Source of the DNA: an uncultured Gemmatimonadales bacterium
GTDB taxonomy: Bacteria; Gemmatimonadota; Gemmatimonadetes; Longimicrobiales; RSA9
Direction: 5' to 3'
Assembly: GCA_963783305.1 (NCBI GenBank)
Contig: CAWAMW010000014.1
Coordinates: forward strand, 25,288-89,287
Length of the DNA: 64,000 nucleotides
The notes beneath the pieces are model-generated. The model saw only the letters and a program-made list of their open reading frames with translations. It ran no database searches and was not told the origin of the DNA. Positions 1 through 64,000 of this stretch are shown piece by piece (within the stretch, counting starts at the first letter, position 1; every line of letters begins with the position of its first letter). Made by a program: the position numbers and the translations under genes.

Positions 1-3000
1 GCGAGCTACGTGGTGACCCATCCGGGGAAGCAGGAGGTGGAGTACCTCCAGCTGCTGGACGAGGATGAGTACTACGATCTGCGGGTGAAGGCCCGCGAGG
101 AGGAGGACTCGATCTTCAAGGCGGACATCGGCGCCGAAGCGGTGCGGACGCTGCTCCAGAAGCTGGACGATCCGACCCGCAAGGTCGACGACATGAACAA
201 GGACGGGAAGGGTCTGGACCGGCTGGCCGACTGGCTCCGCCACGAGGTGGCGACGGAGACCAGCCAGCACCGCAAGAAGAAGAAGCTCAAGCGGCTCAAG
301 GTGGTGGACTCGCTCCGCAACTCCGGTGCGACGCCGGAGCTCAGGAATCGTCCCGAGTGGATGGTCATGGACGTGGTCCCGGTCATCCCGCCGGACCTGC
401 GCCCGCTGGTCCCGCTGGATGGCGGGCGGTTCGCCACGAGCGACCTGAACGACCTGTACCGCCGGGTGATCAACCGGAACAACCGGCTCAAGAAGCTCAT
501 GGACATGCGCGCGCCGGAGGTCATCCTCCGGAACGAGAAGCGGATGCTCCAGGAGGCGGTGGACGCGCTGTTCGACAACGGCCGCCGGAGCAAGGCGATT
601 CGGGGCCGGGGCAAGCGGCCGCTCAAGTCGCTGTCCGACATGCTGAAGGGGAAGCAGGGTCGGTTCCGTCAGAACCTGCTCGGGAAGCGGGTGGACTACA
701 GCGGCCGATCGGTGATCGTGGTCGGTCCCGAGCTGAAGCTGCACCAGTGCGGTCTGCCGAAGGCGATGGCGGTGGAGCTTTTCAAGCCGTTCATCATCCG
801 TGAGCTGGAGAAGCACGGTGAGGCGGAGACGGTGAAGCGCGCCAAGAAGATCGTCGAGCGCGATGATCCCAAGGTGTACGAGGTCCTGGAAGACATCATC
901 CGCGACCACCCCGTGCTGCTGAACCGCGCGCCCACACTGCACCGCCTGGGCATCCAGGCGTTCGAGCCGGTGCTGGTGGAGGGGAAGGCCATCCGGATCC
1001 ACCCGCTCGTGTGCGCGGCGTTCAACGCCGACTTCGACGGGGACCAGATGGCGGTCCACCTCCCGCTGAGCTTCGAGGCCCAGCTGGAGGCGCGGGTGCT
1101 GATGCTCTCGAGCAACAACATCCTGCTGCCGTCGAACGGCCGACCCGTGGCCAGCCCGACCCAGGACATGGTGATCGGGAGCTACTTCCTGACGAAGCCG
1201 CCGATGGCGATCTCCGACGCGGAGGCCGAGGCGGAGCAGCCGAAGCTGACGCGCGAGCGGCGCGACGAGGTGGAGGCGAAGCTCAACAAGCTGTACGAGA
1301 AAGCGCCCCGCTTCGGTCGCTTCAGCGAGGCGGAGGCCGCGCTGGCGCTGGAGAACGTGACGTTCCACAGTCCGTGCTGGTTCTGGGTGGATCGCCGCTC
1401 CATGGACGAGGCCGAGGACGCGCCCCGCAAGGGGAAGTGGGTCCGGAGCACCGTGGGCCGGGTGATCTTCAACTCCGTGGTTCCGGAGGACATGGGCTTC
1501 TGGAACATCACCATGGGCAAGCGCGAGCTCGGTGAGATCATCGCGCAGGCGTACGCCAAGGTGGGCCTCGGCCCGACGGTGGAGTTCCTGGATGGTCTGA
1601 AGGACTTCGGCTTCCGGTACTCCACGCTCGGCGGCATTTCGGTGGGTCTGGTCGACCTCCAGATCCCCGACGAGAAGGAAGCGATCCTGGCCGACGCCGA
1701 CGAGGAGGTCACGCGCTTCCAGCGGGCCTACCAGAACGGCGTGATCTCCAACGGTGAGCGCTACAACAAGGTCATCGACACCTGGACGCACGCCAACAAC
1801 GACGTGGCGGACGCCATGGTGCGGCGGCTGGAGCGGGCCGGCGAGGGCTTCAACCCGGTGTACATGATGATGAACTCCGGCGCCCGCGGTAACCGCGACC
1901 AGATGCGGCAGCTCGCCGGAATGCGCGGCCTCATGGCGAAGCCGCAGAAGAAGCTCACCGGTGGCATTGGCGAGATCATCGAGAGCCCCATCAAGTCGAA
2001 CTTCCGTGAGGGGCTCACGGTGCTGGAGTACTTCATCTCCACGCACGGCGCGCGGAAGGGCCTGGCGGATACGGCGCTGAAGACGGCCGATGCCGGCTAC
2101 CTGACGCGCCGCCTCGTGGACGTGGCGCAGGACGTGACGGTGACGACCGAGGACTGCGGTACGGTCCTCGGGATCGAGATGTCGGCGCTGAAGGAGGGCG
2201 AGGACATCATCGAGCCGCTGAAGGACAGGATCGTCGGGAACGTGGCGCTCGAGGATGTGATCGACCCGATCGATGGAGAAAAGATCGTCTCGGCCGGCGA
2301 GCTGGTGGACGAGGTGGCGGCCGACTCCATCGAGGACGCGGGGATCCAGTCAGTGCGGATCCGGAGCGTGCTCACGTGTGAGGCGAAGCGCGGGATCTGT
2401 CGGTCGTGCTACGGCCGCAACCTGGCCACCATGAAGGAGGTGGACCTGGGCGAGGCGGTGGGGATCCTGGCGGCCCAGAGCATCGGGGAGCCGGGGACCC
2501 AGCTGACGCTGCGGACGTTCCACATTGGCGGTACCGCGTCGCGGATCGCGGCGCAGACGCAGCGGAAGTCGAAGGTGGATGGCGCCATCACGTTCGAGCG
2601 CGTGGCTTCCGTGGAGACCCCGGAGGGTCTGCGGGTGGTGACGAGCCGCGAGGGCGAGATCGTGATGAAGACGAAGGAGGGCGCGGTGCGGAGCCGTCTG
2701 ACGGTGCCGTACGGCGCCACGCTGGCCGTGGCCGATGGCGACGAGGTGGAGGCGGGCGACCTGCTGTTCAGCTGGGACCCGTACTCCGAGCCGATCGTTG
2801 CCGACCAGGCGGGCAAGGTGAAGTTCGTGGACATCGTGGACGAGGTCACGGTCCGCGAGGAGCTCGATGAGTCCACGGGCCGTCGGCAGCTGGTGATCAT
2901 CGAGGACCGCGAGAAGAAGCTGCACCCTGCCATCTCGATCGTCGACTCGAAGGGCGAGAAGCTCCGCGAGTTCATCGTTCCGGTGGGCGCACAGCTTACG

Positions 3001-3903
3001 GTGCACGATGGCGACAAGGTCGAGCCGGGGACCACTCTGGCGAAGATCAGCCGCGAGGTTTACAAGACCCGCGACATCACCGGCGGTCTGCCCCGGGTGG
3101 CCGAGCTGTTCGAGGCTCGGAAGCCCAAGGACCCGGCCGTGATCACGGAGATCGACGGAGGCATCCGCTTCGGTGGGATCAAGCGAGGGAAGCGTGAGGT
3201 CTTTGTCACTCCGGAAACGGGCGAGGAGCGGACCTACGACGTGCCTGTCGGTAAGCATCTCCGGGTGCACGAGGGCGACCGTGTTCGGGCGGGGGATCGC
3301 CTGAGTGAGGGACCGGTCAATCCCCACGACATCCTGAAGATCAAGGGCCCGCGCGCGGTGCAGGAGTACCTGCTCAACGAGGTACAGGAGGTCTACCGGC
3401 TGCAGGGCGTGAAGATCAACGACAAGCACATCGGGGTGATCGTCCGGCAGATGCTGCAGAAGGTGCGCATCACGGATCCGGGCGAGACCCAGATGCTCGA
3501 GGGCGAGCATGTGGACCGCGCCGAGTTCCGCGAGGCCAACCAGCAGGTCATCGCCAAGGGCGCCATGCCCGCGCGGAGCGAGCCGCTCCTGCTCGGGATC
3601 ACGAAGGCCAGCCTCACCACCGAGTCGTTCATCAGCGCCGCCTCCTTCCAGGAGACCACGCGCGTTCTGACCAATGCGGCCGTGCGAGGGGCCCGTGACG
3701 ACCTCATCGGGCTGAAGGAGAACATCATTATCGGCCACCTGATTCCCGCGGGGACCGGCATCTATCGCTACCACGACGTGGAGTTCCTGGTGGACGAGCC
3801 CATCGGCGCCGAGGGCATGGACTTCGGCGACGAAGAGGAGCCGGATCCGTTCGCCGCCCTGGCGCGCAGCGCCGAGGCGGAGGGCGCGGGGGCCCTGGAC
3901 TAG
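1..3903 (+). CDS. rpoC: RNA polymerase beta' subunit (5'-truncated by window edge)
   Basis: NADFDGD catalytic motif, [26 protein letters not shown]; frame open from base 1. Confidence 0.99.
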
Positions 3904-4023
3904 CAGGGCGCGCCGGGCTCTCCAGGGAGCTCCGGCGCCGCCGCACGGCGGCGGCGGTCGGACCCGCGGGCGCGGGGCCCCTGCCGGGCCGGGGAGAGCG
4001 GAGATTTCGGGTGCGCCGGTTCC

Positions 4024-4052
4024 TTGACACATCGGGAACCGGCGTTTACCTT
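4024..4052 (+). promoter_or_regulatory. sigma70-type promoter of str operon
   Basis: TTGACA (4024-4029), 17 bp, TACCTT (4047-4052). Confidence 0.8.
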
Positions 4053-4084
4053 TTCTAGTCTGTCCGGCCGCCGGTAGGCCGGCG

Positions 4085-4117
4085 ATCGGCGGGGACGAAC
4101 TGTCCCCGCGATTTTTT
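4085..4117 (+). terminator. terminator-like hairpin in rpsL leader
   Basis: GCGGGGAC-gaact-GTCCCCGC stem followed by GATTTTTT. Confidence 0.55.
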
Positions 4118-4148
4118 CGAAGTCGAGTCGCAGGAAGAACGGAAGCGA

Positions 4149-4992
<844 letters not shown>

Positions 4993-5163
4993 GGACCAGG
5001 AAGGAAGAACTGAGACGGGCTCTTAGGTCTCAGCTCTGAAAAACTCGAGAGGGTCGCAACCCCGCCACGTGCAGCGGGGCGATGCGACTGCCGCGGACGG
5101 TGCGCTGGTTTGCTCCGTCCGCGGAGTACTGGGATCAAAAATCGGATTGTTGAGCAAGTAAGA

Positions 5164-7260
5164 ATGCCTAGACAGACACCGCTACCGAAGCTGCGCAACA
5201 TCGGCATCATGGCGCATATCGATGCCGGGAAGACGACGACGACGGAGCGCATCCTGTTCTACACGGGTCGGACGCACCGGATCGGCGAGGTGCACGATGG
5301 CGCGGCGACCATGGACTGGATGGAGCAGGAGCAGGAGCGGGGTATCACCATCACGTCCGCTGCCACGACGGCGCACTGGAAGCGCTTCGACGAGGAGCAC
5401 CGGATCAACATCATCGACACGCCCGGGCACGTCGACTTCACCGTCGAGGTGGAGCGGAGCCTGCGCGTACTGGATGGCGCGGTGGCGGTGTTCTGCGCGG
5501 TGGGTGGTGTGGAGCCGCAGTCGGAGACGGTGTGGCGTCAGGCCGACCGCTATGAGGTTCCGCGTATCGCGTTCGTCAACAAGATGGACCGCGTGGGCTC
5601 GGACTTCATGAACGTGGTCGAGATGATCAAGGACCGTCTCGGTGCGCGGGCGTACCCGGTCCACCTCCCCCTGGGCGAGGGCGAGATGTTCACGGGCCTG
5701 ATCGACATCGTCGAGCGCAAGGAGCTCGTCTATGACGCGGAGACGCTGGGCGCGAAGTGGGAAGAGGGCCCGGTGCCGGACAGTCTCTCCGACAAGGTCG
5801 AGACGCTCCGGCGCGAGCTGATCGAGGCGGCGGTGGAGTTCGATGACGAGCTGATGGAGAAGTACCTGGAGGGTGCCGAGCTCAGCACCGACGAGGTGCG
5901 TCGTGCGATCCGGAAGGCGACGATCGCCAACGGGATCACCCCGGTGCTGTGCGGGTCGGCATTCAAGAACAAGGGTGTCCAGCAGCTGCTGGACGCCATC
6001 GTGGACTACCTGCCGTCGCCGCTGGAGGTGAAGGCGATCGAGGGGCACCTTCCGCATCACGACGAGACGTTCGAGACGCGGGAGCCGAAGGATGACGCGC
6101 CCTTCGCGGCGCTGGCCTTCAAGATCGCTACGGACCCCTACGTGGGTCGGCTGACGTTCTTCCGGGTCTACAGCGGCTCGCTGCCCGCGGGTACGCACAT
6201 CTACAACTCGACCCAGGACTCCAAGGAGCGTGTGGGACGCCTGCTGCAGATGCACGCGAACCACCGGGAAGAGCGCGACGAGGTGTACGCCGGCGACATC
6301 GCCGCGGCCATCGGGTTCAAGAACGTGAAGACGGGGGACACGCTGTGTGACGGCGACCACCCGATCATCCTGGAAGCCATGAACTTCCCGGAGCCCGTCA
6401 TTGCCGTGGCCATCGAGCCGAAGACGAAGGTGGACCAGGACAAGCTGACGCAGGGTCTGCAGAAGCTGGCGGAGGAGGACCCGACGTTCCGCGTCCATAC
6501 GGATGATGAGTCGGGGCAGACGATCATTTCCGGAATGGGCGAGCTCCACCTGGAGATCATCGTGGACCGGCTGCGTCGCGAGTTCAAGGTGGACGCGAAC
6601 ATCGGTCGTCCTCAGGTGGCCTACCGCGAGGCGCTGAAGAAGTCGGCGCAGAAGGTGGAGGGCAAGTTCGTCCGGCAGACGGGTGGACGGGGCCAGTACG
6701 GCCACGTGGTGATCAACATCATGCCCTCGGAGCCCGGCGCGGGATTCGTGTTCGACGACAAGATCGTCGGCGGCTCGATCCCCCGGGAGTACATCGGGAG
6801 TGTGGAGCAGGGGCTGAAGGAGGCCATGACGGGCGGCGTCCTGGCGGGATACCCGTTGATCGACGTGAAGGTCGAGCTGATCGACGGGTCGTACCACGAC
6901 GTGGACTCGAACGAGATGGCGTTCAAGATCGCCGGGTCCATGGCCATGAAGGAGGGTGCGCGGCGGGCGGGCGTGACGCTGATGGAGCCCATCATGGACG
7001 TGGAGGTGGTGACGCCGGGCGAGTACATGGGCGACGTCATGGGCGACCTGTCCAGCCGTCGTGGCAAGATTGGCGGGATGACGCAGCGTGCCGAGGCGCA
7101 GGTCATCGGCGCGAGTGTTCCGCTCTCCGAGATGTTCGGGTATTCGACGTCGCTGCGGTCGATGACGCAGGGTCGGGCCGTGTACTCGATGCAGTTCGCG
7201 AAGTACGAGGAAGTGCCGAAATCGAAGGCCGAAGAGATCATCTCCGAGATCAACGGGTAG
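5164..7260 (+). CDS. fusA: elongation factor G
   Basis: [25 protein letters not shown] 5164 (MPRQTPL) preferred over the upstream TTG. Confidence 0.98.
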
Positions 7261-7272
7261 GGAGACGAGAGA

Positions 7273-8454
<1,182 letters not shown>

Positions 8455-8460
<6 letters not shown>

Positions 8461-8560
8461 GAGGCGGGAGTAGGAGGCAGGAGTAGGAGGCGGGAGTAGG
8501 AGGCGGGAGTAGGAGGCAGGAGTAGGACCGGTACTCTTACTCTTACTCTTACTCCTACTC
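8455..8560 (+). repeat. 13-bp tandem repeat GAGTAGGAGGCRG (5 full + 1 partial) followed by complementary TACTCY hexamer repeats
   Basis: units start at 8455, 8468, 8481, 8494, 8507, 8520; TACTCT x3, TACTCC, TACTC at 8532-8560. Confidence 0.95.
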
Positions 8561-8637
8561 TGGCAGACAAACCGGCGGAAACCGGGTAGCCGGCGAAGGT
8601 CGAGTCGGCAACAAGATTACGCGATGAAGGTGAGAAG

Positions 8638-8946
8638 ATGTCGGATACGATCCGGATCAGACTGAAGGCGTTCGATCACGCGGTGATCGACCAGACGGCG
8701 GCGGACATCGTCCGCACCGCGGAGAAGACGGGTGCACAGGTGAGCGGTCCGATTCCGCTGCCCACCCGGATCCAGCGGTGGACGGTGCTGCGCTCGCCGC
8801 ATATCGACAAGAAGAGTCGTGAACAGTTCGAGCAGCGGACGCACAAGCGTGTGATCGACATCCTCGACTCGCGACCCCAGACGATCGACGCCCTGACGAA
8901 GCTGGATCTTCCGGCGGGCGTGGACGTCGAGATCAAGGTGGACTGA
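8638..8946 (+). CDS. rpsJ: 30S ribosomal protein S10
   Basis: [23 protein letters not shown]. Confidence 0.99.
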
Positions 8947-8950
8947 CGTC

Positions 8951-9571
8951 ATGGTTGGATTGATTGGCAGAAAGCTAGGGATGACGCAGCTCTTCAGCGA
9001 TGAAGGTGCGGCGGTCCCGGTAACGGTGATCCAGGCGGGCCCGTGCCCGGTGGTGCAGGTGAAGACCACGGAGACGGACGGCTACAACGCCGTGCAGCTG
9101 GGCTTCGGATCGCGCAAGGAAAAGCACTCGACGACGGCCGTCCGCGCCCACGCCGCCAAGGCGGGACTCGACGCGGCGCCGGTGTTCCTCCGGGAGTTCC
9201 GCGTGGAGAACGCGGCGGAGTACGAGGCGGGCCAGGAAGTCACCGTCGAGCAGTTCGAGGTGGGCCAGAAGGTCAAGGTGACGGGCACCACGAAGGGCCG
9301 TGGCTTCCAGGGCGTGGTGAAGCGCCACGGGTTCCGCGGCCGGCCGGGTGGGCACGGGCATCCGATGTCGCGGAACCCCGGCTCGATCGGGCCCGGCACG
9401 GACCCGTCGCGAGTGATCAAGGGCAAGAAGATGCCAGGACAGATGGGCGACGCGCGGAAAACGATCCGCAACCTGCGGGTGGAGCGCGTCGACGCGGAGC
9501 GGAACCTGATCTTCCTGCGCGGGTCGGTACCGGGGGCGAAGAACGCCACGGTCCTGATCCGGACGCAGTGA
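8951..9571 (+). CDS. rplC: 50S ribosomal protein L3
   Basis: GRKLGMTQ, KGRGFQGVVKRHGF. Confidence 0.99.
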   Translation: MVGLIGRKLGMTQLFSDEGAAVPVTVIQAGPCPVVQVKTTETDGYNAVQLGFGSRKEKHSTTAVRAHAAKAGLDAAPVFLREFRVENAAEYEAGQEVTVEQFEVGQKVKVTGTTKGRGFQGVVKRHGFRGRPGGHGHPMSRNPGSIGPGTDPSRVIKGKKMPGQMGDARKTIRNLRVERVDAERNLIFLRGSVPGAKNATVLIRTQ

Positions 9572-9591
9572 AGCGGGACGGGAGCATTACC

Positions 9592-10218
9592 ATGAAGGCA
9601 CCGATCATCACGATCGAGGGCGAGAGGACCGGCGAGCAGGAGCTGCCGGAATCCCTATTCGACGGCGTGGTTCACGAGCCGGCGATGTGGCAGACCGTGA
9701 AGGCGTACCTGGCCAATCAGCGGCAGGGGACGGCCTCCACGAAGAACCGTGCGCGGGTACGGGGCGGCAACAGCAAGCCCTGGCGTCAGAAGGGGACCGG
9801 CCGAGCCCGACAGGGCACGATCCGCGCGCCGCAGTGGCGCGGCGGCGGCCGGGTGTTCGGCCCCACGGCGGAGCGCAACTACAAGCAGGATGTGCCGAAG
9901 AAGCTGCGGTGGCTGGCGCGGCGATCGGCCTACAACGCCCGGGCGCTGGATGGGCGACTGCTGGTGGTGGAGTCGATCGAGCTGGACGCTCCGAAGACGA
10001 AGCGCATCGTCGGCATGCTGACGGGGGCGGAAGTACTGGGGAACGTCCTGATTCTGACCGACGGCACGAAGCCGACGGTCTGGAAGTCGGTGCGGAACCT
10101 CCAGGGCGTGCAGGTCCAGGCGTTCGGGAGCGAGTCCACCTATGACGTTCTCTGGTCAGACACGGTGATCGTGGAATCGGCGGCGCTCGAGCGCGCCGGG
10201 GAGGTGGCTCATGCGTGA
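9592..10218 (+). CDS. rplD: 50S ribosomal protein L4
   Basis: KPWRQKGTGRARQG; start at ATG 9592 inside the longer ORF. Confidence 0.97.
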   Translation: MKAPIITIEGERTGEQELPESLFDGVVHEPAMWQTVKAYLANQRQGTASTKNRARVRGGNSKPWRQKGTGRARQGTIRAPQWRGGGRVFGPTAERNYKQDVPKKLRWLARRSAYNARALDGRLLVVESIELDAPKTKRIVGMLTGAEVLGNVLILTDGTKPTVWKSVRNLQGVQVQAFGSESTYDVLWSDTVIVESAALERAGEVAHA

Positions 10219-10501
10219 TGCACGGGACGTGATCATCCGGCCGGTCGTGACCGAGCGGTCCACGATCATGGCGGACGAGCAGGACGCGTTCACCTTCATC
10301 GTGGCCGAGGACGCCAACAAGATCGATATCAAGCGGGCCGTCGAGCAGCTCTTCGACGTGAAGGTTCGGTCCGTGAACACCATGCGGTACCGGGGTAAAT
10401 GGCGGCGGGTCGGCCGGAACTACGGCCGCCGGCCGAGCTTCAAGAAAGCGATCGTGAAGCTTGCCGATGGCGAGCGCATCGACGTGTACGAGGGGATCTG
10501 A
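10211..10501 (+). CDS. rplW: 50S ribosomal protein L23
   Basis: [29 protein letters not shown]. Confidence 0.98.
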
Positions 10502-11340
10502 TGCCGATCAAGAAGTTCAAGGCGATGACACCGGGGACGCGGTTCCGGTCGGTCAGCACGACCGAGGAGATCACGCGTCAGGGCCCGGAGAAATCGCTGA
10601 CGGAGCCGATTCGCAAGAAGGGCGGCCGCAACCACCACGGGCACATCACGATGCGCCGGCGGGGCGGAGGCCACAAGCGGCGCTATCGGAAGGTCGATTT
10701 CAAGCGCGAGAAGCACGGCGTGCCAGGGCGGGTCGCGGAGATCGAGTACGATCCGAACCGCACGGCGCATATCGCGCTGATCCAGTACGCGGATGGCGAG
10801 AAGCGCTACATTCTGGCGCCGCGCGGGCTGAGCCAGGGCGACGAGATCGTGTCCGGCCCGGGGAGCGACCCGCGGGTGGGCAACTCGCTGCCGCTGGGCG
10901 AGATTCCGCTGGGCAGCGCGGTGCACGCGGTAGAGCTGAAGCCGGGCCGGGGCGCGCAGGCGGTACGCTCGGCGGGGGTGGGTGCGCAGGTCATGGCGAA
11001 GGAAGGCGATTACGTCACGCTGCGGATGCCGTCCACGGAAGTGCGGATGGTCCGTCGCGAGTGCGTGGCGACCATGGGCACGGTGGGCAACCAGGACCAC
11101 GAGCTCCAGGTGGCGGGCAAGGCCGGGGCGACCCGGTGGAAGGGCCGACGTCCGAAGGTTCGTGGTGTGGCCATGAACCCGGTGGACCACCCTCTGGGTG
11201 GTGGCGAAGGCCGCTCGAGCGGTGGGCGTCCTCCGACGTCGCCGTGGGGGAAGCCGGAAGGCAAGAAGACGCGGAACCGGAAGAAGAAGTCCAACAAGTA
11301 CATCGTGCGAGGCCGCAAGCGCGGCAAGTCGACGAAATAA
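10501..11340 (+). CDS. rplB: 50S ribosomal protein L2
   Basis: [29 protein letters not shown] 10501. Confidence 0.98.
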
Positions 11341-11346
11341 GGACCT

Positions 11347-11631
11347 ATGTCACGTTCCATCAAGAAGGGCCCGTACATCGACGACAAGCTCCTCCTCAAA
11401 GTGGAGGTGATGAATGCGTCGAATAAGAAGCGAGTGATCAAGACCTGGGCGCGCGCGTCCACGATCTCTCCGGATTTCGTGGGTCATACGCTGGCCGTCC
11501 ACAACGGGAACAAGTTCATCCCGGTCTATATCACCGAGAACATGGTGGGCCACAAGCTGGGCGAGTTCGCCCCGACGCGGCTGTTCCGTGGACACGGCGG
11601 CAAGCTGGCCGACAAGCGGTCGAGGTTCTAA
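11347..11631 (+). CDS. rpsS: 30S ribosomal protein S19
   Basis: [21 protein letters not shown]. Confidence 0.99.
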
Positions 11632-11981
11632 TGGAAGCGATAGCGAAGTCCAGGCACATCCGGCAGAGCCCGCAGAAGATGCGGCTGGTGGTGGATGCGA
11701 TCCGCGGCCGGAGCGTGAATGACGCGTACGCCGTGCTGCAGTACTCGAAGAAGCGCGCGGCGGAGGCGGTGGACAAGACGCTTCGGAGCGCCGTCGCGAA
11801 TGCGCGGGACAAGGCCGAGCAGGCGGGCGATTTCGTGGACGTGGACACGCTCTACGTCAAGGAAGCGTTCGTCGATGAGGGGCCGTACTACAAGCGGTGG
11901 CGGGCTGCGGCGATGGGCCGGCCGGCGCCGATCCGGAAGCCGACCGCGCATGTGACCGTCGTCGTGGACACGAAGGAGTAA
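11631..11981 (+). CDS. rplV: 50S ribosomal protein L22
   Basis: [20 protein letters not shown]. Confidence 0.98.
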
Positions 11982-11983
11982 GA

Positions 11984-12340
11984 ATGGGTCAGAAGACGCA
12001 CCCCCGTGGATTCCGTCTCGGAGTCATCAAGCCGTGGAAGAGCCGCTGGTACGCGGAGCGGAACTTCAGCGAGCTGCTGAAGGAGGATGAGACGATCCGG
12101 AAGTACCTCCATCGGCGACTGGCGCACGCGGCGGTGAGCGAGGTGGAGATCGAGCGGAAGCCGCAGAAGATCGTGGTGACAGTGAACACGGCGCGTCCCG
12201 GCGTGGTGATCGGGAAGCAGGGCAGCGAGGTGGACAAGCTGCGCGACGAGCTGGCGCACCTCACGAAGAGCGAGGTCTCCATCAACGTGGAGGAGGTCAA
12301 GCGGCCGGAGGTGAACGCACAGCTGGTAGCCGACAACGTG
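11984..12340 (+). other. KH-domain half of S3 (part of rpsC below)
   Basis: [14 protein letters not shown] motif. Confidence 0.6.
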
Positions 12341-12640
12341 GCGCACCAGCTGACGCAGCGGATCAGCTTCCGCCGGGCCATGAAGCGGGCCGTGCAGTCG
12401 GCCATGCGGAGCGGCGCCGACGGGATCAAGATCCAGTGCGGCGGCCGTCTGGGCGGGGCGGAGATCGCCCGGTCCGAGGGATATCACGAGGGTCGCGTCC
12501 CGCTGCACACGCTGCGGGCGGACATCGATTACGCGCGATCGACCGCGAAGACGACATACGGCACCGTTGGAGTGAAGGTCTGGATCTTCAAGGGTGAAGT
12601 GATCGAGGATCGTCGCGGCCGTACCTATTCGACGGGCTGA
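11984..12640 (+). CDS. rpsC: 30S ribosomal protein S3
   Basis: [30 protein letters not shown] 11984. Confidence 0.98.
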
Positions 12641-12655
12641 GGAAGGCGAAGGACG

Positions 12656-13081
12656 ATGCTGGCGCCGAAGCGAGTAAAATTCAGGAAGCAGATGAAGGGC
12701 CGTACCAAGGGTATGGCTCAGCGAGGCAACAAGGTCAGCTTCGGGGACTATGGTCTCCAGGCGACCGAGCCGGGCTGGATCACGAACCGTCAGATCGAGG
12801 CGGCCCGTGTGGCGATGACGCGCCACATCAAGCGGGGCGGCAAGGTCTGGATCCGGATCTTCCCCGACAAGCCGGTCACGAAGAAGCCGGCGGAGACGCG
12901 GATGGGGAAGGGGAAGGGCAACCCGGAGTACTGGGTGGCGGTGGTGAAGCCGGGTCGCATGATGTTCGAGCTCGAGGGTGTGCCGGAGGACGTGGCGCGC
13001 CGGGCGTTCGATCTCGCGGCGGCCAAGCTCCCGCTCAAGACCCAGTTCGTACTCCGTTCGAAGCATGGAGGTGCGGAGTGA
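12656..13081 (+). CDS. rplP: 50S ribosomal protein L16
   Basis: [16 protein letters not shown]. Confidence 0.99.
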
Positions 13082-13281
13082 AGACCGAGGACATTCGGGA
13101 GCTGGGCGAGGCCGACATCGAGCAGAAGATCGAGGAGGCCCAGGAAGAGCTGTTCCGGCTGCGGTTCCGGAGCGCGACACAGATGCTGGAGAACCCGATG
13201 CTGGTGCGAACGCTCCGCCGGGACATAGCACGCATGAAGACGATCCTGCGGGAGCGCGAGCTCGAGCGGGTGGAGGGTTAG
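13078..13281 (+). CDS. rpmC: 50S ribosomal protein L29
   Basis: [20 protein letters not shown]; position. Confidence 0.97.
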
Positions 13282-13282
13282 A

Positions 13283-13564
13283 ATGGCGGATACGGCAGAG
13301 ACGGCGGAAATGACGCGCAACGAGCGCAAGACGCGCATCGGCACGGTGGTCAGCACGAAGATGGAGAAGACCATCGTCGTGGCCGTGGAGCGGCGGACAG
13401 CGCACCCGATCTACGGGAAGCAGATGCTGCGAACGAAGAAGTTCCACGCCCATGACGAAGAGGGCCAGGCACGCGAGGGCGATACGGTGCGGATCATGGA
13501 GACCCGCCCGCTGTCGAAGAGCAAGCGCTGGCGCCTGATCGAAGTTCTCATGCGGGCGGAGTGA
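13283..13564 (+). CDS. rpsQ: 30S ribosomal protein S17
   Basis: [22 protein letters not shown]. Confidence 0.98.
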
Positions 13565-13571
13565 GGCGACA

Positions 13572-13940
13572 ATGATCCAGCAGGAGAGCATGGTCCGGAT
13601 CGCCGACAACAGCGGCGCCAAGCAGGCGAAGTGCATTCGCGTGCTCGGTGGGTCGCGGCGTCGGTATGCGCGGGTGGGCGACGTGATCGTGGTTGCGGTC
13701 AAGGACGCGCTCCCGGATGGGACAGTGAAGAAGGGTGAGGTCGCGAAGGCGGTGGTGGTTCGCACGGCGAAGGAAGTCCGCCGCAAGGATGGCAGCTACA
13801 TCCGCTTCGATGACAACGCCGCAGTGATCATTAACGACACGGGTGAGCCGCGTGCGACGCGTATCTTCGGGCCGGTCGGCCGGGAGCTGCGCGAGAAGCA
13901 GTTCATGAAGATCGTGTCGCTGGCGCCGGAGGTGATTTGA
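13572..13940 (+). CDS. rplN: 50S ribosomal protein L14
   Basis: ADNSGAK, FDDNAAV, SLAPEV. Confidence 0.99.
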
Positions 13941-14326
13941 TGGCGCAATACAGGCCGGGGGCGCGCAACGCCTCCAAGGGGAAGCAGAAGCGGTCGAGCA
14001 AGCTGCACGTGCGCCGGGGCGACCGGGTGCGTGTGATCCGGGGGAACTACTCGGGGCTGGAGGGTACCGTGCTCCGCGTGCTGACGTCGGAGAACCGTGT
14101 GGTGGTGGAGGGCGTGAACATGCGCAAGCACCACACGCGGCCGAGCGAGGCCAATCCGGAGGGCGGGATCCTGGAGTTCGAGGAGCCGATCCACGCGTCG
14201 AACGTGATGCTGGTCGATCCCAGCACCGACGAACCCTCGCGCTATCGGACTCGGATCGAGGACGATGGCACGAAGGAGCGGATCTCGACGAAGAGCGGGA
14301 ACCCGATCCCGAAGTCGCAGGACTGA
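13940..14326 (+). CDS. rplX: 50S ribosomal protein L24 (basic N-terminal extension)
   Basis: [22 protein letters not shown]. Confidence 0.97.
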
Positions 14327-14339
14327 CGAGCGGAAGACG

Positions 14340-14930
14340 ATGAAGCCGAGACTTAAGCAGCACTACGACGAGCGGGTCAGCCCGCGGCTCATGGACCAGT
14401 TCGAGCTGGAGAACCCGTATCGGGTTCCGCGGCTCGAGAAGATCGTGATCAACGTGGGAATGGGCGAGGCGGCGAAGAACCCCAAGCTCATCGACACGGT
14501 GGTGGACGAGCTGACGCGGATCACCGGGCAGAAGCCGGTGGTGACGCGTGCGAAGAAGTCCATTTCGAACTTTGGTCTGCGCGAGGGCATGCCGGTGGGC
14601 GCCAAGGTCACCCTGCGCCGGGAGCGGATGTACGAGTTCCTGGATCGGCTGATCAACGTGGCGCTGCCGCGGGTGCGCGACTTCCGGGGTCTGCCCACGC
14701 GCTCCTTCGACGGGCGGGGGAACTACACCCTCGGGGTCAAGGAGCAGGTGATCTTCCCGGAGATCGATTACGACGCGGTGGACGAGGTGCACGGAATGGA
14801 CATCGTGCTTGTCACCACCACGGAGAAGGACGACGAAGCGCTGGCACTGCTCAAGGAGCTGGGGATGCCGTTCCGGGGCGAAACACCGCTGGTGGTAAGC
14901 GGTGAAGACATTCCCGGTCCGACGGAGTAA
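14340..14930 (+). CDS. rplE: 50S ribosomal protein L5
   Basis: [28 protein letters not shown] 14340. Confidence 0.98.
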
Positions 14931-14938
14931 GGGAACCG

Positions 14939-15130
14939 ATGGCACGCAAGGCACAGATCGAAAAGCAGAAGGACCCGAGCAAACTCAAGTTCTCGTCGCG
15001 CGCGACGAACCGGTGCAACCGGTGCGGCCGTGGCCGGGCTTTCATCCGGAAGTTCGGCATCTGCCGGATCTGCTTCCGGGAGATGGCGTTGAACGGCGAG
15101 ATCCCGGGCGTCCGCAAGGCCAGCTGGTAG
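14939..15130 (+). CDS. rpsN: 30S ribosomal protein S14, Zn-binding (type Z)
   Basis: CNRC...CRIC, GVRKASW. Confidence 0.98.
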
Positions 15131-15288
15131 TGCTGCGCGCTACCAGCTGGGCGTAGACGGTTCTCGGTACACGGGAACAGCGTGGGCGGGACAAGGCGGG
15201 TGCGGGAGGTCGGGGCAGGGTGCTTCGGCGACAAACAGAGGTGGGAGTGAGTCGAAGGCTGGGAGGCGCAGGGGCTTCCGCGACGAAC

Positions 15289-15340
15289 CTTCTACAAGTC
15301 CGGGACGTGAAGTGGCCGGATACTATAGGAGCGAGTAGAA
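15289..15340 (+). promoter_or_regulatory. candidate S8-binding translational operator (16S h21 mimic)
   Basis: AAGTC (15296-15300) / GATACT (15319-15324) on a stem whose base pairs CTTCTA with the SD TAGGAG. Confidence 0.7.
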
Positions 15341-15344
15341 CGAT

Positions 15345-15737
15345 ATGATGACCGATCCAATCGCCGACATGCTGGCGCGGGTCCGCAACGCATCACAAGC
15401 GGGTCACAAGCGCGTGGACATGCCGGTGTCGAAGTTGAAGGCGGAGATTGCCCGCATTCTGATGGAGACCCATTTCGTCCATGACTACAAGGTCCTGGAC
15501 GACGGCCGCCACGGGGTGCTCCGACTCTACCTGAAGTACCATGAGGACCGGCCCGTGATTCGCGGCATGAAGCGCATCTCCACGCCAGGCCGGCGGGAGT
15601 ACGCGGGTGTGGCCGATCTGCCGCGGGTGCGCAACGGTCTCGGCACGGCGATCATTTCCACCTCGCGGGGAATCATGACGGACCGCGAGGCGCGGGAGAA
15701 CAACGTGGGCGGGGAAGTCCTCGCCGCGATCTGGTAG
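15345..15737 (+). CDS. rpsH: 30S ribosomal protein S8
   Basis: [28 protein letters not shown]. Confidence 0.99.
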
Positions 15738-15750
15738 GCGGGGGGCGAGC

Positions 15751-16287
15751 ATGTCACGAATCGGGAATCAGCCGATCGAGCTCCCGCAGGGCGTCGAAGT
15801 GAACGTGAGCGGCGACCGGGTGCGGGTGAAGGGTCCGAAGGGGGAGCTGGAGCGTCAGGTCCGTCCGGAGGTGAACGTGAAGGTGGAGGACGGTCAGGTT
15901 CTGGTGACGCGGTCTTCCGAGACGAAGCAGCATCGGGCCTTCCACGGTCTGACGCGGGCGCTGGTGGCGAACATGGTCGAGGGTGTCTCGACCGGGTTCC
16001 GCAAGGCGCTGGAGATCGTGGGCGTGGGGTACAGGGCCGACAAGCGGGGGAACGATCTCGTCCTGATCGTGGGGTACTCGCACGACGTGACGTACCCGGA
16101 GCCGGAAGGGATCTCCATCACCACGCCGACGCAGACGACGATCGTGGTGGAAGGGATCGACAAGCAGAAGGTAGGGCAGGTCGCGGCGGAGCTGAGGGCG
16201 GTTCGACCGCCTGAGCCGTACAAGGGCAAGGGCATTCGCTACCAGGGTGAACAGGTCCGCCGCAAGGCGGGGAAGACGGGCGCATAG
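15751..16287 (+). CDS. rplF: 50S ribosomal protein L6
   Basis: [16 protein letters not shown]. Confidence 0.99.
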
Positions 16288-16295
16288 AGGATACG

Positions 16296-16679
16296 ATGGC
16301 GAATAGAAAGAAGACGAGCCGACGGGAGACGCAGCGGCTGCGACGCCATCAGCGGGTCCGGTCGAAGGTGGTCGGGACCGCGGAGCGTCCGCGCCTCGTG
16401 GTGCACCGGTCGCTGAAGCACATCCAGGGTCAGATCGTGGACGATGTCGCCGGCAAGGTGCTGGTGGGTATCTCGACCACGTCCCCGGACCTGGTGAAGC
16501 TCCGGGGCGACGAGGAGACGGACAAGACGGCGCTGAGCAGGGAAGCCGGCAAGCGGATCGCGGAGAAAGCGAAAGAGGCCGGGATCGAAGCGGTAGTGTT
16601 CGATCGGGGCGGGTACCTCTATCACGGCCGCGTGGCGGCCTTTGCCGAGGGCGCCCGCGAAGGCGGCCTGCAGTTCTAG
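16296..16679 (+). CDS. rplR: 50S ribosomal protein L18
   Basis: [22 protein letters not shown]. Confidence 0.99.
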
Positions 16680-16693
16680 GGGAGCGGAAAACG

Positions 16694-17221
16694 ATGGCGA
16701 AGAACAACCGAGGCGGTCGCAGGGGCCGGCAGGAATCGGATCTGACGGAGACCGTGATCGATATCAACCGGGTCGCGAAGGTCGTGAAGGGCGGACGTCG
16801 GTTCTCGTTCACCGCACTGGTGACGGTGGGGGACAAGAGCGGTCGCGCCGGCATCGCGGTGGGCAAGGCCAACGAGGTGGCCGAGGCGATCCGGAAGGGA
16901 ATGGACCAGGCGCGCAAGGCGATGGTCGATGTCCCGATGGTCGAGGGCACGGTGCCCCACGAGATCGTGGGGCGTGTCGGTGCGGCGCGTGTGCTCCTGA
17001 AGCCGGCGGGGCCGGGTACGGGAGTGATCGCGGGCGGCGCCGTGCGTGCGATCCTGGAGGCGGCGGGCTACACGGACGTGCTGACGAAGAGCCTGGGCTC
17101 GAACAACCCGGTCAATATGGCCCGGGCGACGATGCAGGGGCTGGACGTGATGGTGACGGCCGAGCAGGTGGCGAAGGAGCGAGGCGTGACGGTGGAGGAG
17201 CTGGGGGTGCGCGGTGGCTGA
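16694..17221 (+). CDS. rpsE: 30S ribosomal protein S5
   Basis: [22 protein letters not shown]. Confidence 0.99.
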
Positions 17222-17423
17222 ATCGAAGCAGGGTACGGGAAAGCTGCGGATCAAGCAGGTCCGCAGCTCCAACGGCCGGCCGCGTAAGCACCGGGCGACA
17301 CTGGAAGCGCTGGGCGTGAAGTACCAGCGGAGCGTGGTCCAGCCGGACAACGCGGCCATACGGGGAATGATTTTCCAGGTCCGCCACATGGTCGAGGTGG
17401 AAGAGCTGGAGGGCGAGGAGTAG
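17214..17423 (+). CDS. rpmD: 50S ribosomal protein L30
   Basis: [19 protein letters not shown]; position. Confidence 0.96.
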
Positions 17424-17425
17424 CC

Positions 17426-17878
17426 ATGACGGATCTGAACAATCTCCGGCGTCCCAAGGGGGCGGCCGGCAACAGCAAGCGCGTGGGTCGGGGTCCCGGC
17501 TCCGGGAACGGCAAGACGGCCGGCCGGGGTCACAAGGGGCAGAAGGCGCGTGCGGGTCACCACGGGATGCCGGCGTGGTTCGAGGGCGGTCAGATGCCGC
17601 TCCAGCGGCGGCTGCCGAAGCGCGGCTTCACGAGCCACAAGAAGAACGACTTCGAGATCGTGAACGTGAAGGACCTCGGCCGGATCGATGAGGACCCGAT
17701 CACGCCGGCGATCATGCACCAGCACGGTCTGATCGACCTGGGTCGCAACCTGCCGGTCAAGGTGCTGGGCAAGGGCGCCCTGGAGAAGAAGGTCACCGTG
17801 AAGGCGCACGCGGTGAGCACGGGCGCGCGGAAGAAGATCGAAGACGCAGGCGGTTCGGTCGAGCTACTGGAGGCATAG
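17426..17878 (+). CDS. rplO: 50S ribosomal protein L15
   Basis: GRGPGSGNGKTAGRGHKGQ, FEGGQMPL. Confidence 0.99.
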   Translation: MTDLNNLRRPKGAAGNSKRVGRGPGSGNGKTAGRGHKGQKARAGHHGMPAWFEGGQMPLQRRLPKRGFTSHKKNDFEIVNVKDLGRIDEDPITPAIMHQHGLIDLGRNLPVKVLGKGALEKKVTVKAHAVSTGARKKIEDAGGSVELLEA

Positions 17879-17882
17879 CGGG

Positions 17883-19199
17883 ATGGCGAATCCAATCCCG
17901 AACCTCTTCCGGATCCCGGAGCTCAAGAACAAGATCCTCTACACCCTCGGCGCTCTGCTCGTGTACCGCTTCGGCGCACACGTCACGGCCCCGGGAATCG
18001 ATGTGGCGGCGCTCGAGGCGCAGTTCGGGCAGCTGCAGGGGACACTGTTCGGCGTCTACGACATGTTCGTGGGGGGCGCGCTCAGCCGGGCGACGGTGTT
18101 CAGCCTGGGCATCATGCCCTATATCTCCGCCAGCATTATGTTCCAGCTGCTGGCGGCCGTCTTCCCGACCATCGAGAAGATGCAGAAGGAGGGCGAGGAC
18201 GGTCGGAAGAAGCTGACGCAGTGGACGCGGTACGCGACGGTGGTGCTGGCCCTCGCGCAGGCGTACGGGTACTCCATGTACCTCCAGAGCATTCCGGGGG
18301 CGGTCCTGAACCCGGGATTCCTCTTCGTCCTCAGCACGACGCTGGCCCTGACCACGGGTGGTATCTTCATCATGTGGCTGGGTGAGCAGATCACGGAGCA
18401 GGGGATCGGCAACGGCGCCTCGCTGCTGATCTTCTTCTCGATCATCGAAGGGTTCCCGACCGCCATCGTGCGGACGTGGGAGGCCACGATCACGGGTGTC
18501 ATCAGCTGGCCGAAGCTGATCATCCTCGTGGCCGTGATGATCGGTATCGTGGCGGGCGTCGTGGCCATGACGATGGCCAGCCGGAAGCTGCCAGTGCAGA
18601 TTCCCCGGAAGGTGATGGGACGGGGCAGGGTGCGGGAGGGGCAGAAGAGCTTCATCCCGCTGCGCGTGAACTCGGCCGGCGTCATGCCGATCATCTTCGC
18701 GCAGTCCATCATCATCGTGCCAGGGACCGCCGCGGCGTTCGTCGACTCCGCCTTCTTCCGCGGGATCGCCGACACCTTCCAGCCGGGGAACGCGGCGTAC
18801 TACGTGAGCTACGGGATCCTGATCCTGTTCTTCACGTACTTCTATACGTCCATCATCTTCAATCCGGTGGACCTGGCCGAGAACCTCAAGAAGCAGGGCG
18901 CGTTCATCCCCGGCGTGAAGCCGGGCGCACGCACGGCGCAGTACATCGACCACGTGCTCAGCCGGATCACGCTTCCGGGCGCGATCTACCTGGCGATGAT
19001 CGCCATGGTGCCGTTCTGGATCTTCGATATCTTCGATATCGAGCTGTTCTTCTTCGGGGGCACGTCCCTCCTCATCGTCGTAGGCGTGGGGCTGGACACG
19101 GTGCAGCAGATGCAGCAGCACCTGCTCCTTCGGCATTACGAGGGGTTCATGAAGAAGGGTCGCGTCCGGTTCCGCGGCCGACAACGCTATATGGGGTAA
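17883..19199 (+). CDS. secY: preprotein translocase SecY
   Basis: LGIMPYISASI, GIGNGASL, GVMPIIFA, GGTSLLIVVGV. Confidence 0.99.
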   Translation: MANPIPNLFRIPELKNKILYTLGALLVYRFGAHVTAPGIDVAALEAQFGQLQGTLFGVYDMFVGGALSRATVFSLGIMPYISASIMFQLLAAVFPTIEKMQKEGEDGRKKLTQWTRYATVVLALAQAYGYSMYLQSIPGAVLNPGFLFVLSTTLALTTGGIFIMWLGEQITEQGIGNGASLLIFFSIIEGFPTAIVRTWEATITGVISWPKLIILVAVMIGIVAGVVAMTMASRKLPVQIPRKVMGRGRVREGQKSFIPLRVNSAGVMPIIFAQSIIIVPGTAAAFVDSAFFRGIADTFQPGNAAYYVSYGILILFFTYFYTSIIFNPVDLAENLKKQGAFIPGVKPGARTAQYIDHVLSRITLPGAIYLAMIAMVPFWIFDIFDIELFFFGGTSLLIVVGVGLDTVQQMQQHLLLRHYEGFMKKGRVRFRGRQRYMG

Positions 19200-19206
19200 G
19201 GTTCTG

Positions 19207-19851
19207 ATGCGACTGATCCTCCTGGGGGCTCCCGGTGTCGGCAAAGGCACTCAGGGAGCCCTGCTGTCCAAGAAGCACGACCTGACGCAGATTTCCACGG
19301 GAGACATCCTCCGGGATGCGGTGCGGCGAGACACACCGCTCGGCCAGAAGGCGAACGGCTACATGAAGGCCGGCGAGCTCGTCCCGGATGAACTCATCCT
19401 CGAGCTTGTGCGGGAGGTGCTGAGGACGCGGGACGATAATTTCATCCTCGATGGCTTCCCACGAACACTGGATCAGGCGGAAGGGCTGAGCTCGATTCTG
19501 GCCGAGGCGGGGATCGAGCTGGACGGGGTGGTGGTGCTGCGGGCGCCTGACGACGTGCTGGTGAAGCGGATCAGCGGTCGGAGGTCGTGCCCGCAGTGCA
19601 AGGCGGTGTACAACGTGTATTTCGAGGCGCCGGCGGAGGACGGCCGGTGCGACCGGTGTGGCGCCGAGCTGGTGAGGCGGGTGGACGACGAACTGGCCAC
19701 CGTGGAGAACCGGCTGACCGTGTATCGCCGGCAGACGCAGCCGCTCATCGAGTTCTACGAGGCGTCGCACACTCCCGTGAGCTATGTGGACGGGACGAAG
19801 GACGTGGAAGAGGTGCAGGCGGAGATCGAGGAGAAGCTGCCGACGGCATGA
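19207..19851 (+). CDS. adk: adenylate kinase (Zn-finger LID)
   Basis: GAPGVGKGTQ, LDGFPRT, CPQC..CDRC. Confidence 0.98.
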   Translation: MRLILLGAPGVGKGTQGALLSKKHDLTQISTGDILRDAVRRDTPLGQKANGYMKAGELVPDELILELVREVLRTRDDNFILDGFPRTLDQAEGLSSILAEAGIELDGVVVLRAPDDVLVKRISGRRSCPQCKAVYNVYFEAPAEDGRCDRCGAELVRRVDDELATVENRLTVYRRQTQPLIEFYEASHTPVSYVDGTKDVEEVQAEIEEKLPTA

Positions 19852-20600
19852 GCAGGCTCAAGCGACCGGAAGAGATCGAGGCCATGGCCCGGGCGGGCCG
19901 CATCATCGGCGCGCTGTTCGAGTCGCTTCGGGAACGCGTGCAGCCGGGAGTGACCACAGGCGCGCTGGACAGCTACGCCGAGGAGTTCATCCGAGGCCAC
20001 GATGGCGCCGAGCCGGCATTCAAAGGGCTCTATGGGTTTCCCGGCACCATCTGCGCTTCCGTGAATCACGAGGTGGTCCACGGCATCCCGAGTCCGTACC
20101 GGCAGCTGAGCGATGGCGACATCATCAGCGTGGACGTGGGTGTCAAGCTGGACGGCTGGTTCGGAGACTCCGCGATCACCTATCCGGTCGGGGAAGTGGA
20201 CGAGGAGACACAGCACCTGCTGGATGTGACCCGGGAATCGCTGTACGAGGGGATCGCCGCCGCCCGGGTGGGGAACCGGATCGGCGACATCGGGCACGTC
20301 ATCCAGAAGCACGCGGAAGCCGCGGGGTACACGGTGGTACGGGAGCTCGTGGGGCACGGCATCGGACGGGAGCCGCACGAAGACCCGCAGGTGCCGAACT
20401 TCGGCCACGCGGGCCGTGGCCCCAGGCTCGAGGAGGGCCTGGTCCTCGCCATCGAGCCTATGGTGAACCTCGGCGTCCCGGACGTCGAGACACTGCCGGA
20501 CCGGTGGACGGTGATCACGGCGGACAAGCGTCGGAGCGCCCACTTCGAGCACACCGTAGCGGTGACGGCCGAGGGCCCGCGGATCCTCACCGCGTCGTAG
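19848..20600 (+). CDS. map: methionine aminopeptidase type I
   Basis: SVNHEVVHGIP, GHGIG, AIEPM, SAHFEHT; ATG 19848. Confidence 0.98.
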   Translation: MSRLKRPEEIEAMARAGRIIGALFESLRERVQPGVTTGALDSYAEEFIRGHDGAEPAFKGLYGFPGTICASVNHEVVHGIPSPYRQLSDGDIISVDVGVKLDGWFGDSAITYPVGEVDEETQHLLDVTRESLYEGIAAARVGNRIGDIGHVIQKHAEAAGYTVVRELVGHGIGREPHEDPQVPNFGHAGRGPRLEEGLVLAIEPMVNLGVPDVETLPDRWTVITADKRRSAHFEHTVAVTAEGPRILTAS

Positions 20601-20646
20601 CGGGTGGGCATTGGTGGTGGGAGTCGGGAAAGCTGTCGACCGGGGG

Positions 20647-20675
20647 TTGATGGGCGGGGGATGGGGCTGTATCTT
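20647..20675 (+). promoter_or_regulatory. sigma70-type promoter for rpmJ-alpha operon
   Basis: TTGATG, 17 bp, TATCTT. Confidence 0.6.
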
Positions 20676-20708
20676 TCAAAGCTGTCCGGTAAATGAAGAG
20701 GTGTGGCA

Positions 20709-20825
20709 ATGAAAGTCCGTACGAGTGTAAAGCCGATGTGCGAGCACTGCCGCGTCATTCGACGCCGAGGAGTAGTGCGCGTGATTTGCAAGAAGAACCC
20801 GCGGCATAAGCAGCGGCAGGGGTAG
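20709..20825 (+). CDS. rpmJ: 50S ribosomal protein L36 (not in ORF track)
   Basis: hand translation [46 protein letters not shown]. Confidence 0.98.
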
Positions 20826-20832
20826 GGGGAGC

Positions 20833-21213
20833 ATGGCACGGATCGCTGGAGTCGACCTTCCGCGGAACAAGCGGATCGAAATCGCGCTGACCTATATCTA
20901 TGGGATCGGCGACTCGCTGGCGCACGACATTCTGGAGGCCACCGCGGTGGATCCGGACCGTCGTACGCAGGACCTGACGGACGAAGAGGTGAACCGTCTC
21001 CGGCGGGTCATCGAGAACAAGTACAAGGTGGAGGGCGCTCTGCGGAGCGAGGTCTCCATGAACATCAAGCGCCTGATGGACATCGGGTGCTATCGCGGCC
21101 TGCGTCATCGGCGTGGTCTGCCGGTTCGCGGGCAGCGGACGCACACGAACGCGCGGACCCACAAGGGCTCGAGGCGGGCGATCGCGGGCAAGAAGAAGGC
21201 GCCGCGGAAGTAA
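20833..21213 (+). CDS. rpsM: 30S ribosomal protein S13
   Basis: [19 protein letters not shown]. Confidence 0.99.
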
Positions 21214-21334
21214 GGGAGTAGCGCGCCTGTCGGCGCGGAGGGCGTTTGCGGAGCGGGGGGCTCACCTCCGACTCGCGGAGGGCGCCTGCGGCGCGGCGGT
21301 GTACTGAGATACGCGGATAGGGATACAGGGGAAT

Positions 21335-21727
21335 ATGGCGCAACCGAAGAAGGCGCGGACGAAGCGGGCGAAGAAGCAGGTGGAGTCCGAGGGGATCGCG
21401 TGGATCCAGGCGACGTTCAACAACACGCTGGTCACGATCACCAATCTGAATGGTGACGTGGTGACGTGGGGGAGCGCCGGCAAGGCGGGCTTCAAGGGCT
21501 CGAAGAAGTCCACGCCGTTTGCTGCGACGGTCTCGTCGGAGCAGGTGGGCCGCGAAGCATACAATCTGGGAGTCCGGCGCGTGCACGTGCGGGTAAAGGG
21601 GCCGGGAAGCGGTCGTGAGTCGGCGATCCAGGCGCTGAGCGCCGCGGGATTGCAGATCCGGTCGATCCGGGATGTCACGCCGATCCCGCACAACGGCTGC
21701 CGGGCGCCGAAGAAGCGCCGGGTCTGA
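21335..21727 (+). CDS. rpsK: 30S ribosomal protein S11
   Basis: [25 protein letters not shown]. Confidence 0.99.
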
Positions 21728-21988
21728 GGCGCGGCCCGGCCGGCGGGGTCGGGGCGTCGAGAGTCGAGAGGGACAGCGGTATCATCGGGGTGGCCGGGAC
21801 GGAGCCGGGGCCCCGGCGGGAAGGAGGCTCTCTTGGGGGCCTCCTTCGGGTGCTTTCGCGGCGGTTGCCGCGGCGATACCGGCAGTAACGCAGGATGGAG
21901 CGCAGGAAAGAACGGATGTAAACCGCCGAGCCGTCCAGGCGGGAGGAAGTCCGAGAGACGAACGAGAGAACGGGAGTGAGACGGTCGA

Positions 21989-22624
21989 ATGGGTCGCCAT
22001 ACGGGACCGGTGTGCAAGCTGTGTCGTCGGGAAGGGCAGAAGCTGTTCCTGAAGGGCACGAAGTGCTACACCGAAAAGTGTCCGGTCGAGCGGCGGAGCT
22101 ATCCGCCGGGGCAGCACGGGGTGGCGCAGGCGCGTCGCCGGAAGCAGAGCGATTACGCGCTGCAGCTGCGAGAGAAGCAGAAGGTCAAGCGGATCTACGG
22201 CGTGGGTGAGCGGTATTTCCGCAACACGTTCAAGCGCGCGAGCAAGCGGACCGGCCTTACAGGTGAGAACCTGCTGGTGGGTCTGGAGTCGCGGCTGGAT
22301 AACGTCGTGTACCGTCTGGGCTTCGCCGGGAGCCGTGCGCAGTCGCGGCAGCTGGTGCGTCACCGTCACATCGAGGTGAACGGCCGGCCGGTGGACATTC
22401 CGAGCTATGAGGTGCAGCCGGGCGACGAGATTCGCCTGAAGGAAGGGTCGCGGAACCTGGTGCCCGTGCAGGTGGCGCTGGAGTCCAAGACGCGTCCGGA
22501 TACGGTGAGCTGGCTGGCGCTGGACGAAGGCACGAAGACGGGCCGCATGTTGGAGCGGCCGTCGCGGGATGACATCCCGCTGCCGGTCCAGGAGCAGCTC
22601 ATCGTCGAGCTCTACTCGAAGTAA
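21989..22624 (+). CDS. rpsD: 30S ribosomal protein S4 (Zn-ribbon type)
   Basis: CKLCRREG..KC..KC, LESRLDNVVYR, IVELYSK. Confidence 0.99.
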   Translation: MGRHTGPVCKLCRREGQKLFLKGTKCYTEKCPVERRSYPPGQHGVAQARRRKQSDYALQLREKQKVKRIYGVGERYFRNTFKRASKRTGLTGENLLVGLESRLDNVVYRLGFAGSRAQSRQLVRHRHIEVNGRPVDIPSYEVQPGDEIRLKEGSRNLVPVQVALESKTRPDTVSWLALDEGTKTGRMLERPSRDDIPLPVQEQLIVELYSK

Positions 22625-22641
22625 CCGATACAGGAGGAATT

Positions 22642-23691
22642 GTGGAGCTAGATCTGACCGGATTGGTACTACCGCAGCGTGTCGAGGCGGCGGAGCGATC
22701 GGAGGACGGTCGCACGGCGCAGTTCGTCATGACGCCGCTGGAGCGAGGGTTTGGGCAGACGCTGGGGAACTCGGTTCGCCGGATCCTGCTGAGCTCGCTG
22801 CCCGGCGCTGCGGTGTGGGCGTTCCGTCTGGACGGTGTGGTGCATGAGCACCAGACGGTGGCGGGGGTCTCCGAGGATGTACACCAGATCATCCAGAACC
22901 TGAAGGCTCTGGTGCTGCGGCTGGACCCCGAGGTAGACGAGGCGCGGATCGAGCTGCGCGCGTCCCAGGCGGGCTCGGTGACGGCGGGAATGGTGGAGCA
23001 GACGGGTGGTGTAGAGGTGCTGGACCCGGATCACCACCTGTTCACGCTGCAGGAGGACAAGGAAGTCCACCTCGAGCTCCACGTGAACAAGGGCCGCGGC
23101 TTCGTGAGCGCGGACGACCACGAGGTGCCGAAGGGGAGCCCTGTGGACCTGGTGCGGATCGACTCGATCTACAACCCGGTGCTGCGGGCGAACTTCACGG
23201 TGCAGGAGACGCGGGTGGGGCAGCGGACCGACTTCGATCGGCTCACGCTGCACGTGGAGACGAACGGCAGCGTGGAGCCGGAGGACGCGGTGGCCTACGC
23301 GGCCGAGCTGGCGCGGCGGCACCTGGAGTACATGCTGAAGTTCGGCGATGCGGGGGCGCCGGAGCCGCCGGTGCCGGGTGCCGTGGCGGTCCCGAAGACG
23401 CTGCAGGACCTGCTGGAGCGGCCGATCGAGGATCTGGCCGAGCTGAGCGTGCGGAGCGTGAACTCGCTCAAGAAGGAGAACATCATCACGCTCGGTGACC
23501 TGGTCCGTCGCACGGAGGACCAGATGCTGGACATTGACAACTTCGGCGTGAAGTCGCTGGAGGAGATCCGTCAGTTCCTCATGGAGCACAACCTCCATTT
23601 CGGCATGAAGCTGGAGGAGGGTGAGGACGGCGACCTGTACCTGGTGGACGAGTCGGAAGCGGCCGCCGAAGTCGCCGAGGAGGAGGCGTAG
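22642..23691 (+). CDS. rpoA: RNA polymerase alpha subunit
   Basis: PLERGFGQTLGNSVRRILLSS, LSVRSVNSL, NFGVKSLEEI. Confidence 0.98.
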   Translation: MELDLTGLVLPQRVEAAERSEDGRTAQFVMTPLERGFGQTLGNSVRRILLSSLPGAAVWAFRLDGVVHEHQTVAGVSEDVHQIIQNLKALVLRLDPEVDEARIELRASQAGSVTAGMVEQTGGVEVLDPDHHLFTLQEDKEVHLELHVNKGRGFVSADDHEVPKGSPVDLVRIDSIYNPVLRANFTVQETRVGQRTDFDRLTLHVETNGSVEPEDAVAYAAELARRHLEYMLKFGDAGAPEPPVPGAVAVPKTLQDLLERPIEDLAELSVRSVNSLKKENIITLGDLVRRTEDQMLDIDNFGVKSLEEIRQFLMEHNLHFGMKLEEGEDGDLYLVDESEAAAEVAEEEA

Positions 23692-23694
23692 GGA

Positions 23695-24048
23695 ATGAGA
23701 CACGGCAAGAAGGGGCGTCCTCTCAATCGGACGACGTCGCACCGGAAGGCAATGTTGCGGAACATGGCGACGTCGCTGTTCAAGCACGGCAGGATCGAGA
23801 CGACGGTGGCGAAGGCGAAGGAGTTGCGTCAGTATGCCGAGCCGCTGATCACGAAGGCGAAGCGAGGGGACCTGCACGCCCGTCGTCTGGTGGCTCGGGA
23901 CATCCGGGACAGTGAGACGCTGGCCAAGCTGTTTGACGAGATCGGCCCCCGCTACGCAGAGCGCCCAGGCGGCTATACGCGAGTGGTGAAGCTTGGGCAC
24001 CGCGCCGGCGATGCGGCCGATGTGGCGATCATAGAACTCGTGGAGTAG
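23695..24048 (+). CDS. rplQ: 50S ribosomal protein L17
   Basis: [21 protein letters not shown]. Confidence 0.99.
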
Positions 24049-24053
24049 ACACC

Positions 24054-24650
24054 ATGGCGGACGGAGTGAAGACGGATTCCACGTCCAGGCGGTCGATGAC
24101 GTGGGTGTGGATGATCCTGGCGGTGGTGGTCGTGGGCGGGTTCCTCGTGTGGCTGAGTATGGCGAGCGAGCCGACGGCGGTGCCGGTCGCGGGAGGTGAG
24201 GAGACGACTGAGGGCGGACCGGACACGAGCATCCCTCTGGTGGCGAAGGACACGCTGGCCGCGGACAAGGCGGCGTACGAGGGGCAGATCATCCGTGTGC
24301 AGGAGGTCGAGGCCACGACTGAGCTCGGTGCCGCCATCTTCTGGGGTGAGCTGGGCGACCAGGCGAACCAGGTTCCCATTCTGGTCCGCCTCGATTCTAC
24401 AGCCGCCGAAGGCTGGCAGATGCAGCAGGGCGGCCTGTACAACCTGACGGGCCGGGTCTCCCGGATGACCGATTCCGTGGCCGCGGCCTGGGGCGAGCAG
24501 GGCGAGTTCAGGAGTGAGGGCGAGGAAATGCAGGCGACCTTCACCGACTATTTCATTCAGGCGAGCAGGATCCGACCCACGCGGAGCGGGAGCTCCGGCG
24601 GTGGCGCGGATCGTGGCGCGGGCGCGAACGCGCCCGCCCGCGACGGCTGA
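24054..24650 (+). CDS. hypothetical single-pass membrane protein, possible OB-fold exported domain
   Basis: hydrophobic [18 protein letters not shown], then acidic linker and beta-rich domain; GGAG SD in rplQ end. Confidence 0.8.
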
Positions 24651-24675
24651 CCGGGCAGGGCGAGGAGAAACGGTT

Positions 24676-24870
24676 ATGGCACGGAAGTGTTACGTGTGCG
24701 GCAAGGGCCCGGTTTATGGGAACAACGTCAGCCACGCGAACAACAGGACGCGGCGGCGCTGGCTGCCCAACCTCCAGCGGGTGAAGATCCTGACGGAGGA
24801 AGGTGAGTCGCAGCGGGTGCGGGTATGCACGCGGTGCATATCGGCGGGGAAGATCCGCAAGGCTGGCTGA
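24676..24870 (+). CDS. rpmB: 50S ribosomal protein L28 (Zn type)
   Basis: [35 protein letters not shown]. Confidence 0.98.
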
Positions 24871-24889
24871 GGCCCCAGGGGTCCACGGC

Positions 24890-24924
24890 AAGGCCCCGGC
24901 ATCCTGATGGTTGCCGGGGCTTTT
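24890..24924 (+). terminator. intrinsic terminator after rpmB
   Basis: AAGGCCCCGGCA / TGCCGGGGCTTT stem ending in TTTT. Confidence 0.8.
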
Positions 24925-25040
24925 CGTTACATGGCAGGGCCTGTTATCGTGAACGTCTCGGCGCCGACCGGCGTCGCGGCCCCCATCGACACACAATGAC
25001 TGGAAGCAGCATGCCGAGCGAGAACGGAACAGCGGAAGAC

Positions 25041-26417
25041 ATGGAGATGTCGAAGCACGGACGTCAGCTCATGGACCGGATCGACAGCCGGAAGGCGAAG
25101 TTCGGGATCGTGGGCCTGGGGTATGTCGGGCTTCCGCTGGCGGTAGCCATGGTGGAGGGTGGGTACGAGGTTCTCGGCCTGGACGTTTCCGAACGCGTGG
25201 TCGACCTGTTGAACAGCGGCACGTCGCACGTGGAGGATGTCGAGCCGCACGTGGTGATGGGGATGCGGGAGAAGGGGCTGTTCGAGGCCACGACCGACGC
25301 CAGCCGGTTGGCGGAGTGCGACATCATCTCCATCGCGGTGCCCACGCCGCTGTCGAAGACGCGCGACCCGGACGTCAGCTACGTAGTGGCCGCGTCGGAG
25401 TTCGTAGCGAAAACGCTGCGGGCGGGGCAGCTGATCATCCTGGAGTCCACCACGTACCCGGGCACGACACGGGAAGTGCTGCTGCCCAAGCTCGAGCGCA
25501 CAGGGCTGCAGGTCGGGACCGACTTCTTCCTCTGCTTCAGCCCCGAGCGCGTGGACCCGGGCAACAAGGTGTGGGGCGTGAAGAACACGCCGAAGGTGAT
25601 CGGCGGGACCACGCCGGCATGTGCGGCCATGGGTCAGGCGGCGTATGGCGCGGTGCTGGACACGATCGTCCCGGTCAGCTCTACCGAGGCGGCGGAGATG
25701 TCGAAGCTGCTGGAGAACACGTTCCGAGCGATCAATATCGCGCTGGTCAACGAGATGGCGCAGGCGGCGAATCGGCTGGACGTGAACGTCTGGGAGGTGA
25801 TCGATGCGGCGGCCACGAAGCCATTCGGGTTCATGAAGTTCACGCCCGGGCCGGGGATCGGCGGCCACTGCATCCCCCTCGATCCGCACTATCTGTCCTG
25901 GAAGATGAAGACGCTGAACTACAGGATGCGGCTCATCGAGGTGGCGAGCGAGATCAACGCCGAGATGCCGGAGCACGTGATGGAGAAGGTCCGGGACGCG
26001 CTGAACGAGCACCGCAAGTCGGTGCTCGGCAGCCGGATCCTGATCATCGGCGCGTCGTACAAGAAGGACATCGGCGATGTGCGGGAGAGCCCGGCCATCG
26101 ACATCATCCGGCTGCTCGAGGCGCAGGGTGGCGACGTTCGCTATCACGACCCGTACGTGCCGGAGTTCAGCGAGGACGGCATCGTCCGGACGAGCGTGGA
26201 GTGCACGGACGAGGAGGTCGACGCGGCCGATTGCGTCGTCATCGTGACCGACCATTCCACGGTGGACTACCTGCGGGTGGCGGAGCGCGCTCGACTGCTG
26301 GTGGACACCCGCAATGCCGCCAGCGCCGCGGAGGGTGAGAACATCGTCCGACTGAGCGGGCCGCGTCCGTTCTCGCGGCGTAACCGAGTGACGGCGCCGG
26401 TCCAGGCACCGCTCTGA
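25041..26417 (+). CDS. UDP-N-acetylhexosamine 6-dehydrogenase (WbpA/TviB/WecC family)
   Basis: GLGYVGLPLA, LESTTYPGTT, SPERVDPG, GPGIGGHCIP, D.RESP; start uncertain (24996-25047). Confidence 0.9.
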   Translation: MEMSKHGRQLMDRIDSRKAKFGIVGLGYVGLPLAVAMVEGGYEVLGLDVSERVVDLLNSGTSHVEDVEPHVVMGMREKGLFEATTDASRLAECDIISIAVPTPLSKTRDPDVSYVVAASEFVAKTLRAGQLIILESTTYPGTTREVLLPKLERTGLQVGTDFFLCFSPERVDPGNKVWGVKNTPKVIGGTTPACAAMGQAAYGAVLDTIVPVSSTEAAEMSKLLENTFRAINIALVNEMAQAANRLDVNVWEVIDAAATKPFGFMKFTPGPGIGGHCIPLDPHYLSWKMKTLNYRMRLIEVASEINAEMPEHVMEKVRDALNEHRKSVLGSRILIIGASYKKDIGDVRESPAIDIIRLLEAQGGDVRYHDPYVPEFSEDGIVRTSVECTDEEVDAADCVVIVTDHSTVDYLRVAERARLLVDTRNAASAAEGENIVRLSGPRPFSRRNRVTAPVQAPL

Positions 26418-26458
26418 GCGGGCCGTCAGCGCCCGCACATCGGCCCGCGCGCCTCTGA

Positions 26459-26487
26459 TTGAGGTTCGCGGGCCGATTCTCTATCTT
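26459..26487 (+). promoter_or_regulatory. sigma70-type promoter of pilus operon
   Basis: TTGAGG, 17 bp, TATCTT, then GAGGAGG SD and ATG 26516. Confidence 0.6.
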
Positions 26488-26515
26488 TAGCGGTCCAACA
26501 CCCTGAGGAGGCCCG

Positions 26516-28207
26516 ATGGCGGCGAGGAAGCGACTTGGCGAACGCCTGCTGGACCGTGGTGTCATCACGGAGGGCGAGCTCGCCGACGGCCTCCGCGCGC
26601 AACAGGTCACGGGTGAGGAGCTCGGCAGCACGCTGATGCGCCTCGGCTATGTGGACGAGGACGACCTCATGCGCCTCCTCTGCGAAGATGCCGACATCCC
26701 GTTTCTGGACCTGAACGCGGTCCAGCCGGAGACGGCGGCGGTCCGGGCGATTCCCGAGGCGCTCGCCCGGGCGCACTCGGTGCTCCCGCTGAGCCAGGAG
26801 AACGGCCGGATCCGGGTGGCCCTCGGGAATCCTTTCGACATCGGCGCGGTCACGGCGCTGGAGCGGGTGACCGGTCGACCCCTAACGGTGGTGGCAGCGC
26901 CGCGGGAAGATATCGCGCGGCTGCTGACGGAGGTGTACGAGCGGCAGAGCCGGCCCGCGGAGGAGCCGCGGCAGGGCGCGAACGTGGTGGTGGGGTCGCG
27001 CGGGTCCGGTCGCGGCGCCGAGGCGCCCACGCGCGAGCAGCAGCGGTCGGGCGCGGGGGTGGCCGAGGAGGGCGGTGGCGCGGCGCGTCTCGCGCAGGAG
27101 ATCATCCGGCGTGGCATCGTGCTGGGCGCGACCGATATCCATGTCGAGCCGCGCGAGTCCGAGGTGAGCGTGCGATACCGTCTGGACGGGCAGCTGCAGT
27201 CGGGCGGTGGCTACCCGAAGGCGGTGCAGTCGTCGCTGCTCACGCGGCTCAAGATCATGGCCGGCCTCAACATTGCCGAGAGCCGGCTCCCGCAGGACGG
27301 CCGCTTCCGCGTCCCCGCGGACGGTCGACCCGTGGACCTGCGGATCTCGACCTATCCCACGCTGCACGGCGAGGACGTGGTGTTGCGGGTGCTGGACCGG
27401 GGGCGGGTGAAGCTGGACCTGGAAGCACTCGGCCTCGCCTCGTCGGACCTGAAGCTGCTCCGCGGCGCGCTCAAGCAGCCCCACGGGCTCATCCCCGTCA
27501 CGGGTCCGACGGGCTCGGGGAAGACGACGACCCTGTACTCGGCGCTCCGGGAGCTGGACACGGAGCGGAAATCGATCCTCACCCTGGAGGATCCCATCGA
27601 GTACGAGCTGGATGGGGTCCGACAATCGCAGATCAACGTGAAGGCGGGACTCACGTTCGCGTCTGGTCTGCGGTCTCTGCTGCGGCACGACCCGGATATC
27701 ATCCTGGTGGGAGAGATGCGGGACCAGGAGACGGTGAAGATCTCGCTCACGGCGGCGCTCACGGGTCACCTGGTCCTCACGACCGTCCACACGAACTCGG
27801 CGGCGGGGGTGATCCCGCGGCTCCTGGACATGGGCGCGGAGCCGTACGTGCTGGCGTCGTCGATCGAGCTGGTGGTGGCGCAGCGTCTGGTGCGCGTTCT
27901 GTGTCAGCAGTGCAAGCAGCCGGTGGATGTGCCGAGAGAACTGCGGGACCGGTATGGTCTTGGTGAGGAGGAGATCTACCGGGCGCGCGGGTGCAGTGCG
28001 TGTCGGCAGACGGGGTACCGCGGCCGGATCGGGGTTTTCGAGCTGCTCCCGGTCACGGCGGCGGTGGAGGAGGCGATCTATCGCCACGCTCCCGCCGAGG
28101 AGATCCAGCGGCTGACGGACCGACCCACCCTGTTCAGGGACGGTCTGCGGAAGGTAGTGGCGGGGGTGACTTCGCTGGAGGAAGTGCTGAAGGTGGCGGG
28201 GGCGTGA
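26516..28207 (+). CDS. type IV filament assembly ATPase (MshE/PilB/GspE) with MshEN domain
   Basis: RLGERLL..GVI motif, GPTGSGKTT, LEDPIEY, VGEMRD, CQQC/CSAC. Confidence 0.95.
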   Translation: MAARKRLGERLLDRGVITEGELADGLRAQQVTGEELGSTLMRLGYVDEDDLMRLLCEDADIPFLDLNAVQPETAAVRAIPEALARAHSVLPLSQENGRIRVALGNPFDIGAVTALERVTGRPLTVVAAPREDIARLLTEVYERQSRPAEEPRQGANVVVGSRGSGRGAEAPTREQQRSGAGVAEEGGGAARLAQEIIRRGIVLGATDIHVEPRESEVSVRYRLDGQLQSGGGYPKAVQSSLLTRLKIMAGLNIAESRLPQDGRFRVPADGRPVDLRISTYPTLHGEDVVLRVLDRGRVKLDLEALGLASSDLKLLRGALKQPHGLIPVTGPTGSGKTTTLYSALRELDTERKSILTLEDPIEYELDGVRQSQINVKAGLTFASGLRSLLRHDPDIILVGEMRDQETVKISLTAALTGHLVLTTVHTNSAAGVIPRLLDMGAEPYVLASSIELVVAQRLVRVLCQQCKQPVDVPRELRDRYGLGEEEIYRARGCSACRQTGYRGRIGVFELLPVTAAVEEAIYRHAPAEEIQRLTDRPTLFRDGLRKVVAGVTSLEEVLKVAGA

Positions 28208-28213
28208 TAGGGC

Positions 28214-29419
28214 ATGCCTGAGTTCGCCTATGAAGCGTTGACCGCGGCGGGCGCGGTGACGAGTGGGGCGATGCCAGCGGCGGACGAGGCGGAGCTGGAG
28301 GAGCGGCTTCGGAGCCAGGGCTCGTATCTGATCCGCGCGTCGATGTCGGCCTCGGCGGCGCGCCGGCGTACGGACGGGGCGGTCGACCAACGGGAGCTGC
28401 TGGGGTTCACGGAGTACATCTCGGCATCGATCGAGGCCGGGATCCCGATCCTCGCAACGCTGGACGACGTGGGGATCCGGATGAAGACTCGCCGGCTGAC
28501 CCGGATCGTGGAGGAGGTCCGGACGTCCATGGCGGAGGAGGGTAAAAGCCTCTCGGAGTCGCTGTCGGAGCATCCGAAGGCCTTCAGCCGACTGTACGTG
28601 AGCACGGTGGCGGCCGGCGAGGCCACGGGTCACCTGGATTACGCGCTGAACCAGCTCGTGGAGTATCTGGACTGGCAGCAGGAGATCCGGTCACAGCTGC
28701 GCCAGGCGACGGTGTACCCGGCGATCGTTCTGCTCGCCATGGGAGTGCTGATCGCGACCCTGGTGGGTTTCGTGTTCCCGCGGCTCTTCCCGGTGCTCAG
28801 CACCTTCGACGTGGAGCTTCCGTGGCCGACGCGTGTGATCATGGCGGTGGCCACGTTCCTCTCGGCGTACTGGCTGCTGCTGCTGGGAGGTCTGCTGGCG
28901 CTGGGGATCGCCGTGCTCCTGCTGCGCCGGACCCCGGGGGGTCGCCGGATGCTGGACGCGGTCACGCTGCGGGTCCCCATCTTCGGTCCGTTGATCCACC
29001 AGATCAACATGGCCCGCTTCGTCACGTACCTGGCGCTGTTCTACCGGACCGGGGTAGAGCTGCTGCACGGCCTGAGGATGGTCGAGGAGATGATGGAGAA
29101 CCGGGTGGTGGCGGAGGCCGTGCGGGACGCTCGACAGGCGGTGTCGCAGGGTGAGACGCTTTCGAGTGCTTTTGGCGCGAACCGGCTCTTCCCGATGGTC
29201 GTGACGCGGAGCATCGCGCTGGGGGAGCGGACGGGGAGCCTGGACGAGGCGCTTGGGCGCGCGAAGGGATACTACGACCGCGAGGTTCCCGCGTCGGTGA
29301 ACCGGATGCTCACAGCGCTGCAGCCTCTGCTGGTGGTTTTGATGGGCGGAGTGATCGTGATCATCGCGCTCTCGATCTTCCTGCCGATCCTCACCATCTA
29401 TCAGTCGCTGGGCCGATAG
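28214..29419 (+). CDS. inner-membrane platform protein (MshG/PilC/GspF)
   Basis: AGEATGHL, YPAIVL, LPWPTR, GERTGSL, LQPLLVV. Confidence 0.95.
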   Translation: MPEFAYEALTAAGAVTSGAMPAADEAELEERLRSQGSYLIRASMSASAARRRTDGAVDQRELLGFTEYISASIEAGIPILATLDDVGIRMKTRRLTRIVEEVRTSMAEEGKSLSESLSEHPKAFSRLYVSTVAAGEATGHLDYALNQLVEYLDWQQEIRSQLRQATVYPAIVLLAMGVLIATLVGFVFPRLFPVLSTFDVELPWPTRVIMAVATFLSAYWLLLLGGLLALGIAVLLLRRTPGGRRMLDAVTLRVPIFGPLIHQINMARFVTYLALFYRTGVELLHGLRMVEEMMENRVVAEAVRDARQAVSQGETLSSAFGANRLFPMVVTRSIALGERTGSLDEALGRAKGYYDREVPASVNRMLTALQPLLVVLMGGVIVIIALSIFLPILTIYQSLGR

Positions 29420-29421
29420 CG

Positions 29422-30906
29422 GTGCTGCGGATCCCGTTCCTCGACCGGCTCCTGTCCCCGGGCGGCGCGTCTCGTCATTTCGCGGCGGTCGCGGGGCCCC
29501 ACGGCGTGCACGCAGTGGAGTACCGTCGTGAGCGCGGGGAGGTGGTCCTGGTGGCGGGCGTGCGGCAGTCGGCGGGGGGTACGGACACGGAGGCGCTGGC
29601 CGTGGCGGTGGCGGATGCGGTAGAAGCGCTCGGCGGGGGTGGGGGCACACTGTCGCTGGCGGTGAGCGGATACGGCACCGCTCACCATGTCCTGAGTCTC
29701 CCCGCCGCGGACGAGGAGATCCTGCGGCCGATCGTGCGACGGGAGCTGCTCCGTTACTACCCGGAGCTGGACGACCCTGTCATCGATTTCGCCGTACCGG
29801 CCGAGGCGGGCGGCGGCGCGTCCACGAGCCGAGAGATGCTCGTGGGTGCGGCGCCCCGTGGAGTGGCGGTGGAGCTGTCTCAGCGGCTGGGAGAGCGAGG
29901 AATCGTGCTGCACCACCTCACGGTGCTGCCCGATGTGCTGCAGACGCTTTACGACACGTTCGACGGGTCGGAGGCGGCGACGGTGGTAGTGGTGGTGCTG
30001 GAGACGGGCGCCCTGATCGGCTGCTTCCATCTGGGCGCGCTGCGGCTCTTCATCGAGCCGCCGCAGGACGTCCACGGTCGTCCGGTGCGAGATCCCACTG
30101 CGGTGGCAGAGCAGGTGGAGCGGGCGAACCTCTTCCTCCGGCAGCAGTTCCCGAACGTGCGCGTGGACCGGGTCCTCCTTGCCGCGCCCTCGGGGGAGGT
30201 GGACGCGCTGCGGAGCGCACTGGAGGAGCAACTGGACTCCAGAGTGAGCAGCCTGGCGGATGTGCCGGGTGGGTCACTGGCGGCGCTCGGTGTGGCGCTC
30301 TCGGCGGACCGGGTGCCGCGGTTCCAGCTGCTCCCGGCCGCCGTGAGGCCCCGCACCCATTCGGAGCGGGTGACGCGGCGGGTGTCCGTGGCCGCGGGAG
30401 CGCTGATCGTGCTGGCCGCCCTCTGGTGGGCGGGCGCGGGACTTCGGGTCGCGCGAGCCGAGGCCGCTCGGGCGGAGGCGGTGGAAACGGAGGTCTCGTC
30501 GGTGCTTCCCGAAGTGAACCGCACGAGCGAGATCCTGAACGCGCGCCGGGCCCATCATCTCCGGCTGGTCTTCCTGGACGAGACGGCGGCGAGCCGCGTC
30601 GAGGCCCGGCGGATCCTGGCGGGAGTGGCTGCGGAGAGCCGCCCCGAAGTTCGGCTCGAGTCGCTGGTGATCCAGCGGGTGGAGGCAGGGTGGTCGGTAT
30701 CGCTGGCCGGGCGTTCGGAAGGTGGGAGCAGCGCCGTGGCCGTGAGGGCCATTGACGGGCTGTACCGGGGGATGCAGGAGCGGCTGCCAGTGGTACAGGC
30801 CGAGTTCGGGGGGATGGAAGCGGTGGGCGGGGAGAGCGACCCGGCCGTTGCCATTGGGTTTGACATGTCGTTTATTGTCCAATGGCAGACGGACTTAGCC
30901 CGCTGA
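29422..30906 (+). CDS. PilM-PilN-like fused alignment protein (MshI/GspL-like)
   Basis: cytoplasmic actin-like region, QLLP before one TM, periplasmic PilN-like tail; position. Confidence 0.65.
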   Translation: MLRIPFLDRLLSPGGASRHFAAVAGPHGVHAVEYRRERGEVVLVAGVRQSAGGTDTEALAVAVADAVEALGGGGGTLSLAVSGYGTAHHVLSLPAADEEILRPIVRRELLRYYPELDDPVIDFAVPAEAGGGASTSREMLVGAAPRGVAVELSQRLGERGIVLHHLTVLPDVLQTLYDTFDGSEAATVVVVVLETGALIGCFHLGALRLFIEPPQDVHGRPVRDPTAVAEQVERANLFLRQQFPNVRVDRVLLAAPSGEVDALRSALEEQLDSRVSSLADVPGGSLAALGVALSADRVPRFQLLPAAVRPRTHSERVTRRVSVAAGALIVLAALWWAGAGLRVARAEAARAEAVETEVSSVLPEVNRTSEILNARRAHHLRLVFLDETAASRVEARRILAGVAAESRPEVRLESLVIQRVEAGWSVSLAGRSEGGSSAVAVRAIDGLYRGMQERLPVVQAEFGGMEAVGGESDPAVAIGFDMSFIVQWQTDLAR

Positions 30907-31499
30907 AGGCCCGGCTCACGACGGCCGTGGAAGTGACCGTCGGGAGCCTCCGGCGCCACGCGTTCTGGATCGCCCTCCCCGTGGCGGTGCTCGGCGTCGT
31001 GCTGGTGGCGTGGCTGGTGGGCGCGGGTGCGCAGCTGCGCGCGGATGAGTGGCGGGTGCGCTCGGGTGAGCTGCTCGCGACGCGTGAGGCGGCGGCGATG
31101 TGGCGGGAGGAGCTGATACCGCCGACCGACCGGGAGCGGGCGAGGTGGCAGGAGAGTGAGGCGGCGGTTCAGGAGCGGGCGATCGATCCTGCCGATCGGC
31201 TGGCCCTGCTCCAGGAGGTCGCGCAGAGGGCGGAAGACCTTGGGATCGCCGGGGTCTCGGTGTTCTTCGAAAGCGCCGACACGCTGGAGACGAGCGCGAT
31301 CCGTGAGGTGGGCGAGGCGGTATTCGAAGTGGCGCCGTGGGCCATGGGTGTCCGGTTCGTGGCCGGCTATGAGGCCGTGTCGTCGTTTATCGGGTCCCTT
31401 CCCCCGCAGGTGGATGTCCACCGAATGCGACTCAGCGCGACGGAAGCCGGTGTGGAGACGGAGCTATTGCTCATCATGTTCGCCAACGACGGATCGTGA
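30882..31499 (+). CDS. PilO/MshJ/GspM-like protein
   Basis: N-terminal TM, coiled coil, AGYEAVSSFIGSL PilO-like motif. Confidence 0.65.
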   Translation: MADGLSPLKARLTTAVEVTVGSLRRHAFWIALPVAVLGVVLVAWLVGAGAQLRADEWRVRSGELLATREAAAMWREELIPPTDRERARWQESEAAVQERAIDPADRLALLQEVAQRAEDLGIAGVSVFFESADTLETSAIREVGEAVFEVAPWAMGVRFVAGYEAVSSFIGSLPPQVDVHRMRLSATEAGVETELLLIMFANDGS

Positions 31500-32020
31500 A
31501 GAGCCAGGAGCTCAGGGATTCGGCGTGGCTGCTGGGGGCCGGCGTGGTGGTGGCCGTCGCGCTAGCGCTCGTGGCAGCCATCAGCACTCCGGAGCCACCG
31601 CAGCGGATGGCGCTGCCCACCGCGGGCGAGCTGGTCGAGCTGGAGCCGTACCTCGACCCCGCGGAGATCCAGCTGCCGGAGGAGCCGGGCGTCCCGCCCC
31701 TGGTGTTCATCGACGGGGATCCGTTCGGGGTCGAATCCGGCTACGGCGAGTGGGCGGGTCCGGCGGGAGTGGGCGGAGCGGGTGGTGGGGCAGGTGGGTC
31801 GGGCGGGGGGGCAGGTGCGGACGCGGCCCCGCGCTGGACGCTCAGCGCGGTCCTGATCGCAGGAGACCGTCGCAGCGCGATCGTGAACGACCGTGTGGTG
31901 CGGCCGGGCGACCGGCTGGCTGACGGCACGCGCGTGGAGGTGGTCGAAGGTGACCACGTAATCATCGTCACACCGGACGGCATGCGGCACAGGCTGGAGC
32001 TCGAGAGGCGGGGATCATGA
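31496..32020 (+). CDS. MshK/PilP-like protein
   Basis: TM, DPF motif, Gly linker, LSAVLIAGDRRSAIVNDRVVRPGD. Confidence 0.65.
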   Translation: MKSQELRDSAWLLGAGVVVAVALALVAAISTPEPPQRMALPTAGELVELEPYLDPAEIQLPEEPGVPPLVFIDGDPFGVESGYGEWAGPAGVGGAGGGAGGSGGGAGADAAPRWTLSAVLIAGDRRSAIVNDRVVRPGDRLADGTRVEVVEGDHVIIVTPDGMRHRLELERRGS

Positions 32021-33648
32021 GAGGAATACAGGGGCGCCCATGGGTTATCGCGGGAGCGGCACTGGTCGTCGCCGCGTGCGCCTCGCATGACCAGGCCGGA
32101 TCGGCGGAACCGCGGACTGTGGTGCAGACCGGCCCGCCGCCCGCCGAAGCGGCGGAGGCGCCGCTTCCCAACCTGCCGGTGAGCCAGATGGAGCCTCGCG
32201 ACGGGGGTGGCTGGCCGCGTGTGGAGTCGCTGGAGGCGGTGGATCAGGACCTCCGGGCGGTGCTGCGCGGCGTCGCCGACGAGTACGGCCTCGCCTTCCA
32301 GATCGATCCCAGTGTGAACGCCCGCGTGACCACGCGACTCCGCAACGCGACGCTCCGGGAGGTGCTGGATGCGCTCACTCTGCCGTACGGCTACACCTAT
32401 GAGCTGTCGGGGCAGACGCTGCGGGTGGAGCCGGTACGGACGCAGTCCCGACTTTTCACACTCGATTTCATTGCTCTCTCCCGCGTGGGAGTGGGCACGA
32501 CGGTGATCCAGCGCCGTCTGAGCACCGCAGGGACCCGAGCCGGGTTCGGCGGGGGCAGTGCGTCGGGGCTGCCGGTGGGCGGGGGTGGGATCGGAGGTGC
32601 CGCGGGTGGTGCGGACGTCATCACCAGCGTCTCGGTGACGGACCTCTGGGAGGACATGAGGGTGGCGCTGGAAGGGCTGGTGTTCGGGGAAGTGCAGAGC
32701 GCCGCCGAGGCGGGGATCGAGCGGCAGCGGGCCACAGACGGTATGGGTGGGCTCGGGGGTCGGGCACCGCAGACCACGTCGCGGGTGTCGGAAGACGGAC
32801 GGCGTCTGATCGTGAATCCGGCGGCAGGGACCATCCTGGTCTCCGCATCGCCGGCGCGGCTGGAGGAGGTGGAGCTCTACATTCGGAGCTTCGAGGCGGC
32901 GATCCAGCGGCAGGTCCGGATCGAGGCGAAATTCGTGGAGGTGATGCTGGATCGCGAGTCGTCGTTCGGGATCGACTGGGGCGTCGTGAAGAACTTCGCC
33001 GACCTGGGGATCCGCCTCCAGTCCACGCCGTCGTCTCAGGGGGTGGAGTTCAATCTCGCCCACGGCGCCGAGAGCGTCACAGCGGTGCTCCATGCGCTGG
33101 AGACCCAGGGGGACGTGCGTGTGCTGTCGAGCCCGGGGGTGTCGACGCTCAACAACCAGCGTGCGGTGTTCAACGTCACGACCGAGGAAGTATTCTTCGC
33201 CGTGACGCGGGAGCCGGTGCGGGATGCGAGAGGCGACTTCATCCAGTTCGACACCCAGGTCGAGACGCAGCCGGTGGCGGTCGGGATCGTCATGGACGTT
33301 CTGCCCCAGATCTCCGCGGACAACCACATCACGATGAACGTGCGGCCCATGGTGACGAGCCTGGCCCGGATCGAGGAGTTCACCCAGGACGACAACTTCG
33401 CGCGGGCGCCCATCATCGACCGCCGCGAGCTGGACACGATGGTCCGGGTCCGGAGCGGGGAGACCCACGTGATCGGTGGTCTGATCCAGACGCGGACCGA
33501 GCACGTCCGCGTGGGGGTGCCCGGTCTCAAGGACATCCCGTACCTGGGATACCTGTTCGGGACGACCCGTACCGTCGAGACTCGCAGCGAGCTCGTGATC
33601 TTCATCACTCCCACCATCATCGCGGGCGCCGCGCCCGCCGTCCCCTGA
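32017..33648 (+). CDS. lipoprotein secretin (MshL type)
   Basis: VAAC lipobox, STN domain, Gly-rich insert, QVRIEAKFVEV, VIGGLI, VPGLKDIPYLGYLF, ELVIFITP. Confidence 0.93.
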   Translation: MRGIQGRPWVIAGAALVVAACASHDQAGSAEPRTVVQTGPPPAEAAEAPLPNLPVSQMEPRDGGGWPRVESLEAVDQDLRAVLRGVADEYGLAFQIDPSVNARVTTRLRNATLREVLDALTLPYGYTYELSGQTLRVEPVRTQSRLFTLDFIALSRVGVGTTVIQRRLSTAGTRAGFGGGSASGLPVGGGGIGGAAGGADVITSVSVTDLWEDMRVALEGLVFGEVQSAAEAGIERQRATDGMGGLGGRAPQTTSRVSEDGRRLIVNPAAGTILVSASPARLEEVELYIRSFEAAIQRQVRIEAKFVEVMLDRESSFGIDWGVVKNFADLGIRLQSTPSSQGVEFNLAHGAESVTAVLHALETQGDVRVLSSPGVSTLNNQRAVFNVTTEEVFFAVTREPVRDARGDFIQFDTQVETQPVAVGIVMDVLPQISADNHITMNVRPMVTSLARIEEFTQDDNFARAPIIDRRELDTMVRVRSGETHVIGGLIQTRTEHVRVGVPGLKDIPYLGYLFGTTRTVETRSELVIFITPTIIAGAAPAVP

Positions 33649-33653
33649 ACTCC

Positions 33654-34595
33654 ATGTACGAGGAGTTCTTCGGACTGGAGGAACGGCCCTTCCGCCTGAC
33701 CCCCAATCCGCGCTACGTCTTCTATTCGGATCGCTATCGGAACGCCCTGGAGCAGCTCCATTTCGGCGTGGAAAACCGGGAGGGGTTCCTCCTCCTCACC
33801 GGGCTGGTGGGCACGGGCAAGACCACGCTGAGCCGCGACCTGCTCGAGAACCTCGATGACGGGCGGCACCGCACCGCGCTCATCTTCAATCCTTTCCTGG
33901 ACGCGCGTGAAATGCTGCAGGCGCTCCTCTCGGAGTTCGGCTGCAGTTATCCGCGCGACGCCACGAAGAAGGAGCTTCTGGACCGGCTCAACACGTTCCT
34001 CCTCGCCCAGCTCGTCCACGGGCAGACGTGCGTGGCGCTGTTCGACGAGGCCCAGCACCTGAGCGAGGAGTTCCTCGAGCAGGTGCGGGTCCTGAGCAAC
34101 CTGGAGACGGAGCACGAGAAGCTGCTCCAGATCGTGCTGGTGGGCCAGCCGGAGCTCCGGGAGCGTATCCAGCGGCCGTCGCTGGCGCAGCTGGACCAGC
34201 GAGTGGCGGTCCGATGCACGTTGAGCACGTTGAGCGAGGAGGAGACGGAGCGCTACCTCTATCACCGCATCAACGTGGCGGGCGGGCGCGGGGGTGTGGC
34301 CTTCGATCGGCGCGCGATCCGGATGATCCACCGCGAGTCGGAGGGCGTCCCGCGGCTGGTGAATCTCGCGGCGGACCGCGCGCTGCTGGCGGCGTACGTG
34401 GACCGGTCCACGACGGTGAAGCGGTCGCACGTCAAGAAGGGCCTGGAGTCGCTGCGAGGCGAGGAGCGGGAGGCGGTGTCGGCGGAGATCGGGAAGACGG
34501 GAGGGGTTGGTCGCGGCTGGGTTGTGGCGCTGCTGGTGGCGGCCGCGGTCGTGTTGGCGGTGGCGGCGTATCTCTACCTGGGAGGGCGTCCATGA
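33654..34595 (+). CDS. ExeA/MshM family AAA ATPase with C-terminal TM
   Basis: MYEEFFGL..RPF..TP, GLVGTGKTT, FDEAQHL, LVGQPEL, GVPRLVN. Confidence 0.93.
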   Translation: MYEEFFGLEERPFRLTPNPRYVFYSDRYRNALEQLHFGVENREGFLLLTGLVGTGKTTLSRDLLENLDDGRHRTALIFNPFLDAREMLQALLSEFGCSYPRDATKKELLDRLNTFLLAQLVHGQTCVALFDEAQHLSEEFLEQVRVLSNLETEHEKLLQIVLVGQPELRERIQRPSLAQLDQRVAVRCTLSTLSEEETERYLYHRINVAGGRGGVAFDRRAIRMIHRESEGVPRLVNLAADRALLAAYVDRSTTVKRSHVKKGLESLRGEEREAVSAEIGKTGGVGRGWVVALLVAAAVVLAVAAYLYLGGRP

Positions 34596-35788
34596 GCCTG
34601 ATCGCGGACGCCCTCAAGCGCGCGCAGGAGCAGCGGAGCGGGGGCAGCACCACTGACGACAGGGCCCGGCGGATGCTGCGGGCGCCGGGTCCGCTCCGCG
34701 TCGATGCCGCCGAGAGCACGGTGATGACGAGGCCGTTGGCGCTTGCCGTCACCGCCGTGGTGGCGGCCGCGCTGATCCTGGCGGGCTCCATCGTCATGGC
34801 GCCGGATGTGGAGCCGGTCTCGCCGCGCCTTCCGGCCGGCATCTCGAGCGGGGAAGCGCTTCCTCGCAGCGCGGTCGCCGGGGCTCCCGAGGGACTTGCA
34901 GTGAATGGGCCTGACGGGATCCCGGAGGGTCTGTCAGAACAGATCCTGGACGCTCGCGGTGTGGCTCCGGAGCGGCGCGCGGGTGGGCATCAGGGCGGGG
35001 ACCGGCCGCAGTCGGCAGCGCGGACCGGCAGCGGGACGGGGGGGGGCGGGGCCGAGGCGGGATCCGGTGCCGTCTCGTCCGCCCGGGCGCTGAACCCGAC
35101 CGCCCCTGCGGAGGCCCCGCCCGGGGCCGGCAGAGCCGATTCACGAGGCGCGACGCAGCGAGAGGACGGCGGCTCGTTCCGGATCCGTGTCCGCGGTGGC
35201 CTGGAGGCGCGGACGGCGGAGGAGCATGTGGTGGCGGCCCTCTCGGCGCATCGCGCGGGTGACCTGACGCGGGCTGCGTCCCTGTATCGTTCGGCGCTGG
35301 AGCTCCGGCCGGGGGACGCGGAGCTCTGGAACAACCTGGGAACGGTCTATCGGGCCCTCTCCCTGCCGGAGGAAGCGCTCGTGGCGCTGCGGGCGGCGGT
35401 GGAGGCGGAGCCGAGGTACGCGCCGGCATGGAGCAATCTGGGGGTGGTACTGGACATGCTCGATCGAGAGGGGGAGGCCATGGAAGCGTTCCGGGAAGCG
35501 CTGCGGCGCGATCCGGGCAACCTGGGAGCCAAGGTCAACCTGGCGAACAAGTACCACGCGCTGGGGATGCGGGGCGATGCTCGACGGCTCCTGGGCGAGG
35601 TGCTGCGGGTGGACCCGGCGCTCCCGGAAGCGCATTACGGTCTGGCGCGGGTGCAGGAGGACGAGGGGGAGATCGACGAGGCCGTGCGGCACTATGGTCT
35701 GTTCCTGGAGCTGGGTCGGGGCCGGTTCCCGGCGCTCGAGGAGCGGGTGGCGGATCACCTGGTCGGGCTGTCGGGAGCGGATCGGTGA
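34592..35788 (+). CDS. MshN-like membrane-anchored TPR protein
   Basis: MSLIADALKRA N-terminus, TM, low-complexity linker, TPRs (WNNLG, WSNLG, HYGLA). Confidence 0.8.
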   Translation: MSLIADALKRAQEQRSGGSTTDDRARRMLRAPGPLRVDAAESTVMTRPLALAVTAVVAAALILAGSIVMAPDVEPVSPRLPAGISSGEALPRSAVAGAPEGLAVNGPDGIPEGLSEQILDARGVAPERRAGGHQGGDRPQSAARTGSGTGGGGAEAGSGAVSSARALNPTAPAEAPPGAGRADSRGATQREDGGSFRIRVRGGLEARTAEEHVVAALSAHRAGDLTRAASLYRSALELRPGDAELWNNLGTVYRALSLPEEALVALRAAVEAEPRYAPAWSNLGVVLDMLDREGEAMEAFREALRRDPGNLGAKVNLANKYHALGMRGDARRLLGEVLRVDPALPEAHYGLARVQEDEGEIDEAVRHYGLFLELGRGRFPALEERVADHLVGLSGADR

Positions 35789-36405
35789 AGCGCGTTGCAT
35801 GGGGCGCGGTCTCGAGCGTGGTCCTCTGCGCGCTGGGGTGTGGTGGAGGCACGGTCGCACCCGTGTCCGGCCCGCCTCACCCTCTACCGGACGCGGCGCG
35901 TCCGGAGGTCGTGGTCGTGGAGCCGGCCATGGAGAGGGTGGATTCAGTGCTCCCGCGCGTCCACGTGGAGCAGGTGGCGGTGGGCCCGGGAATGGCAAGC
36001 GGGCCGCTCGGGATTCCGGTGGAGGACGAGGCGCCGGCGGTGGTGGAGGGGGTCGCCGAGTCGGGGCCGCCGACGGTGACGCTTACGGCCGTGGGAACCG
36101 AGATTCGGTCGCTGCTCGTGGTGCTGGCGGAGGCCGCGGGGGTCGATCTTCTCGTGGATCCCGCCGTGGTGGGGCGCGTGACGGTCCATTTTCAGGATGT
36201 CCCGGCCCGTGAGGCGCTGGAGCAGGTGATCCGTGGGACCGGCTACATGGTTGCCCGTCCGCTTACGGCGCCGTTCCCGCCCACCGTGTTCTACGTAGTG
36301 CCGGTGAATGTGGACGAGGCGGACGCGGCGACGATCCGCGCCCGCTTCGACGTCTCCTCGGAACTGGCGTGGTACATCCTGCGATCGCGGATCCCACGGC
36401 ACTGA
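35785..36405 (+). CDS. lipoprotein with stand-alone secretin N0/STN domain
   Basis: ALGC lipobox; IRSLLVVLAEAAGVDLLVDPAVVGRVTVHFQDVPAREALEQV. Confidence 0.75.
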   Translation: MKRVAWGAVSSVVLCALGCGGGTVAPVSGPPHPLPDAARPEVVVVEPAMERVDSVLPRVHVEQVAVGPGMASGPLGIPVEDEAPAVVEGVAESGPPTVTLTAVGTEIRSLLVVLAEAAGVDLLVDPAVVGRVTVHFQDVPAREALEQVIRGTGYMVARPLTAPFPPTVFYVVPVNVDEADAATIRARFDVSSELAWYILRSRIPRH

Positions 36406-36413
36406 TGGGGCGC

Positions 36414-36950
36414 CTAGTTGATCGGCAGTGCAAAGAAGCGGATCGTATCCTCCCCGGCGCTCGTGAAGCGCAGGCGTCCCAGGATCGAATCGTTGGCTTC
36501 GTCGATGTTCGCGTCGATCCGCTGGAACTCGGGGTAGGCCACGCCCGAGATGGAGACGGTAAGGTAGTCCACGCCGTCCTCGGTGCGGATCTCGAAGCCA
36601 TCCTGGATCAGTCCGCCGAACCCTGTCTCCAGCGTGCCCGTGGGGATCGAACGATCGATGTAGGGGCCTTCCCAGCGCGAGGTCAGGCCGGAGGGGTAGT
36701 TGTTGCCGCTGATATCGGTGTCCGTCCCATCGATCGGCGACACCAGGTCCTCGATGTCGGCGGGGTACCGATGGACGTTCACGAGGAACGCCTCCACACC
36801 GGAGCGGAGATTCGTGATGTCGCCGGTTACCCGGCCCACATCGGCCTTCCGGACCTGGTTGCTCACGGTGGGGACGAGGATGGCGGCCAGCGCGGCGAGA
36901 ATCGCCAGGATGACCAACACTTCGACGAGGGTGAAGCCTTTGCGGTTCAT
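36414..36950 (-). CDS. type IV pilin / GspG-like pseudopilin
   Basis: KG|FTLVEVLVILAIL class III signal, RYP..L..L, WEGPYI; in-frame alternative starts 36956, 36983, 36986. Confidence 0.9.
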   Translation of the reverse strand: MNRKGFTLVEVLVILAILAALAAILVPTVSNQVRKADVGRVTGDITNLRSGVEAFLVNVHRYPADIEDLVSPIDGTDTDISGNNYPSGLTSRWEGPYIDRSIPTGTLETGFGGLIQDGFEIRTEDGVDYLTVSISGVAYPEFQRIDANIDEANDSILGRLRFTSAGEDTIRFFALPIN

Positions 36951-36995
36951 GGGCATCGTTCGGTTCAATGGGTCGGGTTGCATCATGCTGTTCGG

Positions 36996-37028
36996 AGCAT
37001 ACAACCGGAGTGTTACTGCGGCGTTACT
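36996..37028 (-). promoter_or_regulatory. activator-type promoter of the pilin with direct repeats
   Basis: minus strand AGTAAC-N5-AGTAAC-N10-TATGCT, no -35 consensus. Confidence 0.6.
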
Positions 37029-37081
37029 CGACCGGCTCCGAATGTAACGGCGTCGCCACGGGCGGCCCGTGAGGTGGGGCC

Positions 37082-40000
37082 GTGACGTATCGCCTGCGTC
37101 TGTTCGGCCCACCGGTTCTGGTCGATGGAGACGGCGAGATCCCGTCGGGCCTCGGCCCTGGCAAACCCCTGGCTGTGCTCTGTTACCTCGCCCGTGAGGG
37201 AGAGGTCCGTCGGGAGACCGTGACGGCACTCCTCTGGGGGGAGTCCAGCGAGTCCAAGGCGCGCAACGCCTTCCGGCAGGCGCTTCATCGGCTGCGTTCC
37301 GCGCTGGGCGCGGACCTGGTCCCCCACGACCCGGACACGGTCCGGATCGCGGGCGGGATCGACCTCTGGGTCGACACGGTCGAGTTCGAGCGGGCGCTGG
37401 CGGAGGGCCGGCCGGAGGACGCCGTCGAGCTGGTGGCGGGGGATTTCCTGGAAGGCTTCGAAGTCGGGGAGCCGGACTTTGACCACTGGGCGGACGGAGA
37501 GCGGGCGCGGCTCCGGGCCCGGTTCCGGGGCGCCCTTCGGGATGCGGCGGGGAACGCGCTGGGAGAGGGTCGCCTGGACGAGGCGGTGCGGCAGGCGCGG
37601 AGACTGGCGGAGGAGGACCCGCTGGACTCGGTGGCCGCGGTACTGGAAGCGAAGACGCTGACGGCGGCGGGCCGGGCGGAGGAAGGCCGTCGGCTGCTGA
37701 CAGAGCACGTCGAGCGGTACCGCGCGGAAGTGGGGGACGACCCGCCGGAGGATGTAGCCACCGCGCTCTCGGGGCTGCGAGAACCGGAGGGAGAGTCGCA
37801 GGCTGCCCCGGCGGCGGTGGAGTCCACGCTGCGGCCGGAAGCGGTGAACGCACTGCTGGCGGTGTGGCGGTCGGCGGTGGAGGGCGACGCCGGCGTCGTG
37901 CTGCTGGAGGGTGAGCGAGGCTCGGGGAAGACGTGGATGGTGGACGAACTGATCCGCCGGGCCCGACCGCTGGACCGCCCGATGGTGCTCCGTGGCGAGG
38001 AGCGAATGGGCCGGCACGGGCTGCCGTTCGCCCCGGTGGCGGAGGCGCTGCGGGGCGTGTTGAGGGCGCGCGGTCTGGCGGGCGCGAGCACGCACCTCCT
38101 GGCGGAGGCCGCCCGTCTGCTGCCGGAGCTGAGGGACCGGTTCGACCTGCCGCTCCCTCCTCGGATCGACGACGAAACGGGACGCCTCCGCTTCTACGAG
38201 GGCGTGGCGTCGGTGCTGGACGCGGTGGCGTTCGAGCAGCCGGTGCTGCTGGTACTGGAGGCGCTCGATCGAGCCGACCCGCCGACTCTCGAGCTGGTGC
38301 AGTTCCTGACCTCACGGCTGGGCGACGCGTCGATCCTGTTCGTCCTGAGCCACGAGGGTGGACGTGGCGGGGGGGTGCGAGAGCGGTTTGCCGGTGCGGA
38401 TCTCATGACGCTGGCGCCTCTCTCGGTTCCGCGACTGGAAGCGCTGCTGGAGGTGCGGCTCCCGGACCTCGGCCCCATGGCGCGGGCGGAAGTGGCGGCG
38501 GCGTCGGATGGCAATCCGGGGCGGGCGTTGGAGCTGGGTCAGCGCCGGCTGAGGGGAGAGCCCATCGGGGGAGCGCCAGTGCCGCTCCGCGACGCGCTGC
38601 GGGGGCGCCTCGCGGCGCGGAGCCCCCGAGAGCGTCGGATCCTGCTGGTGCTGGCACTGGTGGAGCGGCCGCTCCCCATCCGACTGGTGGCGGCGGCGAG
38701 CCACCTCCCGGAGGGTGCGGTGCTGGACCGCGTCGGACCGCTGCGGCAGGCGGGTCTGGTCCGGGAGCGGGAACACGGGATCGGACTCCCTGAGGGCCCC
38801 GCGACGGAGCTCGTGCTGGAGACGGCGGGAAGCGCGGGGCGGGGTCTGCTGGCCGCGTGGACCCTCGAGGCGCTGGCGGCGGAGCGAGCGGCGTCCGACG
38901 CCGAACTGGCGGGGCTGGCCATGGAGGCGGGGCGCGCCGAAGAGGCGGCGCGCTACGCGGAGGCCGCGGCCCGGACGGCTATGCGAGTCGGTGCGTACGA
39001 CCTGGCGCGGGAGCACCTGGAGCGGGCGCTGAGCTGGACAAAGGAGCCCGGGTCGCGCGCCCGGCTGGAGCGAGCGCTGGCGGGGCTCGGAGCCGGTGGG
39101 CCGCGGCTGCCGCCGAGGGCCGGGTCCTGGGGAGAGCAGGAAGGTCCCAGGCCGGACGCGGCCGCGTGGCCGGGGGGGAAAGAGGGTCCCGAGGAGAAGG
39201 AGGAGGTGAGGGGGCTCGCGATGCCCGCGTCGCGCTCGCGCCTCGGAATCCTCGTGGGCGCGCTCGGGGCCATCCTCGTGCTGGTGATCCTGGGCGTGGT
39301 GGAGATCCCGGACTACGCCCGCCGGGACACGCTCTCCCCGGCGAGTCGGATCGTCCGCGACACGCTGGTGCTGGTGCGGACGGATCCGGACGGGGGAAGG
39401 ACGCGGCTGGCGTTCACCGGTGACCCCTCGACGGCGCTGGACGGCCGTGTCCCCGTCCTCGGCTCGCCCGCGGAGCCCCGATGGATCGAATCGCTCGAGG
39501 CGGCCGGGCTGCCTGCACTGTTCTCACCTGAGCGCGAATGGGTGGCGGTGGAGGGGCAATCCATGGGTGCGCCAACGCTCCTTGCGGTGTCGGTGGACCG
39601 GTCGGACACCGTGCGGCTGGACTCGGGGGCGGAGCGGTTCGACCCGCTGGGCTGGGCCCCGGAGGGGGACCGTCTGCTCTTTGCTCGCCAGGGCTCTGCC
39701 GGAGTGGCGGAGCTGTGGGCGGTGCGGCTGGTGGACCAGGAGCCGGTGGCCATCGACACGACAGGCCGGCATGTGCTCGAGGCGGTGTGGTCACCAGACG
39801 GCACGCGCGTGGCCTGGACCGCACGTGCCCGCGGGACCGGCCGCGCCGTCTACGTCGCGTTTGCCGATGGGAGCGAGCCGCGCCGGCTGACCGATGACAG
39901 CACCGACGATTATCACCTGGTCTGGGCGCCCGACGGCGAGCGGGTGGCGTTCACGAGTGACCGGGCGGGCAACGCAGAGATCTTTGCCGTCGAGATCCGG

Positions 40001-41008
40001 ACGGGCCGCCTGTGGCGTCTGACGTGGGACGACGCCCATGACGACCGCCCCGCCTTCTCGCCGGACGGCGAGTTCCTGGCGTTCGAGTCGACGCGCGGCG
40101 GGGAGGCCGCCGTGTACGTCATGTCCTCCTGGGGTGGTCAGCCCCAGCGGGTCACCGCTCTCGGCCAGCGCGTCCAGCACGCCGGCTGGCGCGGCTATCC
40201 GCCGCCGCACCTGAGCCACCTCCGGTTCAGCGTGCCGGAGCCATTGGGAGCGGGAGAGCGGGCGCAGCTGAGCGTCGAGCCCGTGTTCAACGACTACGTT
40301 TCGCGGAACACCGGCGCGATCCGCTGGCGCGCTCTGGATCCCCAGGTCGTGGACCTGGCGGAGGAGACCGGCGACGCGTCGCCCAGGGCGGTCACGGCCG
40401 ACACGGTAGTGGTAGCTCGGCGGGAGGGGCTCGCGCGGTTCGCCGTCAGCGCGGGCGGGTGGCGGGAGGACACCGTATTCGTGAAGGCGGGCCTGCAGCC
40501 TGCGGTGATGGTGGATGGTCCATTGACGTCAGCCGGTTGGAGCCAGCGGGGAGACGGGGTCGTTTCGCGCCCGAGCTATCCGGTGGACTACGGGCTCTCG
40601 GCCGAGCTGACGGTCCCGCAGGAGGATCTTTCCGGGTCCGGTATTCTCGAGCTGGCGCTCGTCTCGCCTCAGGAGAGCGACTCGGGTCCCGTGGACGCCT
40701 CGCTGCTTCTGGCGCGTCTCACGCTGGACCTGGGGACGGGCCAGCTCCGGCAGGTCGTGGAGCGTGAGGAGCACCGGACCCGGCTGGCGCAGCCCGAACG
40801 AGGCGCGGCGGCCGGGCCGTTGAGACTGGGGGTCACGGTGGGCGAGGAGGGCCGTGTCGCGTTCAGCGTGGGGGGGGACACAGTGTGGCAGTCGAGCCTG
40901 CGACTGACCGGCGCCGGGTTTCCCGTGCACCGGGTCCGGATCCTGGTGGACGCCCCCCCTCGGATCCAGGCCGCCGGACGGGTTCGGGTGGTGGTGGGCG
41001 GCCCATAG
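37082..41008 (+). CDS. membrane-spanning SARP (wHTH+BTAD) regulator with P-loop NTPase and C-terminal TolB/PD40 propeller
   Basis: LRLFGPP, LLWGE, RQALHRLR, GDFLEG, FDHW...ER; GERGSGKT; TM 39242-39301; WSPDG/WAPDG/FSPDG repeats. Confidence 0.88.
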   Translation: MTYRLRLFGPPVLVDGDGEIPSGLGPGKPLAVLCYLAREGEVRRETVTALLWGESSESKARNAFRQALHRLRSALGADLVPHDPDTVRIAGGIDLWVDTVEFERALAEGRPEDAVELVAGDFLEGFEVGEPDFDHWADGERARLRARFRGALRDAAGNALGEGRLDEAVRQARRLAEEDPLDSVAAVLEAKTLTAAGRAEEGRRLLTEHVERYRAEVGDDPPEDVATALSGLREPEGESQAAPAAVESTLRPEAVNALLAVWRSAVEGDAGVVLLEGERGSGKTWMVDELIRRARPLDRPMVLRGEERMGRHGLPFAPVAEALRGVLRARGLAGASTHLLAEAARLLPELRDRFDLPLPPRIDDETGRLRFYEGVASVLDAVAFEQPVLLVLEALDRADPPTLELVQFLTSRLGDASILFVLSHEGGRGGGVRERFAGADLMTLAPLSVPRLEALLEVRLPDLGPMARAEVAAASDGNPGRALELGQRRLRGEPIGGAPVPLRDALRGRLAARSPRERRILLVLALVERPLPIRLVAAASHLPEGAVLDRVGPLRQAGLVREREHGIGLPEGPATELVLETAGSAGRGLLAAWTLEALAAERAASDAELAGLAMEAGRAEEAARYAEAAARTAMRVGAYDLAREHLERALSWTKEPGSRARLERALAGLGAGGPRLPPRAGSWGEQEGPRPDAAAWPGGKEGPEEKEEVRGLAMPASRSRLGILVGALGAILVLVILGVVEIPDYARRDTLSPASRIVRDTLVLVRTDPDGGRTRLAFTGDPSTALDGRVPVLGSPAEPRWIESLEAAGLPALFSPEREWVAVEGQSMGAPTLLAVSVDRSDTVRLDSGAERFDPLGWAPEGDRLLFARQGSAGVAELWAVRLVDQEPVAIDTTGRHVLEAVWSPDGTRVAWTARARGTGRAVYVAFADGSEPRRLTDDSTDDYHLVWAPDGERVAFTSDRAGNAEIFAVEIRTGRLWRLTWDDAHDDRPAFSPDGEFLAFESTRGGEAAVYVMSSWGGQPQRVTALGQRVQHAGWRGYPPPHLSHLRFSVPEPLGAGERAQLSVEPVFNDYVSRNTGAIRWRALDPQVVDLAEETGDASPRAVTADTVVVARREGLARFAVSAGGWREDTVFVKAGLQPAVMVDGPLTSAGWSQRGDGVVSRPSYPVDYGLSAELTVPQEDLSGSGILELALVSPQESDSGPVDASLLLARLTLDLGTGQLRQVVEREEHRTRLAQPERGAAAGPLRLGVTVGEEGRVAFSVGGDTVWQSSLRLTGAGFPVHRVRILVDAPPRIQAAGRVRVVVGGP

Positions 41009-41103
41009 TTCAGCACGCTGCTGTGCTTCCCGCTACGGCGGCGGCGGAGATCGACCGGCGAGGCCGCAGCGATCGCTCGCGCACCGCCCCTTTCAGCAGC
41101 CCG

Positions 41104-42063
41104 TCAGACCACCCGGGCCGATGCGCCCTTCTCTTCCACCAGACGCCGGAAGTGCGGGATCGTCCTGCGGAGGCCCTCCTCGAGCTGGAATTCCGGCTCC
41201 CAGCCCAGGATCTCTCGGGCCAGGGTGATGTCGGGCTGCCGGACGGTGGGATCATCGGTGGGGAGCGGCCTGTAGTCGATGGTGGACGAGCTGCCGGTGA
41301 TCTCGATCACCTTCTCGGCCAGCTCCAGGATGGTGAACTCTTCCGGGTTGCCGATGTTGACCGGCCCCACATGGTCGGACATGAAGAGGCGATAGAGCCC
41401 ATCGATCTCGTCGGAGACATAGCAGAAGGACCGGGTCTGTGAGCCGTCGCCATAGACGGTCAGGGGCTCCCCCCGCAGGGCCTGCACGATGAAGTTCGAC
41501 ACGACCCGGCCGTCCCCCGGCCGCATCCGTGGGCCGTACGTATTGAAGATCCGCACGATCCTGGTGTCCACCTGGTGGAACCGGTGGTAGGCCATGGTCA
41601 TGGCCTCGGCGAACCGCTTCGCCTCGTCGTAGACGCCACGCGGGCCGATGGGATTGACGTTCCCCCAGTACGACTCCGTCTGCGGGTGGATCTCCGGGTC
41701 GCCATAGACCTCGGAGGTGGACGCCAGGAGGTAGCGAGCCCCCTTGGCCTTGGCGAGGCCGAGGGTCTTGTGGGTGCCGAGGCTGCCTACCTTGAGCGTC
41801 GGGATCGGCATCTCGAGGTAGTCCACGGGACTGGCGGGGCTCGCGAAGTGGAGCACCCCATCGAGGGGCCCTTCCACGTGGATGTAGTCCACCACGTTGT
41901 ACTCGACGAACGAGAACTGTCTGTCGCCGAAGAGGTGGGCAATGTTATCGGCGTGGCCGGTGAGGAAGTTGTCCATCCCGATCACCTCGTGGCCCTCGGC
42001 GATGAACCGGTCGCAGAGGTGTGACCCGAGGAAGCCGGCGGCGCCGGTGATCAGTATTCGCAT
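41104..42063 (-). CDS. UDP-glucuronate decarboxylase (UDP-xylose synthase) family SDR
   Basis: [41 protein letters not shown]. Confidence 0.92.
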
Positions 42064-42068
42064 GTATC

Positions 42069-43040
42069 TCAGCTGTTTGAGTGTTCGCGGAGCCACTGGA
42101 CGAAGCGCGGGATGCCCTCTTCCACGGGGGTGGAGGGCTGATACCCGAGCAGGTCCTGGGCCTTGTCGACATTGGCGTAGGTACGCTGCACGTCGCCGGG
42201 CTGCATGGGCAGCCTGCGGATCTCCGGCTCAACGCCGAGGGCGTCTCCGATGAGCGTGATCAGGCGCCGGAGCGACGTGGTGCGGTTCCCCCCCAGGTTG
42301 ATGATCTCGAACTCGGACGGGTGCGTGCGCGTGCGGTCGATGGCCGAAATGACGCCGGTGATGATGTCGTCGACCCAGGTGTAGTCGCGCTCGGTGTCGC
42401 CGTCGCCGAACATGGGAATCGGCTCTCCGCGCATCAGGAGCGTGGCAAACTTGCGGATGGCCAGATCCGGTCGCTGCCGGGGCCCGTACACGGTGAAGAA
42501 CCGGAGCGCCTGGATGGCGGTGCCGTGGAGGTGGTAGTGCGCGTGGCAGAGGAGCTCGCCGGCGCGCTTGGTGGCGGCATAGGGCGAGATCGGTTCCTCG
42601 ACGGGGTCGTCTTCGGAGAAGGGGACCGTCTCATTGTTCCCGTACACTGAGGACGACGAACCGAATACGAAGCGGTCGATCCCGCGCTCGCGGGCGAGCT
42701 CGAGCATCGCCTGGGTGCCCATGAGGTTTGCGCGGGCGTAGGCGACGGGGTCGGCGATGGAAGGTCGGACGCCGGCCTTGGCGGCCAGGTGGACGACCAC
42801 GTCGAAGTCCCTGCCATCGAGGGCCGCGCGGAGTCCCGGAAGGTCGGCGCAGTCGGCCTCGATGAGCTCGAACGCGGGACTGTCCGCGGCCTTCCTCACA
42901 TTGGCCCGCTTCTCCGCGGGGTCGTAGAAGGGGTCGAAGTTGTCGACGCCCACCACATGCGCTCCGCGGTCGAGGAGGCGATCGGAGAGATTGCTGCCGA
43001 TGAAACCGGCTGCGCCGGTGATGAGTACGCGATCTGTCAT
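42069..43040 (-). CDS. NAD-dependent epimerase (UDP-glucuronate 4-epimerase-like)
   Basis: [44 protein letters not shown]. Confidence 0.9.
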
Positions 43041-43241
43041 GCCGCTCCGCATCGAGGAATGGTCGGCAGCCAAGATACCCGTTCCGGCGGTGTGCGAAAA
43101 GCCGTCGCAGGGTGGCCATATCGCCCTCTCCGGTTATCTTGTCGGCGCCGCCGGCTGGCGGGAGGGGCCGGCAGGAGACGAGGTGCCTGAGAGCGGCGGA
43201 GACCCGCCGAAACCGTGTCGCTGGGATCAGAGGGAGTAAAG

Positions 43242-44376
43242 ATGAAGGTGCCATTGCTGGACCTGCGGGCCCAGTACCTGGATATGCGGGACGAGATTGA
43301 CTCGGCCGTCGCCGCGGTGGTGGAATCGCAGCGCTTCATACTGGGCCCCGAAGTGGAGGGGCTGGAGCAGGAGATCGCGGCGCGACTGGAGGTGGATCAC
43401 GCGGTGGGCTGCGCCAGTGGGACGGACGCGCTCCTGCTTCCGCTACGTGGTCTGGATCTGGGCGTGGGAGCGGAGGTCATCGTCCCATCGTTCACCTTCT
43501 TCGCGACGGCGGGCGCGGTGTGGAACGCGGGTCTTCGCCCCGTATTCGCGGACATCGACCCCGGCACCTTCAACCTCACGAGGGAAACCGTGGAAGCGGC
43601 GTTGACCTCGCGCACGCGTGCGGTGGTCGTGGTGCACCTGTTCGGGCAGATGGCGCCCATGGCGCCGATCCTGGAGCTCGCCGCGGAGAGAGGTCTGGCG
43701 GTGATCGAGGATGCCGCGCAGTCCATCGACGCCCGCCAGCTGGTGGGAGATCGGTGGCGGGCCGCCGGGTCCGTGGGGACCGCCGGCTCCCTGTCCTTCT
43801 TTCCCTCGAAGAACCTGGGCGGGTTCGGGGACGGGGGTATGGTGACGTCGAACGACGCGGAATTCGCCGAGCGTGTGCGCAAGCTGCGGGTGCACGGCGG
43901 ACGCCGAGATGTACCACCATGAGATGGTGGGGACGAACTCCCGGCTCGACGCCATCCAGGCGGCGGTGCTGCGTCGGAAGCTGCCTCACCTGGAGCGGTG
44001 GACGCGGGCCCGAGTCGAGCACGCGCGGCGCTACGACGAAGCCTTCGCCTCGGTGCCGGCGATCCGCACGCCCGTCGTCGCGGCCGGCAACGAACACGTG
44101 TACAACCAGTACACGGTGCGAGTGAGGCGGCGGGACGAGGTGCGGGCGCGGCTCGAAGCGGCGGGGATCGGAACCGGCGTCTATTACCCGGTTCCGCTGC
44201 ACCTGCAGGAGTGCTTCGCGGAGCTGGGATATGGGGAAGGGGACCTGCCGGAGTCGGAGCGCGCGGTACATGAAGTGCTCTCGCTCCCGGTGTTTCCGGA
44301 ACTGACAATGGAGCAGCAGACGATGGTCATCGACGAGTTGACCGCTGCGGTAATGGAAGAGGACGCTTCGAAATGA
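43242..44376 (+). pseudogene. DegT/DnrJ/EryC1/StrS aminotransferase split by a 1-bp insertion near 43905 (or sequencing error)
   Basis: SGTDAL, IEDAAQ, SFFPSKNLG in one frame; MYHHEMVGTNSRLDAIQAA, YYPVPLHLQ, LSLP in the next frame. Confidence 0.85.
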
Positions 44377-45707
44377 ACGTATCAGTGATCGGCACGGGCT
44401 ACGTGGGTCTGGTGGCGGGCGCGGGGTTCGCCGAGATGGGGAACGACGTGATCTGCGCCGATATCGACGAGGGCAAGATCGCCAAGCTGAACGCGGGCGA
44501 GCTCCCGATCTACGAGCCGGGGCTGGAGCCGCTGGTGGAGCGGAACCTGGAGGGGGGTCGTCTGACGTTCACGACCGACCTTGGGCGGGCGGTGCGGGAC
44601 TCGGACATCATCTTCATCGCGGTGGGAACCCCGGAGGGGGAGGATGGGAGCGCGGACCTGCAGCACGTGCTGAGCGTGGCGGCGACGATCGGCGAGCACA
44701 TGAACGGCTCCAAGCTCGTCATCACCAAGAGCACGGTGCCGGTGGGGACCGCGGAGAAGGTGCGGCGGACCATCGAGTCGAAGACGGACCACAAGGTCCA
44801 TATTGGCGCGAACCCCGAGTTCCTGAAGGAGGGGGCGGCCGTCAACGACTTCATGAAGCCGGACCGCGTGGTGATCGGGGTGGACTCGGAGGAAGCGAGA
44901 GCGGCCCTCGAGGAGCTCTACTCCCCGTACGTCCGGACGGGGAACCCGCTGATCTTCATGGACATTGCCTCGGCGGAGATCACGAAATACGCGGCGAACG
45001 CGATGCTGGCGACGCGGATCTCCTTCATGAACATGATCAGCCAGCTGTGCCAGGGGGTCGGGGGCGATATCGACATGGTCCGGCAGGGAGTGGGCTCCGA
45101 TGACCGGATCGGGTCATCGTTCCTGTTCGCGGGCGTGGGGTACGGTGGCAGCTGTTTCCCGAAGGACGTGAAGGCGCTGATCCGGACCTTGCACGAGCAG
45201 GACGTGGACGCGGGCATCCTCGAGGCGGTGGAGGGGGTGAACGCGCGGCAGAAGGAGCTGATCCTGAACGCGGTCGAAGCGCGGTACGGAACGGACCTCT
45301 CGGGCCTGGTATTCGGGGTCTGGGGTCTGTCCTTCAAGCCGGGGACCGACGACATGAGGGAGGCCACTTCGCTGGTGGTGATCCGCGGCCTCCTGGAGCG
45401 GGGTGCGCGGGTCCAGGCGCATGATCCCGAGGCCATGGACAACGCCCGGCGCTGGCTGGGGGATGACGTACTGTTCACGCAGACGAACTACGACGCGCTG
45501 AAGGGTGCCGACGGGCTGATCATCCTGACGGAGTGGCAGCCGTACCGACGTCCGGACCTGGACCGGATCAAGACCCTGCTGCGGGAGCCGGTGGTCTTCG
45601 ACGGGCGCAACCTGTTCAACCCGTCGAAGATGGGGGAGCGAGGATTCGAGTACTGGAGCGTCGGTCGACGGGGAACGCTTCGGGTGGCATCGGCCTCCTC
45701 CGCCTGA
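44373..45707 (+). CDS. ugd: UDP-glucose 6-dehydrogenase
   Basis: GTGYVGL, PIYEPGL, KSTVPVGT, NPEFLKEG, GYGGSCFPKD. Confidence 0.95.
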   Translation: MNVSVIGTGYVGLVAGAGFAEMGNDVICADIDEGKIAKLNAGELPIYEPGLEPLVERNLEGGRLTFTTDLGRAVRDSDIIFIAVGTPEGEDGSADLQHVLSVAATIGEHMNGSKLVITKSTVPVGTAEKVRRTIESKTDHKVHIGANPEFLKEGAAVNDFMKPDRVVIGVDSEEARAALEELYSPYVRTGNPLIFMDIASAEITKYAANAMLATRISFMNMISQLCQGVGGDIDMVRQGVGSDDRIGSSFLFAGVGYGGSCFPKDVKALIRTLHEQDVDAGILEAVEGVNARQKELILNAVEARYGTDLSGLVFGVWGLSFKPGTDDMREATSLVVIRGLLERGARVQAHDPEAMDNARRWLGDDVLFTQTNYDALKGADGLIILTEWQPYRRPDLDRIKTLLREPVVFDGRNLFNPSKMGERGFEYWSVGRRGTLRVASASSA

Positions 45708-45718
45708 GGAAACGCGCG

Positions 45719-45747
45719 TTGATCCTTCCGCGGGCATCGAGTAGGTT
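45719..45747 (+). promoter_or_regulatory. sigma70-type promoter, probably leaderless transcript
   Basis: TTGATC, 17 bp, TAGGTT, 6 bp, ATG 45754. Confidence 0.6.
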
Positions 45748-45753
45748 CAGAGC

Positions 45754-46479
45754 ATGAGCACCGAAGCCGATCGTCTGATCCAGCGAGCCCGGGAAGCGTA
45801 CGAGCGCCGGGATTTCGTGGCAGCGCTGGCGGATTTCCGGGAGGTGGTGGACAACAGCCCCCACTTCGCCGATGTCCGCCAGATGATGGGGCTGTGCCTG
45901 AGCTTCCTCGGTCAGCCGGACGCGGCCCTCGAGCAGTTCGACCGGGCCCTCGAGGAGAACGACTGCTACGTCGAGGCCCTGCTCCACAAGGCGATCACAC
46001 TGAACGAGCTCGGTCGCTACGACGACGCCCGCGAAGCGTTCGAACGGGCGGGCGATTGTGAAGGGCGGCTCAAGGGCCGCTTCCCCACGTCGGTCTCCGG
46101 ACGCATTGCCAACGCGCACGCCTCCGTGGGTGATCTCTACATGGCGGCTTCGGCGCCCGATGAGGCGGTCGCAGAGCTGCGGCGCGCTCTCGAGCTGCGG
46201 CCGGGGTTCCACGACATTCGAAACCGCCTGGGCGAGGCGCTGATGCAGGCGGGCGCGCTGGAGGAGGCGCGGGCGGAGTTCGAAAGCGCCCTCGAGGGCA
46301 ACGGCCGCTTCTTCCGGGCCCGGCTCAACCTGGGCCTGGTCTGCTACCGGTCCGGCGACTTCGACCGGGCGCGGGAGGAGTGGGAGGAGTGCCGGGCACA
46401 GGACCCGAACAGCGCGCAGGTGCGCGCGTATCTGCGGCTCCTGGAATCGCGGACGGAGCATGTGGCCGAAGCTCCCTGA
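45754..46479 (+). CDS. TPR repeat protein (cytoplasmic)
   Basis: repeated TPR patterns (LG..L...G..EEA..F..AL); no signal peptide. Confidence 0.85.
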   Translation: MSTEADRLIQRAREAYERRDFVAALADFREVVDNSPHFADVRQMMGLCLSFLGQPDAALEQFDRALEENDCYVEALLHKAITLNELGRYDDAREAFERAGDCEGRLKGRFPTSVSGRIANAHASVGDLYMAASAPDEAVAELRRALELRPGFHDIRNRLGEALMQAGALEEARAEFESALEGNGRFFRARLNLGLVCYRSGDFDRAREEWEECRAQDPNSAQVRAYLRLLESRTEHVAEAP

Positions 46480-47479
46480 GCTCACGGTGGGACACCTCCG
46501 TACGCTGTCCCGGCTCTTCATAGGGGCGCTCGCGCTGAACGTTGCCGGGTGCAGCGACAACGAGAGCGCCATCGCCCGCGGCGACCGGCTCTGGGCGGAC
46601 TCGAGCAGAACGGCCGCGCTCGCCGAGTACCGCCTGGCGGTGGCACAGCGCGGAGACGAGGAGGCCCTTTCCCGCCTCGCCCACGCCCTCGCCCGGAGCG
46701 GCGACCTCGCCGAGGCCCGGGATGCGTACCGCCAGCTCCTGGACCTCTCTTCCGCGTTCCGCGACCAGGCCGTTTACGACCTGCTGGACCTCGCCCAGCG
46801 CGCGGGCCGGCGCGGGGACGCGTACGGCGCGGCCATGGCGATGGACGCCGCGATCGCGCTCCGCCCCGAGGTCCGGCTGCCGCGGGTCTCAGCGGAGGCC
46901 GCGGCCTTCTACCGCGACCGGGGCGACGCGGCCGCCGCACTGTCCTACTACCGCCGGGCCCTCGCCGGCGTGCCCGCCGACTCCGCGCCGCCGTTGCTGT
47001 ACGAGATCGGGCGGCTGGAGGAGGAGCAGGGGCGATGCGCCACGGCCACCGACTACTTCTCGGCGCTGCGCGAACAGACGTCGGGTTCCGGGGAGTGGCG
47101 GGAACTGACCGACGAAGCGGCGTGGCACACCGGGAGCTGCGCGTTCCGCCTCGCCGAGGAGGCCCGCGACGCAGGGCGAGTCGTCGAAGCGCTGGACCAT
47201 CTTGAGACGCTGGTCCGACTGGGCGTACCCGAGAACCTCCTGGACCAGGCGTGGCTGGAGCGGGGCGAGCTGCTCCTGGCGGTGGGTGACCTCGACGACG
47301 CCCTCGCCGCCTATCGCCAGGTGCTGGAGCGGAACCCGGCTCGCCGCGGCCAGCTGGTGGAGCGGGCGCAGCGGCGAATCGATGAGATTCGTTTTGACCG
47401 GTTCCCATCCGACAGCACGCGGATCGAAGCGCCAGGCCGACCCGCTGGACGGGACGGTCCGCGCCGGAGCGACGGCTGA
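46460..47479 (+). CDS. TPR repeat lipoprotein
   Basis: VAGC lipobox, Ala/Leu/Tyr helical repeats. Confidence 0.75.
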   Translation: MWPKLPELTVGHLRTLSRLFIGALALNVAGCSDNESAIARGDRLWADSSRTAALAEYRLAVAQRGDEEALSRLAHALARSGDLAEARDAYRQLLDLSSAFRDQAVYDLLDLAQRAGRRGDAYGAAMAMDAAIALRPEVRLPRVSAEAAAFYRDRGDAAAALSYYRRALAGVPADSAPPLLYEIGRLEEEQGRCATATDYFSALREQTSGSGEWRELTDEAAWHTGSCAFRLAEEARDAGRVVEALDHLETLVRLGVPENLLDQAWLERGELLLAVGDLDDALAAYRQVLERNPARRGQLVERAQRRIDEIRFDRFPSDSTRIEAPGRPAGRDGPRRSDG

Positions 47480-47482
47480 GCC

Positions 47483-48688
47483 ATGGAGACGGCGGACCTC
47501 CTCGTCATCGGCGGAGGGATCGTCGGCCTCACCACGGCGCTCGAATGGAAGCGTCGGCATCCGCGCCAGCGGGTCGTGCTCCTGGAGAAGGAGGCCGGGG
47601 TAGGGCGCCACGCCAGCGGTCGGAACAGCGGTGTGCTGCACGCCGGCCTCTACTACGCCCCGGACTCCCTCAAGGCCCGCTTCGCCCGGGACGGCAACGC
47701 CCGCATGACGCGGTACTGCGTGGAGCGGAGCCTTCCGATCCGAACCAACGGGAAGCTGCTCGTGGCCGTGGGCGAGGAGGAGCAGGCGGCGCTGGATATA
47801 CTGCTCCAGCGCGCCCGAGCGGCGGGTGTGGCGGTGGAGGAGGTGGATGAGGCCGGGGCGCGGGATCTGGAGCCGGCGGCGCGGGTGCGGGACCGGGCCC
47901 TCTACTCGCCTTCGACGGCTTCGGTCGATCCCGGTGCGGTCATGCGCGCGCTGGCGGAGGACGCCCGGGCGGCGGGGGTGGAGCTGCGGCTCGGTGAGGC
48001 GTTTACGGCGGTGCGGCCGGAATCGGGCCAGGTGCGGACGTCACGGGGAGCGTGGTCGCCGGGGTACGTGCTGAACGCCGCGGGGGTCCACGCGGCGCGG
48101 GTGGCCCGGCAGTTCGGGGTCGGTGAGGAGTACCGGATCGTGCCGTTCATGGGACGGTACCTGGAGGCGGTGGCGCCGGTCCCCGTGCGGCTCCACATCT
48201 ATCCCGTGCCGGATCTCCGCTACCCGTTCCTGGGCGTGCACGTGACGGTGAGCGTCGATGGAATCGTGTGGCTCGGCCCGACGGCGACCCCGGTCCTGGG
48301 GGGGGAGCAGTACCGTCTACTGGAGACGACGCCGAGGGAAGCGGTGGTGACCGCCGCACGGCTGGCGCTTCTTCTTTCGAGGCCCCACAATACGGGGCTT
48401 CGCCGGCTGGCGGTGAAGGAGCTGAGGCTGCGGTCGCGTCGAGCGCTGGTCCGGGAGGGGAGCCGTCTGGCGCGCGGTCTGCCGTCCGCGGCGGGCTGGA
48501 AGCCGGGGCGGCCGGGGATCCGGGCGCAGCTCGTCGATACCGTCCGGTGGAAACTCCAGGACGATTTCGTGTACGAAGCCGTCGAAGGATCGTGCCACGT
48601 CCTGAACGCGGTGTCGCCCGCATTCACGTGCGCACTGCCACTGGCGGAGTATCTGGTGGACACAATGAGCGGGGTTCGGAAGCAGTGA
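47483..48688 (+). CDS. L-2-hydroxyglutarate oxidase-like FAD oxidoreductase
   Basis: IGGGIVG, HASGRNSGVLHAGLYY, IYPVPD..PFLGVH, GIRAQ, NAVSPAFT. Confidence 0.88.
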   Translation: METADLLVIGGGIVGLTTALEWKRRHPRQRVVLLEKEAGVGRHASGRNSGVLHAGLYYAPDSLKARFARDGNARMTRYCVERSLPIRTNGKLLVAVGEEEQAALDILLQRARAAGVAVEEVDEAGARDLEPAARVRDRALYSPSTASVDPGAVMRALAEDARAAGVELRLGEAFTAVRPESGQVRTSRGAWSPGYVLNAAGVHAARVARQFGVGEEYRIVPFMGRYLEAVAPVPVRLHIYPVPDLRYPFLGVHVTVSVDGIVWLGPTATPVLGGEQYRLLETTPREAVVTAARLALLLSRPHNTGLRRLAVKELRLRSRRALVREGSRLARGLPSAAGWKPGRPGIRAQLVDTVRWKLQDDFVYEAVEGSCHVLNAVSPAFTCALPLAEYLVDTMSGVRKQ

Positions 48689-49437
48689 AGAGAATGATCG
48701 ATAGAGCGTCTGTGACATCGCTGGGAGTCCTCTGGCTTCTGCTGGCGGGCCTGGCTGCGTGCGGTCCCAAGAGGCCGCCCCTCAGCGAGCTGACGGCCGA
48801 GGTCCTGTGGACCCGGGGGTTCGAGGCGTACGAGCAGGAGGAATGGAGTGAGGCGATCCGCTACCTCGACCGCTTCGTGCTCGCCGGCGGCTCGGACCCG
48901 CGGGTGGACCAGGCGCGCTACTACGCCGCGGACGCGCACTTCAACCGCGAGGAGTATGTTACGGCCGCGGCGGACTTCGCCCGGCTGGCGTCGGACGTGG
49001 GGCGGGCGGAGCTCGGGGATGACGCCCGCTTCATGACCTGCCGCGCGTACGAGGAGCTGTCCCCGAAGCCGCAGCTGGACCAGGAGTACACCCGCGCGGC
49101 CATGGACCACTGCCAGAGTGTCATCGATATGTTCCCGGAGAGCGAGTTCCGGGAGCGGGCCGAGGGGATCGTGGAGCAGATGTGGGGCAAGCTGGCGGCC
49201 AAGGCCTTCGAGACCGCCGAATGGTACCGGGGCAGGCAGGCGTACGACTCGGCGATCCTGTACTACGAAGACGTGGTGCGGACGTATCCGCAGACGCGCT
49301 GGGCGCCGCGGGCGCTGGCGCGGATGGTGGACGTGTTCGGGATCCTGGAGTGGGAGGAAGAGCGGACGGAGGCGCGGGACCGCCTGCGCGCGGAATACCC
49401 GGAGAGCGCAGAGGCCCGGGCTCTGGGCGACGGGTAG
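48685..49437 (+). CDS. bamD: outer-membrane assembly lipoprotein BamD-like
   Basis: LAAC lipobox, SPKPQLDQEYTRAA, KLAAKAF..A.WY, YDSAILYY..V. Confidence 0.8.
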   Translation: MKRMIDRASVTSLGVLWLLLAGLAACGPKRPPLSELTAEVLWTRGFEAYEQEEWSEAIRYLDRFVLAGGSDPRVDQARYYAADAHFNREEYVTAAADFARLASDVGRAELGDDARFMTCRAYEELSPKPQLDQEYTRAAMDHCQSVIDMFPESEFRERAEGIVEQMWGKLAAKAFETAEWYRGRQAYDSAILYYEDVVRTYPQTRWAPRALARMVDVFGILEWEEERTEARDRLRAEYPESAEARALGDG

Positions 49438-49452
49438 GGCCGCTCAGCCATC

Positions 49453-51060
49453 ATGGAAGCACGAAAGGAGACCGCGAACGGCCGAAGCACGGGCCGTCGC
49501 GCCGCGGCCATTGCAGCGCTCTCCCTGCTTCCGCTGAGCGCCACCGCCCAGGCCGTGGCACAGACCCAGCCCGCGCCGGTGGTGGGGCAGCGGTCCGGCG
49601 CCGTCGCGGCCCCCTACCTTGCCCCCGACCACTGGGTCATGGACGCGCTGCGCCGCCTTGATGCGGCGGGGCTGCTGGGCGGGGCCTACGACCCGAGCCT
49701 CCCGGGGCTCGATCGCGTGGAGGCGGTGCGCCTCCTCGACCGTGCGGGACGGGAAGCGGAGCTGGGGTGGCGCGACCTGGTCCCCATGGTCGAGGCATAC
49801 CGCGCCCGCTTCGCCGCGCAGTATCCCGTGGCGGCCGGGGATGTGAGGCAGTGGCGAGGGCCGCAGGTGGGGGCGAGTGAGGTTTCCGCCGGGTATCTCC
49901 ACGAGGATGCCGAGATGCTCACGTCCGTAGGGACGCCCCCGATCCCCAAGCGTCCGTGGGTGCCGGAGCAGCCGGCGGCGCTGGCGGCGCCACACCGCGC
50001 CCCCGCGGTGGCTGGTGAGGTCAGCGGGTACTGGGGCCGTCACGCGGCCGGTGCGGTTGGAGCGGTCCTCGAGGAGGGCGGGGCGCGCCTTGGCGAGACG
50101 CAGCTCGTCGCGGCTGTGGGGCCGGTCCATGCGTGGGCCGGGCGGCGCCGGCTCCGGATCGGGCACGGCGATGCCGGGATCATCGTTTCCGGCACGATCC
50201 CGATCGATGGGGCGGGGATCGCCTCCGAGCCCTTCCGTCTCCCGTGGGCGCTCGCCCACGTCGGGGATATACGCGTCTCGACAGCCCTGGGCCAGCTGGA
50301 GCGGACGGACCCGTACGATGATCCGTGGCTCTGGCTCTTTCGGGCGACGGTGGTGCCGCACCCGCGCGTCACGCTGGGGCTGAACCGCGCGGCCATTGCC
50401 GTGAAAGTCGATGGAGGGTTCGGTGACCGGCTCCGGCAGGTCGCCTACATCGCCATCGGGAAGCACGGCGCCACGCCCGATGACAACATGCGGGACAACC
50501 AGATGGCGTCGGTGGATCTGCGGTACCGGCCGCCCGTCGGGCCACTACCCCTGTCCCTCTATATCGAGTGGGGGCTCGATGACAGCGCGGGGTCGTGGAA
50601 GAATGTCCCCGGCATTGTCGGCGGCGCCTATCTCGGAGCGATTCCCGGGGCGCCCGCGTTGGCGGCCGGGGTCGAGCGGGCCTATTTCGCGGAGCGCTGC
50701 TGCGGCAACATCTGGTGGTACCGCCACAGCGGGTTCACGGGCGGATGGACGGACGAGCGGCGGCCGCTGGGGCACCCCCTGGGCGGGCACGGCGACGAGT
50801 GGGCCGCCCGCCTCGACGCCACGCTGCTGGACGCCTCCCTGCTGGTGAAGGCCCGCGGGTACCTGCGGGACCGCGGAGATGAGAACCTGTTCGCTCCCAC
50901 GTTCGAGGGGTCGAGCCGGGGGGGGTCGGTACGAATCTCGGCGCGGCCGGATGGGGTGATAGGGCAGCGATCGCTGGAGGTGGGGCTGGGGATGGAGTAC
51001 GAGAGGGGGGAAGAGTGGTCGCGGGGGATGGGAGAAATCCGGATCGCGGTGTTCTTCTGA
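49453..51060 (+). CDS. capsule assembly Wzi-family outer-membrane protein
   Basis: signal peptide, DNQMASVD, WYRH..F..GW, PLGHPLGG, C-terminal F. Confidence 0.75.
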   Translation: MEARKETANGRSTGRRAAAIAALSLLPLSATAQAVAQTQPAPVVGQRSGAVAAPYLAPDHWVMDALRRLDAAGLLGGAYDPSLPGLDRVEAVRLLDRAGREAELGWRDLVPMVEAYRARFAAQYPVAAGDVRQWRGPQVGASEVSAGYLHEDAEMLTSVGTPPIPKRPWVPEQPAALAAPHRAPAVAGEVSGYWGRHAAGAVGAVLEEGGARLGETQLVAAVGPVHAWAGRRRLRIGHGDAGIIVSGTIPIDGAGIASEPFRLPWALAHVGDIRVSTALGQLERTDPYDDPWLWLFRATVVPHPRVTLGLNRAAIAVKVDGGFGDRLRQVAYIAIGKHGATPDDNMRDNQMASVDLRYRPPVGPLPLSLYIEWGLDDSAGSWKNVPGIVGGAYLGAIPGAPALAAGVERAYFAERCCGNIWWYRHSGFTGGWTDERRPLGHPLGGHGDEWAARLDATLLDASLLVKARGYLRDRGDENLFAPTFEGSSRGGSVRISARPDGVIGQRSLEVGLGMEYERGEEWSRGMGEIRIAVFF

Positions 51061-51241
51061 CGGTCCGGCCGTTGTCGGGACCGCCGAACACTGTACATGG
51101 GGTGCTCCGTCGCGCCCCGCGGGTGCGGTTCGTGCAACAGAAGCGTTTCCATGTTTCCAATCAAGAGTTCCGTTTCGCTCCAGCGCCCGAAGATCTCCAC
51201 GCGCTGGGTCTCCGTGTGTCCATGACCGAGTCCGCATTCTG

Positions 51242-51946
51242 ATGAATTCCGCAGCTCCGGTCCCGGAGGGGCCGACGTACCTCGCCGGCTCCTCCGCGAG
51301 TATTTCCCCGGCCCCGGCCGTGGCCCGATCCGCCGTGAAGCGACTCGTGGATATCGTCGGGGGGCTGGTCCTGACGCTCCTCGCCCTCCCCGTGGGGCTC
51401 CTCGCGGTGCTGGCGATCCGGCTCGATTCCAAGGGGCCGGTGCTGTTCCGGCAGGAGCGGGTGGGGATGGACGGGCGGCCCTTCACCATGCTGAAGCTGC
51501 GGTCCATGCGTGATGGGTGTGAGCAGGACTCGCACCGCGACTACGTGACCGGGCTGGTGAACGGGGAGAAAGAATCGTCCCACGACGGCGTGTACAAGCT
51601 GGTGAACGACCGCCGTGTGACCCGCGTGGGCCTCTGGCTTCGACGCACGTCGCTGGACGAGCTGCCGCAGCTCCTCAATGTGCTGCGGGGGGAGATGAGC
51701 CTGGTAGGGCCCCGTCCACCGCTGCCGTACGAGGTGGAGCAGTACGACGACCGGCAGATGCGACGGCTCACCGCGCGTCCGGGCCTGACGGGCCTGTGGC
51801 AGGTTTCCGGCCGCAACCAGCTGAGCTATCGCAGCATGGTCGAGCTCGACCTGGAGTACATCGACCAGTGGAGTCACTGGCTCGATCTCACGATCCTGAT
51901 GCGAACCGTACCCGTCGTGCTCAAGGACACCGGCCAGGCACGATGA
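51242..51946 (+). CDS. priming polyprenyl-phosphate sugar transferase (WcaJ/WbaP catalytic type)
   Basis: [42 protein letters not shown]. Confidence 0.95.
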
Positions 51947-53586
51947 CCCGAGCCTCTCGCCGTGCAGCGACCGCCGCCGCCCTCGCCATCTCCGCGGGAG
52001 CGGCGATCCCGGTGACGCCCGCCGCCGCCCAGGAAGCTTCAGCCCGCCTGCCGTTCGACCCCTGCGCAATGCTGTCGGAGAACGCCGTGACCGATCTCTC
52101 CGGTCCCGCGGAGGAGCTGCTGAGGTGGGGGGAGATCACGGGCGTTCTGCCGCAGCGCGCGCGCTCCATCCGCCGCCCGTCCGACGACGTGGCGCGCCCG
52201 CCGTGTCAGGGTGCCGACGCACGGGCCGCCGCAGAGTACGTTTGGGGGCCCGCCCGAATCAGCGCCCTTCCCGTCCGTCTGGGATTCAGTCACAACGGCG
52301 CGTATCCCGACGACCGTAACAACGGCGCGCTCTGGGCTGGGCGGGGGGCCGCGGGGCTGCTCACCGCGGGAATCCGGGTGGAAGCGGGTCCACTGAGTGC
52401 CGGGCTAGCCCCCACGCTGGTGTACCAGGAGAACCAGCCCTTCGAGACCCGGTCGACCACTCGTCCCGGCTACTCGGATCTCGTGAACCCTTTCTACGTC
52501 GGCATCGACCTGCCGCAGCGTTTCGGTGAGGAGTCGTACTCCGAGACGAGCTGGGGGCAGTCGTACCTGAGGATCGATGCCTTCGGCGTGGCCGCGGGGA
52601 TCTCCACCGAGAACCTGTGGGTGGGGCCGGCGGCGCGCTATCCGATCCTCATGAGCAACACGGCCCCGGGGTTCCGTCACCTCTTCCTCGGGACCTCGAC
52701 CCCAGTGGACCTGTGGCTCGCGAAGGTCCATGGCCAGCTCATGCTGGGCCGGCTGGAGGAATCGGACTACTTCGACAGCGTGCCCGAGAACGACGAAAGT
52801 CGACTGGCCATGCTGGTGCTGACGGTCCAGCCGCGCTGGCTGGACGGTCTGGAGCTGGGCTTCGCCCGCAGCTACATGTACCGTCCGACCGAGGGTGACA
52901 ACGACCTCGCGGCCCTCTTCCGCCCGAGCGATACCAACCTGCCGGGGAACGAGCTGGCCTCGATCTTCGCTCGCTGGGCCTTCGTGGAGAGCGGAGCCGA
53001 GATCTACGGGGAATGGGCGCGTGACGACCGCTATGCCACACTGGAGGACGACCTCATCCCCGAGATCGACCACTCCCAGGCGTACATGATCGGGTTCCAG
53101 AAGGTCACGGGGATCGGCGGCTCCGGGGCTGCCCCTCGGGCCGTGCGCGTCCGGGGCGAGCTGGTGCACCTCCAGGAGAAGGCGGAGCCCCGTCCAGGGA
53201 GGCCTCTGCCGACCTACTACACCCACTCTCAGGTTAGGCAGGGCTACACGCACCGCGGCCAGCTCCTGGGAGCGGCCGTGGGGCCAGGTGGCGATGGGCA
53301 GTTCATCGGAGTCGACGCGCTGTTCCCCTGGGGGATGGCCGGAGCTTTCGTCGAGCGGGTCCGGCGCAATGATTCGTCTACGGCCGCACGGCAGGCCCGG
53401 TTTTCCTTTCCCTACGATCACGACACCGAGCTGACCGGTGGGGTACGAGGGATGGTGCTCCTGGGGGAGCTCGTGCTGGAGGGCAGCGTGGGGTACGGCA
53501 AGCGGTGGAGTCGGGACTTTCTCCACGATGATGAGGGCGTGAAGATCGAGCTGGACCTGCAGTGGTGGCCGGGGACGTGGCCATGA
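51943..53586 (+). CDS. second Wzi-like outer-membrane protein
   Basis: signal peptide, STENLWVGP, ILMSNTAPGF, YTHRGQLLGA. Confidence 0.7.
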   Translation: MTRASRRAATAAALAISAGAAIPVTPAAAQEASARLPFDPCAMLSENAVTDLSGPAEELLRWGEITGVLPQRARSIRRPSDDVARPPCQGADARAAAEYVWGPARISALPVRLGFSHNGAYPDDRNNGALWAGRGAAGLLTAGIRVEAGPLSAGLAPTLVYQENQPFETRSTTRPGYSDLVNPFYVGIDLPQRFGEESYSETSWGQSYLRIDAFGVAAGISTENLWVGPAARYPILMSNTAPGFRHLFLGTSTPVDLWLAKVHGQLMLGRLEESDYFDSVPENDESRLAMLVLTVQPRWLDGLELGFARSYMYRPTEGDNDLAALFRPSDTNLPGNELASIFARWAFVESGAEIYGEWARDDRYATLEDDLIPEIDHSQAYMIGFQKVTGIGGSGAAPRAVRVRGELVHLQEKAEPRPGRPLPTYYTHSQVRQGYTHRGQLLGAAVGPGGDGQFIGVDALFPWGMAGAFVERVRRNDSSTAARQARFSFPYDHDTELTGGVRGMVLLGELVLEGSVGYGKRWSRDFLHDDEGVKIELDLQWWPGTWP

Positions 53587-54854
53587 GGCCTCACACGGAA
53601 GCTGTCGCCCGCCGGTATTTCCGCAGCATCGCGGTGCTCGCGCTCCTGGCGGTACCGCTGGCGTGCGACGAGCCGCTGGACCTTGCCCACCCGGAGGCCC
53701 CCCAGCTCTGGCGCGACGTGAGTGCGGGCGACCTGCACACCTGCGCCACGGCGCTCGACGGACACGCCTGGTGCTGGGGCTACGAAGCGACCGCCCGGCT
53801 GGGATACATATCCGAGGGGGCACCCTGTACCGGCGACTTCTGCTCGGAGCCCGTGCCGGTGGTCGGCGGGGCAGCCATGGAGGGGATCGAGGCCGGGGAG
53901 GCCCACAACTGCGGCATCAGCGGCGGCGCCCCCCTCTGCTGGGGCTGGGGCTGGCGCGGTCAGCTCGGGGACGGGGGAACGCTGGAAGGCCGCTGCGTTC
54001 CACCGGGCGGGCGGAGCGCATTTCCGTGCTCGCTCGAGCCTGTTCCGGTGGCCCTCGGGTTCGACGTGCGGGATGTGGCGGTGGGCGGCGAGCGCAGCTG
54101 CGCGGTGACGCGGGCGGGGGACGGGTATTGTTGGGGCTTCAACCACATGGGGCAGCTCGGGACGGGGGAAGTGGGCGGAGCCACGTGGGCCCCGACCGAG
54201 GTCGCCGGGGACCACGTCTGGGACCGGATCAGCCTCGGCCCGAGCCATGGCTGCGGCCTGGATGCCGCCGGTGAAATCTGGTGCTGGGGCGCCGGCGATG
54301 CGGGTCGGCTGGGCCATGGCAGCGTGTCCAGCTCACCAGTGCCGGTCCAGGTGGAGGACGATCGGGTGACGGGGAACGACCTGCGCTGGGCGGATCTGGA
54401 CGCTGGTGTTGCCCACACCTGCGGCGTGACCCAGGACGGCAAGGCCTACTGCTGGGGGCTGGGCGGGCGCGGCCGCCTTGGTGACGGGTCCGGCGTTTCC
54501 TTCCCGTTCCCGGTGCGGGCGAGGGTGCCCGGCGTCCCCAACGAGAGCCAACCCGTGATCGTTGCGGTCTCCGCTGGCGGCACCCACTCCTGCCTGCTCA
54601 CGGCGGAGGGAGAGCTCTACTGTTTCGGGGAGAACGACAATGGGCAGTTGGGCGACGGGAGCACGATCGATCGGCTCCGACCCTCGAGGGTGGTGGGCGA
54701 CAGGGTATGGGCGCGGGTGAGTGCGGGTACACGCCATACGTGCGCCATCGACGTGGACCAGGCGCTGTACTGCTGGGGAGACGGGAGCTTCGGTCGGCTG
54801 GGGACCGGCGACCTGAGCGACCGGCTGACGCCCCGGCGCATTCCTTCCGGCTAG
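53583..54854 (+). CDS. RCC1-repeat lipoprotein
   Basis: PLAC lipobox; about 7 repeats of AG..HTC....G..YCWG....G.LG. Confidence 0.9.
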   Translation: MRPHTEAVARRYFRSIAVLALLAVPLACDEPLDLAHPEAPQLWRDVSAGDLHTCATALDGHAWCWGYEATARLGYISEGAPCTGDFCSEPVPVVGGAAMEGIEAGEAHNCGISGGAPLCWGWGWRGQLGDGGTLEGRCVPPGGRSAFPCSLEPVPVALGFDVRDVAVGGERSCAVTRAGDGYCWGFNHMGQLGTGEVGGATWAPTEVAGDHVWDRISLGPSHGCGLDAAGEIWCWGAGDAGRLGHGSVSSSPVPVQVEDDRVTGNDLRWADLDAGVAHTCGVTQDGKAYCWGLGGRGRLGDGSGVSFPFPVRARVPGVPNESQPVIVAVSAGGTHSCLLTAEGELYCFGENDNGQLGDGSTIDRLRPSRVVGDRVWARVSAGTRHTCAIDVDQALYCWGDGSFGRLGTGDLSDRLTPRRIPSG

Positions 54855-55804
54855 AGGCGGCCGCGGCCCAGCTCCCGGACCTGCGTCGCCGCGTCGGCCA
54901 GCGGCCCGGGCAGCAGCAGCGAAAGCCGCGCGAGATACGGTCGGGGCCAGCGGGGGTCCAGGCGGCTGGCCTGGCGGTATCGCTCGGCCGCCTGGTGCCG
55001 CTCGCCGGAGCGGTGGTGGTGACGGCCGAAGGCGTAGTGTGTCCGTGCCAGCAGACGCGCCTCGTGCCTGCGGATCAGGGGGTACCGGGCCGCGAGTTTC
55101 GGCACCAGCCGGAGATTGTCCTCGAGAAAGCGAGGGGCGTGGCCGGAGTAGTTGCTGCCGGTGAAGTGGTGGACGGCGCTGTAGCCGGGAGCGCCACCGC
55201 CGTCGAAGCGCAGCGGCACCCCTTCCGCCACGAGCCGCAGCAGCAGTTCCAGGTCATCCGCTCCTCCGAGCAGTTCCTCATCCAGCAGACCGCAGCGGTC
55301 GAATGCGCGCCGTGGCACCAGCATGGTGACCAGCGGGGCCGCGTTCCCCCAGCGGACGAAGACGGACATGGCGGCGTCGCCGCCCTCCTCCAGACCGGCC
55401 ACGGCCCGGGAGGGTGGCCATACGAACGGCCTCCGGCCCGCGCCGGTGTGGAGGAGCCGTCCGAAGACGACGGGCGCTTCGCCTCCCGTATCCCGTGCGA
55501 CAGCGAGCTGCCTCTCGAGCTTGTCCTCCACCCATTCGTCATCCTGGTCGAGGAAGGCGATCCAGGCACTGTTCGCCGCACCGATCCCGGTGTTCCGAGC
55601 GCACGGAATGCCGCGGTTCGACGGGTGTCGTAGGCGGCGGATGGGAAGGTCGGAGCGGACGTCGGGCACCGGATCCGGAGAGCCGTCGTCGACGATGACC
55701 ACCTCCGCCGGCCTCGTCGTCTGCCGCTCGAGAGAACGAATCGCCCGCTCGATGGTCGCGGCCCCACGGTAGAAGGGGATGACCACCGAAACGGAGTCGG
55801 GCAT
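54851..55804 (-). CDS. glycosyltransferase family 2
   Basis: SVVIPFY, IVDDGS, ARNTGI, FLDQDD. Confidence 0.93.
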   Translation of the reverse strand: MPDSVSVVIPFYRGAATIERAIRSLERQTTRPAEVVIVDDGSPDPVPDVRSDLPIRRLRHPSNRGIPCARNTGIGAANSAWIAFLDQDDEWVEDKLERQLAVARDTGGEAPVVFGRLLHTGAGRRPFVWPPSRAVAGLEEGGDAAMSVFVRWGNAAPLVTMLVPRRAFDRCGLLDEELLGGADDLELLLRLVAEGVPLRFDGGGAPGYSAVHHFTGSNYSGHAPRFLEDNLRLVPKLAARYPLIRRHEARLLARTHYAFGRHHHRSGERHQAAERYRQASRLDPRWPRPYLARLSLLLPGPLADAATQVRELGRGRL

Positions 55805-55877
55805 GGTGTGAGGTCCTGGCGAAGGGAGCGTTCTCGAAGCCTCCACTGAATCTAGCCCGTTCCGTGGCCGTCGACCA

Positions 55878-57413
55878 TCACCGCCCCTGTGTGTGAGTGC
55901 TCCGACCCAGCCCCACCGCGGCGAGAGCGCCGTGTCTCTCCTTGCGACCCAGTCCGCGCATCCAGGCCCAGCCCCCCCACAGGATCGTGAGGGCGATCAC
56001 ACCTGCGAAACGGGCGAACATGGAGTCGAGGGACACGACCGCGATGGCACCGCCGGCGCCAAGCAGCACGAGCGAAAGGACCGTGGCGGGCAGGCGCTCC
56101 CGCACGAGGAGACCGGCTGAAACGATCCTGAGGAAAACCACCGCTCCGAAGAGAAGGATCGAGTCGATCGCCACGCGCAGCGTCCACGCCGCCGCCGCGC
56201 CCACGATCCCCCAGCGAGCGAGGAAGCCCCAGAGGACGAGGAGGTAGAGCGGCAGCTCGATCAGGTGGAATCGGGCGGTGAGGTCGGGTCGGCCGCTGGC
56301 CTGTAGCAGCGTGTACGGCAGGTAGGCGGCGCCGTTCAGGATCATGCCGAGGGCGAGCCAGCGAAGGACGAGGCCGCCCTCGGCAGCGAAGGCGGCCCCG
56401 AGCCAGAGCTGGAGCAGGTCCGGCCCGAGCAGCGCCAGGGCGAGCAGCGGGGGCGCGATCAGGGCGAGGAGGTACTTGATCGCCCGGGTGAAGAGGAGGC
56501 CCTGGGAGGCGTCGCCGGCGGTCGGTCGACTGGAGAACGCCGGGAAGAGAGCCGCCGCCAGGCTGCCGGGGAGGATGGCGAGACGGGAGACGATCTCATG
56601 GGGCGCCGTGTAGTAGCCGACGGCCCGGGCGCCGACCAGCGCGCCGATCATGAAGCGGTCGATGTAGACCAGGAGCGGGCTTATGACCGTCGAAATGGTC
56701 ACCCAGCCGCCGAACCCGAGTACCTCCCGGGCGGAGGCGCGGTCGGGCAGCGACGGGCGTCGGAGCTCGGGCCAGAGCCGGAGGCAGGCGGTGAGATACG
56801 CGATCAGTGCCGCGGCACGCAGGACCACGAGCCCGAGGACGATTCCGCTCAGGCTCCAGTCGAGCCACACCCCCACGAGTGGCACGAGGAAGTTGCCGGC
56901 GCTGGTGGGTCCCCGGATCAGGTTGACCAGGTCGAATCGCTGGCCCGCTTCGAGGAGTCCGCGGAACGTGTTGGTGACCACGATGATCGGTGCGGCCGCG
57001 GCGAGGGCCATGAAGGCGGCGAGGGCCTCCACCTCCAGCGCCGGTGGCAGGTCGAGCAATCGCTCCACCAGCGGTCGTGAGAGGAGGGCCAGCGCGCCCC
57101 CGGTCGTCAACGCCACGACCACCTGCACCATGGTGGTCATGGTGGCGACGCCCCGAAGGGCCCGAAGGTCGCCGCGGGCCAGGGCCTCCGCCGCGAATTT
57201 CGTAGTGGCGCGGCCGAGCCCGAGATCGAGCATGGCGAGGTATGCGAGAACCACCCACAGGAGCCCCAGGATTCCGAACCGGGCCGAGCCGAGCCCCTCG
57301 ACGACCGGCGGCATGGCCACCACCCCCACCACCAGGGGGAGCCCCAGGCCGGCCAGATTGAGCATGCTGTTCCGCGCCAGCCGGTGGGACGACCGGTGGG
57401 TCTCCGGAGCCAT
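55878..57413 (-). CDS. Wzx flippase
   Basis: LARNSMLN, LDLGLG, YIDRFMIG, VGYYT, many TMs. Confidence 0.92.
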   Translation of the reverse strand: MAPETHRSSHRLARNSMLNLAGLGLPLVVGVVAMPPVVEGLGSARFGILGLLWVVLAYLAMLDLGLGRATTKFAAEALARGDLRALRGVATMTTMVQVVVALTTGGALALLSRPLVERLLDLPPALEVEALAAFMALAAAAPIIVVTNTFRGLLEAGQRFDLVNLIRGPTSAGNFLVPLVGVWLDWSLSGIVLGLVVLRAAALIAYLTACLRLWPELRRPSLPDRASAREVLGFGGWVTISTVISPLLVYIDRFMIGALVGARAVGYYTAPHEIVSRLAILPGSLAAALFPAFSSRPTAGDASQGLLFTRAIKYLLALIAPPLLALALLGPDLLQLWLGAAFAAEGGLVLRWLALGMILNGAAYLPYTLLQASGRPDLTARFHLIELPLYLLVLWGFLARWGIVGAAAAWTLRVAIDSILLFGAVVFLRIVSAGLLVRERLPATVLSLVLLGAGGAIAVVSLDSMFARFAGVIALTILWGGWAWMRGLGRKERHGALAAVGLGRSTHTQGR

Positions 57414-58390
57414 CACCGGGCAACCGTGGCGGCCGGCGCGGCGGCCGCGCTCTCCAGCACGCGCAGAACCCGGCGGGCCACGTTTTCTCCGTCGAGCCCG
57501 CGATCGAGCACGCGCTGACGGCGCGCTGCTTCGTGGTCCGATCGGAGGTCCACCGCAGCCGAAAGCGCGTCCGCCAGCCGCACCGGGTCCCGGGGAGCGA
57601 TGCGGCAACCGGGGAGGCCGTCGAGGAGCCCGGCCACATTGCCCACATCCACGGCGACCACGGGCACTCCGCAGGCGAGCGCCTCCTTCACCACCATGGG
57701 CGAGCCTTCACGGTGGGACGTGAGCACCACCACGTCCGCCGCGACGAAGTAATCCGGGACATCCAGCGGGTCGACATTGACCAGCGTCGTCTCCACCGCA
57801 TCGAGGCCCCGCCCCCGCGCGGCCTCGAGGGTAGCCGCGAAGAGGGGGTAGTTCTTCACGCGGTCGGAGGGGTTGGCGGGGAACAGCACCACCGGCCGGC
57901 CGGTGGGGAGTCCCAGGCGTTCGCGGGCGGCGTGCCGGTCGCCCGGGGTGAAGCCGGCGGCGACCCCGCACGGGATCACGTGGGCGGGTCGGCACACCGT
58001 CTCCGCCAGGCGCGGTGAGACCGTGATGACCGCCGTGGCGCGCCGGGCCGCGAACCGGCTCAGCACTCGCTGCCAGGGGATCCCGAGATCGCTCCCGTGG
58101 AAAGTCACGACCAGTGGCGTGGACCCGACAGCCAGGGCCGCCATGGCGCCCGTGAGCCCGTAGTGGGCGTGCACGACGTCGTAGCCGGTGCGGATCGCGC
58201 GGCGCAGGCGCGGCAGCCCGGCCACGTAGTCCCGTGCCCCCCGGGGTCCGGCCACGGTCAGGACGTCGAACCGGCAGCGGGGGGCGACCCGCCGGAGCGC
58301 TTCCACCTGCTGGCGGACGAAAAGGCCGGCGTGGGCGCGGCCCCCGCCGGGCCACATGTTGGTGACCACCAGCACGCGCTGCACGCTCAC
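57413..58390 (-). CDS. glycosyltransferase family 4
   Basis: VHAHYG, VTFHGSD, VKNY, EGSPMVVKEALACG. Confidence 0.92.
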   Translation of the reverse strand: MSVQRVLVVTNMWPGGGRAHAGLFVRQQVEALRRVAPRCRFDVLTVAGPRGARDYVAGLPRLRRAIRTGYDVVHAHYGLTGAMAALAVGSTPLVVTFHGSDLGIPWQRVLSRFAARRATAVITVSPRLAETVCRPAHVIPCGVAAGFTPGDRHAARERLGLPTGRPVVLFPANPSDRVKNYPLFAATLEAARGRGLDAVETTLVNVDPLDVPDYFVAADVVVLTSHREGSPMVVKEALACGVPVVAVDVGNVAGLLDGLPGCRIAPRDPVRLADALSAAVDLRSDHEAARRQRVLDRGLDGENVARRVLRVLESAAAAPAATVAR

Positions 58391-59787
58391 GCCACCGGCT
58401 CGGTCGCCGGCCCGGCCATCCGGTCCACCAGAGCCACCAGGGCGAAAAAGAGGATTCCGACCCGGGCGTGCAGGACCAGGTTGTTCGTCATGTTCTGCAG
58501 GAGAAATCCCAGCACTCCCAGGATGATGCCCTGGTAGATCAGCGCCGAGCCGCCGTTCAGGAGTCGGTGGCGGTTGCGCACGAGGATCCAGAGGGCGCCG
58601 GCGATGATCAGGATGAAGAAAAGCAGTCCCAGGAAACCCTTCTCGACCCCCATCAGCAGGAAGGAGTTGTGAGGCACGGAGCTGCTGGCTCCGAAAGCTG
58701 TGAGGCCATAGCTCCCATTGCCAAACCACAGCTCGTCGAGCAGCCGCTCCTGGCTGCCGAAGCCCAGGAGGAACCGATCCCTGAAGAGGGAGACGCCCAC
58801 GGAATACGTGCGCAGGCGATCCATCACCCGCTCCGGGAATCGCGTCAGTTTGTCCTGGAGCAGAGGGTTCGTCAGGTAGACCAGTGCGAAGCCGGAGAGC
58901 ATGAGCGTGCCGATCCCCAGCAGTCTGCGCCAGCCCACCCGCACCACGAACAGCAGGCCGAAGACCGCGGCGGCCAGCAGGGCCACGATCGAGCCGAGGG
59001 TGAGGGAGAGGAGCAGCGCGATGATCTGGAGCACGAAAGCGCCGAGAAGGGCGGTTCGTACGGTGATCCGCCGGGTGGCCGCGGCGAGTCCGAGGGTGGG
59101 AAAGCTCATCAGCACCATGAAGCCGCCGAGGAGATTCCAGTGATCGAAGGTCCCGTAGGCCCGGTTCACCTGGTACACCTCGTCGTAGCTCCAGCCGAGG
59201 AGGTAGGCCACCACGGCGTACGCCGCGACCGCCATGGAGCCGGCGAGCGCGCCGTAGAGCAGGGTCTTCAGCTTTCGAGGCGTATCGGCGTGGCTGTGGA
59301 CGAGCACGAGGATGGCCCCGAAGGCCAGGTACTTGAACACGGCCGACGCGATCTCTCCAAAGGTGCCGATGCGGTTCGCCACCAGGGAGACCACACTCAC
59401 CACGGCGAGCCCGAAGAGCGGCCAGAGGACAGGAGCGAGTGAGCGGACGGCGTCGCCAACGCGAGCCCGGGCCTCCCATATTCCGAACCCGCCGATGACG
59501 AGCATACCGGCCGTGAGCAGCTCACCCCCGTTTAGGCCCGCGACGATGGAGCGGTCGAGGAAGAGCGGGAGCAGGAACAGGTACCCCGCGACAGCCAGGT
59601 GGGGGCGGGCCACGAGCAGCAGGAGTCCCGGCACGCCCAGCCCCACCCCGATCACCACCACGGTCTGGAAGGTCGGCCCCAGCAGCGACAGCAGCGCCAC
59701 GGCGGCCCCGCCCACGACCGCGCCCAGCACCAGCAGTGCGGTCGTGGGGAGGGACGAGGCGGCCGTCGCCCGTGTGGCGGCATCCAT
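58387..59787 (-). CDS. O-antigen ligase / Wzy polymerase family membrane protein
   Basis: many TMs, RAYGTFDHWN, LGFG, PHNSFL...EKGFLG. Confidence 0.85.
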   Translation of the reverse strand: MDAATRATAASSLPTTALLVLGAVVGGAAVALLSLLGPTFQTVVVIGVGLGVPGLLLLVARPHLAVAGYLFLLPLFLDRSIVAGLNGGELLTAGMLVIGGFGIWEARARVGDAVRSLAPVLWPLFGLAVVSVVSLVANRIGTFGEIASAVFKYLAFGAILVLVHSHADTPRKLKTLLYGALAGSMAVAAYAVVAYLLGWSYDEVYQVNRAYGTFDHWNLLGGFMVLMSFPTLGLAAATRRITVRTALLGAFVLQIIALLLSLTLGSIVALLAAAVFGLLFVVRVGWRRLLGIGTLMLSGFALVYLTNPLLQDKLTRFPERVMDRLRTYSVGVSLFRDRFLLGFGSQERLLDELWFGNGSYGLTAFGASSSVPHNSFLLMGVEKGFLGLLFFILIIAGALWILVRNRHRLLNGGSALIYQGIILGVLGFLLQNMTNNLVLHARVGILFFALVALVDRMAGPATEPVA

Positions 59788-59798
59788 GGGAGTCGCGC

Positions 59799-60995
59799 TC
59801 AGGCGCGGGCGGCCGTAAGCGCCTCCCGCACCGCCTCCACCACGCGCTCCACCTGGGACTCGGTCATGTGGGGGTGCATGGGCAGTGAGAGGCACGTGGC
59901 CGCCGCCCTCTCCGTCTCCGGCAGCGGCTCCGCCGCCAGCTCGAGATCACGGAAGGCAGGCTGCAGGTGCAGGGGCACCGGGTAGTGGAACCCCGTGGGA
60001 ATGCCTCGCTCCGTGAGGGCCTGGTGCAGGCTGTCACGCTCGGACGAGTGGACCACGAAAAGGTGGTAGACGTGCCGGCCCCACGGCATCTGCACCGGCA
60101 GTTCGAGGGTGCCCTCCGCCGCGAGCCCTGAAAGAAGCTCCCGGTATTGGTCGGCGACGGCCCGTCGCCGCGCGTTCCAGTCTTCGAGCCGCTTCAGCTT
60201 CAGGCCGAGGACGGCGGCCTGGATGGCGTCCATGCGCGCATTGCCGCCATCGGCCCTCTCGTGGATGTACTTCCGCGCCTGCCCGTGGTCGCGCAGCACG
60301 CGAGCCTCATGCGCCAGCTCCTCGGCGCCGGTCACCACCGCCCCCGCCTCGCCCATGGCCCCCAGGTTCTTGCCCGGATAGAAGGAGAACGCGGCGGTCA
60401 CGCCCATGGCGCCGCACCGCGCCTCACGGCCGTCGGCAAAGAGGTAGCTCGCGCCGTGCGCCTGGGCGGCGTCCTCCACCACCGGCACGCCATGGCGCTC
60501 GGCGAGCTCCATGATCGGGCCCATGTTCGCGCTCTGGCCGTAGAGGTGGACGGGGAGAATGGCGGCCACGCGGCGTCCGCTGGGGACGTGATGGAGCGCC
60601 CCGTCCTCCTGACGGCACTGCCCGTCCAGCACGCGGGCCAGGGAGTCGGGGGAGAGGGTGCTGGAGTCGCGGTCCACGTCGAGGAACAGCGGCAGGGCGC
60701 CCAGCTGCGTCACACCCTCCACGGTACCGATGAACGTGTGCGACACCGTGAGCACCGCGTCCCCGGCGGAAACACCCGCCAGCTGGAGTGCCACCCGCAC
60801 CGCATCGGTGCCACTCGCCACCCCGACAGCGTGGGGGACGCCCACGTACGCGGCGAACTCGGCTTCGAAGGCGTCGAGGTGCCTGCCTCCGATGAAGCCG
60901 GAGCTGTCGATGATGTCGGCGAGAGCCGCGTCGATCTCCGGGCGGATCTCCGCGTGCTGCGCGCCCAGGTCGACGAACATGAGCGGGGCTGGCAT
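59799..60995 (-). CDS. DegT family aminotransferase (WbpE-like)
   Basis: SGTDA, PVHLYGQ, EDAAQAHG, SFYPGKNLG, LSLPMHP. Confidence 0.93.
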   Translation of the reverse strand: MPAPLMFVDLGAQHAEIRPEIDAALADIIDSSGFIGGRHLDAFEAEFAAYVGVPHAVGVASGTDAVRVALQLAGVSAGDAVLTVSHTFIGTVEGVTQLGALPLFLDVDRDSSTLSPDSLARVLDGQCRQEDGALHHVPSGRRVAAILPVHLYGQSANMGPIMELAERHGVPVVEDAAQAHGASYLFADGREARCGAMGVTAAFSFYPGKNLGAMGEAGAVVTGAEELAHEARVLRDHGQARKYIHERADGGNARMDAIQAAVLGLKLKRLEDWNARRRAVADQYRELLSGLAAEGTLELPVQMPWGRHVYHLFVVHSSERDSLHQALTERGIPTGFHYPVPLHLQPAFRDLELAAEPLPETERAAATCLSLPMHPHMTESQVERVVEAVREALTAARA

Positions 60996-62035
60996 CAGAG
61001 AGCCAGCGCTCCGTTCTGCAGGGAAACGGGGGCGCCGGAGCTGCGGATGGAGCGCTCGGCCGCTTCCAGGATCCGGACGATCCGGGTCCCATCCCGTCCG
61101 TCCACCATCAGCTCGGTGGTGCCGGTGATGGCGCCCACCACGTTCTGCACCTCCACCGCCAGGGCCTCTTTCATGCTGATCTGCGGCACCCACATGTCGC
61201 CCGAGCGGTACGAGACCAGCGGCTTGTACTCGGCGTCGCCGTTGTCCTCGGTGAGGAACGAAACGCCCTTGTCGTACACGCGCAGCTTCTCGCTGGGCTC
61301 CATGTCATCGTAGACGAGCATCTTGCTGCTCCCGCCCACGATGGTGCGCCGGATCTTGGCGGGCGCCAGCCAGTTCACGTGCACGTGTCCGAGGAACTCA
61401 TCCCCGTATCGGACCGTCAGGTACGCGATGTTCTCCGTGGGGCTGCCGCCGTGGCACATCCCCACCGCCGTCACCTCCTCCGGCAGCCGGCCGACGAGGT
61501 GGTCCATGATCGACACGTCATGGGGGGCCAGGTCCCAGAGTACGTTCACGTCGTGCTGGAAGAGTCCGAGGTTGATCCGTACAGAGTCGAAATAGTACAG
61601 CTCCCCCAGCTCGTTGGCGTCCACGAGCTCCTTCATCTTCTGCACGGCGCCGGTGAAGAGGAAGGTGTGATCCACGGCGAGCAGCAGACCCTTCCGGTCC
61701 GCCAGGTCGCACAGCTCTTCGGCCAGCTCCGTCCGGGTGGTGAGCGGCTTCATCACCAGCACGTGCTTGCCCGCCTCCAGCGCGCGTGTGCACAGCTCGT
61801 GGTGCGTCCACACGGGCGTGGCCAGCACGACCAGGTCGATGTCCGGGTCCTGGAGGACCCGATCCGGATCGTCGGTCACCAGCGGTACCGAGTGGAGCTG
61901 GCCCACCTTCCGCGCACGCTCCAGCTGAAGGTCCGCAACCCCGGTCAGCTTCGCGTGCTCGTGCTGAGCGAAGTTCCGGGCGAAGTTGGGCCCCCAGTAT
62001 CCGCATCCGAGGAGTCCGACATTTATATCCCGCAT
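60995..62035 (-). CDS. Gfo/Idh/MocA oxidoreductase (WbpB-like)
   Basis: GCGYWG, GKHVLVMKP, WDLAPHD. Confidence 0.9.
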   Translation of the reverse strand: MRDINVGLLGCGYWGPNFARNFAQHEHAKLTGVADLQLERARKVGQLHSVPLVTDDPDRVLQDPDIDLVVLATPVWTHHELCTRALEAGKHVLVMKPLTTRTELAEELCDLADRKGLLLAVDHTFLFTGAVQKMKELVDANELGELYYFDSVRINLGLFQHDVNVLWDLAPHDVSIMDHLVGRLPEEVTAVGMCHGGSPTENIAYLTVRYGDEFLGHVHVNWLAPAKIRRTIVGGSSKMLVYDDMEPSEKLRVYDKGVSFLTEDNGDAEYKPLVSYRSGDMWVPQISMKEALAVEVQNVVGAITGTTELMVDGRDGTRIVRILEAAERSIRSSGAPVSLQNGALAL

Positions 62036-62057
62036 CTGTGTCCTTTCAGCCCTGGTT

Positions 62058-62552
62058 TCAGCCGTCCGGAGCACCCTCGCTCCGGAGGACCCGAGCCGGG
62101 TTCCCTGCAACGACTGCGCCCGGATCGACGTCCCGTGTCACCACGGCGCCTGCGCCGACGATCGCGCCCTCTCCGATCACGAGGCCACCGAGGATCACCG
62201 CCCCGGAGCCGATGGAGGCCCGGCTGCGTACCACCGTCCGCTGCAGCTTCCAGTCCTCCTCGCCCTGGAGACCGCCATCGGGCGTCGTGGCGCGGGGATA
62301 CCGGTCATTGATGAAGCAGACGTGATGACCGATGAATACCTCGTCCTCCACGGTGACGCCCTCGCAGATGAACGTATGGCTCTGCACCTTGCAGCGCTCC
62401 CCGATCACCGCGCCCTTCTGGATCTCGACGAACGTCCCGATGCGGGTCTCCGCGCCGATCCGGCAGCCGTACAGGTTGACGAAGCCGTGGATCCGGACGT
62501 CGCGGCCGAGCTCGACGTCGTCGGCGATGCGGGAGAAATCCGCGTTGGTCAT
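62058..62552 (-). CDS. hexapeptide N-acetyltransferase (WbpD-like)
   Basis: hexapeptide repeats, FINDRYP, VGAGAVVTRDV, GNPAR. Confidence 0.9.
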   Translation of the reverse strand: MTNADFSRIADDVELGRDVRIHGFVNLYGCRIGAETRIGTFVEIQKGAVIGERCKVQSHTFICEGVTVEDEVFIGHHVCFINDRYPRATTPDGGLQGEEDWKLQRTVVRSRASIGSGAVILGGLVIGEGAIVGAGAVVTRDVDPGAVVAGNPARVLRSEGAPDG

Positions 62553-63601
62553 GGGGACTTTCCGGTGCGCGCCCGCCTGCCGAGGCCGCCCAGCGCTTCC
62601 CGGGTCGCGTCCCGGAGCTGCGCGAAGTCCTCGGGTCGCGATCGCCGGGCTCTGCGGGTGAGGTCGGAGCCGACGACCACCGCGAGGGCGAGGGCGGCGC
62701 CGAAGAGGAGTCCGAGGAAGACGTTGAGGGCGTGGTTCGGCGCCGTCTGCTCCGCGGGCAGGCGCGGCGGGTCCATCACCGTGATGACGGGCGTGTTCCG
62801 GACCTCGTCGAGACGGGCCTGTTCGTGGTTCTGGGCCAGGGAGGTGTACGTGTCCTGGAGCAGGCTCACCCGCCGCTGGAGCCGGCCGAACTCGAATCGC
62901 ATCTGCGGCGATTCCTCGTACCTGCGGTTCTCCGAAAGCCACCGCTCCAGCTCGGATTCCGCCGCCCGCAGCTCGCTCCCGACCTCCTGGACCCGGGCCT
63001 CGACGAACATCCGCTCCTGCGCCGCCCTCGACTGCCGCCGCTCCAGGTTGAACTCGTTCACCAGCTCGAGGAGACGCTGACTGGTCAGGACCGCCAGCTC
63101 GGGCCAGGGCGCCGAGGTCGTAAGCCGCACAATGCGCGTGCTCGGGTCCACCCGGGTCGCCACCAGGTCGTCCAGCTCCCGGACCGCCGCATACACGCGG
63201 TCGTCGGGTGTCTCGCCCTCCGCTCCCAGCAGCTCCACCAGCGTGCCCCGGACGGAGTCACGCGCCCCCTCTGGGACGAAGGCGAACTCGGTGAGCACGG
63301 CCGCCCGAAGCAGCTCCCGTGAGCTCAGCAGCTCAGCATAGAACTCGGTGGACTCGCCGGACTCTGCGCCACCGACGTTGACGCCGAGCTGGGATGCGAG
63401 CCCCGCCAGCCTCGACACGTTCGCGCCCTGGCTCTCCGGGATGAAGCGGGCCTCGACGGCGTAGCGCTCGGGCAGGAGGAGGGAGACGCCGAGAGCGGCC
63501 AGGCCGGCGAGGAGTGGGAGTGCGATGAGCAGCCTGCTCCTGCGGACCAGGAGGGCGAGGAGGGTCAGCGGCGATGGATCCCGGGGGTCTGCGCTGCTCA
63601 C
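62549..63601 (-). CDS. Wzz-like polysaccharide co-polymerase
   Basis: two TMs flanking a coiled coil, VMDPPRLP..P before C-terminal TM. Confidence 0.85.
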   Translation of the reverse strand: MSSADPRDPSPLTLLALLVRRSRLLIALPLLAGLAALGVSLLLPERYAVEARFIPESQGANVSRLAGLASQLGVNVGGAESGESTEFYAELLSSRELLRAAVLTEFAFVPEGARDSVRGTLVELLGAEGETPDDRVYAAVRELDDLVATRVDPSTRIVRLTTSAPWPELAVLTSQRLLELVNEFNLERRQSRAAQERMFVEARVQEVGSELRAAESELERWLSENRRYEESPQMRFEFGRLQRRVSLLQDTYTSLAQNHEQARLDEVRNTPVITVMDPPRLPAEQTAPNHALNVFLGLLFGAALALAVVVGSDLTRRARRSRPEDFAQLRDATREALGGLGRRARTGKSP

Positions 63602-64000
63602 GGGTTCAGCCGATCCAGGGCCAGCAGCAGGGTTGCCAGCGTTCCGATGGCGGTCACGCCGCGGGAAAAGACCATGCCCCAGTCGGTCCCTTCTCTCAGT
63701 TCCTGCGGGACGGCCGGCACGAAGATCTCGCTGCCCGGGCGCGGCTCGGGGCTGACCCGGAATACCGCGAGCCGCCGGGCCATCTCCCGCTCGCCGTTCT
63801 GGTAGGTCACCGAAACCCTCTTGGGGTCCGCGTCCGTAGCATACCCGCCCGCCATCTCAATGTAATAGTCGATCCCCTTGCCCGGCATGTACGCGACACG
63901 CGTGGCGAACTGTACGGCCCCGCTCACCTTGACGGTGGGGTCGTAAATGGGGACGTGGATGCTGTCCCCGTCCATGAGGGGAACGCTGGCAGGGCCGCGA
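63598..64000 (-). CDS. SLBB-domain polysaccharide export protein (Wza/KpsD-like), partial
   Basis: GDSIHVP, VKVSGAV, YYIEMAGG, PGSEIFVP; frame open to window end. Confidence 0.85.
   Translation of the reverse strand, partial: RGPASVPLMDGDSIHVPIYDPTVKVSGAVQFATRVAYMPGKGIDYYIEMAGGYATDADPKRVSVTYQNGEREMARRLAVFRVSPEPRPGSEIFVPAVPQELREGTDWGMVFSRGVTAIGTLATLLLALDRLNP

Follow-up and report, generated by a model that had tools for sequence, protein, structure and literature searches.

A conserved, covarying mimic of 16S rRNA helix 21 over the rpsH ribosome-binding site in Gemmatimonadota

The S8 operator of E. coli and the hairpin before rpsH

Feedback regulation by ribosomal protein S8 through mRNA mimicry of 16S rRNA helix 21 is a textbook mechanism. 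The two core strands of the E. coli operator are GAAACU (+6..+11 of rplE) and AAGUC (+80..+84), and the S8 site overlaps the rplE start (PMC3616713). The S8 site is described as containing two triples, (G597-C643)-U641 and A595-(A596-U644), together with an invariant A642, and a T. thermophilus variant of the site is given as G595-(C596-G644) (PMC4176348). More generally, the predicted r-leaders of Eckert and Weinberg (2020, PMC7247131) and the leaders in Rfam 15 are lineage-restricted cis-RNAs that precede the gene of their likely ligand, show covariation and mimic rRNA, and PMC11109978 describes 30 ribosomal leader candidates. How does S8 regulation work elsewhere? In PMC10931766, the regulation of uS8 in other species is stated to be unknown, and the 43-nt element described here provides a testable answer for one phylum.

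The window, which is the whole 64,000-nucleotide stretch of DNA that was analysed, carries within an S10-spc-alpha cluster a 214-nt spacer between rpsN (14939-15130), which encodes a type Z (zinc-binding) S14, and rpsH (15345-15737, start ATG at 15345), which encodes S8. These genes and all parts of the element lie on the plus strand, as does the segment 3' of rpsH (15751-19851), and the genes downstream of rpsH as far as adk are spaced by -8 to 14 nt. The 5' part of the spacer (15131-15288) is variable and is not a genomic repeat. It is followed by a hairpin of ~43 nt, whose lower stem pairs the anti-Shine-Dalgarno (anti-SD) 5' arm CTTCTA (15289-15294) with the 3' arm TAGGAG (15326-15331), and this 3' arm holds the rpsH Shine-Dalgarno (SD) sequence AGGAG (15327-15331). 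Above the lower stem, C15295 (equivalent to 16S position 594) is mismatched against A15325 (equivalent to 645). The S8-site core then consists of AAGTC (15296-15300, equivalent to 595-599) opposite GATACT (15319-15324, equivalent to 639-644) with U641 and A642 bulged, and the hairpin is closed by an upper part (15301-15318) in which CGG (15301-15303) pairs with CCG (15316-15318) around a variable apical segment (15304-15315). In this register, G15298 corresponds to G597, A15322 to A642 and C15323 to C643.

The original prediction had placed the pieces of this hairpin at positions that all prove correct. Its claim that both strands are identical to the S8 motif of 16S rRNA agrees with the E. 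coli rrsA record, where 595-599 read AAGTC and 639-644 read GATACT, and with helix 21 of the host, both 16S copies of which carry the same two core strands. Host and E. coli S8 share 47% identity, and Tyr85 and the Ser-Thr-Ser RNA-contact residues are aligned and kept. A scan of the window with Rfam 15 gave no match at or above the gathering threshold, a promoter scan of 14800-15500 gave no sigma-70-like promoter, and no plus-strand terminator-like site was found around the element.

The hairpin resembles the spc operator of E. coli and other gammaproteobacteria in its internal-loop core, its operon, its likely ligand and its location at a translation start, and it shares with the E. coli operator the close spacing of the downstream genes. 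The conserved S8 core of the spc operator, which comprises A642, G597-C643, the 596-644 pair and a bulged 595, is present in it. However, the E. coli operator lies at the rplE start, inside coding sequence, whereas the rpsH hairpin lies two genes further on, has rplE and rpsN upstream of it, and is wholly intergenic. Moreover, the E. coli operator presents the 639-644 strand first, whereas the rpsH hairpin presents 595-599 first, as in 16S rRNA, and the ~85-nt stem of the former contrasts with the ~43 nt and short apical part of the latter. Comparison with 16S helix 21 itself (E. coli 588-651) reveals the same 595-599 and 639-644 strands in the same register and polarity, with stems on both sides; unlike helix 21, the rpsH hairpin resides in an mRNA, has a 594-645 position that is mostly mismatched and an apical arm that is short and variable, and contains the SD in its lower stem. 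A reversed-order scan for an rplE-type site found none in the window and none in the Gemmatimonadota loci (0/25 and 0/29); the same scan detected the E. coli control as well as sites in 5/30 Pseudomonadota loci, of which four have E. coli-like sequence. The rpsH hairpin thus likely works like the spc operator, yet outside that family, and its position and opposite strand order relative to the E. coli operator suggest that this way of mimicking rRNA arose independently.

An arrangement directly before rpsH had been put forward as one not known to be described, and no prior description of an rpsH leader or motif was found either in Rfam or in the open-access literature searched. The main text of PMC7247131 does not contain rpsH, and among the Gammaproteobacteria rows of its Table S1 there is one for S8; term searches of the main text and one supplement of PMC8632094 gave no mention of an rpsH leader.

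Other spacers in the window also have distinct features. The tuf-rpsJ spacer (8461-8540) starts with five near-identical 13-nt tandem units, after which come CTCTTA-type repeats that are partly complementary to them. The rpsK-rpsD spacer (21728-21988) is 261 nt long and GC-rich, and might accommodate an S4 leader. Just 102 nt (20601-20702) lie between a map-like ORF and rpmJ, so that infA is missing from its customary position in this cluster.

Conservation and covariation among Gemmatimonadota

Among relatives, the helix-21 mimic is conserved and shows covariation. In a set of 28 rpsH loci from 31 genomes, selected by protein alone, the core stands before rpsH in 21 (f1 15/16, f3 6/6, f2 0/6), where f1 and f3 are two families of the host order (Gemmatimonadota, Longimicrobiales-like) and the single f1 locus that lacks the core has a spacer of 19 nt. 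The helix-21-type pairs G597-C643, U598-A640 and C599-G639, together with unpaired U641 and A642, are likewise present in 21/28 loci. A pairing descriptor was passed by 20/28 rpsH upstream regions compared with 0.05 expected from shuffles, and by 0/28, 1/28, 0/21 and 0/25 of the control regions upstream of rplF, rplR, rpsN and rplE, respectively. Near-identical hairpins occur in records labelled Longimicrobiales, Longimicrobium or Gemmatimonadota, which is the basis for placing the host in Gemmatimonadota.

A class-wide pattern was then counted over 301 genomes for rpsH-adjacent matches only, and was found in 8/10 f1, 5/5 f3 and 19/31 f5 genomes, f5 being a third family of the class; adjacency to rpsH was judged by eye, and the raw tally of 91/301 has many matches away from rpsH. 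The pattern, which overlooks variants and was applied to assemblies some of which may be without rpsH, gave no match at rpsH in f2 (0/88), f4 (0/69) or f9-f13 (0/97), and for this reason the hairpin must be regarded as dispensable. Absence of the motif from relatives had been named in the original prediction as the observation that would refute it; instead, the motif is kept at the same position in f1, f3 and f5. The spacer around it diverges freely, the whole rpsN-rpsH spacer of relatives ranging from 55 to 251 nt, and the hairpin is retained.

A rearrangement of the operon was observed in all six f2 loci and in two f4 loci, where rpsN is lost from the spc operon, rplE abuts rpsH and the hairpin is absent (loci concerned: L021, L024-L028, L156, L158; L342-L346). 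The S14 gene lies elsewhere in the genome in the four f2 genomes and the one f4 genome searched, and the four relocated copies that were read encode 101 aa without the four-cysteine motif. The site did not move along in f2, in that none was seen before the four relocated rpsN genes inspected (of five loci).

A covariance model of rpsN-rpsH spacers and its comparison with Rfam had been suggested as a check on the reading. The model R1, built from 50 aligned members, gives one match in its own genome and one match per genome in 29/33 f1 and 30/33 f3 genomes; in f2 it gives 1/34, and this sole match is 16S helix 21 itself. Inspection of 40 of the 61 matches reveals that 38 lie directly before rpsH in the rpsN-rpsH spacer, 34 of them outside the training set, and one weak match has no rpsH nearby.

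Within the 50-row alignment, 90.5% of cells are paired; the corresponding shares are 79.6% for shuffles and 35-47% for slid controls. For the helices that flank the internal loop, which comprise 13 pairs, the share is 96.7%, and 9 of these pairs show two-sided changes. The alignment has a covariation score of 0.326, against 0.121 for shuffles and 0.05-0.11 for slid controls, a score that comes from related sequences and is not a probability. The 596-644 pair is Watson-Crick in 50/50 rows (A-U 33, C-G 14, G-C 3), although these changes may amount to only two or three events. Because the rows were picked by patterns requiring GUC and GAUAC, the invariance of those letters is by construction. The 596-644 pair is not predicted by RNAalifold and has a ViennaRNA P of ~0.04; that it covaries even though folding programs miss it argues for an S8-type internal loop rather than simple stem stability. 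Position 595 is A in 39, G in 8, C in 7 and U in 1 of 55 members, and one f5 member has G595-(C596-G644), the Thermus variant. The 594-645 position is mismatched in 52/55 f1 and f3 members and in 14/17 f5 members (45/50 alignment rows are broken there), and is paired in the 16S rRNAs examined.

These observations bear on the possibility that the hairpin works without any protein, as a translational damper or an mRNA-stabilising stem, and that its likeness to helix 21 is incidental. The stems do fold without protein, a CU-rich 5' arm is needed by any SD-sequestering stem, and S8 binding to the hairpin is itself a prediction from sequence. Yet such a stem leaves unexplained both the retention of bulged U641 and A642 and the covariation of 596-644, a pair that the energy model disfavours, as well as the recovery of 16S helix 21 by a model trained on leaders and the placement of the element upstream of rpsH rather than of the genes around it. 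We therefore consider a protein-independent role to be quite improbable. Although the local MFE structure (-14.3 to -14.6 kcal/mol) is this hairpin, its folding stability is ordinary (z -1.3 to -1.4 locally; z +1.3 for 15270-15370).

Still less credible is the proposal that an rRNA fragment entered the spacer of a common ancestor and left the hairpin as a neutral remnant, or that the match is due to chance. The identity of the core letters with host 16S and the patchy distribution would be in keeping with it, but only the 11-nt core matches 16S and the hairpin stems differ from the 16S stems, both stems have undergone compensatory changes, and the hairpin has been kept in a spacer that otherwise diverges freely. 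Both strands occur together in 9/20000 dinucleotide shuffles of the spacer. Genome-wide, the two strands co-occur 17 times, and the 4 co-occurrences with a 3-bp upper stem are the two 16S copies, the rpsH hairpin and one other. A remnant or chance origin is contradicted by the conservation and covariation, and we assign it almost no weight.

Does the mimic follow the 16S rRNA of its host? It agrees with the genome's own 16S in the host, in G017 (f1) and in G020 (f3), and in G014 (f1) the 16S is one letter off. As a general idea, tracking of host 16S fails in f5. Five f5 genomes have a mimic as well as a 16S gene; the core of this 16S is AAGCG/CGAACU in four and AAGGG/CCGACU in one, and the mimics read xCGUC/GAUACG or xGGUC/GAUACC, unlike their own 16S core; the f5 mimic is therefore not a tracked copy of host rRNA there. 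In the f5 loci L217-L219 and L377-L379, the S8 core of 16S helix 21 is non-standard and the mRNA mimic retains GUC/GAUAC. If true, f5 with its drifted 16S would constitute a natural test of mRNA-versus-rRNA competition for S8.

Overlap with the Shine-Dalgarno sequence and proposed regulation

The AGGAG at 15327-15331 forms a duplex of -6.5 kcal/mol with the host anti-SD, and the distance from SD to ATG is 13 nt here (family range 4-15). In 53/55 f1 and f3 members, the 3' arm of the lower stem is part of the stretch that makes the best duplex with the anti-SD; in f5 the overlap is seen in 11/17, and 6/17 have their strongest SD 3' of the hairpin. The pairing of the lower stem with the SD, as originally predicted, thus holds at this locus and in 53/55 of the f1 and f3 members but is not universal. 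All 72 members examined have 14-23 nt between the core and the start codon. The lower stem of this genome reaches a P of 0.93 in a 66-nt frame and of 0.06-0.18 with more upstream sequence, and across the family, folded with the whole spacer, the median P is 0.98, with values below 0.5 in 6/54.

A second pairing, between TTCTAC (15290-15295) and GTAGAA (15335-15340), had been proposed as an alternative that also covers the ribosome-binding site. The complementarity is present in the sequence, but the pairing covers the spacer between SD and AUG and not the SD. As a conserved switch it is rejected, in that it occurs in 1/55 members with P <= 0.06 and is private to this genome; GTAGAA is not conserved and lies outside the element.

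We hypothesize that the hairpin is an S8 autoregulatory operator that would likely block initiation on rpsH, and we hold this reading, which agrees with the original prediction, with considerable though not full confidence; it is supported by a position conserved in three families and by covariation at 596-644, and S8 binding and repression would follow from these features. In the proposed model, free S8 would bind the internal loop and hold the lower stem shut, so that ribosome loading on rpsH would be blocked. When S8 is not bound, the lower stem could breathe or be displaced and rpsH would be translated, and S8 in excess of available 16S rRNA would stabilise the closed fold. The conserved 594-645 mismatch may set the affinity below that of rRNA, in a manner similar to that reported for the bulged C5 and U2 of the E. 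coli operator; according to Fu et al. (PMC3616713), bulged bases weaken the binding of S8 to this mRNA. Three of the features by which r-leaders are recognised are found here, namely a cis position upstream of the gene of the putative ligand, covariation, and an expression platform that overlaps the SD, and the alignment of the element provides a basis for a new r-leader family.

An alternative hypothesis is that S8 binds the hairpin with a different main output, which would be mRNA processing or decay, or a changed coupling to rpsN, and not SD occlusion. There is a precedent in that E. coli S8 retroregulates rplN-rplX via mRNA destabilisation (PMC10931766), and the 6/17 f5 members whose strongest SD is outside the stem, the long and variable spacers (55-253 nt), and the 5/55 relatives with a loose promoter-like match would all accommodate such an output. 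However, the overlap with the SD in 53/55 f1 and f3 members and the confinement of the core-to-start distance to 14-23 nt throughout argue against it, and we view it as unlikely, though less so than a protein-independent stem. Promoter-like sites were matched by a loose regex in 5/55 relatives only, and an internal promoter was for this reason left out of the definition of the element. RNA runs gave shares of 0.05-0.13, for contigs of other organisms only.

Some f3 spacers (L017, L018, L020, L418) have a promoter-like site, TTGACG-18 nt-TAnnnT, at a fixed ~35 nt before the hairpin, from which a separate transcript beginning with rpsH could arise in these loci.

Look-alikes before rpsH in other phyla

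A scan of GTDB contigs revealed at least 119 loci with the core before rpsH, and among the matches listed 18 belong to Gemmatimonadota and 101 to others. The stem test was passed by 47 of these 101 listed loci versus 2.7 expected, with the qualification that the loci are not independent and that the expectation was obtained with cores fixed and flanks shuffled, the control taking one strand pair per locus and the count any. Many of the 47 passes among the matches listed belong to one Bacteroidales lineage. Among the matches listed, look-alikes before rpsH were found in some Bacteroidales, Flavobacteriaceae, Anaerolineae and Clostridia, and also in some Lactobacillaceae, Myxococcota, Elusimicrobiota and Actinomycetota.

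Even per-phylum samples, from which centre genomes were left out, give a measure of frequency. The Bacteroidota sample contains 2/29 strict and 4/29 loose matches, about two of which look like chance, and the class Bacteroidia sample 1/29 versus 0.28 expected. The Actinomycetota sample contains 1/29 strict and 1/29 loose, at different loci, a count that takes in one unpublished genome (G169, locus L287), which is negative. The Chloroflexota, Bacillota and Pseudomonadota samples gave 0/29 each. With 0-4/29 per phylum in these samples, a general occurrence of the element among bacteria is rejected.

When R1 was applied to 90 other loci, 4 matches were obtained at E <= 1, two in Gemmatimonadota, one in Eubacterium (E 0.0016) and one partial, which indicates that the model misses most outside look-alikes. 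The different flanks, together with the failure of R1 on most look-alikes, suggest separate origins for the putative sites in other phyla. On balance, we lean slightly towards a broader model in which S8 autoregulation outside Gammaproteobacteria would have arisen repeatedly and independently at the position just before rpsH, with the Gemmatimonadota family as one clear case, and in which the mRNA site would converge on the canonical S8 fold even in hosts with a drifted 16S, as in f5.

Shewanella loci (L079, L093, L149) have a pair of core-like strands, with a lower stem of 7 bp, that overlaps the 3' end of rpsN; Shewanella also has the rplE operator (L318), and the core-like pair may be coding-driven chance. 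L034 and other Chryseobacterium loci, as well as L036, L041, L043, L073, L076, L081, L127 and L143, have conserved core-like strands before rpsH and fail the stem test, with a multi-branch or shifted lower stem; such loci are possible further S8-site scaffolds in Bacteroidota. The record of L139 is titled as a betaproteobacterium, and its rpsH region is like those of the Bacteroidota loci L081 and L143, which may reflect a mislabelled or mixed bin.
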